A stretch of 64,000 nucleotides of DNA, taken from Oscillospiraceae bacterium (lineage in GTDB: Bacteria > Bacillota > Clostridia > Oscillospirales > Acutalibacteraceae). The stretch covers positions 8,459 through 72,458 of the forward strand of contig WRED01000003.1 of NCBI GenBank assembly GCA_009779495.1, in the 5' to 3' direction. Position 1 is the first letter of the stretch; each line of letters starts with the position of its first letter. The notes under the pieces were generated by a model, which was not told the DNA's origin, made no database searches, and saw nothing but the letters and a program-made list of their open reading frames with translations. The position numbers and the translations under genes are program-made. Shown piece after piece: positions 1 through 64,000 of the stretch.

Positions 1-814
1 GCCTTTCGGCGTGTGCCAGGTGGGCAAAAGCTTCAGAAACGAGATCACCCCCGGCAACTTCGTTTTCCGCACCCGGGAGTTCGAGCAGATGGAGCTTGAG
101 TTCTTCTGCAGGCCGGGCACGGAGCTTGAATGGTTCGCCTACTGGAAGGACTTCTGCAAGCAGTGGCTGCTGTCTTTGGGGCTTCGCGGGGAAAATCTGC
201 GCCTGCGTGACCACGAGCAGGAGGAGCTTTCCCACTACTCCAACGCCACCACCGATTTTGAGTTTCTGTTCCCTTTCGGCTGGGGAGAGCTGTGGGGCGT
301 GGCAAGCCGCACGAACTTTGACCTCACCCAGCACCAGAATACGTCCGGCAAGAGCCTTGACTATTTCGATCAGGAAACGGGCGAGAAATACCTGCCTTTC
401 GTCGTCGAGCCGTCGCTCGGCGCGGACCGCGCCGCGCTGGCGTTTTTGTGCGACGCGTACGACGAGGAGGTCGTGGACGCCGATAAGGGCGACACAAGGG
501 TCGTGCTGCGGCTGCACCCCGCGCTTGCCCCCATCAAGGCCGCCGTGCTTCCGCTGTCGAAGAAGCTGGCCGAACCCGCTATGGAAATCTGCGCCGCGAT
601 ATCGAAAAAGTTCATGTGCGAGTACGACGACGCCGGTTCAATCGGCAAGCGTTACCGCCGCCAGGACGAGATCGGCACGCCGCTTTGCGTCACGTTCGAC
701 TTTGATTCGCTGGAGGATCATTGCGTGACCGTGCGCGACCGCGATACGATGGAACAGACGCGGATCGCGATAGACAGGCTTGCCGCCTACGTGGAAGATA
801 AAATTTCGTTTTGA
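1..814 (+). CDS. glyQS: glycine--tRNA ligase (homodimeric class II type), C-terminal part; the 5' end lies outside the window
   Basis: The frame is open from nt 2 ([35 protein letters not shown]...). The sequence is typical of the GlyRS catalytic core plus anticodon-binding domain. TGA at 812-814. Confidence 0.9.
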
Positions 815-816
815 CG

Positions 817-852
817 CAGACTTCGAGTTGTGCGAGAAGTCTGTTGTACGGG
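817..852 (+). terminator. weak hairpin downstream of glyQS
   Basis: An 8-bp stem CAGACTTC (817-824) / GAAGTCTG (836-843) is followed by TTGT. The U-tract is poor. Confidence 0.35.
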
Positions 853-863
853 AGGCCTGACGC

Positions 864-1619
864 GTGAAAGAACACGACGATGATAAAATCACTGACATTA
901 AAAAAGGGAAGAGGGCGCAGAAAAAGCTTGAGCGCCCCCAAAAAAAAGCCATGAAAAAAAGCCTGTCAGACAGGCTGGAAAGAAAGCTCGGGCGTTTCGC
1001 GGTACGCAACCTGATGTCGCTGATCGTCTATGGCATGGCGTTGGTTTTTGTCGCGGATCTGGCGTTGTCTTTCAGCGAGGAAATCACCTTTGACCTGACG
1101 GGCATTCTTATGTTTGCCCGGGCCGAGGTGCTGCACGGGCAGGTCTGGCGGCTGTTTTCGTTCATATTCATCCCGCCTGAGTCAAGTATCATTTTTATCA
1201 TCTTCGCCTTATATCTGTACTGGATGATGGGTTCGGCGCTTGAGCGGGAATGGGGCCGGTTCAAGTTCAATGTTTTTTACCTCTTCGGCGTTATCGGCAC
1301 GATCATATCCGGGTTTATTGCCGGGTTCGCCACAAGCCACTATTTAAACATGTCCATCTTTTTTGCTTTCGCGATCCTTTTTCCGAATTTTGAGCTTCGC
1401 CTCTTTTTTATCCTGCCGATCAAGATCAAGTATCTGGCCTGGCTGAACGCCGCGTATTTCCTTTTCGCGCTTATATTCAACCCGCTTATGCATAAGCTTG
1501 CCGTCGCCGCCGCGCTCCTGAATATAGCGCTGTTTTTCGGCAAAGATTTTATACGTTCCATAAAAAATGTTTACCGCAGGGCAAAATGGAGAAGAGATAC
1601 CAAAAAAAAGAAAGATTAA
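864..1619 (+). CDS. rhomboid-fold-like polytopic membrane protein; no catalytic motifs evident
   Basis: GTG start lies 8 nt after GGGAGG (850-855). A basic N-terminal tail is followed by 5-6 hydrophobic helices. GQVWRLFSFIFIP and YWMMGSALEREWG resemble rhomboid TM motifs, but no GxSG or His pair was seen. Confidence 0.45.
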   Translation: MKEHDDDKITDIKKGKRAQKKLERPQKKAMKKSLSDRLERKLGRFAVRNLMSLIVYGMALVFVADLALSFSEEITFDLTGILMFARAEVLHGQVWRLFSFIFIPPESSIIFIIFALYLYWMMGSALEREWGRFKFNVFYLFGVIGTIISGFIAGFATSHYLNMSIFFAFAILFPNFELRLFFILPIKIKYLAWLNAAYFLFALIFNPLMHKLAVAAALLNIALFFGKDFIRSIKNVYRRAKWRRDTKKKKD

Positions 1620-1712
1620 CTTCCTTTTTTGTACCGATGCTCGTTTCACGCCTGATTGTATTTCGCCGCACGAATGCGGACGCCGAATAAATTCGGCGGA
1701 TGGAGGTTCGCC

Positions 1713-2177
1713 ATGAAAAAAAAGATCTTCATAATCACCCTTGCCCTCGCCGCCGTCGCGTTTATCGCGGTTGTGATTTTTTCGCTGCTTTCGACAGGCG
1801 GCGGGAATAAGCCGTCCGGCCTCAAGCTGCTCGCCGCCGAAAGCACCTACTCCCATTACGAGATACGCAACCGTGAGGCGTACCTCTTTTACACCGTCAC
1901 CCTGTCGAACGAAACGGGAGAGAAGATCGAGCACGCGAAGCTCTGCGGCACGTTCAAGGCGGATTTCGCAAGCGGTTTTATCCTGAAAGAGGACGCTTTC
2001 GCCAAGGCTATCCTGACTGGGCAGGAGACATTCTTCCTGGAGCCGGGCGAAAGGGTCACGCTGCATCTTGCTTTCATGGCAAGCTACTACAAAAACAGCG
2101 GTTCGCCGTCAAGGGAGTTGCCCGTTATTACGTTGTTTACTCCTGAGGAGGAGATAATAGCAGAACTCATAAAATAA
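1713..2177 (+). CDS. hypothetical membrane-anchored protein
   Basis: ATG at 1713 is preceded by GGATGGAGG. N-terminal MKKKIFIITLALAAVAFIAVVIF is a signal or anchor sequence. No recognisable domain. Confidence 0.55.
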   Translation: MKKKIFIITLALAAVAFIAVVIFSLLSTGGGNKPSGLKLLAAESTYSHYEIRNREAYLFYTVTLSNETGEKIEHAKLCGTFKADFASGFILKEDAFAKAILTGQETFFLEPGERVTLHLAFMASYYKNSGSPSRELPVITLFTPEEEIIAELIK

Positions 2178-2198
2178 CTAAAAAAGGTGGTATTTGTG

Positions 2199-4010
2199 AT
2201 GTCAATGAAACTCAAAAAAATCCTGGCTGTCACCCTGGCGCTCACTCTTTTAGTATCCGCGGCGTCTTTCGGCATGTATTCCCGCGCAGAGACGCTGACT
2301 GAATGCAACGGTGACTGCGGCTACGCGCCGGGCATTGTGATTCCCGGAATCTTCCAGTCGGACACGTTTATGCTCGACGAAAACGGCGAAATGGTAACGG
2401 ACTCCAACGGCAAGCCGCTTACCCAGCTCATGGTCGACCTGGGGACGATGGATATCGTGAAAATCGTCTTTAAGGCGATCGTCCCGCTTTTGCTGACGCT
2501 TGTGCTTCAGCGCGACATGAAGCTGTCCGACACGGTCGGCGCGCTTGTGGCCGACGTGCTGTCCGGCAACGCCAAAGACAATGACGGCAACCACATCAAC
2601 AACATCGGCGTCGTCAAGTACAAAAAAAGCCTCGCGGCCTGCAGCGAGAAAGAGAAAAACGACATCTACAACACCATCCCGCTCAAGGGCTATTCCGACA
2701 TAGCGGGCGAGGATCACCTCTACTTTTTCGCCTACAATTCCTTTGATTCCATTGAGGCGCTGGCGGATGAGCTGTATGAGTTCATCCAGCAGGTCAAGCA
2801 GGAAACGGGGCACTCCAAAATCAACATCGCGCCCATCAGCCAGGGCGGAACCATCGCCAATATGCTGTTTGAGAAGTATCCGCAGGTCGCGGATGATCTC
2901 AACCGCGTGGTATATATCGTTCCCGCGCTGGACGGCTCAATGCTCGTGGGCGAGATCGTCTCGGGCAACTTTATCAAGGACGACGACATGCTGTACGCCC
3001 GGCTGTTCCCGATGCTTGTGGGCGAGGACAACTGGATGTCCTACTTCATCAACATCGCGCTGCGCGCCCTGCCGAAGAACGTGACTTTCGCCATAATCGA
3101 TAAGACTGTCGAGTCGCTTTTGCAGACGGTTATACTCAACTGCACCGCCTTGTGGGCGCTCGTACCGCAGAGGTACTATCCCGCTTTGGCGGAAAAATAT
3201 CTCTCCGGCAGTGACCGCCAGAAAATCAAGGCCGAAACAGAGCGGTATTATCAGGCACAGGTCAACTCCAGGGCGAACATACTCAAAATGCAAGCCGATG
3301 GAGTCAAGTTCTTCAACATCGTCGACTACGACTTCCTGCTCTACCCGCTGTTCTCCGGCTGGGATACGGTCAACGGCGACGGCGTGATACATCTTGACTC
3401 GTCGTCAATCGGCGCGGTGAGCGGCGCCGTCGGCGAGAAGCTGCCCGAGGGCTATGTGGAAAAGGGCACCTACTGCGACTGCGGCGGAAGCCATATTTCC
3501 CCCGACGGCATCGTTGACGCGTCCGCCGGCGTGCTGTGCGAGACCTCCTTCTACTTCAAGGGGCAGGACCATGAGGGTACGGGGCGCAACGACGTTATTA
3601 TGCGGCTGGCGATAGAGCTGCTGTCCGACGAAAATTTCACGAGCGTACACTCCTATCCCGACGCATATCCGCAGTTCAATGTGGGACGCGAGTCCAAGGG
3701 CCTGCGCAACTCTCTCCCCTGGATAAAGGATATAGACCAAAGCGCGTTGAGCGATGAGGACAAGGCTGAACTGAACGCCGCCATCGAGCAGTGTGAGGCC
3801 ATGTTGGCCAAGACCGTCGTCGTGCCCGGCGAGTTTGAGGCGGCGAACGCGAGGCTTAACGCCATACTCATCAAAATCGGCGCCAGAAACGCGCCCTCTG
3901 AGCCGAGCGCAGCCATGGACATCCTCACGTTTTTGATGAAGTTTTTCAGTGACTCCGCATATAAAGTCGTCGGCCCGAGAGGATTTTCGGATATATTCAG
4001 GTTCTGGTAA
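2199..4010 (+). CDS. secreted alpha/beta-hydrolase-like protein (lipase/esterase-like)
   Basis: ATG lies 8 nt after AAAGGTGG. Signal peptide MSMKLKKILAVTLALTLLVSAASFG. A nucleophile-elbow-like segment INIAPISQGGTIANMLF is present. The start could also be 2187 or 2196. Confidence 0.5.
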   Translation: MSMKLKKILAVTLALTLLVSAASFGMYSRAETLTECNGDCGYAPGIVIPGIFQSDTFMLDENGEMVTDSNGKPLTQLMVDLGTMDIVKIVFKAIVPLLLTLVLQRDMKLSDTVGALVADVLSGNAKDNDGNHINNIGVVKYKKSLAACSEKEKNDIYNTIPLKGYSDIAGEDHLYFFAYNSFDSIEALADELYEFIQQVKQETGHSKINIAPISQGGTIANMLFEKYPQVADDLNRVVYIVPALDGSMLVGEIVSGNFIKDDDMLYARLFPMLVGEDNWMSYFINIALRALPKNVTFAIIDKTVESLLQTVILNCTALWALVPQRYYPALAEKYLSGSDRQKIKAETERYYQAQVNSRANILKMQADGVKFFNIVDYDFLLYPLFSGWDTVNGDGVIHLDSSSIGAVSGAVGEKLPEGYVEKGTYCDCGGSHISPDGIVDASAGVLCETSFYFKGQDHEGTGRNDVIMRLAIELLSDENFTSVHSYPDAYPQFNVGRESKGLRNSLPWIKDIDQSALSDEDKAELNAAIEQCEAMLAKTVVVPGEFEAANARLNAILIKIGARNAPSEPSAAMDILTFLMKFFSDSAYKVVGPRGFSDIFRFW

Positions 4011-4073
4011 CATATAATAACTATAGCCCACCTCTAAAAACTGTCATTAGATGAACGAAAGAAGGGAGATCGT

Positions 4074-5282
4074 ATGGATCAAAAAATAAAACACGCGGGA
4101 TATCGGTCGTATCAGGGAATGATGCGCGTGGCTTCCGGCTTTGTGGACTGGTCTCAGCCCGACGTGCTCCGCGGCGCGGGCTGTGTCAAAAAGCTCGCTG
4201 TGCTGCTGATGTCCAGAGGCGTCAGCAACGCGCTGGTCGTTACCGACAAGGGACTGGTTGACTTTCATTTGATCGACGGTCTGCTCGAGGAGCTTCGGAA
4301 AGAAAAGATCAAATACACGCTTTATGACGGCGTCCAGCCGAATCCGACCGTCGAAAACGTCGAGGAGGCGCGCCAGCTGTTTTTGGACGCCGAGTGCGAC
4401 GCCATCGTCGCTTTCGGCGGCGGTTCGCCCATGGACTGCGCGAAGGCCGCCGGCGCGAGGATATCAAATCCCAACACGCCGGTCCAAAAGCTGCGGGGCC
4501 AGCTGAAGGTGTACAAAAGGCCGCCTCTCCTGTTCGCCGTTCCGACGACGGCGGGCTCAGGCTCCGAGGCCACGGTCAGCGCTGTGGTTTTAGACGAAGC
4601 GGCCCATGAAAAGTACGCCATCAACGACCCGAAGCTGCGCCCGAAATACGTGGTTCTCGACCCTGAGCTTACCGTGGGCCTGCCGCCGCACATCACGGCC
4701 ATCACGGGCATGGACGCGCTGACCCACGCGGTGGAATCGTATATCGGCCGCAGCAACACAAAGCAGACGCGCGGCAACGCGGAGAAAGCCGTCAAGCTGA
4801 TCTTTGAGAATCTGGAGAAAGCGTATCAGAGCGGGGAAAACATGGAGGCGCGGGAAAACATGCTGATCGCCGCCTACCACGCGGGACTCGCGTTCACGCG
4901 GGCGTATGTGGGCTACGTCCACGCCATCGCCCATGCCATAGGCGGGCTGTACGGCACACCCCACGGCCTTGCCACCGCCGTCATACTCCCCTATGTGCTT
5001 GACTATTACGGCGAAAGCGTCGCGGCCGACCTGGACGATCTCGCAGAGTTGGTCGGCATCGACCGGGAAAGCAATGGTGAAAGCCCCCACGCGTTCATCA
5101 CGGCCATACGGGAGATGAGCGCACGGATGGACATCCCCGAGACGTTTGACGTGATCAAAGACGAGGACGTCGCGCTGATCGTCAGCCGCGCGCTGGAAGA
5201 GGCAAACCCGCTGTACCCCGTGCCGAAGATCATGGACGCCGCCGACTGTGAAACGATCATCCGGCAAATCATGGGAAACTGA
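4074..5282 (+). CDS. iron-containing (group III) alcohol dehydrogenase
   Basis: GGGSPMDCAKAA nucleotide-binding motif and the His-rich metal site VHAIAHAIGGLYGTPHG. RBS AAGGGAG. Confidence 0.9.
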   Translation: MDQKIKHAGYRSYQGMMRVASGFVDWSQPDVLRGAGCVKKLAVLLMSRGVSNALVVTDKGLVDFHLIDGLLEELRKEKIKYTLYDGVQPNPTVENVEEARQLFLDAECDAIVAFGGGSPMDCAKAAGARISNPNTPVQKLRGQLKVYKRPPLLFAVPTTAGSGSEATVSAVVLDEAAHEKYAINDPKLRPKYVVLDPELTVGLPPHITAITGMDALTHAVESYIGRSNTKQTRGNAEKAVKLIFENLEKAYQSGENMEARENMLIAAYHAGLAFTRAYVGYVHAIAHAIGGLYGTPHGLATAVILPYVLDYYGESVAADLDDLAELVGIDRESNGESPHAFITAIREMSARMDIPETFDVIKDEDVALIVSRALEEANPLYPVPKIMDAADCETIIRQIMGN

Positions 5283-5305
5283 GCGAAAGATTTATTTAAC
5301 GCGAA

Positions 5306-5340
5306 AAGGGGCGGATTGAATTCCGCCCTTAAGTTAATTA
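5306..5340 (+). terminator. putative intrinsic terminator after the alcohol dehydrogenase gene
   Basis: Stem GGGCGGA (5309-5315) / TCCGCCC (5322-5328) is followed by a T-rich tract, TTAAGTTAATTAT. Confidence 0.5.
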
Positions 5341-5343
5341 TAG

Positions 5344-5805
5344 ATGAAAGTGGATGAAATTTTGAAAAAAGCAATTATCGCTTGCTTGGCAATAGTATTA
5401 GTCGCCGCGGGAGCTGTTTCGTTTTTTGTTTACGGCTATTATCGTCAGCCGTTAGTCACGGGAAACGTCAAGAATTTGTCTACAATAACTGTCATTAAAG
5501 ACGGTTTCAATCAAGACGGAATAAAAAAAGCTCTGGCGCCGTCAGACGCAAAAGCTCTGTTCGAGGAAATTAAAGGCACAAAGACAATGGCCGTAAGACA
5601 CCCTAAGCAGCTTGACCGTATGCATCTTGACTCATTATATATAATCGAAGTATATTATAAAAATGGAAAAGTGGATACGATTTACACGACAGAGGTACTG
5701 AAACTTTTCAGATTTATTGATACCAAAGGCCCGGATGGTGATTCGGGTTATATGTTAAGCAGTAAAAACGAAAAAATATTTTCCCTGCTGGAAAATTACT
5801 TTTAA
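5344..5805 (+). CDS. hypothetical membrane-anchored protein in an AT-rich islet
   Basis: 153-aa ORF with one N-terminal TM helix (AIIACLAIVLVAAGAVSFFVYGYY). A hand count of one 60-nt line gives about 30% GC, against about 58-60% in the flanks. The RBS is weak. Confidence 0.5.
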   Translation: MKVDEILKKAIIACLAIVLVAAGAVSFFVYGYYRQPLVTGNVKNLSTITVIKDGFNQDGIKKALAPSDAKALFEEIKGTKTMAVRHPKQLDRMHLDSLYIIEVYYKNGKVDTIYTTEVLKLFRFIDTKGPDGDSGYMLSSKNEKIFSLLENYF

Positions 5806-5867
5806 TTCCTTGAAAGATACATACGGATTCAATCGTATGCCAATATCTGAATAAGGATAGATAAATT

Positions 5868-6749
5868 ATGAGCTTTGACATTGTAACCGACTCGCCGGCA
5901 AACCTCCCCGCTGATCTGATCGAAAAATACGGCATACACGTGCTGAACCTGCCCATATTCGCCGGAGCAACAGAATATCCGAGCTACGAAAAGGGCCGTG
6001 ACTCCTATCAGATGTTCTACGACATGATGCTCGCCGGGCAGGAGCTTACCTCCTCCCAAACCGGCCCCGCCGAATGCGAGCGGGTATTCGGCGGCATTTT
6101 GGCGCGGGGGCGCGATTTGCTTTACCTGGGCTTCTCGTCCACCTTGAGCGGAACGTATCAAAACGCCGCCATCGCCGCCGCCGATCTGCGGGAAAAATAT
6201 CCTGAAAGAAAAGTCCTGACCGTCGATACGCTGTCCGCTTCAGCGGCGCAGGGATTGCTTGTGCTCAAGGCCGCGGACATGCGCGGCGAGGGGCGCGGCA
6301 TTGAGGAAACGGCCGCCTGGGTCGAGGAAAACCGCCTGCGCGTGTGCCACTATTTTACGGTTGACGATTTGAAGTACCTGAGGCGCGGCGGACGGATATC
6401 CGGCTCGGCAGCGGCCATGGGAACGGTTCTCAGCATCAAGCCAGTGCTGACAATGGACAGAAACGGGCGGCTCGTTCCCGCCGGCAAGGTTCGCGGCAGG
6501 AAAGCGGCGCTCAACGCCCTTGTCGAATATATGCGGGAGAAGCTTGACCTTTCGGCGGAGCTTTCGGCTTCCGATCCCCCTGTATTCATTGCCCATGCCG
6601 ACTGCCCGGACGACGCCGCGTACCTCGAGGGCAGAATCAAAGAGCTGTACGGAACGCCGGAGGTTAGGACGGTCATGCTCAATCCCCTGATCGGCAGTCA
6701 CACGGGGCCGGGGACGATCGCGCTGTTCTTTTTCTGCAAAGAAAGATAA
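5868..6749 (+). CDS. DegV family fatty-acid-binding protein
   Basis: The N-terminus MSFDIVTDSPANLPADLIEKYGIHVLNL and the overall length are typical of the DegV/EDD fold. RBS AAGGA. Confidence 0.85.
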   Translation: MSFDIVTDSPANLPADLIEKYGIHVLNLPIFAGATEYPSYEKGRDSYQMFYDMMLAGQELTSSQTGPAECERVFGGILARGRDLLYLGFSSTLSGTYQNAAIAAADLREKYPERKVLTVDTLSASAAQGLLVLKAADMRGEGRGIEETAAWVEENRLRVCHYFTVDDLKYLRRGGRISGSAAAMGTVLSIKPVLTMDRNGRLVPAGKVRGRKAALNALVEYMREKLDLSAELSASDPPVFIAHADCPDDAAYLEGRIKELYGTPEVRTVMLNPLIGSHTGPGTIALFFFCKER

Positions 6750-6787
6750 TCCGGCAATTTGAACCACGAGTTAAAAATTTTGATGAA

Positions 6788-6836
6788 CCCCTATCCCCCC
6801 TGCAAGGGGGGGATGGCACGCAGTGACAGGGGGGTA
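6788..6836. repeat. solo diverged arm of the CCCCTGCAAGGGG palindromic repeat family
   Basis: Hairpin CCCCCC-TGCAA-GGGGGG (6795-6812). By eye about 34 of 45 nt match one arm of the 34841-34957 inverted repeat. Confidence 0.45.
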
Positions 6837-6843
6837 ATAAAAC

Positions 6844-6885
6844 AACGGTTCGGAAAAATCACTTTCCGAACCGTTATTGTTTTTA
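6844..6885. terminator. bidirectional intrinsic terminator between degV (+) and the 601-aa membrane protein gene (-)
   Basis: A perfect 13-bp stem AACGGTTCGGAAA (6844-6856) / TTTCCGAACCGTT (6863-6875) is followed by ATTGTTTTT. Confidence 0.8.
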
Positions 6886-6896
6886 TACGTGATACG

Positions 6897-8702
6897 TTAT
6901 TCTGCCGCTTCCTCCGTCAGCCTCTCCATCGGTCTGCTTTGGAACGCCGGCGCGTCAACCCGCTCAAGCTTCGTCAGCGCAATGATATCATCCTCGCTCT
7001 CCTCGGCTGTCAGCTTGACCGAGTCACCCTTGTTCAGGATGATCGCAGCCTCGCTCTTTTCCGCCGCAATCGAATAGTACGCCGCGCCGCCCTCAAGCCG
7101 GATATAGTACACCGTCCCGCCGCTTATAACCGCCGAGCGTATATCCGCGATAACGCCCTCGATTACATTCGCTTTGGGAGCGCCGGGCGCGTTCGGATCA
7201 CTGCCTTCGGGCGGAACAACCAGGTTACTGCCCACGCTGATTCCCTCTTTCTTGAGGCCGGCGGTGTAATTTTCAAGGCACTGGGCAAGCGTATTGCCGG
7301 AAACCTTGATCTTATTGTACTGCCGCACGTTGACCATGGCGTACAGCTGCACGACGTTGTTCGCGTCCTTGAGGGACATGAAGTACGTTGGCTCTCCCGC
7401 GATATTCAGCAGGATGGGGAAAGAGGCCTTGTACTCAAACTGCTGGACAAGACCCTCCGCGGTTTTCTGCGCCGTGGACTCTTTCGCGCCGCTGACGCGG
7501 TACAGCACAGTCTCTTTCGTGCGCTGGTTGACCAAGAGGAAGCCGATGATCGACTGGTCAGCCGTCACAGAGGTTACGCCGGTGTATATCCATACGTCAT
7601 CATCCTGGGCGATGTAGTTGTTGTCCTCGGTCGTTTCCAAGCAGTCGTCCTGACCCAAAAGCGAGTTCCAAAAGCCCTTGCGGTATTTGCCGTAGAAGTC
7701 GAACTGCTCGATGATAAGCGAGGATGAGTATACTCTGTCAATCCACCGCAGCTCCGGGTCGTTTTTCAGGTCATCCCCGGTATAATAGACGCACTCGCCC
7801 GTTATGGCGTCAACCAGCACGATGCCGATGATGTCTCTCCCTCCGAACAGCCCGATCGTCTTGTCGATCCTGGCGCATATCCAGTAAGGATACCCACTTT
7901 CGTCAATCTCAAAAGACGGTTCCTCAAAAATATACCCGGGATACTCAAAGCGGATGACGCGCTTAACATGGCGTCCGAAGTGATCGGCCAGCGAATACTT
8001 GATGCTTTGCTCCAAAGCGATGAAATCCGCCCTCTCGTTGGCTGCGTCGACGATGATATAGCCAGGCAAGCCGTTATTCCGATTGGTGTACCACTTTATG
8101 ATGCTCGCGTACTGGAGCGTCGCTACTCGCACGGGCGTATTCTTATAGTTAATCTGGTGATAGCTCGGAAAAATGGTGAACTGCGAAACGTAGCCCATGC
8201 TCTCCAGCTCGCCCAGCGCGCGGGAGGCCAGGTTCGCGGCGGAGGTTTCGTCGAACTTGGGAACCTTGCCGAAGTCAGGCTCGGATATTTCCGAGGCAAA
8301 ATCACTGTCCGTGCGGACGCTGATGATCTCACTGTAGGCTTTCGCGCGAAACAGCTGGCTGCCCACGACGTAGCCGACGCCCGCCACAAGCGCCAAAATC
8401 AATACGGCGATAACCGGTATCTTCGAGTGCTTTTTCACATAGGGGACGTACTCCGGCTTGACGACGGCGGCCGACAGCACAGCCAAAAACGCGATAAACG
8501 ACACGAATACGATCCCGATAAAATAGTAGAACTCGATGGCCTTGAGGTTCATGGGGGGCAGCATGAAGTAGTAAGCGACTACGGCCGTGATCAGCGACAG
8601 GATAACTGAAATAACAATTTTCAGCCCGGCCCTCTCCGGCGGGATGACGATTGGCTTTTTATCGCCGCCTTTGCCTGAAAAATCAACCTTGATTGGATCC
8701 AT
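6897..8702 (-). CDS. conserved hypothetical membrane protein with a large extracytoplasmic domain
   Basis: ATG at 8702 lies 8 nt after AAAGGAG. The ORF-track start at 8723 is a TTG. Three N-terminal TM helices are followed by a soluble region of about 450 aa. No motif was recognised. Confidence 0.7.
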   Translation of the reverse strand: MDPIKVDFSGKGGDKKPIVIPPERAGLKIVISVILSLITAVVAYYFMLPPMNLKAIEFYYFIGIVFVSFIAFLAVLSAAVVKPEYVPYVKKHSKIPVIAVLILALVAGVGYVVGSQLFRAKAYSEIISVRTDSDFASEISEPDFGKVPKFDETSAANLASRALGELESMGYVSQFTIFPSYHQINYKNTPVRVATLQYASIIKWYTNRNNGLPGYIIVDAANERADFIALEQSIKYSLADHFGRHVKRVIRFEYPGYIFEEPSFEIDESGYPYWICARIDKTIGLFGGRDIIGIVLVDAITGECVYYTGDDLKNDPELRWIDRVYSSSLIIEQFDFYGKYRKGFWNSLLGQDDCLETTEDNNYIAQDDDVWIYTGVTSVTADQSIIGFLLVNQRTKETVLYRVSGAKESTAQKTAEGLVQQFEYKASFPILLNIAGEPTYFMSLKDANNVVQLYAMVNVRQYNKIKVSGNTLAQCLENYTAGLKKEGISVGSNLVVPPEGSDPNAPGAPKANVIEGVIADIRSAVISGGTVYYIRLEGGAAYYSIAAEKSEAAIILNKGDSVKLTAEESEDDIIALTKLERVDAPAFQSRPMERLTEEAAE

Positions 8703-8853
8703 TTCTTCATCTCCTTTATACAATTATTTTTATTATACAGGATTTCTGTCACGAATACAAGTGTTTTTTGTGAACAAGTATCAAAAAACACTTGACTATT
8801 TATCTTCGCTGCCGTAAAATATATGTACTTAACTATTTATCGGAGGGCAAAAA

Positions 8854-9864
8854 ATGAAAGTATTTATGATCGGCGGAACCGGACTCTTAGGCTGCGCGGC
8901 GGCCCAGCTTTTTCTCGACAGGGGGCACGCAGTAAAATCAATCGCGCTTCCTCCGCTGCCGGAGGGCGCGCCCATCCCAAAGGAAATGGAACTCAGCTTC
9001 GGCAACTACCTCGAGATGTCGGACGATGAGTTGAAAGCCGCCATGGAGGGCTGCGACTGCTTCGTGTTCGCGGCGGGCGTGGACGAAAGGGTTGAGTTTC
9101 CCGCGCCGGTGTACGAGTCGTACAAGAAGTACAACATTGATCCCGTCAACAGGCTGCTCGCGATCGCGAAGGAATGCGGCGTGAAAAGCTCCGTGATTTT
9201 AGGCTCATATTTCACGTACTTCGCCAAGGAATTTCCCGAAATGAAGCTCTATGACAAGCATCCGTACATACGCAGCCGCGTGGATCAGGAAAAAGCCGCG
9301 CTGTCTTTCGCCGATTCGAGCATGGACGTCGCCGTGCTTGAGCTACCCTACATTTTCGGGACGCAGCCGGGCCGCCGCCCCGTGTGGGTCATTCTCATCG
9401 AGCAGCTGGCCGGCATGGGCAAAACAACCATGTACCCCAAGGGCGGCACCGCTATGCTCACCGTCCGCCAAGTCGCGGAAAGCATTGTCGGCGCGGCCGA
9501 ACGTAACAAGGGCGGCAACGCCTATCCCATCAGCTACTACAACCTCAGCTGGGACGAGTTCCTCAAAATCGTCCACACGGCCATGGGCCAGCCCGACAGG
9601 AAAATCATCCATATCACAAACTGGATGTTCAAGCTGTACGGCGTGAAGCTCAACAGGGATTTCAAGAAAAAGGGCGTGGACATGGGCATAAACCCTGTCG
9701 GGCTTGCCGATATTATGTGCATGAACACGTTCATCGACAACAAGTGGTCGGTCAGCCTGGGCGTCACGGACGACGACATCGACAGCGCTATTTTCGACTC
9801 GGTCAAGCTTTCCGTGGACGCGTATACGGGCAAAAAGAAGCTGCTTGATATGAAAGGCGAATAA
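8854..9864 (+). CDS. NAD(P)-dependent epimerase/dehydratase (extended SDR) family protein
   Basis: Rossmann motif MKVFMIGGTGLLG at the N-terminus. RBS GGAGGG. Confidence 0.8.
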   Translation: MKVFMIGGTGLLGCAAAQLFLDRGHAVKSIALPPLPEGAPIPKEMELSFGNYLEMSDDELKAAMEGCDCFVFAAGVDERVEFPAPVYESYKKYNIDPVNRLLAIAKECGVKSSVILGSYFTYFAKEFPEMKLYDKHPYIRSRVDQEKAALSFADSSMDVAVLELPYIFGTQPGRRPVWVILIEQLAGMGKTTMYPKGGTAMLTVRQVAESIVGAAERNKGGNAYPISYYNLSWDEFLKIVHTAMGQPDRKIIHITNWMFKLYGVKLNRDFKKKGVDMGINPVGLADIMCMNTFIDNKWSVSLGVTDDDIDSAIFDSVKLSVDAYTGKKKLLDMKGE

Positions 9865-9880
9865 ATAAGGAAAAACTCTC

Positions 9881-10750
9881 ATGCAAAAAAAAGCCGTTGC
9901 TTTAGGCAACTTCGACGGACTCCATATCGGACATAAAGAGGTTATAAAAAACGCCCTGTCATGTAAAAATGACGGGCTTTTGCCTTATGCCCTGCTGTTC
10001 GGCGAGCATCCGCTTTCGGTGATCGGCCAAACGCCGCCAAGGGTTTTGATGACGCACGATCTGAAAATCGAGCGCCTGCGCGCGATAGGGCTTTCGGTGG
10101 TTGAGTTTCGCTTTGGCGAGGTAATGAACATGGCGCCCGAGACTTTCGTCGCGGACATTCTTAACCAAAGGCTTCACGCGGCGGCGGTGTGCTGCGGATA
10201 CAATTACCGCTTCGGCAAAGGCGCGGCGGCCGGCTCCGGCGACCTGCAAAGGCTCTGCTCGCGTTACGGGATCAGGACCTTGGTCAGCGGCGAGGTCGCT
10301 TTGGGCGGCGAAGCGGTCAGCTCCACGAGGATCAGGCGGCTGATCGAACGCGGCGAAATCGAAAAGGCAAACACCATGCTCGGGCGGCCGTTTTCGTATA
10401 AGCTCACGGTGATCCGGGGCGACCAGCGCGGCAGGACCATGAGCTTTCCGACGCTTAACCAGCGCTTTCCCGACGGGATGACCGTCCCGTTGCGCGGCGT
10501 ATACGCCTCCGCCACGCGGGTGGACGGCGTATGGAAAAAATCCGTGACGAACATCGGCGTGCGCCCGACCGTAGCGGCGGCTGAACCGGGCGTCCTCAGC
10601 GAAACGCACATCCCCGGCTTTGACGGCAGCCTGTACGGCAAGGCCGTCGAGGTCGAACTGCTGCGCTATATCCGGGAGGAACGCAGGTTCGGGTCGCTTG
10701 ACGAGCTGAAAGCGCAAATGCGAGCTGATACGTTGAACGCGCTCAGGTAG
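9881..10750 (+). CDS. ribF: bifunctional riboflavin kinase / FMN adenylyltransferase
   Basis: ALGNFDGLHIGHKEVI nucleotidyltransferase motif, with a C-terminal riboflavin kinase region (GRTMSFPTLN...VEVELLRYIREERRF). Confidence 0.9.
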   Translation: MQKKAVALGNFDGLHIGHKEVIKNALSCKNDGLLPYALLFGEHPLSVIGQTPPRVLMTHDLKIERLRAIGLSVVEFRFGEVMNMAPETFVADILNQRLHAAAVCCGYNYRFGKGAAAGSGDLQRLCSRYGIRTLVSGEVALGGEAVSSTRIRRLIERGEIEKANTMLGRPFSYKLTVIRGDQRGRTMSFPTLNQRFPDGMTVPLRGVYASATRVDGVWKKSVTNIGVRPTVAAAEPGVLSETHIPGFDGSLYGKAVEVELLRYIREERRFGSLDELKAQMRADTLNALR

Positions 10751-10782
10751 TTGCGCCGTGCTTTTCATGATAGTCTAAAAAA

Positions 10783-10820
10783 TTGTTTTGCGGAGAGTTT
10801 TTAAAACCCTCCGCAAAATA
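10783..10820. terminator. putative bidirectional hairpin between ribF (+) and the MinD-like gene (-)
   Basis: GCGGAGAG (10790-10797) pairs with CCCTCCGC (10807-10814) with one mismatch, flanked by T- and A-runs. It shares the string TTTTGCGGAGAGTTT with the class B repeat. Confidence 0.4.
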
Positions 10821-10823
10821 ATT

Positions 10824-11546
10824 TTATACCTCTAATGGTACCCTCTCCCCTTCTATCCGCCGCGCGATCCGTTCAAACGCCTTGTACGCCATGTTCTTCG
10901 GCGGTATCTTCATGCCGCGTATCAGGCAAAACATCAGCTGCATATTGTCAGGCACGACGCCGATCAGCCGGACGCGCGTCGAGTCGATCACGCTGTCGAT
11001 GTTGAGCAAAAAGCTCTGCTCCACGGCCTTGCGGTTAAAGCGGTTGATGACCATGCGCAGATTCGTGATCCCCAGCTCAAGCAAGCGGTCGGCGGCGGCC
11101 TCGGCGCTTCTGACGCATACCCTGTCTGGCGTCGCGACGATAATCCCCTCGTCGGCCATGGACGCCGCCAAAAGGAAGCCGTCCGATATGCCGGCAGGCG
11201 CGTCGATCAATATGTAGTCGAATTGGCCGTCATATTTTGCGATCATATCCCGCGTACTTTCCGGCGTAAAGGCTTTGTCGTGCTTCAGCGGCGCTTTCAA
11301 AAGCGAAACGCCGTCCGCCTTGACGACGGCCTTTTCCGGCTCGCATGAACCCAATAAAACGTCGCCCCAGTCGAAGATGGACTGCTTGCCCGCGTCCATG
11401 AGTATATCAAGGCTGCGAAGGCCGATATCGCTGTCAACCGCCAAAACGCGGCGGCCCATCCCCTCAAGCGCGAAGCACAGCCCCGTGGTCAGCGTGGACT
11501 TGCCGACGCCGCCTTTCCCGGACGCGATAATGATTTTCCTGGCCAT
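10824..11546 (-). CDS. MinD/ParA-family P-loop ATPase (MinD-like)
   Basis: Deviant Walker A SGKGGVGKST. It lies directly after the PBP2 gene in the mre cluster. At 240 aa it ends ...RIARRIEGERVPLEV, with no obvious C-terminal amphipathic membrane-targeting helix. Confidence 0.8.
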   Translation of the reverse strand: MARKIIIASGKGGVGKSTLTTGLCFALEGMGRRVLAVDSDIGLRSLDILMDAGKQSIFDWGDVLLGSCEPEKAVVKADGVSLLKAPLKHDKAFTPESTRDMIAKYDGQFDYILIDAPAGISDGFLLAASMADEGIIVATPDRVCVRSAEAAADRLLELGITNLRMVINRFNRKAVEQSFLLNIDSVIDSTRVRLIGVVPDNMQLMFCLIRGMKIPPKNMAYKAFERIARRIEGERVPLEV

Positions 11547-11567
11547 CTGATTTCCCCATCCATATTT

Positions 11568-13619
11568 TTATCCTATAAGAACATTCTCAAACTGCGTTTC
11601 CGCGGCCGTCCCCGTGTCGGAGAAATAATAGTCGTATATCGCGCGGACGATAGGCAGTATTTTCAGCGACGAGGAGCAGCCCTCCGCCACGACGCACAGC
11701 GCGATCTCCGGGTTTTCATACGGCGCGAAAGATACCACGAAAGAGTTATTGATCTTCTGGTTATAGCCGTTTACTTTCCTGATGACCTGCGATGTACCCG
11801 TTTTTGCCGCCACGTCAAACGGCAGGCTGCGGAAGTACTCACGGCCGTTGCCGACGCGGCAGAACGTCAGCATCCCCCGGCGCACGACGTCAAAATTTTC
11901 CTGCTTAAAGCCCGTTTCGCCCAACACATACGGGGTATTTTCAAGTATGGTCTCCTTATAGTCAAAGGACTTGACGGCCTTGACAAAATGCAGCCTGTAA
12001 CGCGTGCCGCCGTTCGCGATCACGGCGCAGTAGTTCGCGAGCTGTATCGGCGTGAACAGATTGTTCTGGCCTATGGCGCTTTGGACGTTATAGCCCAAAT
12101 ACCAGTCGCCGCCGATCGACGCCCTGTATTCGGGGCTGTCCATCCTGCCCACGGCCTCCGAAAGCTCGATGCCCGTTTCCTGTCCCAGGCCCAAAAGCAA
12201 TCTCGTCTCGTTCATTTTGGCATAGCCCAGATTTTTGCCGCATTCGTAGAAAAAACAGTTGCACGACTGGCTTATCGCCGTGTTGACATTCAGATATGAA
12301 GAATTATGGTACTGGTCGCATTTAAATTTCTGGTCAAGATATTCATAGGTGCCCGTGCAGCGGATCGTCGTTTCGGGCGTAATAAGGTTGTTCTCAAGCG
12401 CGGCCATCGCCACCGACATCTTTACGGTGGAGCCTGGCTCATATGTACCGTTCAGGGCACGGTTGTTCAGCGGCGCGTTCTCCGTATCTTTCGATAGCTC
12501 CGCGAAATCCTCCGTGAAAGTGGACACATCGTAGGTGGGATACGACGTGCAGGCCAGCACCTCTCCCGTATCCACCTTGATCACCACAAGCGCGCCGGCC
12601 GGGGCGATAGGCGTATCTATATTATGAAGCCCCTCCCTCAGCGCATCCTGCACGACTCTCTGCAAATTGATGTCGATGGTCGAAATAACCGTGTTGCCCT
12701 GAACCGTCGGGTCTATGACGGTCTCCTCCACCGCGCCGTCAGCCGTTTTCGTAACGCGCTTCGTCCCATCCTTGCCGCGCAGGTATTTCTCCATGGCGCC
12801 TTCCAGCCCGTTTTTGCCCACGATGTCGTTAATGCCGTAGCCCTCGTTCTTCAGCCGCGCGTATTCATCACTGTTTATCGCGCCCACCGTGCCTAAAATG
12901 TGCGGCGCCAACGTCCCGTCCGCATACTCGCGGTAGGAGATGACCTCAAAGGTCACGCCCTTGTAAAAGCCGTTGTTTTCCTTGATTTTCGCGACCATAT
13001 CGGTGGAAACATCCTCGGCGAAGGTGTACGGGTTCTGTATGCTGAACTGCGCCCGCTTCAGCCCGTAGCAGACCGACGCTATTTTCCTCGCTTCGGCCAA
13101 CGGATACCGCTGAAGCTTGAACATGGCGATCAGCTCGTCCATGCAGTTTTCGGCTGTCGCGTAGGCGTTCAGATTCAGGTAGTCCTTGCTTTTCATGGCC
13201 AGCACGTCGGCTTCCCTGTCAGACGGGAACACCGCCCGGCCGTTTTCGTCGAGCAGAAGCGGCAGGCTGTCGATCCATTTCTCGCCGTTTGACTCAAACA
13301 GCCTGATGAGGTTGTGGATGATGGAGTTGCGCACCTCCTGCTCTGTGGCGGGCGGGAAATACGCGCTTTCAAAAATGATGGAGTTGCCCTGCCTGTTCGT
13401 CACCAGCGGGTTGCCGTTGGTGTCCAGCAGATCCCCTCTGGATGCCTTGACGTCGGTGGTCTTGGACGAGACCTGCGCGCCGTCCTTGGCGTATACTTCA
13501 TAGTCTACGACCTGTATCTTGATCAGCGCGATGGTGAACGCGAGGAAAAATCCGCTTATAAAGACGAGCGTACCGATTCCCCGCCGCCTGTTGAACGTCT
13601 GTTGATTCTGACCCAGCAT
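11568..13619 (-). CDS. mrdA: penicillin-binding protein 2 (class B transpeptidase, elongation-type)
   Basis: N-terminal TM anchor, a PBP dimer domain and the active-site STVK (EPGSTVKMSVAMAALE). ATG at 13619 lies 7 nt after AAAGGAG. Confidence 0.85.
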   Translation of the reverse strand: MLGQNQQTFNRRRGIGTLVFISGFFLAFTIALIKIQVVDYEVYAKDGAQVSSKTTDVKASRGDLLDTNGNPLVTNRQGNSIIFESAYFPPATEQEVRNSIIHNLIRLFESNGEKWIDSLPLLLDENGRAVFPSDREADVLAMKSKDYLNLNAYATAENCMDELIAMFKLQRYPLAEARKIASVCYGLKRAQFSIQNPYTFAEDVSTDMVAKIKENNGFYKGVTFEVISYREYADGTLAPHILGTVGAINSDEYARLKNEGYGINDIVGKNGLEGAMEKYLRGKDGTKRVTKTADGAVEETVIDPTVQGNTVISTIDINLQRVVQDALREGLHNIDTPIAPAGALVVIKVDTGEVLACTSYPTYDVSTFTEDFAELSKDTENAPLNNRALNGTYEPGSTVKMSVAMAALENNLITPETTIRCTGTYEYLDQKFKCDQYHNSSYLNVNTAISQSCNCFFYECGKNLGYAKMNETRLLLGLGQETGIELSEAVGRMDSPEYRASIGGDWYLGYNVQSAIGQNNLFTPIQLANYCAVIANGGTRYRLHFVKAVKSFDYKETILENTPYVLGETGFKQENFDVVRRGMLTFCRVGNGREYFRSLPFDVAAKTGTSQVIRKVNGYNQKINNSFVVSFAPYENPEIALCVVAEGCSSSLKILPIVRAIYDYYFSDTGTAAETQFENVLIG

Positions 13620-13671
13620 GGGCAATCTCCTTTCGTTGAAAATGGAAACTAAGAACCTGTGAATACACGGC

Positions 13672-14193
13672 CTAATTCAGCCGCTTCATCGCCGCCCTGA
13701 CCAGAAAATAAAACCCGGGCAGCCACATCAGCGTATACACGCACGACGGAATATAAAAGGTGAACAGCGAAAGCGCGCCGTCCATCCTTTGCTCAAAAAC
13801 ATATACCCGCGCCCAGTAGGCAAATTGATGGATCATCGCCGCGCCCGAGCCTAAGAGCAGCGCCGTCACCAGATTGTTGCGCATAAGATGCGTAATGAGC
13901 GCCCCGCAGGCGAAGCCGATCGCGGACAGCAGGATGGCGTTGAAGCTTCCGCCGGACACGGAACACATGTCCCATAAAAGCCCCGCGAACAGACCGTACA
14001 GCACACCGGACAGCTCACGCTCGAACATCGCCACGCATACGACGGCCGGTATCAGCGGCATGGCCCTGATGCCGAACACCGAAAGCAACAGGCCCTGCGT
14101 GTTTTGAATGGCTGCCACGGCCACAAGTCCGGCGCCGAAAGCCAGCCGCCGGATCAATACGCGTTTATTTTCTATGCTGATTTTTGTGCGCAT
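13672..14193 (-). CDS. mreD: rod shape-determining protein MreD
   Basis: A 173-aa polytopic membrane protein between mreC and PBP2. RBS AGGTGGA. Confidence 0.75.
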   Translation of the reverse strand: MRTKISIENKRVLIRRLAFGAGLVAVAAIQNTQGLLLSVFGIRAMPLIPAVVCVAMFERELSGVLYGLFAGLLWDMCSVSGGSFNAILLSAIGFACGALITHLMRNNLVTALLLGSGAAMIHQFAYWARVYVFEQRMDGALSLFTFYIPSCVYTLMWLPGFYFLVRAAMKRLN

Positions 14194-14291
14194 GTGCCAA
14201 AGTCCACCTGTAACGCTTTAATGCCGTCATTGCGGCCGCCGAGCCGCAATCTCATTGAGATTCCGGCTCAAGCCCGGAATGACGGTTTTTA

Positions 14292-14453
14292 GGTAACCGC
14301 TGATTAAATCGGGGTCGTTGTATTGCCGAGAGATTTTTCCGTCAGATTGTCTGAAATTTTGCGGATAATCCTGTCGGATATCAAGAAATTTCGGGCAATC
14401 TGACGGGAAAATATCCGGCAAGACGGCGGCATCCGATTTAATCAGTGGTTACC
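14292..14453 (+). repeat. class A palindromic element (about 162 bp), copy 1
   Basis: Termini are GGTAACCGCTGATTAAATCGG ... CCGATTTAATCAGTGGTTACC. The interior is itself an imperfect long hairpin. By eye it is about 90% identical to 38407-38571. Confidence 0.8.
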
Positions 14454-14460
14454 TAGGGAC

Positions 14461-15294
14461 TCAATGCCTGAAGCCCGTGATAATAAAAACGTCGATAAGC
14501 CTTGAAAAGTCGGCGTAAGGCTCGATGACGGCGTAGGTCGAGATGTTTTCCTCGGCGTCGGCAATCTCTTTAACCTCGCCGATGAGCAACCCGCCGGGAA
14601 ATTTCCCGCCCGTGCCGGAGGAGCAGACAATGCCGCCCTGCGCGATATCCGTCGATCGCTCTATGCCCGAAAGCCTGCACAGTCCTTTCCCCGAAAGCTG
14701 CGCCGTCGTCTCGACAAAGCCGGTCTCCCTTGTCCGCGACTCAAAGGCCGCGATGTTCACGCCGGGATGCAGTATCGTCTCAACCGTGCACTGCGTCGCC
14801 ATCACGGACGTTACTACGCCCACAAAATATTTGCCGTAGATCACCGTGTTGTCGGCCTTGACCCCGTGCGCCGAGCCTTTGTTCAGCGTAAACGATCCGA
14901 AACGGTCATTGGCGTCGCGGCCGATGATCGTGGCGTTCACGTAGGAGTGATCCGGGTTCTCTCCCTTGATCTCAAGGAATTCCCTTAAAAATTCATTCTC
15001 CTGCTGAAGCCTGTAGTAGTCGGTCATGCGCTGCCTGTGTTCGCCCAGCTCCTTCTCCAGGGCGTCAACCCTGTCCTTATAGAAAGATGACGACTTGAAG
15101 CGAATCCCAAGCCCTGACATCTCTTTAGCCGCCCAAGCCGACAAACTTTGCACCGGCCGGAATATAAGGCCCGCGGCGGACGCGAAAGGCGAAGATCCGT
15201 CACGCGTCAGCGCGGCCATAACGGATCCGGCCAGCAAAAAGGCGAGCGCCACCGCCAGCATTTTGAAGCCGCTGCTTTTAAAAAAACGTTTCAT
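14461..15294 (-). CDS. mreC: rod shape-determining protein MreC
   Basis: N-terminal anchor, a coiled-coil region (LEKELGEHRQRMTDYYRLQQENEFLREFLE) and beta-rich C-terminal domains. Position between mreB and mreD. Confidence 0.85.
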   Translation of the reverse strand: MKRFFKSSGFKMLAVALAFLLAGSVMAALTRDGSSPFASAAGLIFRPVQSLSAWAAKEMSGLGIRFKSSSFYKDRVDALEKELGEHRQRMTDYYRLQQENEFLREFLEIKGENPDHSYVNATIIGRDANDRFGSFTLNKGSAHGVKADNTVIYGKYFVGVVTSVMATQCTVETILHPGVNIAAFESRTRETGFVETTAQLSGKGLCRLSGIERSTDIAQGGIVCSSGTGGKFPGGLLIGEVKEIADAEENISTYAVIEPYADFSRLIDVFIITGFRH

Positions 15295-15380
15295 ACTTAA
15301 GGCAACCTCTGAAAACCACCGTCGTTAGATTTGTGCTGAATTTTTTCGCCCATTTCGCGTATTTCGAGGGCGAATAATTT

Positions 15381-15540
15381 GGGCGTGTTTGAAAAATCCC
15401 CGTGTGCGGATTTTTGAGTGATTTTTTCGCCGCACAAGGTAAAATTGCGAAGGAATACGCCCGTATTTCAAGAAATTTTAACGCAGTGCGACGGAAAAAG
15501 CGCCAAAAAGACGTGCGCGTGGTTTTTTTCAAACACGCCC
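15381..15540. repeat. 160-bp palindromic insert in the mreB-mreC spacer, related to class B hairpin 1
   Basis: Perfect 16-bp terminal inverted repeat GGGCGTGTTTGAAAAA (15381-15396) / TTTTTCAAACACGCCC (15525-15540). Confidence 0.7.
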
Positions 15541-15621
15541 TTGTTTGTTTAACCGATAAATACGCGGAATGGACGGAAAAAGGCAGTGCAAAGATAATGG
15601 CGTGGGTTTTTAGAGGCTGTC

Positions 15622-16650
15622 TTAACTGTACCGCTTGCTCGAGAATTTCGCGATGGCATTGCTTTCCAGGCAGATGCCCGTGCCGTCCACCACGCAGTCA
15701 AGGGGCTTTTCCGCCACTAAAACGGGGATTCTTGTCTCCTCCGCGATAAGCCTGTCCAGCCCGCGCAGGAGCGCGCCGCCGCCCGTCAGCATGATGCCTC
15801 TGTCAATGATGTCGGCCGCCAGCTCCGGCGGCGTCTTTTCCAGCGTGGACTTCACCGCGTCAAGGATCTGGTTCACCGGGTCGGAAAGCGCCTCGCGCAC
15901 CTCCTCGGAGGTGATCTCGACGTGCTTGGGCAGCCCGTCCATCATGTTGCGCCCTTTGATGTCCATGGCTCCTTCGCCGTCGTAGAAATACGCCGACCCG
16001 ATCTTTATCTTGATATCCTCAGCCGTCCGTTCGCCGATGAGGAGGTTGTATTTTTTCTTGATATAGGCGATGATGGCCTCGTCGAAGCTGTTGCCCGCGA
16101 TCTTGGCCGAGCGCGACGTAACGATGTCCCCCAAAGAGATCACCGCCACCTCCGCCGTGCCTCCGCCGATATCGACGACCATGCTGCCCATCGCGTCGCT
16201 TACAGGAAGCCCTGCGCCGATCGCCGCCGCCATAGGCTCGGCGATGATGCTGACGAATTTCGCGCCGGCGCTTTTCGCCGCGTCATACACCGCACGCCGC
16301 TCCACCTCCGTCACCCCCGACGGGATGCAGATCATCACGCGGGCGCGGCTGAAGGGCGACGAGCTTATGGCGCGCCCGATAAACGCCTTGAGCATCTCCG
16401 CCGTGATCTCAAAGTCGGCGATGACGCCGTCCTTCAGCGGGCGGACAGCCGTGATCGAACCGGGCGTCCGCCCGATCATCTCTTTCGCCTCGGCTCCGAC
16501 AGCCACCACGCGCGGCGGATTGCTTTTCTGGTCCACCGCGACGACCGAAGGCTCGCGTATCACGATCCCCTTTCCCTTGACGAACACAAGGGTGTTGGCC
16601 GTACCCAAATCAATGCCGACGTCCTGTAAAAACAACATTTGCTGGATCAT
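15622..16650 (-). CDS. mreB: rod shape-determining actin homologue MreB
   Basis: [29 protein letters not shown] and [11 protein letters not shown] actin-fold motifs. The start may be the ATG at 16638 instead. Confidence 0.92.
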
Positions 16651-16673
16651 CCTTTCGCAGACGCTATATTGGA

Positions 16674-17402
16674 TTATTTAAACTTTACTTCACTGATGAT
16701 ACTGTTAAAATCGGTTTGCGCCGCATACTCCTTGTTAACAACGCACCGAAACGGAAATACCTTTCCGTCGTGCTCCAGAAAGTATGTAATCGTATAGATA
16801 TCGCCCAGGTCATATGTCCATACCTGGCCCGTCTTTCCTGGTATCTTGATATCCTCCAGCGTATACGGAAGCTCCGTATCCCTCTCCTGCTTCATCTTCT
16901 CCCGGATCTCCTCGTATTTTACGAGAGCCTCCTCCACGGAGCCGTACATATCGCTGCCCATTCCCTGAACAAAGGCCTCCGTTTTCGGGTTGATGATATG
17001 CGGCCTGGAGATGCCGACCGACTCCCAGCCCTTGGGGATGGGCAGGGAATAGTCCACCGCCTCCACCAAATCCTTTTGCGCGATAAGGTCCGGGAAAGTG
17101 ATGGTATACGTCTGATAGTCGCCCGCTTTCATGGAACGCAGCACTTGGCCGTCCTCCCCTGTGATATATATGTCGTTCGGCGTCGTGATGGGCTTTTGGT
17201 TCGCGCTGTCTGTCGCGACCTCGATGAGGTTGCCGTGCTCGTCCCGCATGGTGCTGCCGTTTTTATCCGTCGCCAAAACGTGCGTCATGCCCTTGTCGTC
17301 CACAAGATACACGCCGTATTTGCTGTTTTTTTCGCAGGCCGCCAGCAGGAAGATAACAGCAAACAGCATAGCCACGGCGGCGGTTCCTTTTTTACCTGTC
17401 AT
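16674..17402 (-). CDS. hypothetical lipoprotein
   Basis: Signal peptide with lipobox (AVIFLLAAC). No recognisable domain. Confidence 0.6.
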
Positions 17403-17479
17403 TACAATCAGTCCCTACCTTTATGTTGAATGATGTTGAATAACAATTATATCACTTCTTACGCGTTATGTCAACCAAT

Positions 17480-18067
17480 TTAGTTCCCAATTTCTGTTAC
17501 AAGAAAGGCCCCTGTCCACGCCGCTACGCCGATCATCTCGAACAGCAACAGGTATCCGGCCGTTGATAACTGGAGCACCTTGATCGACGCGACCGCGCCC
17601 AAAATAGAGTTTATGATGGCCGAGTCGGCGATCCCCAGATCCGCGATGGAAACGGTGCCGTCGCAAAGCGGCTTCGCGAACTGCCCGAAAGAGATGAACA
17701 TCCCGATCACCGTGAGCACAGCCGCGCCGGACAGGCACAGTATGACGAGCTTTTTGTTGCTGAAAGCCGCGAAGCCCGTGATCACCAGCGACAGCAAAAG
17801 CGTCAGGACAAGAAACACCCCCGCGGCAATCAGCGCGGGCAGAATCGAACGCAGGCTGTCGGTCAGCTTCATGCCCTCCGACTCCGAAAACGAGAAGCCC
17901 CTGAAAAAGAGGTCGTATATCTCCCACAGGCTCAGGTTTTCGCCCACATAGCTGTTCAGCAGGACGATGTCGCCGACAATACGGAAAAGCGACGCGAACA
18001 CCGCCGTCGGCAGGGCAGTCAGCGCCAAAAGCGCCGCCACAGAGCGGTAGGTTATTTTTGATGCCAT
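17480..18067 (-). CDS. hypothetical polytopic membrane protein
   Basis: 195-aa ORF with 5-6 hydrophobic helices. The start is preceded by the class B RBS module. Confidence 0.6.
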   Translation of the reverse strand: MASKITYRSVAALLALTALPTAVFASLFRIVGDIVLLNSYVGENLSLWEIYDLFFRGFSFSESEGMKLTDSLRSILPALIAAGVFLVLTLLLSLVITGFAAFSNKKLVILCLSGAAVLTVIGMFISFGQFAKPLCDGTVSIADLGIADSAIINSILGAVASIKVLQLSTAGYLLLFEMIGVAAWTGAFLVTEIGN

Positions 18068-18070
18068 GAT

Positions 18071-18188
18071 TTATGATCCATCCTTTCTAAAGTTTTTTGC
18101 GGAACGTTTCTCAAAACTCTCTTGCATAACAACTTACGGTTTGAAAAGATAGCCAACGGCGTAAATGCCGGGCGTAATTTTTCAAACT
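18071..18188 (-). repeat. class B 5'-leader/RBS repeat module, copy A (upstream of the 195-aa membrane protein gene)
   Basis: Sense strand reads GTTTGAAAAATTACGCCCGGC...TTTTCAAACCGTAAGTTGTTATGCAAGAGAGTTTTGAGAAAC..CGCAAAAAACTTTAGAAAGGATGGATCATAAATC-ATG. It aligns with the copies at 22204, 48645 and 55101. Confidence 0.75.
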
Positions 18189-18196
18189 TCTCTTCC

Positions 18197-19861
18197 TTAA
18201 TTGTTTGCTGTCAGGCATGAAAGCGCCGCGTTGATTCTTTCACGCACCCTGTCTTTGCCCAGCAGCGCCATAATCGCGTGCAGGTCGGGCGTATTTCGCC
18301 GGGACGTCGCCGCTATGCGTATGACCGATGAAACGTCGCCGATATGCCCCTTGAACTTTTCCGGGCTTTGCTTATATTCCTTGACGTTCGGCGTATAGCC
18401 AAGCGGCCCGCAGAGGTCCTTGATTTTCTGAAACCATGTGTCCTTATCGTCAGACGCGTCATACGCGTCGAGATAGGCTTTCAGGATCGCGGCAGCCCCG
18501 TCCGGGTTTATATTTTCCGGCAGAGCTATATTAGGCGTGTACAGCGCGTCATAGAGGTACGCGGCGTAGTCCCTGACCTCCGACCATTTCGCGATGTCCT
18601 TGCGCGGCTTGTCCCCGCCACGTTCAATGGAAAACACGGCTTTCGCGAAACCGGGATCAGCCGTTAAAATATTGTAAAGCTCAGGATCATACTCCCTCGC
18701 CCATTCTGACGCGCCGCTGTAAACCTCGTCGGCTGTCATCAGCGATATCACGTTTTTGCTGACGTCGCACAGCTTCACAAGGTCGAATAAAGCGCCGCTT
18801 TGGCTCATCTTTTTGAAGCTGAACGGGAATTCAAAGCGGTCTGCCCGCGGGTTCGCCCTGCGCCAGTCCTCGAAGTTCGAGTTGATCAGCGTCATGAGAT
18901 AGTCCAGCACACTTTCAGCCGGGTAGCCCTCTTTTGCGAAATAGCTTACCGCCGCCTCGGGGTCCTTGCGCTTTGAGAGCTTTCTCTTGCCGCCGGCGTC
19001 CTCTTTCATAACGGGAGCCACGTGGGCATACTTCGGCAACTTGAATCCGCACGCCTTAAACAGCGCGATATGCACCGACACCGACGCGAGCCACTCGTCG
19101 CCCCGGATCACCGTCGTCACGCGCATGAAATGGTCGTCACAGGCATGGGCGAAGTGGTAGGTGGGTATGCCGTCAGCCTTGAGCAAAACCACGTCCATGG
19201 TGTTTTCCGGCATCTCTATTTTGCCCTTGATCAGATCGTCCAGCACGATACGCTTATTTTCGTCGCCGCCGGAGCGAAGCCGCAGAACCCAGCTCTGCCC
19301 GGCGTTCACTTTTTGCTCAATTTCCTCATATGTCAGCTCGCGGCATTTCGCCCACGGGCCGAAATAGCCCTTGACCTGAGCGCCCGCCCGCTCCTGCTCG
19401 TCACGCATAGCGGAAAGCTCCTCCTCAGAGCAAAAGCACGGGTATGCCTGTCCGTTTTGCACGAGCCGCTTGGCCATCGCCTGATATACCTCCGCCCGCT
19501 CGCTTTGCGTATACGGCGCGTACAGCCCCTTCTCCGTCCCGAAGCCGGTCACGCCCTCCTGGAAGGACAGCCCGAACGCCGCGAAGCCGTTTATGATGGC
19601 CGATACGCCGTCCTCGACCTCGCGCTTTTTGTCCGTGTCCTCTATGCGCAAAAAGCACAAACCGCCCGAAGACCTAGCCGCCAGGATATCCACAAACGCG
19701 GTGAACAGGTTTCCCAGATGCATAAATCCCGTAGGGCTTGGCGGGAAGCGCGTGGCCTTCGCGCCCTCGGGCAGATCCCGGGGCGGGTATTTTTCCTCCA
19801 GCTCCTCCAAGGTCAAATGGACATGGGGAAAGAGCAAAGAAGCCAGATCGTCGTTGTTCAT
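18197..19861 (-). CDS. gltX: glutamate--tRNA ligase (long GluRS-type class I enzyme)
   Basis: RFPPSPTGFMHLGN (HIGH region), LRIEDTDKKR and KLSKRK (KMSKS). Confidence 0.85.
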   Translation of the reverse strand: MNNDDLASLLFPHVHLTLEELEEKYPPRDLPEGAKATRFPPSPTGFMHLGNLFTAFVDILAARSSGGLCFLRIEDTDKKREVEDGVSAIINGFAAFGLSFQEGVTGFGTEKGLYAPYTQSERAEVYQAMAKRLVQNGQAYPCFCSEEELSAMRDEQERAGAQVKGYFGPWAKCRELTYEEIEQKVNAGQSWVLRLRSGGDENKRIVLDDLIKGKIEMPENTMDVVLLKADGIPTYHFAHACDDHFMRVTTVIRGDEWLASVSVHIALFKACGFKLPKYAHVAPVMKEDAGGKRKLSKRKDPEAAVSYFAKEGYPAESVLDYLMTLINSNFEDWRRANPRADRFEFPFSFKKMSQSGALFDLVKLCDVSKNVISLMTADEVYSGASEWAREYDPELYNILTADPGFAKAVFSIERGGDKPRKDIAKWSEVRDYAAYLYDALYTPNIALPENINPDGAAAILKAYLDAYDASDDKDTWFQKIKDLCGPLGYTPNVKEYKQSPEKFKGHIGDVSSVIRIAATSRRNTPDLHAIMALLGKDRVRERINAALSCLTANN

Positions 19862-19915
19862 AATAAAATATCCTCATTTCCGTAATCGGATTAACACACA
19901 AGAGGTCTATTATCT

Positions 19916-19944
19916 ATTATCGCAGAAAAACTTCCCGGTATCAA
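19916..19944 (-). promoter_or_regulatory. putative sigma-A-type promoter of gltX
   Basis: On the sense strand, TTGATA (19944-19939), a 17-nt spacer, then GATAAT (19921-19916), about 55 nt upstream of the ATG. Confidence 0.45.
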
Positions 19945-19986
19945 GAAGTTTTTTTGAATTTTATATAAATTTTTTTGAACGCACCC

Positions 19987-20999
19987 CTAATTCCCGACTC
20001 CCAATTCCCCGTAAGTTTCCGGCCGCCTGTATTTATCCCCCCAGACCTCCCTTGCGCGGTAATCGCGCAGCCTGTCCATCGGGAACGCCGCGAGATATAT
20101 CCCCTCCGCCTCGCCCGCCTCGATCACCATCGTGTCCCGGGACTCAAACGTGCCGGGGCGTATCTCCCCGTAAGCCATGCCGTCGTAAGCGGAGGAATGG
20201 CCGTTGCAGTCACGCTGGCCATAGGCGTAGTTCGCCGTCGCGATCCCGAGCATGTTCTCATACGCCCGCGCCCGAAGCTGCGTAAGAACCTGTTTAGCAT
20301 CTCACCGTGAGCAAAACTTTGAGTAAAATCAGGTGAGATGCAAGGAAAAAAGCGCAGAAATAATTTGTTTATTTCGAGCATTTTTGACGCAGCAGATTGC
20401 CTAATTTTACCAGAGGTTTGCCACGTGGGAGATGCTAAACAGGTTCTATGTCGGTTGATTTCCATGGGACAGGCGTTGGGCACAAGGATGATCTCCGCGC
20501 CCTTGAGCATGAGTATCCTCGCGCTTTCCGGGAACTCGCGGTCAAAACAGATCATCGCGCCTATCCTCACCGCGCCGCCTTGCGTGTCAAGGTCAGCGAC
20601 ATAAAAATCGCCGCCGGGGGTCAGATTGCCCTCAACGTCAAAGGCGCAGGTGTGGACCTTCGCGTATGTCAGCGCGATGTTCCCGAAGCGGTCAATCACC
20701 GTCACGGTGTTCCTCGGGTGCGGCTCGTATTTTTCAAGATACGTGACGGCGATGGCCATATCAAGCTCACGCGCGAGATTTTTGTACGCGCCTACGTATT
20801 CGCCGCGCGTATCCACGGCCTTGGCGTTCCACCCGCCGGAATCGCCGGACAGGTCATAGCCGACGTTCCACATCTCAGGGAAAAGCGCGAGGTCAGCGCC
20901 CATCGCCTTTGCGCGGCGGCACCAGTCGATCCCCTTTTGCAGGTTTTCGGCCTGCGTCGGGCAGGAAATCATTTGAAGCAACGCCACACAGAATGTCAT
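19987..20999 (-). pseudogene. carbon-nitrogen hydrolase (nitrilase superfamily) gene disrupted by a MITE-like insertion
   Basis: The N-terminal part (20999-20447) carries the E-K-C triad contexts LALFPEMW, YAKVH and GAMICFDREFPE. The C-terminal part (20285-19987: TQLRARAYENMLGIATANYAYGQRDCNGHS...) continues in another frame. Removing the insert gives a continuous 283-codon ORF. Confidence 0.8.
20286..20446. mobile_element. MITE-like non-autonomous element (161 bp; or 162 bp plus a TA duplication)
   Basis: Perfect 18-bp terminal inverted repeats GAACCTGTTTAGCATCTC / GAGATGCTAAACAGGTTC, with no coding capacity. An internal 10-bp hairpin GCATCTCACC/GGTGAGATGC is present. The flanks can be read as TA-[element]-TA. 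Confidence 0.7.
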
Positions 21000-21013
21000 G
21001 TTTCTTTCCTCCC

Positions 21014-21047
21014 GTAAAAACACAAGGGACGGCGTGGAAGCCGTCCC
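21014..21047 (-). terminator. intrinsic terminator after serA
   Basis: Sense strand reads GGGACGGC-TTCCAC-GCCGTCCC followed by TTGTGTTTTTAC. Confidence 0.75.
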
Positions 21048-21083
21048 TGCGCTATGGCGGCGCAGCGCGTTGCTCCGCCGCCC

Positions 21084-22199
21084 CTAATTCCTGAGCGTTC
21101 TCACTCTCACAACCCCGTCAATCGCCATAAGCGCGCCGACGTCCGCCTCTTTGTCCGCCACGGTGTATCCGAAGCCGCCGCGTGCGCCGCTGAACGTAAC
21201 CTCGCCCAAAGCCGCTTTCACCGTTTCGGCCGCGCTTTCCCTGTGCAGTACGCAAGTCCTGCTTGTAAAGTCCGCCGGCAGCTCCGCATCCGGGAAGTTC
21301 ACTGCGTTTTTGATAGCGCCCGTCTCAAGATACAGCATAAGCTGGTCGGCCGCCATGACGGCGCAGTTGTCCTCGCTTTCCGGGGTCGAGGCGCCTAAAT
21401 GCGGCATAGCGATAACGCCGTCCGCCCCCAGCTGCTCGTCCGTCGGGAAATCCGTCACATAAGCCGAAAGCTTGCCGCTTTTCAGCGCGCCGAGTATGTC
21501 ACTGGACACGGCAAGATCGCCGCGGGCCAGGTTGATGATCCTCGCGCCGTCTTTCATCACGGCGATGGAATCACGGTTGACCATACCCTTTGTGTCGGCT
21601 GTAGCTGGCGCGTGAAGCGTCATGTAGTCAGCTGACTCAAACACCTCCATTGCGCTGCCGACAACTTTCACGGCCTGCGGCAAGCCTTTCACTGGGAAAG
21701 GATCGAAGCCGACAACGTCCATGCCCATGGCCAGAGCCTTTTCCGCGACGAGCCGCCCTATCGCGCCAAGCCCGACGATGCCCAAGGTCTTGCCCTTGAT
21801 CTCCGGGCCGGTAAAAGCGCCTTTACCCTTTTCCACGGCCTTGCCGACATCGCCCTGCCCCTTGAGGGTGTTGCACCACGCAATGCCCTCCGCGATCTTC
21901 CGTGAGGAAAGCAGCAGCGCGCAGATCACAAGCTCCGCAACGCCGTTCGCGTTCGCGCCCGGCGTGTTGAACACCACGACGCCCTGTTCCGCGCAGGCGT
22001 CAACAGGGATATTGTTCGTCCCCGCGCCGCACCGGGCGATGGCGGCCGTATTCGGGTCCAAAGCGGTTTCGTGCATCGGCGCGGAACGGACCATGATCGC
22101 GTCGGGCGCGTTCACGCCGTTGCCGTACGCGTATTTGCCGCTGCCGAACCTCTCAAGCCCAAGAGGTGAAATTTTATTTAATGTTTGAATGTTGTACAT
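21084..22199 (-). CDS. serA: D-3-phosphoglycerate dehydrogenase
   Basis: 2-hydroxyacid dehydrogenase fold with GIVGLGAIGRLVA NAD-binding motif, immediately downstream of serC. The true start is the ATG at 22199 (MYNIQTLNK). The ORF-track N-terminal extension is a translation of the class B repeat. Confidence 0.85.
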   Translation of the reverse strand: MYNIQTLNKISPLGLERFGSGKYAYGNGVNAPDAIMVRSAPMHETALDPNTAAIARCGAGTNNIPVDACAEQGVVVFNTPGANANGVAELVICALLLSSRKIAEGIAWCNTLKGQGDVGKAVEKGKGAFTGPEIKGKTLGIVGLGAIGRLVAEKALAMGMDVVGFDPFPVKGLPQAVKVVGSAMEVFESADYMTLHAPATADTKGMVNRDSIAVMKDGARIINLARGDLAVSSDILGALKSGKLSAYVTDFPTDEQLGADGVIAMPHLGASTPESEDNCAVMAADQLMLYLETGAIKNAVNFPDAELPADFTSRTCVLHRESAAETVKAALGEVTFSGARGGFGYTVADKEADVGALMAIDGVVRVRTLRN

Positions 22200-22203
22200 A
22201 GTT

Positions 22204-22301
22204 ATAATCCATCCTTTTAAAGTTTTTTGCGGAGAGTTTCTCAAAACTCTCTTGCATAACAACTTACGGTTTGAAAAATAGCCGGGCGTAATTTTTCAAA
22301 C
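22204..22301 (-). repeat. class B 5'-leader/RBS repeat module, copy B (upstream of serA)
   Basis: Sense strand reads GTTTGAAAAATTACGCCCGGCTATTTTTCAAACCGTAAGTTGTTATGCAAGAGAGTTTTGAGAAACTCTCCGCAAAAAACTTTAAAAGGATGGATTATAACT-ATG. Confidence 0.75.
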
Positions 22302-22338
22302 TTTTCCGCCTTTCTGTCTGTATTTGCGCGTTTGAGTA

Positions 22339-23421
22339 TTACGAATGCTTCTTCTCAAAATCGGCCATGAACTCCACCAGCGCCGCAACGCCCTCGGCCG
22401 GCATGGCGTTATAGATCGACGCTCTCATGCCGCCGACAGAGCGGTGCCCTTTCAGGTTTACAAACCCGGCGGCCTCGGCCTCTTTCACGAACTTCTTGTC
22501 AAGCTCCTCGCCGCTCGACACAAACGTCACGTTCATGACGGAACGGTCGCGGGGCAGGACGGGATTTTTAAACATGGCGCTTTGGTCCAGATAGTCGTAC
22601 AGGAGCTTCGCCTTCCTGACATTGCGCTCCCTCATGGCCGGGAGGCCGCCGATGGTCTTGAGCCACTCAAGCACAAGCTTGCACATGTAGATCGACCAGC
22701 ACGGCGGCGTGTTGTACATGGAATCGTTTTCCGCCATTGTCTTATAGTTCAGCATCGTCGGCGTATCCTCCCGCGCGTTCCCAAGCAGATCCTCGCGGAT
22801 GATCGCGACGGTCAGGCCCGCGGGGGCGACATTCTTCTGCGCGCCGCCGTAAACCATGCCGAACTTGGACACGTCCATCGGCTCGGACAAAAAGCTCGAC
22901 GAAATATCGGCGATAAGCGGCACATCGCCCGTGTCAGGCAGCTCGGAAAAGCGCGTGCCGTAGATCGTATTGTTATGGCAGATATAAAAATAGTCGGCGT
23001 CGGGCGTAAAATTCTCTTTGTTCAGATCGGGGATGCGCGAGAAGTTGTCCTCCTTCGACGACGCAACGACCCTCACATCGCCGTACATCTTCGCCTCCTG
23101 ATACGCCTTTGTGGAAAACTGGCCGCTTAACACATAGTCGGCCTTTTTTGAGCCGTTCATGAAGTTCAGCGGGACAGCTGCGAACTGGGTGGACGCGCCC
23201 CCCTGCAAAAACAGCACCCTGTAGTTATCGGGGATCTCCATAAGCTCGCAAAACAGCTCGCGCGCCCCGAAAATAATGTCCTCGTACACCTTTGAGCGGT
23301 GGGACATCTCCATGACCGACTGGCCGCTGCCCTTGTAATCGAGCATCTCCTCAGCCGCGCGGTTCAGCACGGACTCCGGCAGCATCGACGGACCTGCCGA
23401 AAAATTGTAGACTCTTGACAT
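22339..23421 (-). CDS. serC: phosphoserine aminotransferase
   Basis: MSRVYNFSAGPSMLPESVL N-terminus and class V aminotransferase features over 360 aa. Confidence 0.9.
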   Translation of the reverse strand: MSRVYNFSAGPSMLPESVLNRAAEEMLDYKGSGQSVMEMSHRSKVYEDIIFGARELFCELMEIPDNYRVLFLQGGASTQFAAVPLNFMNGSKKADYVLSGQFSTKAYQEAKMYGDVRVVASSKEDNFSRIPDLNKENFTPDADYFYICHNNTIYGTRFSELPDTGDVPLIADISSSFLSEPMDVSKFGMVYGGAQKNVAPAGLTVAIIREDLLGNAREDTPTMLNYKTMAENDSMYNTPPCWSIYMCKLVLEWLKTIGGLPAMRERNVRKAKLLYDYLDQSAMFKNPVLPRDRSVMNVTFVSSGEELDKKFVKEAEAAGFVNLKGHRSVGGMRASIYNAMPAEGVAALVEFMADFEKKHS

Positions 23422-23444
23422 CTTTCATTGCCTTCCTTTCTTTC

Positions 23445-23529
23445 AGAACCTGTGTTCATATGGATGCGCACGGTATTGGCGGAAAAATCCCTCGCCAATA
23501 CCGCACACCTCCATATGAACAGGGGTTCT
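23445..23529. repeat. 85-nt imperfect long hairpin in the serC 5' region
   Basis: AGAACCTGTGTTCATATGGA...TCCATATGAACAGGGGTTCT, with inner stem CGGTATTGGCG/CGCCAATACCG. It ends 24 nt upstream of the serC ATG. Confidence 0.6.
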
Positions 23530-23678
23530 CACTCAAAAATAAAAAACTTATTTCTATTATATGCCTTTTAAATCGCTAAAGTCAAGAGATGAGAGCTATC
23601 AAAATAACACAAAATCAAATTTTATTAAACAATTATTTATTTATTTTCACGTTTTCTTGATTAAAAAGCAGGAAATTG

Positions 23679-23707
23679 TTGCAAAATTTTTTTAAATGTT
23701 ATACAAT
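23679..23707 (+). promoter_or_regulatory. putative sigma-A-type promoter of the pgk-tpiA-gpmI operon
   Basis: TTGCAA (23679-23684), a 17-nt spacer, then TACAAT (23702-23707), within an AT-rich divergent intergenic region. Confidence 0.5.
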
Positions 23708-23751
23708 ATAATGCAATTTGTGTTTTTACTAAGTCGAAAGGATTGATTAAA

Positions 23752-24939
23752 ATGAGCCTTCTAAACAAAAAAACAGTGGAGGATATCGACGTAAGAGGCA
23801 AGCGCGTACTCGTTCGCTGCGACTTCAACGTGCCGCTCCTGAACGGGCAGATCACCAGCGAAAAGCGCATCGTGGCGTCGCTTCCGACGATCCGGTATCT
23901 GATTGACAACGGAGCGAGAGTCATCCTCTGCTCGCATTTAGGCAGACCCAAGGGGTTTGACCCGGACGTCTCGCTGGCCCCCGTGGGCGAGCGTTTGTCC
24001 GACCTGCTGGGCATTGACGTCAAGATGGCGTCGGACGTCGTGGGCGAGAGCGCGCAAAAGCTCTCGTCGGAGCTGAAAGACGGCGAAGTGATGCTCGTCG
24101 AAAACGTGCGCTTTGAAAGCGGCGAGACGAAAAACGATCCCGAGCTGTCCAAAAAATTCGCGGCGCTTGCCGACGTGTTTGTGAACGACGCGTTCGGCTC
24201 GGCCCACCGCGCCCACTGCTCCACCACCGGCGTGGCCGACTATATCCCGGCGGTCTGCGGCTACCTCATTCAAAAAGAGATAGAGTTCATGGGCGGCGCT
24301 TTGGAAAACCCGAGGCGCCCGATGGTCGCGATTTTAGGCGGCGCGAAAGTGTCTGACAAAATCGGCGTCATCACGAACCTGCTTGACAAGGTCGATACGC
24401 TCATCGTCGGCGGCGGTATGGCCTATACATTTCTGGCTGCCCGGGGACATAACGTCGGCGACTCCATCTGCGAGCATGACAAGAAAGCGCTCGCTTTAGA
24501 TATGCTGAAAGCGGCGGAGGAAAAGAACGTGAAGTTTTTGCTTCCCGTGGATGAAAAGGTAGGGCTTGAATATTCGCCCCACACCGTGGCGAAAGTCGTC
24601 CCCTATGATGGCATTCCCGACGGCTGGATGGGCCTTGACATAGGCCCCGAAACGATGAAGATATTCGCGAAAGCCATTGAGGGCGCGGGCACGGTGATCT
24701 GGAACGGTCCCATGGGGGTTTCGGAGTGGGAGAACTTCGCCCACGGGACAATCGCCGTCGCCAAAGCCGTGGCGGAGTCCGGCGCGGTCACCATCATCGG
24801 CGGCGGCGATTCCGCGGCGGCTGTGCAGAAGCTGGGCTTCGCGGACAAGATGTCGCATATCTCCACGGGCGGCGGGGCTTCGCTTGAGCTGCTGGAGGGG
24901 AAAGTGCTTCCCGGCATAGCGGCTCTAAATGAACGCTAA
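23752..24939 (+). CDS. pgk: phosphoglycerate kinase
   Basis: [13 protein letters not shown] and GGGDSAAAV motifs. ATG at 23752 follows GAAAGGA. Confidence 0.93.
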
Positions 24940-24950
24940 AGCGTTCGAGG

Positions 24951-24980
24951 GATTAGGCGTTAGGAGTTAGGGATAAGGGG
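24951..24980 (+). repeat. 7-nt periodic array GATTAGG-CGTTAGG-AGTTAGG-GATAAGG between pgk and tpiA
   Basis: TAG at 24954, 24961 and 24968, an exact 7-nt spacing that puts one stop in each of the three frames. TAA at 24974. Confidence 0.7.
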
Positions 24981-25028
24981 TTGGAGCCGGGATTGTCCCG
25001 CCCCGCCATCATGAAAGGATGCGTTTTA

Positions 25029-25793
25029 ATGAACAAACAGCTAAGAAAACCCGTCATCGCGGGCAACTGGAAAATGAACAAGACGCCGGTTGAAACAACC
25101 GCGCTCATAAACGAGATCAAACCTTTGGTCAAGGACGCGTCCTGCGGCGTGGTCGTGTGCGTGCCGTACATTGACCTGTTCGCCGCGCTGGAGGCGGCGA
25201 AAGGCAGCAATATCAAGGTCGGCGCGGAAAACTGCCACTGGGCGAAAAGCGGCGCGTTCACGGGCGAGGTTTCGGCCGATATGCTCGCGTCTATCGGCGT
25301 ACCCTACGTGATCATCGGGCACAGCGAACGCCGCCAGTATTTCGGCGAAACGGACGTCACCGCGCGTGACCGCGTGAGGGCCGCCCTCGACGCGGGGCTG
25401 ACCGTGATCCTCTGCGTCGGCGAGCTTTTAGAAGAGCGGGAGCAGAACATCACCATGGAGATCATCGGCAAGCAGATCAAAATCGCGCTTGCGGGCGTGA
25501 CTGCCGCAGAGCTTGAGCGGGTGATCATCGCTTATGAGCCGGTCTGGGCCATCGGCACGGGCCTTACGGCGACGGCGGAACAGGCCAACGAGGTCAATAA
25601 GGCCATACGCGGACTCATTGAACAGCTGTATTCCAAGGCCGACGCGGATAGTATCGTCATCCAGTACGGCGGTTCCATGAACGCCCAAAACGCCGCCGAA
25701 CTGCTCGGCCAGCCTGACGTGGACGGCGGGCTGATCGGCGGGGCGTCCTTGAAGGCCGCTGACTTCGCGAAGATTGTCGAAGCGGCCTGTTAG
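25029..25793 (+). CDS. tpiA: triosephosphate isomerase
   Basis: PVIAGNWKMNKT, IIGHSERR and AYEPVWAIGTG motifs. ATG at 25029 follows AAAGGA. Confidence 0.93.
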   Translation: MNKQLRKPVIAGNWKMNKTPVETTALINEIKPLVKDASCGVVVCVPYIDLFAALEAAKGSNIKVGAENCHWAKSGAFTGEVSADMLASIGVPYVIIGHSERRQYFGETDVTARDRVRAALDAGLTVILCVGELLEEREQNITMEIIGKQIKIALAGVTAAELERVIIAYEPVWAIGTGLTATAEQANEVNKAIRGLIEQLYSKADADSIVIQYGGSMNAQNAAELLGQPDVDGGLIGGASLKAADFAKIVEAAC

Positions 25794-25866
25794 AAGCGAG
25801 AAAAAAGTATCAAGACGCGGTTCCGTTAGAGTCCGCGTCTTGAATTGTTATGAAAGGATTGTTTTT

Positions 25867-27387
25867 ATGTCCAGAAAACCTGTGCTTTTATGTATCCTCG
25901 ACGGCTACGCCAATAACCCCGAAGCTTACGGCAACGCCATCAAGGCCGCCAAAACGCCGAACCTTGACCGCATATTCGCCGAAAACCCGGCGACATCTAT
26001 CGGCGCGTCCGGCATGGACGTGGGCCTGCTCGACGGGCAGATGGGCAACAGCGAGGTCGGCCACACGAATATCGGCGCGGGCCGCGTAGTCGTTCAGGAG
26101 CTGACAAGGATCACAAAATCCGTCATTGAGGGCGATTTTTTCACAAACCCCGTGCTTCTGCGGGCAATCGAAAACTGCAAGGAAAACGGCTCGGCCCTCC
26201 ACCTGATGGGGCTTGTGTCCGACGGCGGCGTGCACAGCCACAGCACGCACCTGTACGCCCTGCTTGAGCTTGCGAAGAAACAGGGTCTCGGCAGGGTGTT
26301 CATTCACTGTCTGCTGGACGGGCGCGACGTGCCGCCCATGTCGGGCAAGGAATACATCGCCGATCTGCAATGCAAAATCGACGAAACCGGCGTCGGCCGG
26401 ATCGCCACCGTCATGGGGCGGTACTACGCCATGGACAGGGAAAGGCGCTTTGAGCGCGTGGAAAAGGCGTACCGCGCCATGGTGTACGGCGACGCGCCTG
26501 TGTTCACGGACGCTTGCGACATGATGGCGCTTTCCTACGAAAACGGCGTGACGGATGAATTCGTCGTGCCGTGCCGTGCCGCTGACGCGGAGCCTGTAAA
26601 GGCAAACGACAGCTTCGTCTTCTTCAACTTCCGCCCCGACCGCGCCAGGGAGATCACCCGCGCCTTCGTGGACGACAGCTTTGACGGCTTTGCCCGTGGC
26701 GAAAGGCTGCCGCTTTATTACGTCTGCATGACGCAATACGACGCCGATATGCCCAATGTCGCCGTCGCTTTCGCGCCCCTGGCCGTCATCGACATGCCGC
26801 TTGGAGCGGTTCTGAGCCAAAACGGGCTTCGTCAGCTCAGGATCGCGGAGTACACGAAGTACGCCCACGTGACGTTTTTCCTCAACGGCGGCGAGGAGAC
26901 CGTCTATCCGGGCGAGGACAGGATACTCATCGACTCGCCCGACGTGCCGACCTACGACCTCAAGCCGGAGATGAGCGCCTATGAGGTGACGGACACGATC
27001 GTCGATAAAATCGAAAAGGACATGTACGACGTGATCGTGCTGAACTACGCCAACTGCGACATGGTCGGCCACACGGGCGTGTTCGGCGCGGCTGTCGCGG
27101 CGGTTGAGACCGTGGATACCTGCGTGGGGCGCGTATGGGACGCGGTCTCAGCGAAAGGCGGCGTCATGTTCATCACGGCGGACCACGGCAACGCCGACAA
27201 GATGTATGAGCCGGACGGCTCTCCTTTCACGGCGCACACCACGTTCCCGGTGCCGTTTGTCGTGCTGGGGTATCCGTGCGGGCTGCGGGAGGGCGGCAGG
27301 CTGTGCGATATTTCGCCGACGGTTTTGCGGGTTCTTGGGCTTGCGCAGCCGGAGAGTATGACGGGGGTAAGCCTAATCGCCGAATAA
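25867..27387 (+). CDS. gpmI: 2,3-bisphosphoglycerate-independent phosphoglycerate mutase
   Basis: PVLLCILDGYANNP and MGNSEVGHTNIGAGR motifs. The ORF-track N-terminal extension overlaps the tpiA end and is rejected. Confidence 0.92.
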   Translation: MSRKPVLLCILDGYANNPEAYGNAIKAAKTPNLDRIFAENPATSIGASGMDVGLLDGQMGNSEVGHTNIGAGRVVVQELTRITKSVIEGDFFTNPVLLRAIENCKENGSALHLMGLVSDGGVHSHSTHLYALLELAKKQGLGRVFIHCLLDGRDVPPMSGKEYIADLQCKIDETGVGRIATVMGRYYAMDRERRFERVEKAYRAMVYGDAPVFTDACDMMALSYENGVTDEFVVPCRAADAEPVKANDSFVFFNFRPDRAREITRAFVDDSFDGFARGERLPLYYVCMTQYDADMPNVAVAFAPLAVIDMPLGAVLSQNGLRQLRIAEYTKYAHVTFFLNGGEETVYPGEDRILIDSPDVPTYDLKPEMSAYEVTDTIVDKIEKDMYDVIVLNYANCDMVGHTGVFGAAVAAVETVDTCVGRVWDAVSAKGGVMFITADHGNADKMYEPDGSPFTAHTTFPVPFVVLGYPCGLREGGRLCDISPTVLRVLGLAQPESMTGVSLIAE

Positions 27388-27415
27388 AGCTGCCGTAAAA
27401 AGGGGGGAACCGCAA

Positions 27416-28375
27416 ATGAAAGTGTTTATCAGCTGGTCGGGTGACCTAAGCAACAGATTCGCGGCGAAGCTTGCCTCTTGGATTCGCTGCGTCATTCAAA
27501 ATGTAGAGGTTTTTTATTCTCCGGAGGATATTGAGAAAGGCGAAAACTGGAGCAAAAAACTGTCGGATGAGCTTGCGGGCAGCAACTTCGGGATCGTCTG
27601 TTTAACGCCGCATAACGTTACCGCCCCATGGATTCATTTTGAGGCGGGCGCTTTGGCAAAGGCCCTTGACTCGCGCCCGGCGACGCTGATGATCGGCGTC
27701 AAGGATTCCGACGTGAAAGGACCGCTTTCGCAATTCCAGAATACGAAGCTGGAAAAAGACGATATTTTCCGTCTGATGCAGGCTATTAACAGCCGTACTG
27801 AAAAACCGTTATCGCCTGATGTTTTGAGCCACACGTTCAACACCTTTTGGCCGGAGCTGGAAAGGCACATAAAGGAAACCCTGAAAAGCGGTTTTGATAC
27901 AGAACCGCCCGAACAACATAATGAAGAACCAAACGCCGAAGCGATAGAGGAAATATTGCGGATCGTCAGGAAGCTAGGCGGAAAGTCGGAAACCAAAGAT
28001 CAGAAAGTGATTGCGTTTCCTCCCAAAAATATCTATAATGGTTTTATTTCCCTTTCTAAGCTGAAAGAAATTCGTGAGGAAAAAGGGCTTTCTCTCTCTC
28101 AATTGGAATATATGTGTGATCTTCCTTTTGTGTTCCTTAAATGTGTTGAAGAAGGGACGCACTCAATCTTATTTCATGAGGCGGATAGAATTGCTAACGC
28201 GTTAGGCGTGTCTGTAGAAGATTTGATCGGATTTAACATAGCGGATCAAAAAAAAGGAGCTGACCCCCATGCCCTTCACCCCTCAAACCCTGGACTTCCT
28301 CACCGAAAACCGCCTGCAAAACAGCAGAGCCTGGTTCACGGAGCACAAGCCCGCCTACACCGAGCGTGTCCTTGA
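27416..28375 (+). CDS. TIR-domain protein fused to a C-terminal XRE-type helix-turn-helix domain
   Basis: Residues 1-140 carry a bacterial TIR signature (VFISWSGD, SPEDIEKGENW, GIVCLTPHNVTAPWIHFEAGAL; candidate catalytic Glu76). Residues 212-272 match the XRE HTH pattern (LKEIREEKGLSLSQLEYM...EEGTHS...IANALGVSVEDLIG). Strong RBS AAAAGGGGGGA. The last 107 nt overlap the next gene. Confidence 0.75.
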   Translation: MKVFISWSGDLSNRFAAKLASWIRCVIQNVEVFYSPEDIEKGENWSKKLSDELAGSNFGIVCLTPHNVTAPWIHFEAGALAKALDSRPATLMIGVKDSDVKGPLSQFQNTKLEKDDIFRLMQAINSRTEKPLSPDVLSHTFNTFWPELERHIKETLKSGFDTEPPEQHNEEPNAEAIEEILRIVRKLGGKSETKDQKVIAFPPKNIYNGFISLSKLKEIREEKGLSLSQLEYMCDLPFVFLKCVEEGTHSILFHEADRIANALGVSVEDLIGFNIADQKKGADPHALHPSNPGLPHRKPPAKQQSLVHGAQARLHRACP

Positions 28376-28940
28376 GCCGCTGCGTGAGCTGGTCATAAAG
28401 CTCACGCCCGCGATGCTCGCCATTGACCCGCTGTTCATCGTTGAGCCGAAAGTTGACCGCACGATCTCGCGCATCTACCGCGACACGCGCTTTTCAAAGG
28501 ATAAGTCCCTTTACCGCGACATGATGTGGGCCGTCTTTATCCGCGACAAAAAGCTTTACGACGGCCTGCCCGCGTATTATTTTGAGCTGTCGCCCAACGG
28601 GTTCAGATACGGCATGGGCTATTATCAGGCGGGCGCGGCGTCCATGGACAGCTTCCGCAAGCTGATCACGGACAGGGATAAAGCTTTCCTGGAAGCCCTG
28701 GAATGCTATGAAAATCAAAGTGTATTCAAAATCGAGGGCGACGATTATAAGCGCGGCAGATATCCCGAATGGCCCGAAAACTTCCGCGAATGGCTGGACA
28801 AAAAGAGCTTCCACTTCGCGCATAACAGCACGGACTTTGATCTGCTGTTTTCGGAGCTGCTGCCGAACAGACTGGCGGAGGATTTCGCGGCGATCAAGCC
28901 GATATATAATTTTTTGTGCGTTGTCGAACAACGGAAATGA
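28269..28940 (+). CDS. DUF2461 (TIGR02453-like) family protein
   Basis: MPFTPQTLDFLTENRLQNSRAWFTEHKPAYTERV...ISRIYRDTRFSKDKSLY is characteristic of the family. RBS AAAGGAG. Confidence 0.75.
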   Translation: MPFTPQTLDFLTENRLQNSRAWFTEHKPAYTERVLEPLRELVIKLTPAMLAIDPLFIVEPKVDRTISRIYRDTRFSKDKSLYRDMMWAVFIRDKKLYDGLPAYYFELSPNGFRYGMGYYQAGAASMDSFRKLITDRDKAFLEALECYENQSVFKIEGDDYKRGRYPEWPENFREWLDKKSFHFAHNSTDFDLLFSELLPNRLAEDFAAIKPIYNFLCVVEQRK

Positions 28941-28950
28941 ATAAAAAACT

Positions 28951-28991
28951 ACGGACGAACGACTCATCATCGTTCGCCCGTCTTGTTTTTT
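28951..28991 (+). terminator. intrinsic terminator after the DUF2461 gene
   Basis: ACGGACGAACGA (28951-28962) pairs with TCGTTCGCCCGT (28970-28981) with one mismatch, followed by CTTGTTTTTT. Confidence 0.75.
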
Positions 28992-29091
28992 ACTACTCCG
29001 CAGCTAGAAACACAGAAAAATCAAGCAAAAAGCTATGATATATGGATTTTGGCGCAGAATTTTTCGTTATGTTTCTTGCTGCGGAGTAGTA
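28991..29091. repeat. class C 101-bp hairpin element, copy 1
   Basis: 22-nt arms TACTACTCCGCAGCTAGAAACA / TGTTTCTTGCTGCGGAGTAGTA. It abuts the stop codon of the GDPD gene and is homologous to 46123-46225. Confidence 0.8.
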
Positions 29092-29997
29092 TTACCCGAC
29101 CTGAAACCCATTCTCCGTAATATGCGGTTCAAACACATCCGTGATAAACTCCCTGATCCCAAGCCCCGCCATCCTTGCCAGCGTCTCCCTGTCGTTGACC
29201 GTCCAGCAACTCAGCCTCACCCCCCGCTTCAGCGCGCCCCTTATGACATCATCTTTGTTGTACTCGCTGTGCGCGTTGAACGAAAGCGCGGCGTTTTCCT
29301 GCTCCCCGCAAAAGCGGATGGCCCTGCGGTCGATTTTCTCAGTCATCAGCCATATCTCCGTTTCGGGGCTCATCTCCCTGAATTTCAGCAACGTTTTCCC
29401 CTTGGACGACGCGACGATCACGTATTCCGCGATCTCAAGCCCGTCCAGCGTTTTTTTCAGCGACTCAAGTCCCCTGCCGCTGACGGACTTCAACTCCATG
29501 ACCGGCGTCATGTTGTGCTCCACGCATACCGTGAGCGCCTCTGAAAGCGTCGGGATGCCGAGCCGCCCATACTCCTCAAAGTTCGCGCCGTTGTTGAATT
29601 TATACGTCAGAAGCCGCTTGAACGTCCTCGACGCCACCTTGCCCGCGCCGTCCGTCATGCGGTTGACCGTAGCGTCGTGCATCAGCACGAGCACGCCGTC
29701 CCTCGTTTCGCGCACGTCAAATTCGACGCGGCTGAACATGGCCGCGCCCGCCTCGGCGATGGCCGCCAGAGAATTTTCCGGCGCAACGGCGGAAAAGCCC
29801 CTGTGTGCGCAGAGGACGATGTCCTCCTTGCCCTTGACCTCGACGACGGTCGAAAGCTTGATCGTATCCCGCGCCGTGACCTCGGCCTCAAACTTGCGCA
29901 AATAGTACTGCGCGAAAAACACGCCCGCCCCTGCCACCACCGCCACAAGCGTCAGGCAGAGGACAAAGCCGGTTATTTTTTTCAGCCTTTTTTTCAT
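29092..29997 (-). CDS. membrane-anchored glycerophosphodiester phosphodiesterase family protein
   Basis: N-terminal TM helix. GDPD motifs CAHRGFSAVAPENS and VEFDVRETRDGVLVLMHD. Confidence 0.8.
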   Translation of the reverse strand: MKKRLKKITGFVLCLTLVAVVAGAGVFFAQYYLRKFEAEVTARDTIKLSTVVEVKGKEDIVLCAHRGFSAVAPENSLAAIAEAGAAMFSRVEFDVRETRDGVLVLMHDATVNRMTDGAGKVASRTFKRLLTYKFNNGANFEEYGRLGIPTLSEALTVCVEHNMTPVMELKSVSGRGLESLKKTLDGLEIAEYVIVASSKGKTLLKFREMSPETEIWLMTEKIDRRAIRFCGEQENAALSFNAHSEYNKDDVIRGALKRGVRLSCWTVNDRETLARMAGLGIREFITDVFEPHITENGFQVG

Positions 29998-30037
29998 ATC
30001 TATGATCCATTCTTGTTCAAGTTGAATGGTTATATAT

Positions 30038-30481
30038 CTAAAGCGGCTTCACGTAAGCCGTTTTTCCTTCGCTTGAGTAACCCGCCCGCATATAAAGCCG
30101 GTGTACCGACTCCTCTTTTTTCCCCGTGATCAGCATCAGCTTATAGCAGCCCTCCGTGCGCGCGATCTCCTCCGCGTGAGCCAGCAGCGCGGAGGAAAGC
30201 CCTTTGCGGCGGTACTCCCCGTGGGTCACGACATGCTCGACCACAGCGTATGAACGAAGTGATTGAGTCAGGCCTGGCAGCACCGTCAGCGTCAGCGTCG
30301 CGGCAATCACACCGTCTGTGACGGCGACAAGCAGATGCTGATTTTCAGCGCGGAGGATTCTGTCGAACACGGCTTCCGCGCAGCTGTCGGCGGGCGTGGC
30401 TTCTTTGTCGTTGAGGTGCGTGTACAGGTTCAGCAGGGACTCAAGGTCGCCTTTTTCAGCTTCACGGATCAGAAATGACAT
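30038..30481 (-). CDS. GNAT family N-acetyltransferase
   Basis: ATG at 30481 lies 5 nt after AAGGAGG. Acetyl-CoA-binding context EYRRKGLSSALLAHAE. Confidence 0.8.
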   Translation of the reverse strand: MSFLIREAEKGDLESLLNLYTHLNDKEATPADSCAEAVFDRILRAENQHLLVAVTDGVIAATLTLTVLPGLTQSLRSYAVVEHVVTHGEYRRKGLSSALLAHAEEIARTEGCYKLMLITGKKEESVHRLYMRAGYSSEGKTAYVKPL

Positions 30482-30931
30482 GTTAACCTCCTTATTTATG
30501 CCCAAAAACTTGTGTTATAGTCAAAATAAAAACCTCAACGGGGACGTCTGGAATCAACCTGCCGCTTGTTGTTTTGCGGCTTGCTGCTTGCCGGACCTCC
30601 CCGAATCAGCGAATATTTTACGGCTGTACTGTGATCAGTATTTTCCGCGGCCGGCGGCTCCCCTGTGGACGCGACGGCTAAATTTGTCCGCCACGCCACC
30701 GCATGGCAATACCCGCGAGTTTTCACGAGGGTCGTGACCAAAAATTTTTAATCCTTTTTTGGGCATTGTGCGGTTTCGCAAATCGAAATTTCGGCTTGCC
30801 TTTTGGCCAAAAAGCACAAAACCTAATTTTGAAAAATAAAATTTTTCAAAATTTTTCTCCCTCACGATATCTTATGCGGGATTGCCGGAAATGGGACAGC
30901 TTTCACGGGAGTTTTGAGAGTTGAATGATGA

Positions 30932-31420
30932 TTAATAGCCTAATGTCCCTGTAAGAGACTCGTCGTTTTCAATCCACTCATGAACATCTACAACACGATA
31001 ATGGTCCTTGCCGTCTCTTATGTATACCGTTGAAATACCTGCGTTGATGATTAACCTTTTACACATGGCGCAGCTATTTGCATTTTCCACATAGTTACCC
31101 GCGCTTACATCAATACCGGCGAGATACATTGACCCTCCCATCATTTCCTTTCTTGACGCGCTTATAATAGCGTTTGCTTCCGCGTGGACGCTGCGGCAAA
31201 GCTCATACCTTTCGCCGCGGGCAACTTTCTTTTCTTCCCGTATACACACTTTCATATCGGTGCAATTTTTTCTTCCGCGCGGAGCTCCGACATACCCGGT
31301 CGATATGACCTCGTCGTCTTTTACGATAACGGCGCCATAATGTCTCCTTACACAGGTACATCGCTTTGATACTTGCTCCGCTATGTCAAGATAATAATTG
31401 ATTTTGTCACGCCTGCTCAA
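30932..31420 (-). CDS. deoxycytidylate (dCMP) deaminase, ComEB-like
   Basis: Zinc motifs HAEANAI and SCAMCKRLI. TTG start lies 6 nt after GGGGAG. One 60-nt line hand-counted at about 40% GC. Confidence 0.85.
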   Translation of the reverse strand: MSRRDKINYYLDIAEQVSKRCTCVRRHYGAVIVKDDEVISTGYVGAPRGRKNCTDMKVCIREEKKVARGERYELCRSVHAEANAIISASRKEMMGGSMYLAGIDVSAGNYVENANSCAMCKRLIINAGISTVYIRDGKDHYRVVDVHEWIENDESLTGTLGY

Positions 31421-31454
31421 TTGCTGCTCCCCTAAATCACGTTATATCGCCGGG

Positions 31455-32123
31455 CTATACGATCTTCGTTTTGAACATGATATGCGCGCCCAACAGCGAT
31501 GAAACCACCGTCACAAAAATCAGCGGGCCGACGGCCAGGGACGGCAAAAAGCACAGCGTAAGAATCCCCGCCGCGATGGGTACGATTGAGATTTTCCAGT
31601 GCTTTATAAAGTATCCCGCGCCGATGGCGCCGAACAGCGCCGGCAGAATCTGCTGAAACGCCGGGGCGAACACCGAGCCGGGCGCCGTTATCTTGGGCAG
31701 AATCGGCGTGAAGATCAGCACGCCCGCCGTGATGATCAGCGTCGTGGCGATGGACGAGGACGCGATCGAAATGGTCGTAATCACCTCGCCCTCCTCCGTG
31801 TTCGGGCGCACCTTCGCCGTTTCCATCGCCGACAGCGCGCACGGCAGCTTGAGGTTCGCGATATTGCCCGTCACGAAAGAAAGGTACATGCCGCCCGCGC
31901 CGAGCATCGGCGAGTAGCTGATAACCTCCGCGATGGACGTCGTCCAGTAAAGCGGTATAACCGACGCCAGCCCCTTGAGTATCCCGCTCATGGGCGGCCA
32001 CACGTCCATATGAACGCAGATCAGCAGCGGCACGCTCAGAAGCGCACACAGCGCTGAAACCGACCATATCCTGCCCCAGGTATGTACTTTATCGGAATAG
32101 CTCTTCAACTCTACCCTCTCCAT
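31455..32123 (-). CDS. hypothetical polytopic membrane protein (second gene of a two-gene membrane pair)
   Basis: 222 aa with about 6 TM helices. The start overlaps the stop of the upstream 254-aa gene by 13 nt. Confidence 0.6.
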   Translation of the reverse strand: MERVELKSYSDKVHTWGRIWSVSALCALLSVPLLICVHMDVWPPMSGILKGLASVIPLYWTTSIAEVISYSPMLGAGGMYLSFVTGNIANLKLPCALSAMETAKVRPNTEEGEVITTISIASSSIATTLIITAGVLIFTPILPKITAPGSVFAPAFQQILPALFGAIGAGYFIKHWKISIVPIAAGILTLCFLPSLAVGPLIFVTVVSSLLGAHIMFKTKIV

Positions 32124-32875
32124 TCTAAGAATGCTATGCTCTCGGGCAATATTTGCGCCAGCAGCATCGCCGCGCCCATCGCCCCGAGCATACTCAGCGG
32201 CATGGCGAAAGGCTCAAGCCATTTCACCTTGAACTTATTGCACACCGTCTGCAAAATCAGCATCAGCCCGATGGACACAAGCAGCGCCGACAGGGACAGC
32301 ACGCCCGCGCCGTCGCCGATCACGGCTTCGTCCCCCGCGCCCGCCACGGCTCTGGAGATAAACGCGGAGATCAGCCCGATGAACGCCGCCGCCGACATCA
32401 CGTCCGCCCATTTTTGGTTCATCTGCACGGCCTGTCCGATTTTCTTCTGTATCTTTTTCAGCAGGATGGGCACCAGGATAAGCGGGAACGCGCTGCCTAT
32501 CGTCATGACCCACGCCGCCGCCGCAAAGACCGACTTGTCCTCCACGGGCTGTGACAGATTGCCGCCCATGGCGTTGAGCGCCGCTTCGGCGGCCGTCGCC
32601 TCGTATGTAATGTTGCCGATGACAAGCATCCTCAGCCACGGCAGAACGATGCCCAGCGAGTACGCCAGTGTGATCACTGTCGCGACGATGGATATGGCCG
32701 GGGCGATGGTGAATATCGCGCTCTGCGTAATCGTGTTGCGCATTGTCCCGGACGTTATGCCCAGCTTTTTGCCCTGCTTCCATGCCTTGAGCAGGAAAAA
32801 CATCGACTGGCCGGCGACAAAAACCACAATCCCCAACGCTAAGATATATATGAATGTGCTTTCCTTAAAATCCAA
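32111..32875 (-). CDS. hypothetical polytopic membrane protein (first gene of a two-gene membrane pair)
   Basis: 254 aa with about 6 TM helices. TTG start lies 5 nt after GAGGAGGGA, directly downstream of fucI. Confidence 0.6.
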   Translation of the reverse strand: MDFKESTFIYILALGIVVFVAGQSMFFLLKAWKQGKKLGITSGTMRNTITQSAIFTIAPAISIVATVITLAYSLGIVLPWLRMLVIGNITYEATAAEAALNAMGGNLSQPVEDKSVFAAAAWVMTIGSAFPLILVPILLKKIQKKIGQAVQMNQKWADVMSAAAFIGLISAFISRAVAGAGDEAVIGDGAGVLSLSALLVSIGLMLILQTVCNKFKVKWLEPFAMPLSMLGAMGAAMLLAQILPESIAFLEWRG

Positions 32876-32963
32876 AAAAATCCCTCCTCGGCTTATGCAG
32901 GGGACAATGCCCGCGCCGCCCCCTGCAATTTTACGCGGTTTATTACCTCAACCGCCATAATTC

Positions 32964-34766
32964 TCAATTGTATAAAGCTCCATACGCCGCGCAAGCCCGA
33001 TAGTCCGCGCTCTCAAGCTCCTTCGTGCCGAAAGACGCCCACGCGTGCGGGCGGTAGATATCCGCGTCCGCGACGTTGTGCATGGCCACCGGAATACGCA
33101 GCATACTCGCCATCGTGACGAGGTCCTTGCCGATATGCCCGTAGGTCAGCGAGCCGTGGTTCGCGCCCCAGTTTGCCATCACGGAGTAAACATCCTTAAA
33201 CGCGCCCCCGCCTGTCAGCCTCGGGGCGAACCAGGTGGTCGGCCAGGTGGGGTCGGTTCTCGTGTCGAGCTTTTGATGGACCTCGTCGGGCAGCGTAACC
33301 GAATAGCCCTCCGCGATCTGCAAAACCGGCCCGACGCCCTTGACGAGATTCACGCGGATCATCGTCAGCGGCATAACAGCCTGCGTCTTGAAGTGGGACG
33401 AGAAGCCGCCTCCCCGGAAATACTGATTGTCGGCGGGGCACCAGTCCGTGACGGACAGCATCGCGTCTATGTCACGCTCGTTTACGTCCCACCACGGCTT
33501 GATGACGGGCATTCCGCCCGCGTCTTTCTGCATTCCCGTGGCGTCCAAAGCCGCCGCGCCGGAGTTGATCAGGTGGATAAATCCGCCCGCCGCCGTGCCC
33601 TGCAAACTGTAGCCCGTCACGCGCCGGACGGCCTCGGGGCTCCAGTACGTGCGCACGTCGGCAAAGATGCTGGCCGTCCCTGTCAGCAGCTTGCCGAGCA
33701 GCATGGATATGCCGTTGAGTCCGTCGTTTTCCGTGGCGAACACGACAGGCTCCTTTTTTCCGTTCCAGTCAAAGCTGGAGTTGAGGATCGCCTCGGTGAA
33801 GTCGGCGTTGGGCATGAAATCCGTCCACATGCGCTGCCCCTGGAAGCCGCCTAAAATCGCGTTGCGCCCAAGCGCCTCCTCGTGCCAGCCGTCCTTGGGG
33901 CCGCTGCGCGCCGCCGACAGCTCGTTCGGCATAGTCTCTTTAAGCCTGTCGTTGCCCAGCATGATGTCGCGGCAGATCAGCGTCATTTTCACGCAGAACT
34001 CCCACTCCCAGTCCTTACGCTCGCGGGTATGGGGCTTCGCGTTTTTATCAAAGCCCTCGCGGCAGTTTTGCTTCACCCACGCAAGCGCCTTTTGATATTC
34101 CTCCTGATCATAAATGCCGTATTCCGCGCGGCGTATGACCTCGGTCATGTCCACCCACTCGGCGCGGATACCGAAATAGTCCTGCATAAACTGCGGGTCG
34201 CAAAACGAGCCCGCGATGCCCATGGAGACCGAGCCGATCCCCACATAGGACTTGCCTTTGATCTGGCCCACGGCCGCCGCGCACCGGGCAAACCGCAGCA
34301 GCTTTTCGCGCACATCGGCGGGAATCGAGTTGTCCGCGATATCCTGCACGTCCCGGCCGTAGATAGAGAACGCGGGCAGACCCCTCTGCGCGTGGGCCGC
34401 CATGACAGCCGCGAGATACACCGCGCCCGGGCGCTCCGTCCCGTTGAAGCCCCAGACAGCCTTGACGGTCGTGGGATCAATGTCCATCGTCTCGCTGCCG
34501 TAGCACCAGCAAGGGGTCACGGACAGCGTGGCGCACACGTTCTGCGACGAGAAATAGTCGGCGCACCTGGCCGCCTCCGCGCCGCCGCCGATGGTGCACG
34601 GGGAAATCACGCACTCCACGGGCGAGCCGTCAGCGTAGCGCACGCTTTGCTCGATGAGCGACTTGGCGGCCTCGGCCATCGCGCGGGTCTTTTCCTCAAG
34701 CCCCTCGCGGATGCCGCCCCAGCGGCCGTCGATGATTGGTCTGATACCGATTTTTGGTTTTGACAT
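32964..34766 (-). CDS. fucI: L-fucose isomerase
   Basis: It matches E. coli FucI, as recalled from memory, over the full length ([11 protein letters not shown]..., [45 protein letters not shown]). Confidence 0.93.
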
Positions 34767-34840
34767 GGTTGTAATCCTCCAGTTTAGATTTTAGATAAAT
34801 GAAAAAGCTATTTTAGACGTTTGTTTTGAATTTGAATTTC

Positions 34841-34957
34841 AAAACCCCTCCGGCGCTTCGCGCCACCTCCCCTTGCAGGGGAGGCTTGGAAGCATAAGGA
34901 GAATCCGCCAAAGCCTCCCCTGCAAGGGGAGGTGGCGCGAAGCGCCGGAGGGGTTTT
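34841..34957. repeat. perfect 47-bp inverted repeat with a 23-nt spacer (CCCCTGCAAGGGG family)
   Basis: The left arm 34841-34887 is the exact reverse complement of the right arm 34911-34957. Each arm contains sub-hairpins GGCGC-TTC-GCGCC and CCTCCCC-TTGCA-GGGGAGG. Confidence 0.9.
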
Positions 34958-35107
34958 ATTGCCTAATACAAAAAACTCTTGCACCAAGACAAATGTCTAA
35001 AACAGCCAATAAAAATGGGGTACGGGGAGGGTTACAAAACTCTCCAGTGGAGAGTTTTTCCCAGCCACTTTCGTGGCTTTCGCCTTTAGCGGTCGCAACC
35101 CCGTCAA

Positions 35108-35142
35108 CAATTCTTAATTCTTAATTTTTCATTCTTAATTTA
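35108..35142 (-). repeat. 7-nt periodic array AATTAAG-AATGAAA-AATTAAG-AATTAAG at the kinase gene stop
   Basis: On the sense strand TAA falls at 35137 (the gene stop), 35123 and 35116, with TGA at 35131. Two of the three frames are closed. Confidence 0.6.
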
Positions 35143-36607
35143 ACTGTTCTTCCGTCACATTCAAAAATTTTCTATACGCGGTTTCCCACGCCGCCGTCTC
35201 CTCCGGCGCATATTCCGTAACCGTCTCGCTTCTTGCAATAATCCGCCTTGCCTCCGCCACATCCTTTATCTCCCCCGCCGCCATCAGCTGCACCGCGATA
35301 TTCCCCAGCACCGTCGCCTCAATAGGCCCGGCTTTCACCGTCCGCTCGCAGGAATTCGCCGTCATCTGGCACAGCAGCGTGTCCTTCGTCCCGCCGCCGA
35401 TGACATGGATCACGCTATAGTCCCGCCCCGTGCAGTCCCTGATCTTCTCAAACGTCCGGCGGTACTTCATGGCCAGGCTCTCGTATATGCAGCGCATGAC
35501 TTCACCCACGGTCCGCGGCACATACTGCCCCGTCCGTTCACAGTATTCCCTCACGCGCGCCGGGATATTTCCGTGGGGAACAAACTCCGGCGCGTCGGGG
35601 TCAATGAAGCAGGCAAAGGGCTTTTCCGAAAGCGCGAGCCGCTCAAGCTCGGCGTAGCTGTACGGCGCTCCTTCGCGCGCCCACTGGCGGCGGCTCTCCT
35701 GAATGAGCCACAGCCCGATGATGTTCTTCAAAAAGCCCACCGAATAGCCGTAGCCGCCCTCGTTCGTCACGTTCATTTCGAGGGACGTTTCGCTGATGAT
35801 CGGCTCTAAAAGCTCCGTGCCGAACAGCGACCACGTGCCGCTGCTGATGAACGCGAAATCTCCCTGCGGACAGGGCACCGCCGTGATGGCCGACTGCGTG
35901 TCGTGCCCGCACACGGCGACGACATTCACGGGAGGCACGGCGCATTCCTCGCACACCTCGAGACTCAGCTTCCCCGTCACCGTGCCCGGCGGCGTGATCT
36001 CCGTAAAGAGCCGCCTTGGAATCTCCAGCGCGTTTAATATGTCCTCCGACCATGACCGCGTATGTATGTCAATAAGCTGCGAGGTCGTGGCGATGGAGTA
36101 TTCCGTGGCCTTGACTCCCGTCAGGAAATACGCCAGCAGGTCGGGCATAAGCAGCAGCGTGTCCGCCCGCTCCAGCAACTCCGGCCTCTGGCGCCTGAGC
36201 GAAAGCAGCTGGAACGCCGTATTCAGCTCCATAAACTGTATGCCTGTTTTTTGGTAGAATTCCTCGCGCCTGATAAGCTTAAACGCCTCGTCAACCATGC
36301 CGCGCGTCCTCGCGTCCCGGTAGTGCACGGGGTTTTCCAACAGCTTCCCCTGCCCGTCCAGCAGCCCGAAGTCCACGCCCCATGTGTCGATCCCAACAGA
36401 GCCGAATCCGCCGGACTCCTGCGCCTTGATGAGTCCCTGCTTGATCTCAAACAGCAGGCGAAGCACGTCCCAATAGACCGTGCCGCCAATGCTGACGGGG
36501 TCGTTTGAGAACCTGTGAACCTCGCTGAGCGTAATTTTTTCGCCGTCAAATTGACCGATGATCGCCCGGCCGCTTGACGCGCCGAAGTCGAACGCCAGTA
36601 CGCGCAT
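35135..36607 (-). CDS. FGGY-family sugar kinase (rhamnulokinase / L-fuculokinase-like)
   Basis: MRVLAFDFGASSGRAI N-terminus, located between fucU and fucI. ATG at 36607 follows AAGAGGTG. Confidence 0.85.
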   Translation of the reverse strand: MRVLAFDFGASSGRAIIGQFDGEKITLSEVHRFSNDPVSIGGTVYWDVLRLLFEIKQGLIKAQESGGFGSVGIDTWGVDFGLLDGQGKLLENPVHYRDARTRGMVDEAFKLIRREEFYQKTGIQFMELNTAFQLLSLRRQRPELLERADTLLLMPDLLAYFLTGVKATEYSIATTSQLIDIHTRSWSEDILNALEIPRRLFTEITPPGTVTGKLSLEVCEECAVPPVNVVAVCGHDTQSAITAVPCPQGDFAFISSGTWSLFGTELLEPIISETSLEMNVTNEGGYGYSVGFLKNIIGLWLIQESRRQWAREGAPYSYAELERLALSEKPFACFIDPDAPEFVPHGNIPARVREYCERTGQYVPRTVGEVMRCIYESLAMKYRRTFEKIRDCTGRDYSVIHVIGGGTKDTLLCQMTANSCERTVKAGPIEATVLGNIAVQLMAAGEIKDVAEARRIIARSETVTEYAPEETAAWETAYRKFLNVTEEQLN

Positions 36608-36635
36608 AAAAGCACCTCTTTTCAAGTTGCAATTT

Positions 36636-37055
36636 CTACACAACGCCTTTTTTCAGGATGATATTCGCGTAAATCGCCGTTTCGCCCGTTGCCACCACGG
36701 CGTAGGCGTTTTTCGCCCGCTCGTAAAACGCGAAACGCTCCACAAGCTCTATCTTTTTTTCGCCCTCGCGGGCCTTGATGATCTCCTCGTATCTGGCCCA
36801 TATCGCGGGGCGCTCCCCGTCGCCGCCATTGTCCATCAGCGCGGCCGGCGCGTCCACATACGTGTCAAGGGGCATGAGCGCGAGCACGGCGTCCAGAATC
36901 GCGGGCACGCCGTGGCCGTCCGCGCGGACAAGCCGTTTCGCCACCGACGACGCCGGAAAATTGCCGTCGCCTATCACAAGCTCGTCGCCGTGCCCCATCT
37001 CCATGAGTATTTTGAGCAGCTCCGGGGACAGAACGGGGGAAATGTTTTTCAGCAT
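36636..37055 (-). CDS. fucU: L-fucose mutarotase (RbsD/FucU family)
   Basis: MLKNISPVLSPELLKILMEMGHGDELVIGDGNFP. ATG at 37055 lies 8 nt after AAGGA. Confidence 0.85.
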   Translation of the reverse strand: MLKNISPVLSPELLKILMEMGHGDELVIGDGNFPASSVAKRLVRADGHGVPAILDAVLALMPLDTYVDAPAALMDNGGDGERPAIWARYEEIIKAREGEKKIELVERFAFYERAKNAYAVVATGETAIYANIILKKGVV

Positions 37056-37088
37056 GATGATCATCCTTACATGATTATTATTCCGGAT

Positions 37089-38363
37089 TCATGATTGCCC
37101 GGATTTTGATTTCACCTTCTTATAAATCAACCCGGCCAATAAAATCCCGCAAACCCCAAGTGCCGCGCCGACCGCCGCGCCGAAAATCACGTCCGTAGCG
37201 TAGTGCACGTGCAGGTAGATCCGCGAAAACCCGATCAGCGCGGCTAAAACAAACGCCGGTATGTACGCGCGTTTTTTCTTCGTCGCCAAAAGCGCCGTGG
37301 CCGCCGCGAAGGAGCTTGACGTGTGCCCCGACGGGAACGCGAAGCTGCCCGGGCGCGAGATAATTTCCGGGTACACGAACCAGTCCCGCCACTGCTCCAG
37401 GTCAAACGGCCTCGGGCGCGCGATCAGGTTTTTCAGCAGAAGGTCGTTCATCAGCAGCATGAAAATCAGGGCGAAAGCCACGGCCAGCCCGTATTTCCGC
37501 GTCTTTTTGAAGATGAGCAGCGCAACGGCCAATGCGATCCAGATCGCGCCGCTGTCGCCCAAATGCGTGATGAACGTCAGCACGGGCGTCAGTACGCGCT
37601 CGATCCCGCCGCCGAAAAAGATCCTCTCGATGAACTCGAACACCGCGCGGTCAAAGCCTAAGAATAAAACAAAGTCCCTGTTGTTCAATATCATGATAAC
37701 CAGCACGCACGCCGCGGTGATCGCCGCCGAAAACACCGCCACCGCGACTGTCGCCGAACGGTTTTTGCCCTCAGCTTCAGTCGGCTTCGGCATGAGCCTC
37801 GCGCCGCGCAGGGCGCGTACCACAGGCTTGTAGAGAATCAGCGTGCCCGCCGTGTTCAGCAGGCTCTTGATCGCGTTGAAAGGCAAAAACGCCGGAATCA
37901 GCATACCCGCGACCGCGGCCCTGGGTACGCCCATGTAGATCGGCGTGATCAGGTAGTTCCACAAAAGCATCGCGCCCGTCATCAGCGCGGCGCCGCAGAG
38001 CAGGCCAAAAACCGCCCGCTTCGCCGTCTTTTTGCGCGGGTAAATAATCGACACGGGCAGGATGAACGCGCAGGTTGACAGTATGTTCATCGTCATTCCG
38101 ATAGCGCCGGTCGAACTGATCGTCACCATCTCTATGAGCGACACCACCGCCGACATGATAAACGCCGGAACGGGGCCGAACAGAAGCGCGCCGAAAGCCA
38201 GCACGATGTCCTTGGGGTCGTACTTGAGAAACGGCACGGCCGGGAGCATCGGCGGCATCACGTGGTGCGACACGAACACAAAGGCATACGCCGCCGCGCA
38301 CAGCATCGCGCACGTTACGAGGGTCTGGGTGGAAAGCTTGGTTGATCTCTGGTTTTGATTCAT
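37089..38363 (-). CDS. fusion protein: ECF-transporter S component (RibU-like) N-terminal half plus PAP2 acid phosphatase C-terminal half
   Basis: Residues 1-190 form a six-helix S-component-like region. Residues 230-424 carry all three PAP2 motifs: KNLIARPRP, PSGHTS and SRIYLHVHYATD. Confidence 0.7.
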   Translation of the reverse strand: MNQNQRSTKLSTQTLVTCAMLCAAAYAFVFVSHHVMPPMLPAVPFLKYDPKDIVLAFGALLFGPVPAFIMSAVVSLIEMVTISSTGAIGMTMNILSTCAFILPVSIIYPRKKTAKRAVFGLLCGAALMTGAMLLWNYLITPIYMGVPRAAVAGMLIPAFLPFNAIKSLLNTAGTLILYKPVVRALRGARLMPKPTEAEGKNRSATVAVAVFSAAITAACVLVIMILNNRDFVLFLGFDRAVFEFIERIFFGGGIERVLTPVLTFITHLGDSGAIWIALAVALLIFKKTRKYGLAVAFALIFMLLMNDLLLKNLIARPRPFDLEQWRDWFVYPEIISRPGSFAFPSGHTSSSFAAATALLATKKKRAYIPAFVLAALIGFSRIYLHVHYATDVIFGAAVGAALGVCGILLAGLIYKKVKSKSGQS

Positions 38364-38406
38364 TTTTGTTTTTCCTTTCGCGATTTATAACTTGTATCTT
38401 GTAGCT

Positions 38407-38571
38407 AGGTAACCGCTGATTAAATTGGGGACGTCATATTGCCGAGAGATTTTTTCGTCAGATTGTCTGAAGTTTTGCGGATAATACTGACGTATATCAA
38501 GAAATTTCGGGCGATCTGACGGAAAAATATCCGGCAAGACGGCGGGCATCCGATCTAATCAGTGGGTTACC
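38407..38571 (+). repeat. class A palindromic element (about 165 bp), copy 2
   Basis: GGTAACCGCTGATTAAATTGGGG ... CCGATCTAATCAGTGGGTTACC. Same orientation and internal sequence as 14292-14453. Confidence 0.8.
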
Positions 38572-38577
38572 TTGCCG

Positions 38578-39453
38578 CTAGAACATAAACATAACCGTCG
38601 CCGCAACGGCCAAAGCGACCTCTATGACAACAGGCTTGCTCAGTTTCTCCTTGAACATGATCCGCCCGCACAGCGCGGAAAAAATGATCGTCCCGCCCGT
38701 GACGATGGGGAACATCACCGACGCGCTGACGCTCTTTGCGCTGGATATGACGCAAAGCCCGCATACGCCGCTAAACAGCGCGAAGCCTGCCGAATAAAGT
38801 ACGCTCCCGCCGTCCTTTTTCAGCGGCTCTCCCCTGCCCTTTTTCATCGTGACGAGCAGTGATACGGCCGCCGCCGCGATCTCAAAAAGGTATATCATGA
38901 GCATCAGGCTGTATGTATTGACCGCGTTTTCGCCGATCTGGTGCAGCTTGCTCACGCAGGAATAGCTGCCGTTGATAAAAAACAGCAGCACGCACAACAG
39001 GTAAAACAGCGCGGAGCCTTTCTTTCCGCCGCCTTTCGGTCCTATCGCCGGGATGATCAGCGCGAGAACAATGAGCGCCGCGCCCGCAACCTTAAACACG
39101 TTCAGCCTTTCGTCCAAAAACAAGACTCCCATGACAAACGGCAGAAACATGCCGCCCAGCATCATAAACAGCGTGTAGACGGACAGCGGCCCCAAGTGCA
39201 TCGTTTTCATGCCGAGCACGTTGACAAGCATGATGCCAAGCGCCATAAAAACCGCCATCACGCAGGAAAACGGCGTGAAGTCAAGCCGGAACCTGTTCAG
39301 CGTAAACATCAGCGCCGCGCCGAAGGCCGCGCTGATCAGCGTGAACAGCATCGCCGCGCGGAACGACTGCCCCGCGTGTTTTTCGTACCTCTTTGTAACC
39401 GTGAACTGCAACGAGCACATCAGCGCCCCGAACAGCAAAATCAAATAGTGCAA
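38578..39453 (-). CDS. EamA/DMT-superfamily-like transporter
   Basis: 291 aa with about 10 TM helices arranged as two similar halves. Confidence 0.6.
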   Translation of the reverse strand: MHYLILLFGALMCSLQFTVTKRYEKHAGQSFRAAMLFTLISAAFGAALMFTLNRFRLDFTPFSCVMAVFMALGIMLVNVLGMKTMHLGPLSVYTLFMMLGGMFLPFVMGVLFLDERLNVFKVAGAALIVLALIIPAIGPKGGGKKGSALFYLLCVLLFFINGSYSCVSKLHQIGENAVNTYSLMLMIYLFEIAAAAVSLLVTMKKGRGEPLKKDGGSVLYSAGFALFSGVCGLCVISSAKSVSASVMFPIVTGGTIIFSALCGRIMFKEKLSKPVVIEVALAVAATVMFMF

Positions 39454-39456
39454 ACT

Positions 39457-40629
39457 TTAATCCTCCGTACTTTCATTCACTTGTTTACCCGATCTTCCGT
39501 GATATACCGCACCCGCTACCGCAAGTAACGGCCCTTTTACAAACATTATCACCCACAGAATTATGCAGAAAATGCATAAAGTAATATCGTACGTGAGCAT
39601 ATGCTTCACACGCCTCCAGCCTACGTTTTGCCACGCCGTCATGATGAGAACCACCGCCAGCGCGGGAAGCGGTATCCTTGCGGTTATGGGCTTCATCGCC
39701 GCGAAAAGTACAAGCGTCAGCCCCGCTCCGACCGCGCCCGAAAGCGGACTCCACCGCTCCGTGTTGACGGCCACGGGAACCCCGCCCAGCGCGCCGCTGA
39801 GAATGTTGCCTATTCCCGCCGCAAGTCCCGCTCTTTTGCCGCCCGATCCGTCCTCGATCAGGTACGACGTCAGCATACCCGCAAACACTAAAGCTATGAT
39901 TACCGCATACACGATTCCATAAAAAAGCGAAATCCGAAAATCCGGGAACAGCGCGTTTTGCAACAGCGAACCCGCCGCAAACGAATACGCCCCCGCCTCG
40001 CTTATGGCCGTAGTTTCGGCGGCGGGATTCAGAAAGAGGTTCAAAACAAGCGTCACCGCCACGGCGATGAACGACGCCGGAAGCTTCTTCGACAGCGACT
40101 TGAATTTCTTCGGGAATGTGATCATGACCACCAGCACAATCGTGCCGTACAGTACGCCGCGCCAGTTCGGGTGAAAGCCCAGCGAGAGATAACTGCGTAT
40201 CATCGTCAGCGCATCATCCCCGGACGCCCCGATGCCGAAGTAGTTGTTCGTCTGCATGGCCGTCACCAAAAACGCCGCCGCCGCGCCGAGTCCCGCCGTT
40301 TCCGGCGTGACCAGAACTTTTTTCAGCCTTTCGGCCGGGGCAAACGCGAGCACCGTCGTAATGACCCCCGCCGCGCAAACGGACGCCATGGCAAGCCCCG
40401 TGCCGCTGACCGCCTGCGCCGACGAGAATATGATAAAAAGGTAAACCGCCTGCGGCGACATGCCGCCCGAGAACGCGCCCAGCGCCGACGCTATGGCCGC
40501 GCCGATCATGCCCGAATTCATCCCCGCGCCGGTACACGCGCCCATGGCGGCGTACAGCGGGAAAACGAACAGCGCCGAGGTCACGCCGGGCATAACCGCC
40601 TGTGAGATTTTCTCTCCTTTATTTTTCAC
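39457..40629 (-). CDS. SulP-family-like anion permease without a STAS domain
   Basis: Polytopic, Gly/Ala-rich helices (AGIGNILSGALGGVPVAVNTERW). The start is uncertain: GTG at 40629 or ATG at 40593. The ORF-track N-terminus (to 40758) is a translation of a class B repeat copy. Confidence 0.55.
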   Translation of the reverse strand: MKNKGEKISQAVMPGVTSALFVFPLYAAMGACTGAGMNSGMIGAAIASALGAFSGGMSPQAVYLFIIFSSAQAVSGTGLAMASVCAAGVITTVLAFAPAERLKKVLVTPETAGLGAAAAFLVTAMQTNNYFGIGASGDDALTMIRSYLSLGFHPNWRGVLYGTIVLVVMITFPKKFKSLSKKLPASFIAVAVTLVLNLFLNPAAETTAISEAGAYSFAAGSLLQNALFPDFRISLFYGIVYAVIIALVFAGMLTSYLIEDGSGGKRAGLAAGIGNILSGALGGVPVAVNTERWSPLSGAVGAGLTLVLFAAMKPITARIPLPALAVVLIMTAWQNVGWRRVKHMLTYDITLCIFCIILWVIMFVKGPLLAVAGAVYHGRSGKQVNESTED

Positions 40630-40654
40630 ACTACCATGCCTTTCGCAGTACGCG

Positions 40655-40753
40655 GAAGTTTTGGGCGTTCCGCTTGCGGATTTGCGCCGTTCTATTTGGC
40701 GCAAAAGCACAAAACTTCCCGTTTGAAATAAAATCAAAAATTTTATTTCAAAC
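40655..40753 (-). repeat. class B repeat module, diverged copy E
   Basis: Contains GTTTGAAATAAAATC..TTTTATTTCAAAC (40721-40753) and the 10-bp inverted repeat GGAAGTTTTG / CAAAACTTCC. The string AAGCACAAAACTT is shared with copy D. Confidence 0.55.
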
Positions 40754-40891
40754 TTCATGCACCTATTCTACATTAAAATAAAAAAATTAACAAGACTATT
40801 TTAGTATTTTTTGTATACAAACATACATTGTTGTGATAGACTATGAAAGAATATCTTAACTTTAGTCACATGAAAGGCTTGATAAACAGGG

Positions 40892-41881
40892 ATGGCAAAA
40901 AAAATAGCGACTTGGATCGCCGTGCCCGCGATGATTCTGATTTTCGTTTTGGACATTATGACAGTGGCCTTGGGCAACCGTTATGTCGCGGCCGTCAGCG
41001 TTTCGCCCGAATTGTTTAACGAAAAAAACGGCGGCGACCGTATCCACTTCCTCAACACGTCCAATTCCGACGCGATCCTCATTGAAAGCAACGGGCGGTT
41101 CGCTATGATAGATTCCGGGGAGGGCAGCGAAAATCCCCGGCGCGACCCCGGCTATTACGGCTTTGAGGAGACTGTTTTGAGCTACCTAAAAAAGGCGGCG
41201 GGCGATGAAAACGGAAGAGTGCATCTGGATTTCATTTTACTCACGCACTATCATTATGATCACTCGGGCTGCCTCCATGCGATTTTGACCGACGACAGCA
41301 TAACCGTCGGCACGGTATACATGAAGCCCTACGACCCGTCTTTCGGCAAGAGCTATGAGCCTCATCGCTGGGGGCTGATCTCCATATACGAGCAGCTCGT
41401 CAGGGACGTCCGGGCCCGGGGGCTTGATCCTGTTGGCGTTTTGCCGAACGAGCCGTTTCCGTTCGGCAGCTTTACTTTGCAGTTTTACAACACCGTCACA
41501 CCGGAAACGCGGAAAAACAGCGGCGAAAATCTGACCTGCGTCGGCGTCAAGGTGACAAAGGGCGGACAGTCGGCGTTTTTGGCGTCGGACATCACCGCGA
41601 CCTCCGGCAGCGAGCAGGCGGTCAGGGGGCAGATCGGCGAGGTGACTCTTCTGAAAATCGCGCACCACGGCTACTACGGCTCGTCCACGGCAGGGTTTCT
41701 GCGCGAGCTTAAACCGAAGCTCGCCATTGTCACGAACGCTTTGGGAAAAATCTATCCGAACGTCAAGTGGAACCTCACGATGATCGCGCGGACGCCCGTT
41801 TTTTCCACGCACAACAGCGACGGGATCATCGCGTCGTTCACGGATGACGGAATGATTGTGCTGACAGACCACATCCACTAA
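40892..41881 (+). CDS. membrane-anchored MBL-fold metallo-hydrolase
   Basis: LLTHYHYDHSG (HxHxDH) motif and an N-terminal TM helix. Confidence 0.75.
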   Translation: MAKKIATWIAVPAMILIFVLDIMTVALGNRYVAAVSVSPELFNEKNGGDRIHFLNTSNSDAILIESNGRFAMIDSGEGSENPRRDPGYYGFEETVLSYLKKAAGDENGRVHLDFILLTHYHYDHSGCLHAILTDDSITVGTVYMKPYDPSFGKSYEPHRWGLISIYEQLVRDVRARGLDPVGVLPNEPFPFGSFTLQFYNTVTPETRKNSGENLTCVGVKVTKGGQSAFLASDITATSGSEQAVRGQIGEVTLLKIAHHGYYGSSTAGFLRELKPKLAIVTNALGKIYPNVKWNLTMIARTPVFSTHNSDGIIASFTDDGMIVLTDHIH

Positions 41882-41883
41882 GC

Positions 41884-42735
41884 TTACTTACCGTACTTCG
41901 TCAGCGGCCTGAACGTATACCCCTGCGCAACGGCGTAGTCGATGATGTCCCCGATGGCCGCCGCGTTGTCTGGCGACACCGAATGCAGCAAAATGACCGC
42001 ACCCGGATGCAGCCGCGACGTAACGCAGTCAAAGGCGAATTCCCTGCCTTTCGTCTTTTCCGTGTCCCAGTCCTCATAGGAGCTTGACCAGAATACCGAC
42101 GTCATGCCCATAGAGTCCACAAGCTCCAGCGCGCATTCCGTATAGGTGCCCTTGGGGAAGCGGAAGTACGGCGACGAGTAGCCGTACATCTCCCGCAGAT
42201 AATTTTCACAGGCTAAAATTTCCTGCACCATCCTGTCCCGGCTGATCTCGGAAAAATCCGGGTGGCGGTCGGTGTGGTTGCCGACGATGTGCCCCTCGCG
42301 TATCATGCGCGCGATCAGCTCCGGCTCCGACTTCATGTGGAACAGCGTGCAGAAAAACGCCGCCGGGATATTTCTCTCTTTCAGCGCGTCCATGATGACA
42401 TGCGTGTTACCGTTTTCATAGCCGCAGTCAAACGTCAGGTACAGGACCTTTTCCTTTGTTTTATTGTCGTATGCGAAAGCCGAGTAGCCGCATTTGTCAA
42501 AATACGCCTGATTGTCCACGGATATCTGATTCGGCCTGCCGTTTTTCGGAATGCCGTAGCTGTGCTCGATTTTTTTTGTCGGCAGCCTTCTCGTATTCTC
42601 CGGGTCCGCCGCGGTAAAGCTTATCGCGGGCAGGGGCGGAAACTCAGACGGCGCGGCGCAAACCGTTGCTGCGCCTGAAAGCAGTGCGGCTGCTACCGCG
42701 GCCGTCAAAGCGATAGAAAAAAATTTTTGTTTCAT
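41884..42735 (-). CDS. polysaccharide deacetylase (NodB homology domain, PdaA-like)
   Basis: Signal peptide. LTFDCGYENGNT and GNHTDRHPDF motifs. RBS AAGGAG. Confidence 0.85.
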   Translation of the reverse strand: MKQKFFSIALTAAVAAALLSGAATVCAAPSEFPPLPAISFTAADPENTRRLPTKKIEHSYGIPKNGRPNQISVDNQAYFDKCGYSAFAYDNKTKEKVLYLTFDCGYENGNTHVIMDALKERNIPAAFFCTLFHMKSEPELIARMIREGHIVGNHTDRHPDFSEISRDRMVQEILACENYLREMYGYSSPYFRFPKGTYTECALELVDSMGMTSVFWSSSYEDWDTEKTKGREFAFDCVTSRLHPGAVILLHSVSPDNAAAIGDIIDYAVAQGYTFRPLTKYGK

Positions 42736-42790
42736 TGTAAATAATTATCTCCTTAATATTGTATCAGCGGCCATGCGACATATAGTCAAA

Positions 42791-42815
42791 TAACCGCTGA
42801 TTAAATCAGTGGTTA
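42791..42815 (+). repeat. class A mini-copy (the two termini only)
   Basis: TAACCGCTGATTAAATCAGTGGTTA. The two class A termini are joined with no interior, and the same G-T mismatch position is present as in the long copies. Confidence 0.6.
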
Positions 42816-42887
42816 CTTAAACCGCTTGAATAATATTATGCGCAAATCTGACGAAAAGCACAGTAGCAATTCACGGCGCAAAATGAA

Positions 42888-42923
42888 GAACCTGTATTCA
42901 ACACCGGCATTGAATACAGGTTC
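42888..42923. repeat. 36-nt hairpin with GAACCTGT...ACAGGTTC ends
   Basis: Perfect 14-bp stem GAACCTGTATTCAA-CACCGGCA-TTGAATACAGGTTC. Confidence 0.6.
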
Positions 42924-42967
42924 AAAAAAAAGATGCCGCAAACAAAAGTTTACAGCATCTTTTTTTG
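42923..42967. terminator. bidirectional intrinsic terminator downstream of the small secreted protein gene
   Basis: Arrangement is A8, then AGATGCCGCAAAC-AAAA-GTTTACAGCATCT, then T7. Confidence 0.75.
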
Positions 42968-42978
42968 TTAAATAAAAT

Positions 42979-43233
42979 TTACGAACCCATTGCGAGCATA
43001 CCCATAAACGCCTGAATCGTCTGAACGATCATCTGAAAAACCGAACCCCATTCAACCATCCCAAGGAAATACTTGAACAGATCCAACACTTTCATGTCGC
43101 CCTCGTTGTCGTCTTCCGCCGCCTCAGCGACGCCGTCCGCGTAAGCGGTCTCCGTCGCGCTCGCGGTCATAAGCAGCGCCGAAACGCCCATCAGCATGGC
43201 CATGCAAAGGAAAATCGCGAGAAACTTCTTCAC
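42979..43233 (-). CDS. small secreted or membrane-active protein (84 aa)
   Basis: GTG start lies about 8 nt after AAGGGGG. Signal peptide KKFLAIFLCMAMLMGVSALLMTASA, an acidic stretch, then a hydrophobic or amphipathic C-terminus. Confidence 0.45.
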   Translation of the reverse strand: MKKFLAIFLCMAMLMGVSALLMTASATETAYADGVAEAAEDDNEGDMKVLDLFKYFLGMVEWGSVFQMIVQTIQAFMGMLAMGS

Positions 43234-43358
43234 AATAAAACACCCCCTTTTGTTTTTTATTGTTTGTGAATCCATTATAATCTATCGCCGGAAGAATGTC
43301 AACCTGTAACGGCGACTTTTTTGTAACCATTTTGTAACTTTTTTGATGTGAAGCATAA

Positions 43359-44537
43359 TCACTCCGTCGCGAAATTCGTAAAGTAGCCCTGTATCAGAAC
43401 AACGGGCGTACCCCTGTCCCCGCTGCCGCTGACAAGATCGCACAGGCTTCCCAACAGGTCGGTGATCTGCCTCGGCGTCGTGCCCTGCGCCTGCATGTCG
43501 CCCACAAGGCTTCCGTCTTTCTCGCGTATGCGCTTCTTCATCGCGGCATCCAAAGCGTCCCCGGACAGCTCCGCGAACTCATTGTCGGCGAAATACTTCA
43601 TCTTCAACTCGTTCGGCGTACCCTTGAGCCTGTCGGTGTGCGACGGCGAAACAACGGGGTCGGCCAGCTCCCATATCCCTCCGACGGGGTCCTTAAAGCC
43701 GCCGTCACCGTAAACCATCACCTCGACGCTCTTGCCCGTGGCCTCTCTTAAAGCGGCGCAAAGCTTTGATACAAATATGTCGGTATCTTTCGGGAACAGC
43801 TTTATCTTGTCCTCCGTGGCCTTGTTTGAGCCAAGAAGCCCGTAACGCGGATTGTTCCCGCTGCCGTCCACGCTGCCCGTCAGTATCTCGTCAAGCCTGT
43901 ACGACCGTTCCGCGCCGCTGGACTTCAAGACGCGCTGCGTCCTGAAACGCGTGTGAATATCACAGTTGAGCACGTTTTTCGTATAGCCCAGTATAGTCCT
44001 TGGGTCGTTTGAAAAAATCAGCTCGATGTTATCGGAAAGGCCTTTGTAGTGCTCGATGTAATCCACGCCGGTAAAGCGGTGCACGGTTTCGCCGAAGATG
44101 TCGCGGAATTCCCTGTACGTGAAGCTGTCGGAGTAAGGGTTTACGCCCTTTTGGTCTATCTGATCCATGCTGATCAGGGAATTGCCGACCTCGTCCGCGG
44201 GATAGGAAAGCTGTACGTACAGCTTTTCGCAGCCCATCGCGATCGCTTTCAGAATGACGGAAAAACGGTTTCGGCTTAAAATCGGGAACACCGCCCCCGT
44301 GTCCTTTCCGCCGAGCTTTTGGCGGATGTCGGAGGCGATCTGCCCGCATGTCGCGTAATTGCCCTGCGTGCGGGCGACAACTGCCTCCGTCACGCCGATG
44401 ATGTCGCCGTCGCCGATGGCAAAGCCCTCCCGGGCCGACGCACGGAGCACGCTTTCGCAAATTTCTTTAATAAGGTCGTCGCCCTGCTTGAAGATCGGTG
44501 TAATGATCCCTCTTGCCGTTACTCCTGTGAAGCGCAT
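43359..44537 (-). CDS. CofE-like (F420-0:gamma-glutamyl ligase family) protein, long form
   Basis: Segments IGVTEAVVARTQGN, GLLGSNKA and GSGDRGTPVVLIQG resemble CofE-family motifs. RBS AAAGGA. Confidence 0.5.
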   Translation of the reverse strand: MRFTGVTARGIITPIFKQGDDLIKEICESVLRASAREGFAIGDGDIIGVTEAVVARTQGNYATCGQIASDIRQKLGGKDTGAVFPILSRNRFSVILKAIAMGCEKLYVQLSYPADEVGNSLISMDQIDQKGVNPYSDSFTYREFRDIFGETVHRFTGVDYIEHYKGLSDNIELIFSNDPRTILGYTKNVLNCDIHTRFRTQRVLKSSGAERSYRLDEILTGSVDGSGNNPRYGLLGSNKATEDKIKLFPKDTDIFVSKLCAALREATGKSVEVMVYGDGGFKDPVGGIWELADPVVSPSHTDRLKGTPNELKMKYFADNEFAELSGDALDAAMKKRIREKDGSLVGDMQAQGTTPRQITDLLGSLCDLVSGSGDRGTPVVLIQGYFTNFATE

Positions 44538-44590
44538 AAAATCAGATCCTTTCTATGTTAAGCTAAAATTTAAAACGTATTGCCCATCTC

Positions 44591-45658
44591 CTATCCCACC
44601 ACAAGCAATTCCTTGGTACACCCTGTCAAATTCTCATATCCGTCCTCCGTAACAAGCGCCATATCCTCAATGCGGACGCCGAACCTGCCCGGCATGTATA
44701 TCCCCGGCTCAACCGTCACCACGTTGCCAACCTCAAGTATCTCGTCGCTTTTCGGGCTGAGAAGCGGGTATTCGTGTACTAAAAGCCCCACGCCGTGACC
44801 CGTCCCGTGCCCGAAATACTCACCGTACCCCGCGCCCGCGATGAAGTTTCGCGCCGCCGCGTCGCAGTCCTTGCAGACGGCCCCCGCCCGGAGGGTATTC
44901 AGCGCGGCTGTCTGTGCCGAAAGCACGGTATCGTACACGCGCCGCTGCTCCTTTGAAAAACATTTCACCGCCACCGTGCGCGTCATGTCACTGTTATAGC
45001 CGTCCAGGGACGCGCCGAAGTCCAGCGTCAGCATATCCCCGGCACGGATCCTCCTGTGCGAGGGCACGCCGTGCGGCAGCGACGAGTTTTCCCCGCTGAC
45101 CGCTATGGTCTTGAACGCAACCTCGCCCGCGCCGTTTTTCAGCATATAGAAGTCCAGCTCAAGCCGGATCTCGCGCTCGGTCATGCCCTCTTTGATAAAG
45201 CCCAGTATATGGTCAAAGGCTTTCTCCGTGACCGCCTGAGCCGCCTTGATGAGTTTAACCTCTTCACTGTCCTTGACCCTGCGCAGGCTGTCAATGAGGC
45301 TGTCGGCCATATCGCCAAAAACAAGCCCGACGCCGTCCAGCATACTCTCATATTTCTCTTTCCGCGCCATGGTCATGTCCCGCGACTCCGCGCCGAGCCG
45401 CTTCACCAAGAAAGCCTCGCAGCGCTCTTTCAGAAGCTCCGGCAGCTTCGCCATATCCATCACGTCGCAGCAAACGATCCGCTTCCGCGCCGCCTCAAGA
45501 TACCGGCTGTCGGTAAAAAAGACGCTTCCCGCCCGGGACGCCAGCAGCAGTCCCGAGTCGCACCGAAAGCCCGTGAAATAGGCAAAATTCGCCTCCGACG
45601 TAATAAGCACCCCGTCAAGCTCCGCCGGTATGATGTCAATAAGTCTTTGCAGCTTCAT
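44591..45658 (-). CDS. Xaa-Pro aminopeptidase (M24B)
   Basis: HGTGHGVGLLVHEYP and VEPGIY metal-ligand contexts. The true start is the ATG at 45658 (MKLQRLIDI). The upstream extension covers a heptad array. Confidence 0.88.
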   Translation of the reverse strand: MKLQRLIDIIPAELDGVLITSEANFAYFTGFRCDSGLLLASRAGSVFFTDSRYLEAARKRIVCCDVMDMAKLPELLKERCEAFLVKRLGAESRDMTMARKEKYESMLDGVGLVFGDMADSLIDSLRRVKDSEEVKLIKAAQAVTEKAFDHILGFIKEGMTEREIRLELDFYMLKNGAGEVAFKTIAVSGENSSLPHGVPSHRRIRAGDMLTLDFGASLDGYNSDMTRTVAVKCFSKEQRRVYDTVLSAQTAALNTLRAGAVCKDCDAAARNFIAGAGYGEYFGHGTGHGVGLLVHEYPLLSPKSDEILEVGNVVTVEPGIYMPGRFGVRIEDMALVTEDGYENLTGCTKELLVVG

Positions 45659-45664
45659 AACAGA

Positions 45665-45700
45665 ACTCCTAATTCCTAATTCCTGACACCTGATTCCTCC
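45665..45700 (-). repeat. 7-nt periodic array GGAATCA-GGTGTCA-GGAATTA-GGAATTA-GGAG merging into the aminopeptidase RBS
   Basis: Sense strand reads GGAGGAATCAGGTGTCAGGAATTAGGAATTAGGAGTTCTGTT-ATG. The two TAGs are 7 nt apart. Confidence 0.7.
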
Positions 45701-45714
45701 GGCCAAAGGCCGGT

Positions 45715-45750
45715 GGGGCAAAGCAAAAGCAGGCTTGACCGCCTGCTTTT
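45715..45750 (-). terminator. intrinsic terminator after rpsU
   Basis: Sense strand reads AAAAGCAGGC-GGTCAA-GCCTGCTTTT followed by GCTTTG. Confidence 0.8.
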
Positions 45751-45756
45751 CCATTT

Positions 45757-45933
45757 CTACTTATACTTATGCTTGCGTGCGGCTTCCGACTTCTTCTTTC
45801 TCTTCACCGAAGGCTTCTCGTAGTGCTCCCTTTTGCGGACCTCCTGAATGATGCCGTCGCGGGAGGTCTGACGCTTAAAGCGCCGCAGAGCGCTGTCCAA
45901 AGACTCGTTTTCCTTTACTTTAACTTGACTCAC
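45757..45933 (-). CDS. rpsU: 30S ribosomal protein bS21
   Basis: [25 protein letters not shown] start at 45933 lies 8 nt after GGAGGGGAGGG and gives the canonical 58 aa. Confidence 0.9.
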
Positions 45934-46122
45934 TTTATGTTCCCTCCCCTCCATGATTCACAGGGGTTTTATAAAGAGTATAAACCCTTTGTTAGCCCGC
46001 CTTGTTCGGTCATGCCGCGTAAACGCGGCGCGACTCTCACTTCGTTGGCTAATAAAAACCATAGATCATTATACAACACCGCCGCGACAATGTCAACCTT
46101 TAAATTATAAAAATATTTTTTA

Positions 46123-46225
46123 TACTACTCCGCAATTAGAAACATAGAAAAAGTCAAGCAAAAAACTTCGATATATGGATTTTTGCGCAGACTTTTTCGT
46201 GTATGTTTCTTATTGCGGAGTAGTA
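46123..46225. repeat. class C hairpin element (103 bp), copy 2
   Basis: Arms TACTACTCCGCAATTAGAAACA / TGTTTCTTATTGCGGAGTAGTA. It lies 4 nt from the leuS stop. Relative to copy 1 it carries a compensatory GC-to-AT double change in both arms. Confidence 0.8.
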
Positions 46226-46229
46226 TTAC

Positions 46230-48641
46230 CTATTTTACAACGATATTGACAAGCCGCCCTTTCACATACAGCTCCTTCAAAACCGTCTTGCCCCGGAGCA
46301 TTTCCGCGATCTTCGGCTCCTCCTTCGCCATAGCGACAGCGTCAGCCTCCGCGATATCCGCCGGTACCGTGAGCTTCGCGCGCACCTTTCCGTTGATCTG
46401 CGCCACGATCTCAACGGTATCCTCCCTGCATTTTTCCTCGTCCCATGACGGCCACCTCTGTCCGCTGATCCCGCTGCCGAAATTGAGCGTCTGCCACATC
46501 TCCTCCGTCACATGCGGCGCGAAAGGATTCAGCAGCAAAAGAAAAATCCTCAGCTCCTCTTTCGTGACGCTCCCGCTGTCATAAAACATGTTCAGCAGCG
46601 TCATCAGCGCGGCGATGGCCGTGTTTCCCTTGAGGCTCTCTATGTCCTGCGAAACTTTCTTGATCGTACGGTGAATGTCGCCCTCCATCTCCGGGCGGAT
46701 TCCTTTCTGATTGCTGAACCCTAATTCCTGCAACGCCCACGTCCTGTCAAGGAAGCGCCTGCACCCCCTGATGCTGGCCGAGTTCCACAGCACGGCCTTT
46801 TCAAAGTCACCGATGAACATCTCGTAAAGACGGACGGTGTCCGCGCCGTTTTCGTCTACGATGTCATCAGGATTGACCACGTTGCCCCGGGACTTCGACA
46901 TCTTCTCGCCGTTTTCGCCCAAGATCATGCCCTGGCTCGTGCGCTTCGCGTACGGCTCCTTCGTCGGCACGACGCCGATATCGTACAAAAATTTATGCCA
47001 AAAGCGGCTGTACAGCAGGTGGAGCGTCGTATGCTCCATGCCGCCGTTGTACCAGTCAACCTCCGTCCAGTATTCAAGGGCTTCCCTCGACGCCACGGCT
47101 CCGCCGTTATCAGGGTCGCAGTAGCGCAAAAAGTACCACGACGAGCCCGCCCACTGAGGCATCGTATCGGTCTCGCGTTTCGCGTCCGCTCCGCAGCATG
47201 GGCACTTGACATTGACCCAATCGTCCAGCTTCGCCAGCGGAGACTCGCCGTTGTCCGTCGGCTCATAGCTTTCGACCTCCGGCAGCTTGAGCGGCAACTC
47301 GGACTCCGGCACGGGCACAAAGCCGCAGTGAGGGCATATCACGATGGGGATAGGCTCTCCCCAATACCTCTGGCGCGAAAACACCCAGTCGCGCAGCTTA
47401 AAGTTGACCTTGCTCTCGCCCTTGCCCGTCTCTGTCAGCCACCCGGTGATTTTAACTTTCGCGTCCTCCACGCTCAAATCGTTCAAAAAGCCTGAGTTGG
47501 CCATCACGCCCGTTTCGCAGTCGGTAAACGCTTCACGCTCTATGTCGCCGCCTTGTACCACCTCGATGATGGGTAGACCGAACTTTTTCGCGAACTCCCA
47601 GTCGCGCGTATCGTGCCCCGGCACGGCCATAATGGCGCCCGTGCCGTAGGATACGAGCACGTAGTCGGAAATGAAGATCGGTATCTCGTTTCCGTTGACG
47701 GGATTTACGGCGCGGACGCCCTTCAGCTCCACGCCCGTTTTTTCTTTGCTTAACTCCGTGCGCTCGAAGTCGGACTTGCGCGCCGACTCCTCCTGATACG
47801 CCTTGATCTCGTCAAGGTTCGTAAGACGGTCCGCCCATGTGTCAATCAGCGCGTGCTCGGGCGAAATGACCATGTACGTGGCGCCGAAAAGCGTGTCGGG
47901 CCGCGTCGTGTAGACGCGTATGTCGCCGCCGGCCGTGGTGTGGAAATCCACCTCCGCGCCGGTGGAGCGGCCGATCCAGTTTTTTTGCTGGAACTTGACG
48001 CGCTCGATATAATCCACCTCGTCCAGATCGTCTATCAGCCGCTGGGCGTAGGCGGTGATTTTCAGCATCCACTGGCTCTTGACCCGGCGCACGACCTCGC
48101 TCCCGCAGCGCTCGCAGCCGCCGCTTATGACCTCCTCGTTGGCCAGTACGCACTTGCACGACGTGCACCAGTTGACTGCCATCTCCTTTTTATACGCGAG
48201 CCCTTTCTCGAAGAGCCTGAGGAAGATCCACTGCGTCCATTTGTAATAATCGGGATCGGTGGTGTCCACCTCGCGGCCCCAGTCAAAGGAAAAGCCGATG
48301 GACTTGAGCTGCCGCTTGAACAGCGCGATGTTCCTCTCCGTCACGGCCCGCGGGTGTATTTTATTTTTGATGGCGTAATTCTCCGTCGGCAGGCCGAAAG
48401 CGTCCCACCCCATGGGATAGAGCACATTATAGCCCTCAAGCCGCCTTTTGCGCGCGACGACGTCGAGGCCGGTATAGGTGCGCAAATGCCCCACGTGCAG
48501 GCCGTTGCCTGACGGGTACGGGAACTCCACGAGGCAGTAATATTTCGGCAGGGAAAAATCCTGCTTCGCGGCGAAAGTTTTTTCCTCGTCCCATTTGTCC
48601 TGCCATTTTTTTTCGATCGATTTGAAGTCGTAGGTTTTCAT
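46230..48641 (-). CDS. leuS: leucine--tRNA ligase
   Basis: 803 aa with [18 protein letters not shown] (HIGH), KMSKSRGN (KMSKS) and the CP1 editing domain. Confidence 0.95.
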
Positions 48642-48644
48642 TTT

Positions 48645-48737
48645 TATGATCCACCCTTTTAAAGTTTTTGCGAAGCATAAAACTTACAGTTTGAAAAAAT
48701 AGCCAGCGGCATAAATGCCGGGCGTAATTTTTCAAGC
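48645..48737 (-). repeat. class B 5'-leader/RBS repeat module, copy C (upstream of leuS)
   Basis: Sense strand reads CTTGAAAAATTACGCCCGGCATTTATGCCGCTGGCTATTTTTTCAAACTGTAAGTTTTATGCTTCGCAAAAACTTTAAAAGGGTGGATCATAAAA-ATG. Confidence 0.75.
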
Positions 48738-48760
48738 TTATCCATCAGCCTTATTCCGAA

Positions 48761-49117
48761 TTACTGCTCTGTCAGCAAATTTGATATATCCACAACGCTC
48801 GCGTCCGCCCACAGCCGTTCGAGGTTGTAATAATCCCGGCTCTCCTTGTCGAACACGTGAAGCAGCACCGCGCCGTAGTCGAGTAAAATCCAGCCCGTGG
48901 CCCTGCCCTCGATGTGCCCGTCGTGTATGCCGATCTGCTCAAGCTCGTGCTCAACGTCCTCCGCCAGAGACTTTGTGTGCGTGCTGGACGTGCCCGTGGC
49001 GATGACGAAATAGTCCGCCACGATGGTCTGCTCCCGCACCTCGATGACCTTGATGTCCCGCGCCTTTTTGTTGTCAAGTATTTTTACGATTTTCTCCGCA
49101 AGCTCCTTCGGTGTCAT
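48761..49117 (-). CDS. rsfS: ribosomal silencing factor RsfS
   Basis: ADYFVIATGTSSTHTKSLAEDV...GWILLDYGAVLLHVF. ATG at 49117 lies 7 nt after GAAAGGAAG. Confidence 0.88.
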   Translation of the reverse strand: MTPKELAEKIVKILDNKKARDIKVIEVREQTIVADYFVIATGTSSTHTKSLAEDVEHELEQIGIHDGHIEGRATGWILLDYGAVLLHVFDKESRDYYNLERLWADASVVDISNLLTEQ

Positions 49118-49688
49118 TTGCCCGCTTCCTTTCAATCAATTCGTTATAACAGTTCACACTGTCGGGGTGGACTACCCTGCCCTTTTGTATCAGGCTCACG
49201 ATGGTGAATTCCTGCCCGAACAGCATGGCGTCCTCCAGGCTTGTTTCCGCCAGCCGCCGCATTTTTTCCACGCCGTTATACGTCCTGTCCTTTGAGATAT
49301 AGTCGGCGATGTAGATGATTTTTTCCAACAGGCTCATCCCGGCGCGGCCCGTGGTGTGGTAGCGCACGGCGCTTAAAATTTCAGGATCGCCGATTCCCAG
49401 CTCCGCTTTGATATAGGCCGCTCCGGCCATGGCGTGCCAGACCTTTTGATTGTGCCGCTCGCCTAAGGATAATATTATACCAGCTTTTTCTATGATTTTC
49501 AACTGTTCTTTTTTGGGCGCGTCTTTCATGATGTCGTGGAGCAGCCCCGCCGTATACGCCTTCGACGTGTCGCCGCCGAAACGCTCCGCCAAAAGCACCG
49601 CGCTTTCGGCCACGTTGAGCGAGTGGGCAAACCTGTCAGGAGTAAGCATTGACCGCAGTATATCTGTATATTCACTGTTTTTACTCAA
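49074..49688 (-). CDS. yqeK: HD-domain bis(5'-nucleosyl)-tetraphosphatase YqeK
   Basis: RFAHSLNVAESAVLLAERFG...GLLHDIMKD HD motif. TTG start at 49688 lies 7 nt after GAGAGGA and overlaps the nadD stop. Confidence 0.8.
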   Translation of the reverse strand: MSKNSEYTDILRSMLTPDRFAHSLNVAESAVLLAERFGGDTSKAYTAGLLHDIMKDAPKKEQLKIIEKAGIILSLGERHNQKVWHAMAGAAYIKAELGIGDPEILSAVRYHTTGRAGMSLLEKIIYIADYISKDRTYNGVEKMRRLAETSLEDAMLFGQEFTIVSLIQKGRVVHPDSVNCYNELIERKRANDTEGACGENRKNT

Positions 49689-50259
49689 GATATAGTCCTC
49701 TCTGCCGTATATAATCCGCGACGGCGTCCCCCGTCCACTTGCGCACGTCCTCTCCCTTGGCCGCAAGCTCCCGTATCTCGGTGGAGCTTATCTCAAACGG
49801 CTTCATGTCGTCGAAGATGACCCCTGATTCCTGTTCCCTGTCCCCTGATTCCCCGCGAATCTCGCGCCGCGCCGCGCATAACGTGCACATGGCAAGAATA
49901 TCCTCTGCGCGGTACCACCTGTGAAAGCTCTCCAGCATGTCCGAGCCGATGATCAGGTACAGCCGTTCGCCGGGGTACGTCTCCCGAAGCCGCGTGAGCG
50001 TATCGACCGTATAGCTTTTGCCCTCGCGCTCTATCTCCATCGCGCTTATCTCGAAGCGGCTGTCCTGTCCGAACATGAACTGGCACATCCGCAGCCTGTC
50101 CGCGGCGGGCGCGAGCTTTCCCGCGAATTTGTGCGGCGGCTCATACGTCGGTATCACGAGCGTCTTAGACAGAGAAAGCCTGTCCGCGAAACGGCGGACA
50201 AGCCTTTCATGTCCCAGATGGGGCGGGTTGAACGTCCCTCCGAATATGCCTGTGCTCAT
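49681..50259 (-). CDS. nadD: nicotinate-nucleotide adenylyltransferase
   Basis: GIFGGTFNPPHLGHERL and ISSTEIR motifs. Confidence 0.9.
   Translation of the reverse strand: MSTGIFGGTFNPPHLGHERLVRRFADRLSLSKTLVIPTYEPPHKFAGKLAPAADRLRMCQFMFGQDSRFEISAMEIEREGKSYTVDTLTRLRETYPGERLYLIIGSDMLESFHRWYRAEDILAMCTLCAARREIRGESGDREQESGVIFDDMKPFEISSTEIRELAAKGEDVRKWTGDAVADYIRQRGLYLE
49819..49854 (-). repeat. in-frame 7-nt periodic array inside nadD (GGAATCA-GGGGACA-GGGAACA-GGAATCA-GGGGTCA)
   Basis: It encodes ...RGESGDREQESGV... It has the same heptad type as the intergenic arrays, but with C or A where those carry the T of TAG. Confidence 0.6.
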
Positions 50260-51092
50260 TTGACGTTTACGCGCTTTGTCATGATGTCCCCCGTTAAGAG
50301 GTACAGCGCGACGCAGACCACAGCCTCAAAAATATATCCCAAAATCGGCAGCGGCAGAAACACGTTCGCGTTCTCGGCCAGCCCTATCATCGTTTCGCCC
50401 ACCGTCAGCCCGATGCCGTTTGTCGCGATTGCCAACTGCACGGGAATAAACGCCGCCGCGAGGTTCGCCGCATTCAATACGAGATAAATCGCGAAGTAGA
50501 CCAAAATAGCGGCTAAAACCGGGTTCAGCTTCTGAAACGATTTCGTGTTGGCTATCGTCAGCGAAAACGACACCTTGAAGATCAAAAACAGCGCTTTCAT
50601 GAACAGCAGCGCCACAAGCACCGCGATACTTTTTACGGCCGTCTCCGCGTCAGGCATCCCCATCATGGTTTGCAGCGTAGTGTATACCATGTTCACGATG
50701 TCCTTGAAGCTTTCACTCGTCTGGGCGATCCAGTAGAACAGCAGAAACGCGGCCACCGCGATAATGAACGCGAAGCTGATAAAGATCCACGCCAGCGACA
50801 CCACCGTTTTCGACGCGAGCAGGCTCTTGCCGCTGACCGGCAGCGTAAAGCTCAAATACCCCTGGTTGCCGTACAGGGACTTGTTGAACGTGCCGATGAT
50901 CGCGAACAGCGTGACCACGATAGCCGCTACGCATATCCCGACCAGCACTAGGCTTCCCGTGATCATGAGCGTACGGTTTTTGATGAAAAACACCAGCAGC
51001 ATGGCCAAAAAGGTGAACAGCGCGGACAGATAAATGCCGAACATCGAGTGCGCGGTGGATTTGAATTCATGCTTAATTAACTTGCCAAGCAT
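50256..51092 (-). CDS. ABC-2-type permease-like membrane protein
   Basis: Six TM helices. ATG at 51092 lies 9 nt after GGAGG. The stop overlaps the nadD start (ATGA). Confidence 0.6.
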   Translation of the reverse strand: MLGKLIKHEFKSTAHSMFGIYLSALFTFLAMLLVFFIKNRTLMITGSLVLVGICVAAIVVTLFAIIGTFNKSLYGNQGYLSFTLPVSGKSLLASKTVVSLAWIFISFAFIIAVAAFLLFYWIAQTSESFKDIVNMVYTTLQTMMGMPDAETAVKSIAVLVALLFMKALFLIFKVSFSLTIANTKSFQKLNPVLAAILVYFAIYLVLNAANLAAAFIPVQLAIATNGIGLTVGETMIGLAENANVFLPLPILGYIFEAVVCVALYLLTGDIMTKRVNVK

Positions 51093-51780
51093 ACTGGAAT
51101 ACCTCCTTGAATACGTCTTCGATCGTCCGCCCCCCACGCCTTAATTCCTCAACGCCGGCCTTGACGAGTACCTGGCCACGCCCTATCATGATAACGGAAT
51201 CGAAAATGCGCTCCACGTCGTATATCAGGTGCGTGGACAGCATGACCGTCGAACCCGCGGGGTGATTTTTCATAATCGTGTCCAAAATAAACGCGCGCGC
51301 CGCGGGATCGACGCCGCCCAGCGGCTCGTCGAGTATATACAGCCGCGCGTTTCTGCACATGACCAAAAGCAACTGGAGCTTTTCCTGCATCCCCTTTGAC
51401 ATGGACTTGATGTTCTGCTTCGCCGGCAGCTGGAACGCGTCCAGCATCTTGTACGCCTTTTCACGGCTGAAGTCGGCGTAAAAGTCCGCGAAAAACTCAA
51501 TCGCGTCCGTGGGGCGCATCCATTCCGCGAGATACGTCCTTTCGGGCAGGTAGGCCACCAGGCTTTTCGTGTAGGGCCCGGGCCTCTGCCCGTCTATGAG
51601 CGCGTCGCCGGAATAGTCGTTGATCAGGCCGACAAGTATCTTGATGAGCGACGTCTTTCCCGACCCGTTGGGACCCAAAAGCCCGATGATCTGGCCCTCC
51701 TCAAACTCGAAAGAGATATTGTCAAGCACCGGGTTCGCCCCGTAGGATTTGCTTAGGTTTTTGACTTGAATGATTGACAT
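51073..51780 (-). CDS. ABC transporter ATP-binding protein
   Basis: Walker A GPNGSGKTS, signature MSKGMQEKL and Walker B LYILDEP. Confidence 0.88.
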   Translation of the reverse strand: MSIIQVKNLSKSYGANPVLDNISFEFEEGQIIGLLGPNGSGKTSLIKILVGLINDYSGDALIDGQRPGPYTKSLVAYLPERTYLAEWMRPTDAIEFFADFYADFSREKAYKMLDAFQLPAKQNIKSMSKGMQEKLQLLLVMCRNARLYILDEPLGGVDPAARAFILDTIMKNHPAGSTVMLSTHLIYDVERIFDSVIMIGRGQVLVKAGVEELRRGGRTIEDVFKEVFQYAWQVN

Positions 51781-51840
51781 GTCTTGATTATTCCTCCTGC
51801 CGTAATGATCGTTGCAATATTATTCATTCTGCATTGAAAA

Positions 51841-53331
51841 TCAGTCGTTCGCCGTTAATTCTTCCATAACCTCATCCGGTATTTTCTCCGCCTCGCCGTG
51901 CCGCACCATCAGCAGCGCCAGCAGCGCGACCGCGAAGCATACCGGGCAGTACACGAACAGCGACGCATATGTCTGTGAAATCATCCGCACGACGCCGTAC
52001 GCGATCGGCGTGGCGATCTGCGCGGAAAACGTGGCGGTATAATAGTAGCCCGTGAACGTGCCGACCTTTTGAAGCCCGCCGATCTCAAGCACAAGCGGAA
52101 GCGTGTTGACCGTGATCATCATGTTCGCGAAGCCGCCCAGGATCAGCGCGACGTACACCAGCGAAAGCCCCTGCCCCGTCGCCTTATTCACGATCAGGTA
52201 CGCGACAAACGCCGCCATGAACAGCGACAGCCCCAAAAGTATCGTTTTTTTGCGGCCCAGCTTTTTGCCGAGCCAGCCCGCCGGAAGGGCGCCCAGAGCC
52301 GTGGCGATTCCGAACAGGGTCATCATGGCGGTTGCCTCAGCCACTTCCTTGTGAAGAATCTCCGCCGCGAAAAGGGCAAAGAACGTCTGTATGGCGTTCG
52401 CGCCGCAGAACAGGAAAAACAGGCACGCAAGCATGAATATAAGGCTCTTGCGCTCCGCTTTCGTCAGCTTGATCTCCTTGAGCCTTGCCTTTTCGGCTTT
52501 GGCGGCCTCCTTTTCGGCGAGACGGATAGCGGCTTTCCCCGCGGCTATGTTTCCCTCGGCCTGTACCTTTAGCCTGCTGTCCGGCTCGGGAACGAAGAAG
52601 AACACCACCGCCGTGCAGATCATCATGACGATCGCGGCAAAGATGAACACGTAGGGTATGTACTGCTCTGCGTCCGTCTCCTTGTTAAGGCTGAAAACAG
52701 CGCAGATGATGGTTCCGGCCTGAAGCGCCAAAAGCCCTCCTATGCCGCCGGTCAGGTTGATGATGGCGTTGCCCTGGCTTCTCAGCGTCGGATGCGTCAT
52801 ATCCGGCATGAGAGCCACGCAGGGCGCCCGCCACAGGGACATCACAAACACGAACAGGATGATGCAGACCATCATCGCGGGGATGGAGCTCATCTTAAGT
52901 CCCGCCTGCGGTATCGCGATGAAAAGCAAGGCCGATATGGGCGCGCCCAGTAAAATAAACGGCCTGCGCTTGCCGAAGCGTGAATGGCAGCGGTCGGACA
53001 GCTTGCCGAACGCCGGCTGGAATATCACGCCGAACACATTGTCGAAAGTCATGATAATGCCGATAAAGAGGGGCACCAGCGTAAATCCCCCGCCGGCCAA
53101 AGCGACTTCCTCGCCCTGCGCCTCCATGAATTCCACGAGAATCGGGAACCTTTCCGCCAGCGCCGCGCTCCAGCGCACGATGGTATCCGACGAGCCGAGC
53201 AGCCTGTCAAGGATCGTCGTCACATACGGGTCGTATATCCCCCACGCGATTGATGACGCCATGAATCCGAAGCCGATCAGGATCGTTTGCCTGTAGTCGA
53301 GCCGAAGCCCGCTTTTCGTTTTCTCCCCCAT
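51841..53331 (-). CDS. MFS-type transporter (GPH/SLC45-like)
   Basis: 12 TM helices with a long central loop. ATG at 53331 follows GAAAGGAAC. Confidence 0.7.
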   Translation of the reverse strand: MGEKTKSGLRLDYRQTILIGFGFMASSIAWGIYDPYVTTILDRLLGSSDTIVRWSAALAERFPILVEFMEAQGEEVALAGGGFTLVPLFIGIIMTFDNVFGVIFQPAFGKLSDRCHSRFGKRRPFILLGAPISALLFIAIPQAGLKMSSIPAMMVCIILFVFVMSLWRAPCVALMPDMTHPTLRSQGNAIINLTGGIGGLLALQAGTIICAVFSLNKETDAEQYIPYVFIFAAIVMMICTAVVFFFVPEPDSRLKVQAEGNIAAGKAAIRLAEKEAAKAEKARLKEIKLTKAERKSLIFMLACLFFLFCGANAIQTFFALFAAEILHKEVAEATAMMTLFGIATALGALPAGWLGKKLGRKKTILLGLSLFMAAFVAYLIVNKATGQGLSLVYVALILGGFANMMITVNTLPLVLEIGGLQKVGTFTGYYYTATFSAQIATPIAYGVVRMISQTYASLFVYCPVCFAVALLALLMVRHGEAEKIPDEVMEELTAND

Positions 53332-53427
53332 GGGTACCGTTCCTTTCAAAGTAAAATAGATTATATCATTTTAGAAAGCCCGTAAAAAGATATTTTATAT
53401 GAAAAATATTTGAACAAATTTACCTTT

Positions 53428-54351
53428 TTACTTTAGAAACCCATCTATAATAACCGTTTCAGCCTCCGCCTCCGTCAGTCCCAGCGTCTGGAGCTTGATC
53501 ATCTGCTCGCCGTTTATTTTGCCTATGGCCGCCTCGTGCACGATGTTCGCGTCGGGATGGTTCGCGGAAATTTCGGGTATGGAGCGTATCCTCGCGCCGT
53601 CCATGATGATCGAGTCGCACTGCACATGGGCTTTGCACCCGCTGTTGCCCACGGCTTTCGGGTAAAACACCTGCTCGGAGCTGTCTCTGGCCACGGAGCG
53701 CGAAACGATCTGCGCGGACGCGCCTTCGCCGTTGAGCTGAACCTCCATGTTCGACCGCGCGGTCTGCCTGCCGTGGGTCATCAGCCGCTCCGTCACGATA
53801 AGCTTCGCCCCGGCTCCCAAAGCGGCCGACGTCTCGCGCACGGTGGAATCCACGCCGCGTATCTGCACTGTCTCCATCTCGCAGACGGAGTTTTCGTCCA
53901 TATCGACGACAGTGGTCGGGTTTAAGACGCGCTCGCCCGTCCCCTCCCCCTCGCCGTAATGCTTCTCGACGTATTTCAGCCGTGCGCCCTTTCCGATGAA
54001 GAAGCGGTGTATGCCGTCGTGCCGCGCGGAATCGCAGCCGGAGTTGTGTATCCCGCACCCGGCGACGATGGTGACGTCCGCGCCCTCGCCGATAAAAAAG
54101 TCGTTGTACACCGTATCGGAAAGCCCCGTCTTTGTGATGACGACGGGGATATGCACCCGCTCGTTTTTCGTAAACGGCTTCACGAAAATGTCGATGCCCG
54201 GCTTGTCGGCCTTTGTTTCTATCACGACGTTTTCCGTCGATCTGCGCCCCGCGCCCGCGCCGTCCATCCTGATATTATAGGCCCCCTCTACGGGGATATC
54301 GCCGATGTCCGCGACGGATTTCAGCAGGGACTTTACTACATTGTCTAACAT
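53428..54351 (-). CDS. SufB/SufD-family Fe-S cluster assembly protein (short form)
   Basis: Beta-helix repeats and a C-terminal HEAAIGKINGEQMIKLQTLGLTEAEAETVIIDGF typical of SufB/D. It lies downstream of sufC. Confidence 0.8.
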   Translation of the reverse strand: MLDNVVKSLLKSVADIGDIPVEGAYNIRMDGAGAGRRSTENVVIETKADKPGIDIFVKPFTKNERVHIPVVITKTGLSDTVYNDFFIGEGADVTIVAGCGIHNSGCDSARHDGIHRFFIGKGARLKYVEKHYGEGEGTGERVLNPTTVVDMDENSVCEMETVQIRGVDSTVRETSAALGAGAKLIVTERLMTHGRQTARSNMEVQLNGEGASAQIVSRSVARDSSEQVFYPKAVGNSGCKAHVQCDSIIMDGARIRSIPEISANHPDANIVHEAAIGKINGEQMIKLQTLGLTEAEAETVIIDGFLK

Positions 54352-54384
54352 GAGTTGTCCTCCGAATTGATTAACAATTGACGA

Positions 54385-55098
54385 TTACGAAGAGTGCGCA
54401 TAAGCGCAATCCTCGTCAAACTCCCCCATAAGCTTCGGCAGGATCTCGTCCCGCGTCCCGTATGATCTGATTTTGCCGTTTGCCACCACAAGCACTTCGT
54501 CGGCCAGCTCCATGATGCGCTCCTGGTGCGAGATGAGTATCACGCTCGTGTGCCGCCCTTTGCTCATGGAGCGAAAGCTTTCCACGAGCATCTTGAAGCT
54601 CCATAGGTCGATCCCGGCCTCCGGCTCGTCGAACATCGCGAGCCCCAGGTTTTTCGCCATCAGCGTCGCGATCTCGATGCGCTTCACCTCGCCGCCCGAC
54701 AGGGACGAGTCCACGTCGCGGTTAAGATACTCCATCGAGCACAGCCCCACGTTCGTCAGGTATTCGCAGCAGGCGTCCTCGGGCAAATCGCTGCCGTGGG
54801 CGAGGCTTAAAAGGCCGCGCACCGTCAGCCCCTTGAAGCGCGGCGGGTTCTGAAAGGCATAGCCGATGCCGAGCCTGGCCCGCTCGGTAATGCCAAGCCC
54901 CGTGATATCCTGCCCGTTGAAGATAATCCGCCCCCCGGTTGGCTTCTCTATCCCCATGATGAGCCGCGCCAGCGTGGACTTGCCGCCGCCGTTTGGCCCC
55001 GTTATCACAAGAAAACGGTTGTCCTCCAGCGTAAAGCTGATATCCTCAATGATCTCCGCGTCCTCTACCGAAAACGATACGTTTTTAAGTTCAAGCAT
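54385..55098 (-). CDS. sufC: Fe-S cluster assembly ATPase SufC
   Basis: Walker A GPNGGGKST, LSGGEVKRIEI and MFDEPEAGID. Confidence 0.85.
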   Translation of the reverse strand: MLELKNVSFSVEDAEIIEDISFTLEDNRFLVITGPNGGGKSTLARLIMGIEKPTGGRIIFNGQDITGLGITERARLGIGYAFQNPPRFKGLTVRGLLSLAHGSDLPEDACCEYLTNVGLCSMEYLNRDVDSSLSGGEVKRIEIATLMAKNLGLAMFDEPEAGIDLWSFKMLVESFRSMSKGRHTSVILISHQERIMELADEVLVVANGKIRSYGTRDEILPKLMGEFDEDCAYAHSS

Positions 55099-55100
55099 TT

Positions 55101-55178
55101 TTATGATCCATCCTTATTAAGTTTTGTGTAAGCACAAAACTTGCGGTTTGAAAAATGCCCGGGGCATATTTTTCAAAC
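55101..55178 (-). repeat. class B 5'-leader/RBS repeat module, copy D (upstream of sufC)
   Basis: Sense strand reads GTTTGAAAAATATGCCCCGGGCATTTTTCAAACCGCAAGTTTTGTGCTTACACAAAACTTAATAAGGATGGATCATAAAA-ATG. Confidence 0.75.
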
Positions 55179-55191
55179 TTTCGCCGTTACT

Positions 55192-55737
55192 TTATTTGAG
55201 TATGTACGCCGTAACCGTAACCATCGCCGCGATAAGCACGTTTATCCCGTGCCTCTCCAAAAACGCGCCCGCGTAAATCACACGTGCCAAAGCCCACAGC
55301 GGAACCTTTTTGATTCCTTTCGCGTTTGAGGATACGTCCAGCAAATGCATCGCGTCCTCATAAAGCGGGAACAGATTGCAAAGCAGGGACGCGCCCAGCC
55401 AATAAAACAGGATGTACACGAAAAACAGCGGGGAGATCAGCCCCGTTTGCAAATTGCGCATACCCGCGCCCAATATGAACAGATTCCCCGCGTCGGCCAT
55501 AACAAGCGGCACGGCCAAGATAAGGTTCAGAAGTCCCGGCAGCGCGCAAAACAGCAGGTTCCTGCCCGCGCCGGCCAGCAGGCGGTGCTCCACGTGCCCG
55601 CACAGCTCGTTTAAGCTGAGGTACGCCGTTCCCTCCACAGGCTCTTTCATGATTTTAAGCAGGCAATGCTCCCAAAACGCCCGAAGCGCCGCGGCGGGAA
55701 AAGTGATCATTTTCGCTATCACGTAAACCGCAGTCAA
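55192..55737 (-). CDS. hypothetical polytopic membrane protein
   Basis: 181-aa ORF with 4-5 TM helices. The TTG start overlaps the upstream stop; the ATG at 55710 is an alternative. Confidence 0.5.
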   Translation of the reverse strand: MTAVYVIAKMITFPAAALRAFWEHCLLKIMKEPVEGTAYLSLNELCGHVEHRLLAGAGRNLLFCALPGLLNLILAVPLVMADAGNLFILGAGMRNLQTGLISPLFFVYILFYWLGASLLCNLFPLYEDAMHLLDVSSNAKGIKKVPLWALARVIYAGAFLERHGINVLIAAMVTVTAYILK

Positions 55738-57068
55738 AACAACCCGCCCTTTCCGTCAATGATGATTTCCTCGGCCGTAAGCTCGCCTTTCTCAAACAGC
55801 GTGACCGCGCCCGACGCCTGAGCCAGCGATTTAAGCTCCTCCAGCCCCTCCTCATTGTTCGAGCCTATGGCGCAGATATACGTGAGGTCGATAAGCCTTT
55901 GGGCCAAAAGCGAGCGGTCCCCCGTGAGATACGCGTAATAGTACGCCGGATAAAACGCATCGTTGTACATCATGTCATACGCCAGGCTCCAATCGTCGTC
56001 CATAAGCATCAAAAACGCCGTTTTGGCGATCACAAAATCTATGCTTTGGAAAAAGACGCTCCTGTCCGCCCGGGAAATATCCTTCGACTGAGCCAGGTAC
56101 TGCGAGAACACATTTTGAGCCGTCGCCATAGCCGTCTCTCCGCCGTCATAAAACTGCCGCGCTCCCTGTGTGTCGCCGCTCTTGATTTTCAGCTTGATCA
56201 TCGCCGCGTAATACGCCGGGCAACCGGGGTTATAGGTGTTCAGCTCTTCACAGGCTTCAGCCGCCTCGTCAAAGCGTTCCAGCGCGATAAGCGCCTCCGC
56301 CTTGCCCTGATATGCCTTTATATTGTTGAGGTTCAGCGATATCAGCTTGTCCGATTCCTCTAAAAATCTGTCCCAGTCCCCGGAGCTTACGGCTAAAGCC
56401 GCCAGCGTCTGCATATACAACGGGTATTCCTCCGGCAAAAGCTCCGTCATTTTTTCGAGCATCGGAAGGGATTTCTCAAGCTCCTCCGGGTAAACATACT
56501 GCATAAGCGTCGCTTTATAATATTCCACATAAGCCGCGTGATAAACATTTTTGCCGGCGGCCATCAATTCCAGCTCTCCGATAAAATCATCGTAAGGGAT
56601 ATCCCCGCGCGCGGCCTCTTCATAGCCGGACATCATATCGGAAAACGCCGACGTTACCTGGTCAAAAGCCGTTTTCGCCTCCAGATACGTGTTGGTAAAG
56701 CCGAGCTTCCCGCTTTTTAAGACGCTGCTGTCAAATACTTCGGAAGCGATGCCGCCCGCGTCCGCGGCGGATTCCGTCCGGGCGTAAACGTCCAGCGTTT
56801 TCTCCCACACTTTCGCGCCGAGGCCGAACCAGCCGAGGTTCGGGAATTTCTCCCCATAAACGGCACCGCGCTGTAAAAGATAGCGCCCCGCCGTGTCATA
56901 GGCGTCGTAAGCGTCATACAGCCGTTTGGACGCGGAAAACGCGTCACCGGCCCGAACGTCCCGGACGGCAGGTCCTGTCACAACCAAAACGCACACGGCC
57001 AGCGCCGCGAGCGCCGCGAAAACCAGCGCCGCCACCGCGCCGTACCACTTCACGCGCGTACGCAGCAT
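55734..57068 (-). CDS. membrane-anchored TPR-like repeat protein; the frame stays open upstream to 57203 and encodes a zinc ribbon
   Basis: A TM helix (AVAALVFAALAALAVCVLVV) is followed by helical-repeat TPR-like sequence. The in-frame upstream 45 codons encode FCPYCG...CADC but contain no ATG, GTG or TTG. Confidence 0.6.
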   Translation of the reverse strand: MLRTRVKWYGAVAALVFAALAALAVCVLVVTGPAVRDVRAGDAFSASKRLYDAYDAYDTAGRYLLQRGAVYGEKFPNLGWFGLGAKVWEKTLDVYARTESAADAGGIASEVFDSSVLKSGKLGFTNTYLEAKTAFDQVTSAFSDMMSGYEEAARGDIPYDDFIGELELMAAGKNVYHAAYVEYYKATLMQYVYPEELEKSLPMLEKMTELLPEEYPLYMQTLAALAVSSGDWDRFLEESDKLISLNLNNIKAYQGKAEALIALERFDEAAEACEELNTYNPGCPAYYAAMIKLKIKSGDTQGARQFYDGGETAMATAQNVFSQYLAQSKDISRADRSVFFQSIDFVIAKTAFLMLMDDDWSLAYDMMYNDAFYPAYYYAYLTGDRSLLAQRLIDLTYICAIGSNNEEGLEELKSLAQASGAVTLFEKGELTAEEIIIDGKGGLF

Positions 57069-57352
57069 TGCGTCAAGGCAGTCCGCGCAAACGTCGCTGT
57101 CCTCGGGGAAATTTTTATGCCGCTTTATTTCCCCGCAATACGGGCAGAAGCGTTTGTCCTTTGGGATTGATTTCGTCGGCGGGTCATGAAAGATCAGCTG
57201 AAATCACCCTTTCATTCTTAACTCCATGGGCTTCCGAAGAAGTCTATTCCTATCATACCATCTTTTTCAGACGATTTCAACAAAAAATAATCATAATTTT
57301 AGGGTAGGCTAACGCCCACCCTAAAAATTCTTCAACAACAGTTTCCCTGACC

Positions 57353-57392
57353 GCGTCTAACGTCTAACGTCTACCATCTAACGTCTAGACTA
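57353..57392 (-). repeat. 7-nt periodic TAG ladder (TAGACGT units) starting at the stop codon of the acidic zinc-ribbon gene
   Basis: Complement CTA at 57357, 57364, 57371, 57378 and 57385, an exact 7-nt spacing. The gene stop is at 57390-57392. All three frames are closed. Confidence 0.8.
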
Positions 57393-57788
57393 CTCTTCGC
57401 CGTCGTCCTCATCAAGCTCAAGCTCCAAAAGTTCGTTGCAGCTCGGGCAGTTGAGACTGCCCTCCTCCAAAATCTGCTCGTCCACGCACACGACCTCGCC
57501 GCACGCCGGGCACTCGACCTCGAAGTATTCCTCGTCGTCGTCGAACATGTCGTCATCGTCGTCAAACTCGTCGTAGACATACTCCTCCAGCTCGTCCAGA
57601 TCCTCGTCAACCGCGTCAAGCTGTTCGCTTAAAAGCGCGACGCTGTCCTCAAGGTCCGAGGAGGTGAGCGCCAGGTCGTCGATCACGTCCAGGATCGCGT
57701 TGAAGAGCTTCGTTTCGGGTTTTTCCGCGTCAAGGGAAAGACCCTCCGCGAGTCCCTTGAGATAGGCCGCTTTTTCTGTTAATGTCAT
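57390..57788 (-). CDS. highly acidic zinc-ribbon protein
   Basis: The N-terminus is a helical region, then D/E-rich tracts flank CPACG...CPSC. RBS AAGGAG. Confidence 0.65.
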   Translation of the reverse strand: MTLTEKAAYLKGLAEGLSLDAEKPETKLFNAILDVIDDLALTSSDLEDSVALLSEQLDAVDEDLDELEEYVYDEFDDDDDMFDDDEEYFEVECPACGEVVCVDEQILEEGSLNCPSCNELLELELDEDDGEE

Positions 57789-57830
57789 GATAAAATTCTC
57801 CTTATACTATAATTGTCAACTGTCAATTTG

Positions 57831-58388
57831 TTACGCGCGGCTCGCGTATTCCCCCGTGCGCGTATCGACGATGATATCCTCGCCCTCGTCGATGAACAGC
57901 GGCACCCTGATCTCCGCACCTGTCTCAAGCGTCGCGGGCTTCTGGGCGTTCGTCGCCGTGTCGCCCTTGAAACCGGGGTCTGTCTTTGTGATTTTGAGCG
58001 TCACCGTTGTCGGCGGCTCAATGCCGAAAACACTGCCCTTGTAGGACAGCACGCGGCAGATAAAGTTTTCTTTCACGAACTTAAAGCTGTCGGGCAGAAG
58101 GTCCGCGCCCACGGGGATAAGCTCAAAGCTTTCCTGATCCATAAAGTAGTACAGCTCGCCGTCGCTGTAGGAATACTCCATCTCCCTGCGCTCGATATAC
58201 GCCGGGGGGAATTTGTCAGAGGGGTTGAACGTGCGCTCGACTACGGATCCCGCGATCACGTTGCGGATCTTGGTTCGGACGAAAGCCGCCCCCTTTCCGG
58301 GCTTGACGTGCTGGAAGTCGATGATCTGATAGACCTGCCCCTCCATCTCAAAGGTAACGCCGTTTCTGAAATCGCCTGCTGATACCAT
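57831..58388 (-). CDS. efp: elongation factor P
   Basis: [43 protein letters not shown], 185 aa. Confidence 0.93.
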
Positions 58389-58492
58389 AGTATTATTCCT
58401 CCGATTCTTAGACTTAAATCATTTTAACCCATAATGATTTATTTTTCAAGTTATTTTTTTTAGCCGCCCTGATAACCATTGATTTCCGGCGC

Positions 58493-59008
58493 CTAATCCC
58501 TCCATTTGCCGGTCGCTTTGAAAAGCACATTTTCTATCTTCTCCGCGCGCTCCGCCAGATAGAAGCAGACTTCCCTGCCTGTCAACGCTTCCCCCTCCGG
58601 GAAAACAAGCGTTATCACGTATTCGTTCGCCGTGACGTCCGTTGTTATCAGAATTTTTTCCGCCGGGACAACAGCGCCGCCGACAGATCCGAAATAGATG
58701 TTGCCGGGGCTTCGCAACGCGTCCTCTATGTCCGTGCGCTGTGAAAACCGCATTTCAATGCCCGCCGCCTCCCCTGCGTCGTTCAGAACCGTCACGCATA
58801 CGACGTCGTTGCCCGAAATCTCCCGCGCGGGCTTAATATCCTCTTTGAGGTCAACATAAAGCGTGCTCTCCTCCTCCGCCCCCGCGACGATGCCGCCGGG
58901 CGAATCGCCGCCGGACAACACAAACCTCCACAGCAAAAGGACCGCTGCGATAACCGCCAAAACAGCCGCGATGATCATAATAAGCTTCTTTTTGTTCATC
59001 TTTTTCAT
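58493..59008 (-). CDS. hypothetical membrane-anchored protein
   Basis: N-terminal anchor KKKLIMIIAAVLAVIAAVLLLW. No recognisable domain. Confidence 0.55.
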   Translation of the reverse strand: MKKMNKKKLIMIIAAVLAVIAAVLLLWRFVLSGGDSPGGIVAGAEEESTLYVDLKEDIKPAREISGNDVVCVTVLNDAGEAAGIEMRFSQRTDIEDALRSPGNIYFGSVGGAVVPAEKILITTDVTANEYVITLVFPEGEALTGREVCFYLAERAEKIENVLFKATGKWRD

Positions 59009-59012
59009 CTGT

Positions 59013-59046
59013 ATTCTCCTTTTCCCTAATCCCTGATTCCTGACAC
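59013..59046 (-). repeat. 7-nt periodic array GTGTCA-GGAATCA-GGGATTA-GGGAAAA-GGAG merging into an RBS
   Basis: Sense strand reads TGA-AGTGTCAGGAATCAGGGATTAGGGAAAAGGAGAATACAG-ATG, between the dut stop and the next start. Confidence 0.65.
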
Positions 59047-59047
59047 T

Positions 59048-59488
59048 TCAGCGTCCCGTTGACCCGAATCCGCCCGTTCCGCGCTGCGTCTCATCAAGAC
59101 TTTCCGCCCGCTCCACAGGCAGCGCCGCCACAGGCATGACAACCATCTGCGCGATCCTCTCCCCCGGCTGTATCTCGTAATCCTCGTCGAACTGATTGAC
59201 AAGCCCGACGCAAACCTCACCTCGGTAGTCGCTGTCTATGACGCCGACGCCGTTCAAAAGCCCCAGCCCGCGCTTGATGGCCAGCCCGCTCCTGGCGAAC
59301 ACGAACGCGGCGTATCCATCGTCCGGCAGCGCGATCGCGATCCCCGTCGGAACAAGAGCGTGTCCCCTGCCCTTGATCGTCAGCGGCCCGTCAATACACG
59401 CGCACAAATCAATCCCCGCGCTGCCCGGCGTGGCTCTGATTGGAACAATAGCGTTTTCACGCAACTTAACAATTTTTAAACTCTCCAT
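59048..59488 (-). CDS. dut: dUTP diphosphatase
   Basis: ATPGSAGIDL, ARSGLAIK, GVIDSDYRGE and RGTGGFGSTG motifs. Confidence 0.9.
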   Translation of the reverse strand: MESLKIVKLRENAIVPIRATPGSAGIDLCACIDGPLTIKGRGHALVPTGIAIALPDDGYAAFVFARSGLAIKRGLGLLNGVGVIDSDYRGEVCVGLVNQFDEDYEIQPGERIAQMVVMPVAALPVERAESLDETQRGTGGFGSTGR

Positions 59489-59498
59489 ATCTATGATC

Positions 59499-59523
59499 GT
59501 CCTCCTAATTCCTAACCCCTGAC
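59499..59523 (-). repeat. 7-nt periodic array GTCA-GGGGTTA-GGAATTA-GGAGGAC between the smc stop and the dut RBS
   Basis: Sense strand reads TAA-GTCAGGGGTTAGGAATTAGGAGGACGATCATAGAT-ATG. Confidence 0.65.
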
Positions 59524-62500
59524 TTACCCAACTCCCAATTTCTTCGCCATTTCCGCCGTTTTAAGCTCCAGCAGCTTCGACACGCCCTCCTCCTGCATGG
59601 TCACGCCGTACAGGATGTCCGCCTCCTCCATGGTTCCGCGCCTGTGGGTAATGAGGATGAACTGCGTGTTCTTCGTCATCCTGCGCACATATCTGGCGTA
59701 CCGCGTCACGTTTACCTCGTCCAGCGCCGCCTCGACCTCGTCGAATACGCAAAACGGCGCGGGCGAGACCTTAAGTATCGCGAACAGCAGCGCAATGGCC
59801 GACAGTCCCTTTTCGCCGCCCGAAAGCAGGTCTATGTTCTGCACGTTTTTGCCCGGCGGCTGTACGCGTATGTCAATGGCGCACTCCAGTATCTCGGCGG
59901 GGTTTTCGAGTAGAAGCTCCGCCTTTCCGCCGTCGAACAGCTCCGCGAACGTCTCGCTGAAAAATCCGTTGATCCTGTTGAACTGCTCCCTGAATCGCAC
60001 GGCCATTTTACCCGTCAGGTCGCCGATCATCACCGTAAGCTCGTCCTTGGACTTCTCGATGTCGGATATCTGCGTGCTCATATACTCAAAGCGCTCCGAC
60101 ACCTCCTTGTATTCCTCTATCGCGCCGACGTTGACGTTGCCCAAAGCGCGGATCTTGTTGCGGATCTCCTGAAGCGTCCTCTGGGACTTCGCCGGGTCCT
60201 CGATCACGATGCCCAGCTCCGCCGCCTCGCGCAGGGTCAGCTCATACTCGTCGTAGAGCCTGCTCCGGGAATTCTCAAGCTCCGATTCCATGACGGACTT
60301 GCGTTCCCCGAGTCTCGCAAGCTCGCCGCCCAGCATTTCTTTCTCCTGTGTTTTCCCGCGCTCGGCCTGCCGCAGGGCCGTCACGTCGCTTTCAACCTCC
60401 GCCCTTTGCGCCGCGAGCGACGCGATCTTCTCCCGCATAGCGGCGCTCTCGCTTCTGAGCGCCCCGGCGTCCGCCTCCATGTCAGTGATTTTATCCTTGA
60501 TCTCCCGGCTGCGCACAGCGATGTCCGCGATTTCGTCGTTGAGGGCGTCAAGCTTGTCGAAGTTCGTCTCTTTCACCCGGCGGTACGATTCGACAGCCTC
60601 CCGTTTCGCGTCTATATCTTTCCGTGCCGACAGGATGAACATGCTCGTTTCAGACTCCGCCCTCGTCAGCTCCTCGCGCCGCGCTTCAAGCTCCTCGCGG
60701 TCTTTCGCCAGATCGCCCAAAGCGTCCCGCAGCCTGTCCGCCTCCGCCGACAGCGCCTCTATCTCCGCGCCGGAGCTTTTCATCGACTCTGTCAGCAGCT
60801 CCACGCGGCGCCTGTTGTTCTCCTTTTCTGTCTCAAACTCCCGAAGCGCGTTTCGAAGAGACTCCGCCCTGCCCTCGATGAGCCGCAGCTCGCCCTCCTG
60901 GCGTATGACCGCCTCCTGTTCGCGGGTGAGGTCCGCCGACGCGCCGCTTAAATCGGCTTCCACAGCCGCAAGCTCCTGCGTCATGCCCTTGTACGTTTGC
61001 TGGAATGCGTCGCCGTCGGCCGTCAGCCCGTCCGCTTCTTTTTTCAGCTTTTCTATCTCGTTTTGGCGGCTCAATATGCCCGCGTTGTTCGCCCTGGAGC
61101 CGCCCGTCATCGAGCCGCCCGCGTTTATCACCTGACCGTCCAGCGTAACGACACGAAAACGGTAGCCGTATCTCCTCGCGATGGCCACAGCGCTGTCCAT
61201 GTCCTCGGCCACGGCCGTCCTCGCCAGCAGCGAGCGCATGATTTCGCCGTACTGCGCGTCATATTGAACCAGCGCGTCGGCCATGGCCACGAAGCCGATG
61301 CAGCCGTCCAGCCCGCTTTCGGTGAACGCCCTCGCCCTGATCGCCGTGATCGGCAGAAACGTCGCACGTCCGGCGTTTGTCTCCTTTAAGAAAGCGATCG
61401 CCTTTTTCGCGTCGTTTTCGCTGTCCGTAACCACGTTTTGTATCGCCGCGCCGAAAGCGGTCTCCGCCGCCACCGCGTACTTTTCATCCACCGATATCAG
61501 CTGGGAAACCGTGCCGTGGATGCCCCGCAGCGTCCCTCTCTTCGACTCGCGTATGACCGCCTTTACGCTGCCCGCGTAGCCCTCCATGTTCTTCTCCAGA
61601 TCGTCGAGCATCCGTGCGCGCGTGCGTTTTTGATGTATATCAAGGTTTATCCTGTCGATTTTCTCTTTCAGCTCGTTCACTTTCTCGCGGCGGTTCTTCG
61701 CCCGGAGCTGATAACCCGACACGGCGTTTTGCAGCTCAAGCGCCTTTTCGCGCAAAGCCTCAAGCTCCGTTAAACACGCGTCCTTTTCCGCGAGCGTACC
61801 CGTGAGCGCCGTGCTCCTGCCCTCGATCACCGCGGTTAAGTTCTCCGTCCTTTGATTTATCTCCTCCGCCGACGACAGAGCCGCCGAATGACCGACGCGT
61901 TTCTCGGAAAGCCGTACGGTCAGCTCCGAAATTTTCCGCGAAAGCTCCTCGGCCCGCCCGGCGTACGCGGCGTTTTCGTCCCGGACGCCGCTTAAATCGG
62001 CCGCCGCCGCCCGCAGCGCCTCGTTCTGCCGCGCGATGACCTCCTCCAGCTCGGCGATCTCTTTCAAGGTCCGCTCCATGTCCTGATCCACGTGAAACTC
62101 GTCCCGCGCGGCCTGCTCCAGGTCGCGGGTGATGCGCTCTATCGTGCTGTTGTTGTGCAGTAATGTGTTTTTTTCAACAGCCACGCCGCTGTCGATCCGC
62201 GCGGCTCCGTCGTCCGTTTCGGCGGCCTCCAGACGGACGCGCTCAATCTCCGCCGCAAGCTCCTGCCCGCGTTCCGTCAGCTCCCCAAACTCCCGTTCCA
62301 GGCGGCTCAAGTCATTTTCTGCCGCCTCGTACTGCGCCGTCGCCACGGAAAGCCTGTGCTCCTGCTCCTTGAGTCCCGCCTTGGACTTCTCTATCGTGTG
62401 CAGCCACAGCCCGATTTCAAGCTCTTTCTTCTGCGCGGCCAGCGCGATGAATTTATGCGCTTTCTCGCTCTGCACCTTGAGCGGGCCGACGCGCCCCTCA

Positions 62501-63096
62501 AGCTCCGCCAAAATGTCGCGCAGACGGGAAAGGTTGTCCTCCGCCTGCGTGAGCCTCCGGGTGGCGTCCAGGCGGCGGTAACGGAAAGCCGAAATGCCCG
62601 CCGCCTCCTCTAGCATTTCCCTGCGCTGGGGCGAACGCGCCGAAACCATGTCCGCGACGCGCCCCTGGCTGACGATGGAATATCCGTCCCGCCCCAGCCC
62701 CGTATCCATAAAAAGCTCGTGTATGTCACGAAGGCGCACGCCCTCGCCGTTCATTAAGTAGTCGCTTTCGCCTGAGCGGTAGTAACGGCGCGTCACGGCA
62801 ACCTCGTCCCGGTCACAGGCTGACAGCGACCTGTCCCTGTTGTCGAGCCGAAGCGTCACCTCCGCGAACCCGAGCGCCTTGCGCTGGCTTGTCCCGCCGA
62901 ACACGACGTCCTCCATCTTGGCGCCGCGCAGGCTTTTCGTGGACTGCTCGCCCAAAACCCAGCGTATCGCGTCGGATATATTGCTTTTGCCGGAGCCGTT
63001 GGGCCCGACGACGGCGGTGATGCCTTCGCCGAAGCTTAAAGACGTCTTGTCCGGAAAGGATTTGAAGCCTTGGATTTCCAATGCTTTTAGAAACAT
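59524..63096 (-). CDS. smc: chromosome partition protein Smc
   Basis: 1190 aa with N-terminal Walker A GPNGSGKSN, long coiled coils, a hinge, and C-terminal LSGGEK...FCVFDEVEAALD. Confidence 0.95.
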   Translation of the reverse strand: MFLKALEIQGFKSFPDKTSLSFGEGITAVVGPNGSGKSNISDAIRWVLGEQSTKSLRGAKMEDVVFGGTSQRKALGFAEVTLRLDNRDRSLSACDRDEVAVTRRYYRSGESDYLMNGEGVRLRDIHELFMDTGLGRDGYSIVSQGRVADMVSARSPQRREMLEEAAGISAFRYRRLDATRRLTQAEDNLSRLRDILAELEGRVGPLKVQSEKAHKFIALAAQKKELEIGLWLHTIEKSKAGLKEQEHRLSVATAQYEAAENDLSRLEREFGELTERGQELAAEIERVRLEAAETDDGAARIDSGVAVEKNTLLHNNSTIERITRDLEQAARDEFHVDQDMERTLKEIAELEEVIARQNEALRAAAADLSGVRDENAAYAGRAEELSRKISELTVRLSEKRVGHSAALSSAEEINQRTENLTAVIEGRSTALTGTLAEKDACLTELEALREKALELQNAVSGYQLRAKNRREKVNELKEKIDRINLDIHQKRTRARMLDDLEKNMEGYAGSVKAVIRESKRGTLRGIHGTVSQLISVDEKYAVAAETAFGAAIQNVVTDSENDAKKAIAFLKETNAGRATFLPITAIRARAFTESGLDGCIGFVAMADALVQYDAQYGEIMRSLLARTAVAEDMDSAVAIARRYGYRFRVVTLDGQVINAGGSMTGGSRANNAGILSRQNEIEKLKKEADGLTADGDAFQQTYKGMTQELAAVEADLSGASADLTREQEAVIRQEGELRLIEGRAESLRNALREFETEKENNRRRVELLTESMKSSGAEIEALSAEADRLRDALGDLAKDREELEARREELTRAESETSMFILSARKDIDAKREAVESYRRVKETNFDKLDALNDEIADIAVRSREIKDKITDMEADAGALRSESAAMREKIASLAAQRAEVESDVTALRQAERGKTQEKEMLGGELARLGERKSVMESELENSRSRLYDEYELTLREAAELGIVIEDPAKSQRTLQEIRNKIRALGNVNVGAIEEYKEVSERFEYMSTQISDIEKSKDELTVMIGDLTGKMAVRFREQFNRINGFFSETFAELFDGGKAELLLENPAEILECAIDIRVQPPGKNVQNIDLLSGGEKGLSAIALLFAILKVSPAPFCVFDEVEAALDEVNVTRYARYVRRMTKNTQFILITHRRGTMEEADILYGVTMQEEGVSKLLELKTAEMAKKLGVG

Positions 63097-63773
63097 TCGT
63101 CAGCGCCTTTCTGCATAAAAATACTCGGTTGATCCGAAAAAGCCATTGCGCCTTTATATGTCGGCCAATCGGGAACGTAAACGTCATTTGCCTCGTTGCC
63201 CCACAGCGTCCAGTTTTCACGCACTCCGCGTGCAAACAGCTCCAGATACGGCTCGGGGCTGCACCTCTCGATGACGTCAAAAATTTCGTCCGGCTTGCGT
63301 GAATGCTCTCTTTTTTGGGAGCGGATCAGGTTGACCTGGCTGCGGGCCGGCGCAAGCGTTCTCGCGTTTACGCCCTTTGTTCCGAACAGCAGCAGTTCTG
63401 TTACGTTGCGAAAATAAAACCCTACTCCGCGTCCGTCGGGTTCCCCGTCCTTGCGAACCTTCTCCCAGACAATATTTGACTTGTATTGGAAGCCCCACGC
63501 CTTCATCACTTCCAGCCCGTCCGGCAATAACGCGTTCGGAACCCAAAGATAAAGGTGGCACGGATCCCCGGCAACCTCCCCGACTGGCATTGCCTTGATC
63601 TCTTCCAGCTTCATCGTCGCGTATCTGTTCAGCCTTTTATGTTCGGGCGCGACCTTGTCCGTCCGGTTCTGAAACTGCCACGGCGGATCCGCCAAAATCG
63701 TTTTAAACTTTTTTTCCCCGCAAAACGAAAGCAGGTCATGTTCCTGATGATAATTATAATTATGAGCGGACAA
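63087..63773 (-). CDS. MT-A70-family (DPPW) DNA N6-adenine methyltransferase
   Basis: ILADPPWQF catalytic motif, then LYLWVPN...AWGF...IVWEK...HSRKPDE. The proposed TTG start at 63773 lies 7 nt after GGGAGG. The stop overlaps the smc ATG by 10 nt. The ORF-track N-terminus (to 63983) looks non-coding in this frame. Confidence 0.8.
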   Translation of the reverse strand: MSAHNYNYHQEHDLLSFCGEKKFKTILADPPWQFQNRTDKVAPEHKRLNRYATMKLEEIKAMPVGEVAGDPCHLYLWVPNALLPDGLEVMKAWGFQYKSNIVWEKVRKDGEPDGRGVGFYFRNVTELLLFGTKGVNARTLAPARSQVNLIRSQKREHSRKPDEIFDVIERCSPEPYLELFARGVRENWTLWGNEANDVYVPDWPTYKGAMAFSDQPSIFMQKGADECF

Positions 63774-63775
63774 AC

Positions 63776-64000
63776 CTACGCCTCCCAATCCGTAATCGCC
63801 CTGGGAGTTATGCCAACAACCATAAGCGGGCAGCCGCCGTGGCGGCCTGAGTTTATGCGGGGAAGCAGCTTGCCCCTCCACGTGGTGCCTGCCCCGTATT
63901 TCTGTTTGATCCCTAATTTTGCAAACACATCGTTTAACTGCTCGCTGCGGGTAATAATAACGCCGCAGGAAATTATGCCGCACTCATAAAATGTCCGAAA
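63776..64000 (-). CDS. 3' end of a gene continuing beyond the window; tentatively a BamHI/BglII-like type II restriction endonuclease
   Basis: My own translation of the frame starting at 64000 reads FRTFYECGIISCGVIITRSEQLNDVFAKLGIKQKYGAGTTWRGKLLPRINSGRHGGCPLMVVGITPRAITDWEA, with TAG at 63778-63776. This is 2 nt before the methyltransferase start. The family call rests only on a remembered C-terminal pattern and on the adjacency. Confidence 0.4.
   Translation of the reverse strand, partial: FRTFYECGIISCGVIITRSEQLNDVFAKLGIKQKYGAGTTWRGKLLPRINSGRHGGCPLMVVGITPRAITDWEA

Follow-up and report, generated by a model that had tools for sequence, protein, structure and literature searches.

A partner-less TIR-HTH fusion gene in a glycolytic operon: a candidate one-protein sensor-effector of the P2_AC1 TIR family

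The 64,000-nt stretch of Oscillospiraceae DNA analysed here (the window) carries, directly downstream of gpmI, a gene that fuses a TIR domain to an XRE-type helix-turn-helix (HTH) domain. Judged from its sequence, the TIR half clearly belongs to a defence family that is already catalogued and has experimental validation, that of the TIR protein of phage P2_AC1. This half had been described before, unlike the HTH tail and the lack of partner genes. The reading we favour, at roughly even chances, is that of a horizontally acquired, partner-less TIR of the P2_AC1 family, which would act as a one-protein sensor-effector with a regulatory HTH tail. The two-domain TIR and XRE-HTH architecture proposed in an earlier note on this DNA was recovered, with TIR_2 and HTH_3 scoring at or above their curated cut-offs. 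The same note regarded the protein as not a described defence system; this did not hold, given that the TIR half belongs to the validated P2_AC1 family (PDLC03016/phrog_13899).

Genomic context

The TIR-HTH open reading frame spans 27416..28375 of the + strand and encodes 319 aa; the motifs quoted previously were all found in it. The surrounding elements are as follows.

23743..27387, + strand: host pgk-tpiA-gpmI, in one apparent transcription unit with the TIR-HTH gene and DUF2461
27388..27415, + strand: 5′ spacer of 28 nt, from the gpmI stop to the TIR-HTH start
28269..28940, + strand: host DUF2461 gene (Pfam DUF2461, E 4.6e-56; GC3 0.73)
28951..28981, scored on the - strand: 13-bp hairpin followed by a T-run, the only strong terminator-like structure that follows the unit

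The gpmI stop codon lies at 27385-27387 and the ATG of the TIR-HTH gene at 27416, with a GGGGGG run (27402-27407) as the ribosome-binding site 8 nt 5′ of it. These positions agree with the start 28 nt 3′ of gpmI, behind its own ribosome-binding site, that had been noted before. A promoter-like site, a terminator and an inverted repeat were all looked for in the 28-nt spacer and none was seen; nor did any terminator-like site occur from 27000 up to the hairpin at 28951, which we infer to serve + strand transcripts. The TIR-HTH gene apparently has no promoter of its own and would be read through from gpmI within the glycolytic transcription unit. At its 3′ end, the open reading frame contains the ribosome-binding site of DUF2461, AAGGAG (28254-28259). 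The gene is known from metagenome assemblies only.

The GC content within the gene was 0.41-0.53, as compared to 0.60-0.63 in gpmI. GC3 was 0.58 in the TIR part and 0.35 in the linker and HTH part, versus 0.69-0.82 in the neighbouring host genes. In relatives with 75-80% identical gpmI, pgk-tpi-gpmI was kept, different genes followed downstream, and the TIR gene was absent. Horizontal acquisition, as previously suggested, is supported because the composition is atypical and the TIR gene is missing from this locus in relatives. A degenerate pattern running from the end of gpmI to the start of DUF2461 had no match in the metagenome collection, in which the gpmI-end pattern alone matched one contig (L042). 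The nearest gpmI protein in the collections was 80% identical; they include no genome of the same species, hence no true empty site was found. Neither gpmI nor a TIR gene lay near any of the 31 loci of DUF2461 relatives in GTDB genomes (≤70% identity), so these loci could not serve to test for insertion. Regarding transposon-like boundaries, no notable repeats, direct or inverted, were found to flank the gene.

TIR module

The conserved N-terminal module consists of two parts.

27416..27793, + strand: TIR domain, aa 1-126, flavodoxin-like fold (Pfam TIR_2, AF2, Foldseek)
27794..27985, + strand: helical extension, aa 127-190, the family-specific part of the TIR module (PADLOC TIR-TM, phrog_13899, AF2)

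In the profile search, Pfam TIR_2 matched residues 3-113 with an E-value of 2.7e-9 and 38 bits (cut-off 28). The AF2 model of residues 1-126 had pLDDT mostly between 85 and 96. Its top Foldseek matches, with probability 1.0, were the TIR domains of SPARTA TIR-APAZ, SARM1, RPS4 and BtpA; the structure prediction and comparison with SARM1 suggested in the earlier note thus returned a TIR fold. The WxxxE motif is intact, from W72 to E76, and the codon of Glu76 occupies 27641-27643. PDB alignments (7uxr; 4c7m/4lzp for BtpA-TcpB) aligned Glu76 with the catalytic glutamate of TIR NADases from bacteria, the position it had been assigned from the sequence, and both E76 and W72 were invariant in an alignment of 60 homologues. 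The TIR domain is likely to be NAD-cleaving.

In the AF2 model, the helical extension comprises a long helix (134-159), an acidic loop, and a conserved helix at 174-189 (AIEEILRIVRK), in which E179, L181 and R185 are invariant across homologues. The region had been described as a low-complexity acidic linker. Disorder was indeed predicted for residues 190-209, but the supposed linker also includes the family-conserved helix 174-189.

The only other member of the TIR-HTH sub-type is P0002, a 278-aa protein from termite-gut metagenomes. The two TIR halves share 77% identity over residues 1-126, with a dN of 0.14, the informative measure here as dS is saturated. This comparison points to strong constraint on the TIR half.

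Linker, HTH domain and the end of the reading frame

Beyond the helical extension, we distinguished the following features.

27986..28048, + strand: disordered linker, aa 191-211, marking the change from the conserved family module to the variable tail
28049..28231, + strand: XRE/Cro-C1-type HTH domain, aa 212-272 (Pfam HTH_3 and HTH_26, PADLOC, AF2)
28248..28255, + strand: A8 homopolymer in the slippery context C AAA AAA AAG; the zero frame continues to the stop at 28373-28375
28256..28375, + strand: zero-frame tail of 39 codons plus stop, overlapping the DUF2461 start (ATG 28269) out of frame

The AF2 pLDDT was below 50 for residues 190-209, and homologues diverge beyond this point. The HTH assignment is borderline in both Pfam profiles: HTH_3 matched residues 216-270 with E 8e-5 and 23.0-23.4 bits (cut-off 23), and HTH_26 scored 22.9-23.3 bits (cut-off 22). 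AF2 placed helices at 213-271 with pLDDT of 74-82, and the pTM of the TIR-HTH model was 0.57, with uncertain interdomain geometry. The best PADLOC matches of the HTH half were Control_protein (E 6e-9) and capH (E 5e-6), whereas those in the PDB were C.Esp1396I, C.AhdI and DdrO. The recognition helix, LPFVFLKCVEEG, is unusually hydrophobic; the segment PFVFLKCVEEG lacks the usual polar residues, and its counterpart in P0002 is SFSTISHVTRSG. The dN between the two HTH domains was 0.71. With the HTH half alone as the query, a word-indexed search gave no candidate, and an exhaustive HMMER search gave distant multi-HTH proteins only, none with a TIR domain. We also considered a split ancestor and rejected it, as no separate similar HTH gene lies beside any fetched family member.

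The A8 run affects how the protein ends. In the -1 frame, or in an A9 allele, the sequence would read AGG AGC TGA, with a stop at 28261-28263 and a 281-aa protein ending in DQKKRS*. P0002 ends in DQEKNS*, which resembles this ending. No homologue of the 39-codon zero-frame tail was found. The tail is probably a by-product of a frameshift at the A8 run and not native.

P0002 shares the two-domain architecture with the window protein, the TIR modules are reciprocal best matches, and the C-terminal endings match if the A-run is taken as A9. Its gene, too, stands alone, AT-rich and compositionally foreign, with housekeeping genes on either side, in another high-GC host. P0002 differs in its canonical HTH (HTH_3 E 1.6e-8, polar recognition helix), which is only 39% identical to ours, in the ~60-nt AT-rich leader that its gene has of its own, and in its normal stop codon. 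In the L001 copy of the TIR-HTH gene, which has an AT-rich leader, a perfect 9-nt inverted repeat (TAAATATTT...AAATATTTA) surrounds the start codon. Each of the two known TIR-HTH genes stands by itself in a housekeeping operon, unaccompanied by mobility genes. If the protein is functional, a strong metabolic operon is driving the expression of a potentially lethal enzyme, which would imply tight post-translational control.

Relationship to the P2_AC1 system

The PADLOC TIR-TM model (PDLC03016) matched residues 1-186 with an E-value of 7.7e-63, along positions 1-190 of the 293 in the profile, and phrog_13899 matched up to residue 188 (E 1e-61). The C-terminal third of TIR-TM is replaced by other sequence in the TIR-HTH protein. 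P2_AC1 carries 2TM-TIR, 1TM-TIR and TIR-TM together, and the PADLOC 'TIR-TM' model corresponds to the TIR gene in this phage's 2TM-1TM-TIR system. As reported by Rousset (2022, PMC9122126), the trio protects against lambda, LF82_P8 and P2. The TIR acts there with two membrane proteins and has been proposed to make a signal, with no direct killing (PMC9122126).

The P2_AC1 TIR and the window protein have in common the 190-aa module (TIR fold plus helical extension) with its WxxxE motif, 46% identity over residues 1-153, a length of ~280-315 aa, and carriage on mobile DNA. They differ in the C-terminal third, which is an AC1-type helical tail in the former and an XRE HTH in the latter, and in their setting, a phage hotspot in E. 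coli as opposed to a housekeeping operon of a Gram-positive gut anaerobe. Moreover, no 2TM or 1TM partner gene adjoins the TIR-HTH gene: neither the 2TM (PDLC02978) nor the 1TM partner (PDLC02977) gave a tblastn match within the 64-kb window, and the flanking gpmI and DUF2461 leave no room for an adjacent partner gene.

Most of the ~2,400 homologue clusters likewise lack the TM partners; what the clusters have in common is only the first 190 aa. Among the 68 tails that could be delimited in the top 120 matches, there were at least 18 unrelated types, ~100 aa in length; the HTH tail occurred in only two clusters, including that of the window gene. A likeness of some family tails to the L7/L12 C-terminal domain was rejected, having no Pfam support. 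TM partners were present on only two of 71 viral contigs, none of 73 TIR proteins had a TM segment, and a homology-independent TM screen was mostly negative. One member is a lone moron in mEp390, another is all the cargo that a 4.7-kb Serratia plasmid carries, and others adjoin restriction-modification systems on recombinase- or Mob-bounded elements. The family is usually solitary, on phages, plasmids and restriction-modification islands, and the catalogued 2TM-1TM-TIR arrangement seems to occur in just a minority of this much larger family. Since defence-finding tools require the TM partners, they miss most of its members. A literature search by name for TIR-TM, 2TM-1TM-TIR and TIR-HTH/XRE fusions found nothing relevant.

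Comparison with other defence systems

The neighbours of the TIR-HTH gene are all housekeeping genes. None of SIR2/SLOG, CD-NTase, SAVED, pAgo/APAZ, STING or RT lies within ~10 kb, which bears out the earlier observation that the usual TIR partners are missing. In Thoeris, ThsB is a TIR protein whose ADP-ribose-derived signal acts on a separate effector. A ThsA-type effector (SIR2/SLOG or Macro-TM) was absent within ~10 kb, and the TIR-HTH protein scored 17 bits with NCBIfam ThcB4 against a cut-off of 220, which places it outside Thoeris. Its score with CAP12-PCTIR_TIR was 15 bits (cut-off 24.7). As for CBASS and Pycsar, we found no sensor domain (SAVED, STING, cNMP-binding) in the protein and no cyclase nearby.

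Of the solved TIR structures, those of SPARTA come closest (Foldseek E 9e-5), and SPARTA also offers a conceptual likeness, namely a TIR NADase activated via oligomerisation upon nucleic-acid recognition. In contrast to SPARTA, neither an APAZ domain nor an Argonaute gene is present in the TIR-HTH protein or its neighbours, and nucleic-acid recognition would, hypothetically, use the HTH. The one-protein TIR defences of E. coli are also comparable, in that a single protein pairs a TIR domain with a variable region. Their action depends on the catalytic residue and is set off by phage proteins (portal, tail fibre), and it hastens the death of infected cells (PMC11350192). Nevertheless, no HTH is reported for TIR-V, VI and IX, which we compared by the description in the paper only, and in TIR-V/TIR-IX (Wang 2024) the C-terminal part is conserved and the N-terminus variable, the reverse of the order seen here. 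RES-Xre pairs, C proteins and CapH also tie an XRE-type HTH to an NAD-degrading or defence function; however, their regulators are small proteins made separately, each a repressor of its own operon, whereas the TIR-HTH protein is a fusion. Compared with RES-Xre and CapH, it also lacks a visible operator or promoter, a RES domain and a CapP protease.

Proposed mechanism and alternatives

In the mechanism we propose, the TIR-HTH protein would be produced constitutively off the glycolytic operon transcript and kept inactive, with the C-terminal tail serving in trigger sensing or regulation. A cue from infection would act on the HTH tail, upon which TIR domains would assemble; this cue would be either DNA or one of the phage proteins that bind repressors of the XRE type. 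The assembled domains would cleave NAD+, and the infected cell would no longer support phage growth. Several observations weigh against this reading. The HTH domain is at the Pfam cut-off only, the polar residues usual in a recognition helix are missing from it, the native stop codon has likely been lost, and the gene has no promoter of its own. The sole validated relative works with two membrane proteins as a proposed signal maker (PMC9122126), and we found no experimental test of a stand-alone member of the P2_AC1 TIR family.

The TIR could instead be making an ADP-ribose-derived signal for an effector that is unlinked or lost, in which case the gene alone would be inert or reliant on a distant partner. 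Its module belongs to the AC1 TIR family, and the AC1 TIR was proposed to signal to its TM proteins (Rousset 2022, PMC9122126). We consider this unlikely: 2TM/1TM homologues are absent from the window, which is the 64 kb of this genome that the search covered, and from nearly all other loci, the homology-independent TM screen pointed the same way, and a large, conserved, mostly solitary family on small plasmids and phage morons argues for self-sufficiency. Decay is similarly improbable. An acquired cassette no longer selected as a whole, with a degenerating HTH and a lost stop, would be consistent with the frameshift-like 39-aa tail, the atypical hydrophobic recognition helix and borderline HTH score, the HTH dN of 0.71, and the missing promoter. 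Yet both domains are intact over 278 codons of AT-rich DNA prone to stop codons, the invariant TIR residues are all kept at a dN of 0.14 (dS saturated), and the ribosome-binding site is good. Moreover, the frameshift swaps the last two residues only, and slippage at the A-run may bypass it.

It is very unlikely, in our estimation, that the protein is a self-regulating toxin, an addiction-type module or a transcription factor, whose HTH would bind an operator and so repress its own or another promoter and whose TIR would be toxic or signal-sensing. RES-Xre NADase toxin-antitoxin pairs would offer a parallel to such a role, as would C proteins and CapH, which regulate defence operons. In its favour, the HTH is matched best by restriction-modification controller proteins and capH, and the L001 copy has the AT-rich leader with the inverted repeat. 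That repeat may, however, be due to chance in AT-rich DNA, and the window copy, which is read through from gpmI, has only the 28-nt host-like spacer, with no inverted repeat or promoter-like site. The autoregulated toxin-like module offered in the earlier note is weakened by this spacer, free of promoter or operator-like repeat, and by the position inside a glycolytic unit. In the rest of the family, non-DNA-binding tails take the place of the HTH, so the general role of the tail is unlikely to be transcriptional.

Within the favoured sensor-effector reading, a more specific and speculative version, improbable as it stands, is that the HTH tail serves as an integrated decoy for XRE-type repressors or as a DNA-templating sensor, the family being a plug-and-play single-gene receptor. 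As a decoy, the HTH would mimic XRE-type repressors that are bound, cleaved or displaced by phages or mobile elements entering lytic growth; as a template sensor, it would bind invading DNA directly. In either version, HTH engagement would gather TIR domains and switch on NAD+ cleavage. The WRKY DNA-binding domain of the plant TIR-NLR RRS1 provides a parallel for the decoy. If true, one TIR module would have been re-armed with swappable sensor tails across the whole family. The HTH tail, being recognisable and easily assayed, gives a handle on the triggering of one-protein TIR defences.

Domain structure of the TIR-HTH protein

The gene studied here lies between gpmI and DUF2461, with the following features:

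27385–27387, gpmI stop codon
27416–28375 (+), TIR-HTH gene, 319 aa, ATG at 27416
28248–28255, A8 run in the slippery context A AAA AAA G
28261–28263, stop codon in the −1 frame after A8
28269, ATG of DUF2461
28951–28981, the only strong hairpin, 3′ of DUF2461

All motifs quoted in the earlier note were present in this ORF, and its 28-nt spacing from the gpmI stop was confirmed. The ribosome-binding site, GGGGGG, is located 8 nt 5′ of the ATG. The independent per-run assembly L010 (Logan SRR10512951) was 100% identical over gpmI, the TIR gene and DUF2461, so the junctions are no artefact of a single assembler, with the proviso that its reads may also be those behind the MAG.

The proposed two-domain structure was borne out by Pfam. 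TIR_2 matched residues 3–113 (E 2.7e-9, 38 bits, cut-off 28), HTH_3 matched residues 216–270 with 23.0 bits (cut-off 23), and HTH_26 scored 22.9 bits (cut-off 22). The AlphaFold2 model (mean pLDDT 79, pTM 0.57) contained a confident α/β domain (residues 1–126), a long helix (134–159), a conserved helix (174–189), a disordered stretch (190–209) and a helical bundle (213–271). The top Foldseek matches were NAD-cleaving TIRs, namely SPARTA TIR-APAZ, SARM1, the plant RPS4, RPP1 and Roq1 TIRs, and BtpA/TcpB. In PDB sequence alignments, Glu76, within the WxxxE motif, lined up with the Glu that bacterial TIR NADases use for catalysis (7uxr; BtpA/TcpB, 4c7m and 4lzp), in agreement with the role assigned to it before; AbTIR (8g83) likewise aligned with the Glu76 region, more weakly. 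Glu76 was invariant in the 60-sequence family alignment, together with the SWSG at 6–9, Asp38, Lys41, Gly42, Trp45, Cys62–Thr64, Trp72, Phe75, Gly78, Gly102-Pro103-Leu104 and Gln108.

A defence TIR family with variable tails

The PADLOC profile PDLC03016 ‘TIR-TM’, which represents the TIR gene of the P2_AC1 2TM-1TM-TIR system, matched residues 1–186 with E 7.7e-63, far better than the generic TIR_2, and the match spanned only profile positions 1–190 of 293. The same module is phrog_13899 in PHROGs (E 1e-61), and tblastn against phage records located it in Escherichia phage P2_AC1 and phage mEp390. The P2_AC1 TIR gene is 3′ of two small same-strand genes, the three scoring as 2TM-TIR (7e-58), 1TM-TIR (3e-75) and TIR-TM (3e-118) in PADLOC. 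This AC1 locus was cloned by Rousset et al. and protects against lambda, LF82_P8 and P2 (PMC9122126). Since the P2_AC1 locus is that of Rousset et al., ‘TIR-TM’ denotes the TIR component of a system with TM partners, not a membrane-spanning TIR. The window gene is a partner-less member of this validated defence TIR family; unlike the P2_AC1 gene, it has neither the 2TM nor the 1TM partner, and it bears a rare HTH tail. The earlier note had not recognised a described defence architecture, but the TIR half is already catalogued (PDLC03016, phrog_13899), and the gene is therefore more ordinary than was thought.

The family comprised 2,403 clusters in the protein search; all but one of the best 120 aligned to just the first 58–76% of the query, the sequences being unrelated beyond the conserved helix ‘AIEEILRIVRK’. 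The 68 tails that could be delimited among these 120 fell into at least 18 clusters. The family layout is a conserved 190-aa TIR module followed by a tail of ~100 aa of at least 18 unrelated types, none of which except the HTH matched a Pfam family. In several tail types (P0006, P0036, P0005 and P0112), a shared pattern ‘DFGPN..KV...L....GA.VEI’ resembled, by eye, the ribosomal L7/L12 C-terminal domain, a likeness to which the Pfam scan gave no support.

Searched by tblastn, neither the 2TM nor the 1TM protein had a match in the 64-kb window or at the other loci retrieved, and partner genes accompanied the module in only 2 of 71 IMG/VR viral contigs, both near-identical to AC1. When TM segments were sought by hydropathy, independently of homology, none appeared in the tails of 73 TIR proteins, and a same-strand TM-containing ORF lay just upstream of the TIR gene at only 10 of 66 loci. 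According to the annotated records, the TIR gene is a lone moron between the Q and holin genes in mEp390 and the sole cargo of a mobilisable 4.7-kb Serratia plasmid. On Oscillospiraceae metagenomic contigs, homologues adjoin HpaII-type or EcoO109I-type restriction-modification genes, in elements with serine recombinases at their boundaries or Mob and integrase genes aboard. In the mobile elements on L003–L006 and L007/L009, family members were observed directly 3′ of restriction-modification operons (Vsr, Dcm and EcoO109I-type, or an HpaII-type enzyme). As most family members are without the 2TM/1TM partners that defence-finder rules require, such rules probably fail to flag them as defence genes; this solitary majority is largely unrecognised and worth modest follow-up.

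The HTH tail

Among the best 120 clusters, the TIR-HTH architecture was shared only with P0002, a 278-aa protein from termite-gut metagenomes; the variant is rare and of single origin. The TIR modules of the two proteins were each other's best match, with identities of 77% (residues 1–126) and 66% (residues 1–190), against only 39% between the HTH halves. Synonymous sites were saturated; dN rose from 0.14 in the TIR to 0.50 in the helical extension and 0.71 in the HTH, which indicates strong constraint on the TIR and a fast-evolving tail. No close relative of the HTH half was found in 1.8 billion representative proteins (best match E 2e-10), and each of the ten matches checked had multiple HTHs and lacked a TIR domain. 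Its best PADLOC profile matches were restriction-modification controller proteins and capH. By inspection, the recognition helix is canonically polar in P0002 and reads ‘LPFVFLKCVEEG’ in the window protein, unusual for a DNA-reading helix. Because family members adjoin restriction-modification operons and the fused HTH scores best against their controllers, the fusion may, speculatively, have formed when the DNA separating a TIR gene from an adjacent C-protein gene was deleted. No paper in the literature searched named a TIR-HTH or TIR-XRE fusion.

The P0002 gene, on contig L001, is a lone AT-rich gene like the window copy (GC3 0.25–0.40 vs 0.71–0.88 in its host). Its neighbours are an HD-domain gene on one side and, on the other, a host gene that begins 22 nt past the stop of the P0002 gene; the N-terminus of that host gene's putative product looked primase-like by eye. 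Unlike the window copy, the P0002 gene has an AT-rich leader of ~60 nt (L001 2628–2700); a perfect inverted repeat of 9 nt, TAAATATTT / AAATATTTA, flanks the start codon and may be an operator or a chance occurrence in AT-rich DNA.

Foreign origin and transcription

GC drops from 0.60–0.63 in gpmI to 0.41–0.53 inside the TIR-HTH gene, and GC3 is 0.58 in the TIR part and 0.35 in the linker and HTH, compared to 0.69–0.82 in ten surrounding genes. By composition, the gene is foreign. Three relatives with readable contigs (gpmI 75–80% identical) kept pgk-tpi-gpmI but differed downstream, where L043 has convergent genes and L044–L046 carry GH16 and MFS genes; none of the three had a TIR gene, and no DUF2461 relative had DUF2461 next to gpmI. 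These surroundings indicate that the gene is lineage-specific at the site. The foreign origin proposed earlier is supported by composition and by the three relatives, but no true empty site was found, as the collections searched contain no same-species genome. No flanking repeats marking a transposon were found around the gene.

The stretch from gpmI through the TIR gene to DUF2461 contains no terminator, and the 28-nt spacer has no promoter-like site, so the glycolytic transcript probably includes the gene. In L044/L045 (9064–11163), an AbiEii-family gene and a MazE/SpoVT-type gene follow gpmI at a distance of a few kb, which suggests that accessory genes may land recurrently 3′ of the glycolytic operon.

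Alternative 3′ ends

P0002 ends ...DQEKNS*, ~10 residues past the HTH. The window ORF reads GAT CAA AAA AAA GGA GCT GAC, then 39 further codons that overlap DUF2461 out of frame; the DUF2461 ribosome-binding site, AAGGAG, is within this 3′ end. A −1 frame after A8, or an A9 allele, reads AGG AGC TGA and gives 281 aa ending ...DQKKRS*. As this ending resembles that of P0002, the 281-aa form is likely ancestral, and the 39-codon tail most likely stems from a one-base deletion or base-calling error. Slippage at A8, transcriptional or translational, could yield some short product and hence two protein forms.

Possible function

The window gene is foreign, with two intact domains and a rare HTH tail. 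We infer that its product is a one-protein sensor-effector, in which the variable tail would control TIR assembly and the assembled TIRs would cleave NAD+. Assembly enters the proposal because a requirement for TIR oligomerisation is established for SARM1, AbTir, SPARTA, and TIR-STING and TIR-SAVED effectors. In E. coli, phage proteins trigger TIR defences that consist of a single protein; TIR-V and TIR-IX, the examples characterised in detail, have the domain order opposite to that of the window protein (PMC11350192).

Alternatively, the protein could be an orphan signal generator; for the AC1 TIR, a nucleotide messenger acting on the membrane proteins was offered by Rousset et al. as a hypothesis only (PMC9122126). 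The gene could also be a decaying remnant; both domains read as intact whichever 3′ end form is considered. The autoregulated toxin-like module of the earlier note, a self-regulating toxin or regulator, is retained as a rival but weakened, as the window copy has neither a promoter nor an operator. Whereas the TIR half is already known, the HTH tail and the bare insertion into housekeeping operons are unusual, and both are worth modest follow-up.

Other features of the window

Within ~10 kb on each side, all genes are housekeeping or metabolic (class I aminoacyl-tRNA synthetase, CN hydrolase, 2-hydroxyacid dehydrogenase, aminotransferase, pgk, tpi and gpmI; DUF2461, GDPD, GNAT, dCMP deaminase, fucose isomerase and FGGY kinase), which bears out the absence of partners stated in the earlier note. 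The dCMP/cytidine deaminase-family ORF (30932–31420, −), with a GC3 of 0.47, departs from its neighbours (0.69–0.82) as strongly as the TIR gene does; it also has a MafB19-like deaminase match, a weaker one (E 3.5e-9), and may have been acquired as well. Other low-GC patches (0.38–0.40 in 400-nt windows) occur at 5201–6000, 40501–41100, 42601–43100 and 45801–46300; these could represent promoters between genes or additional DNA of foreign origin.
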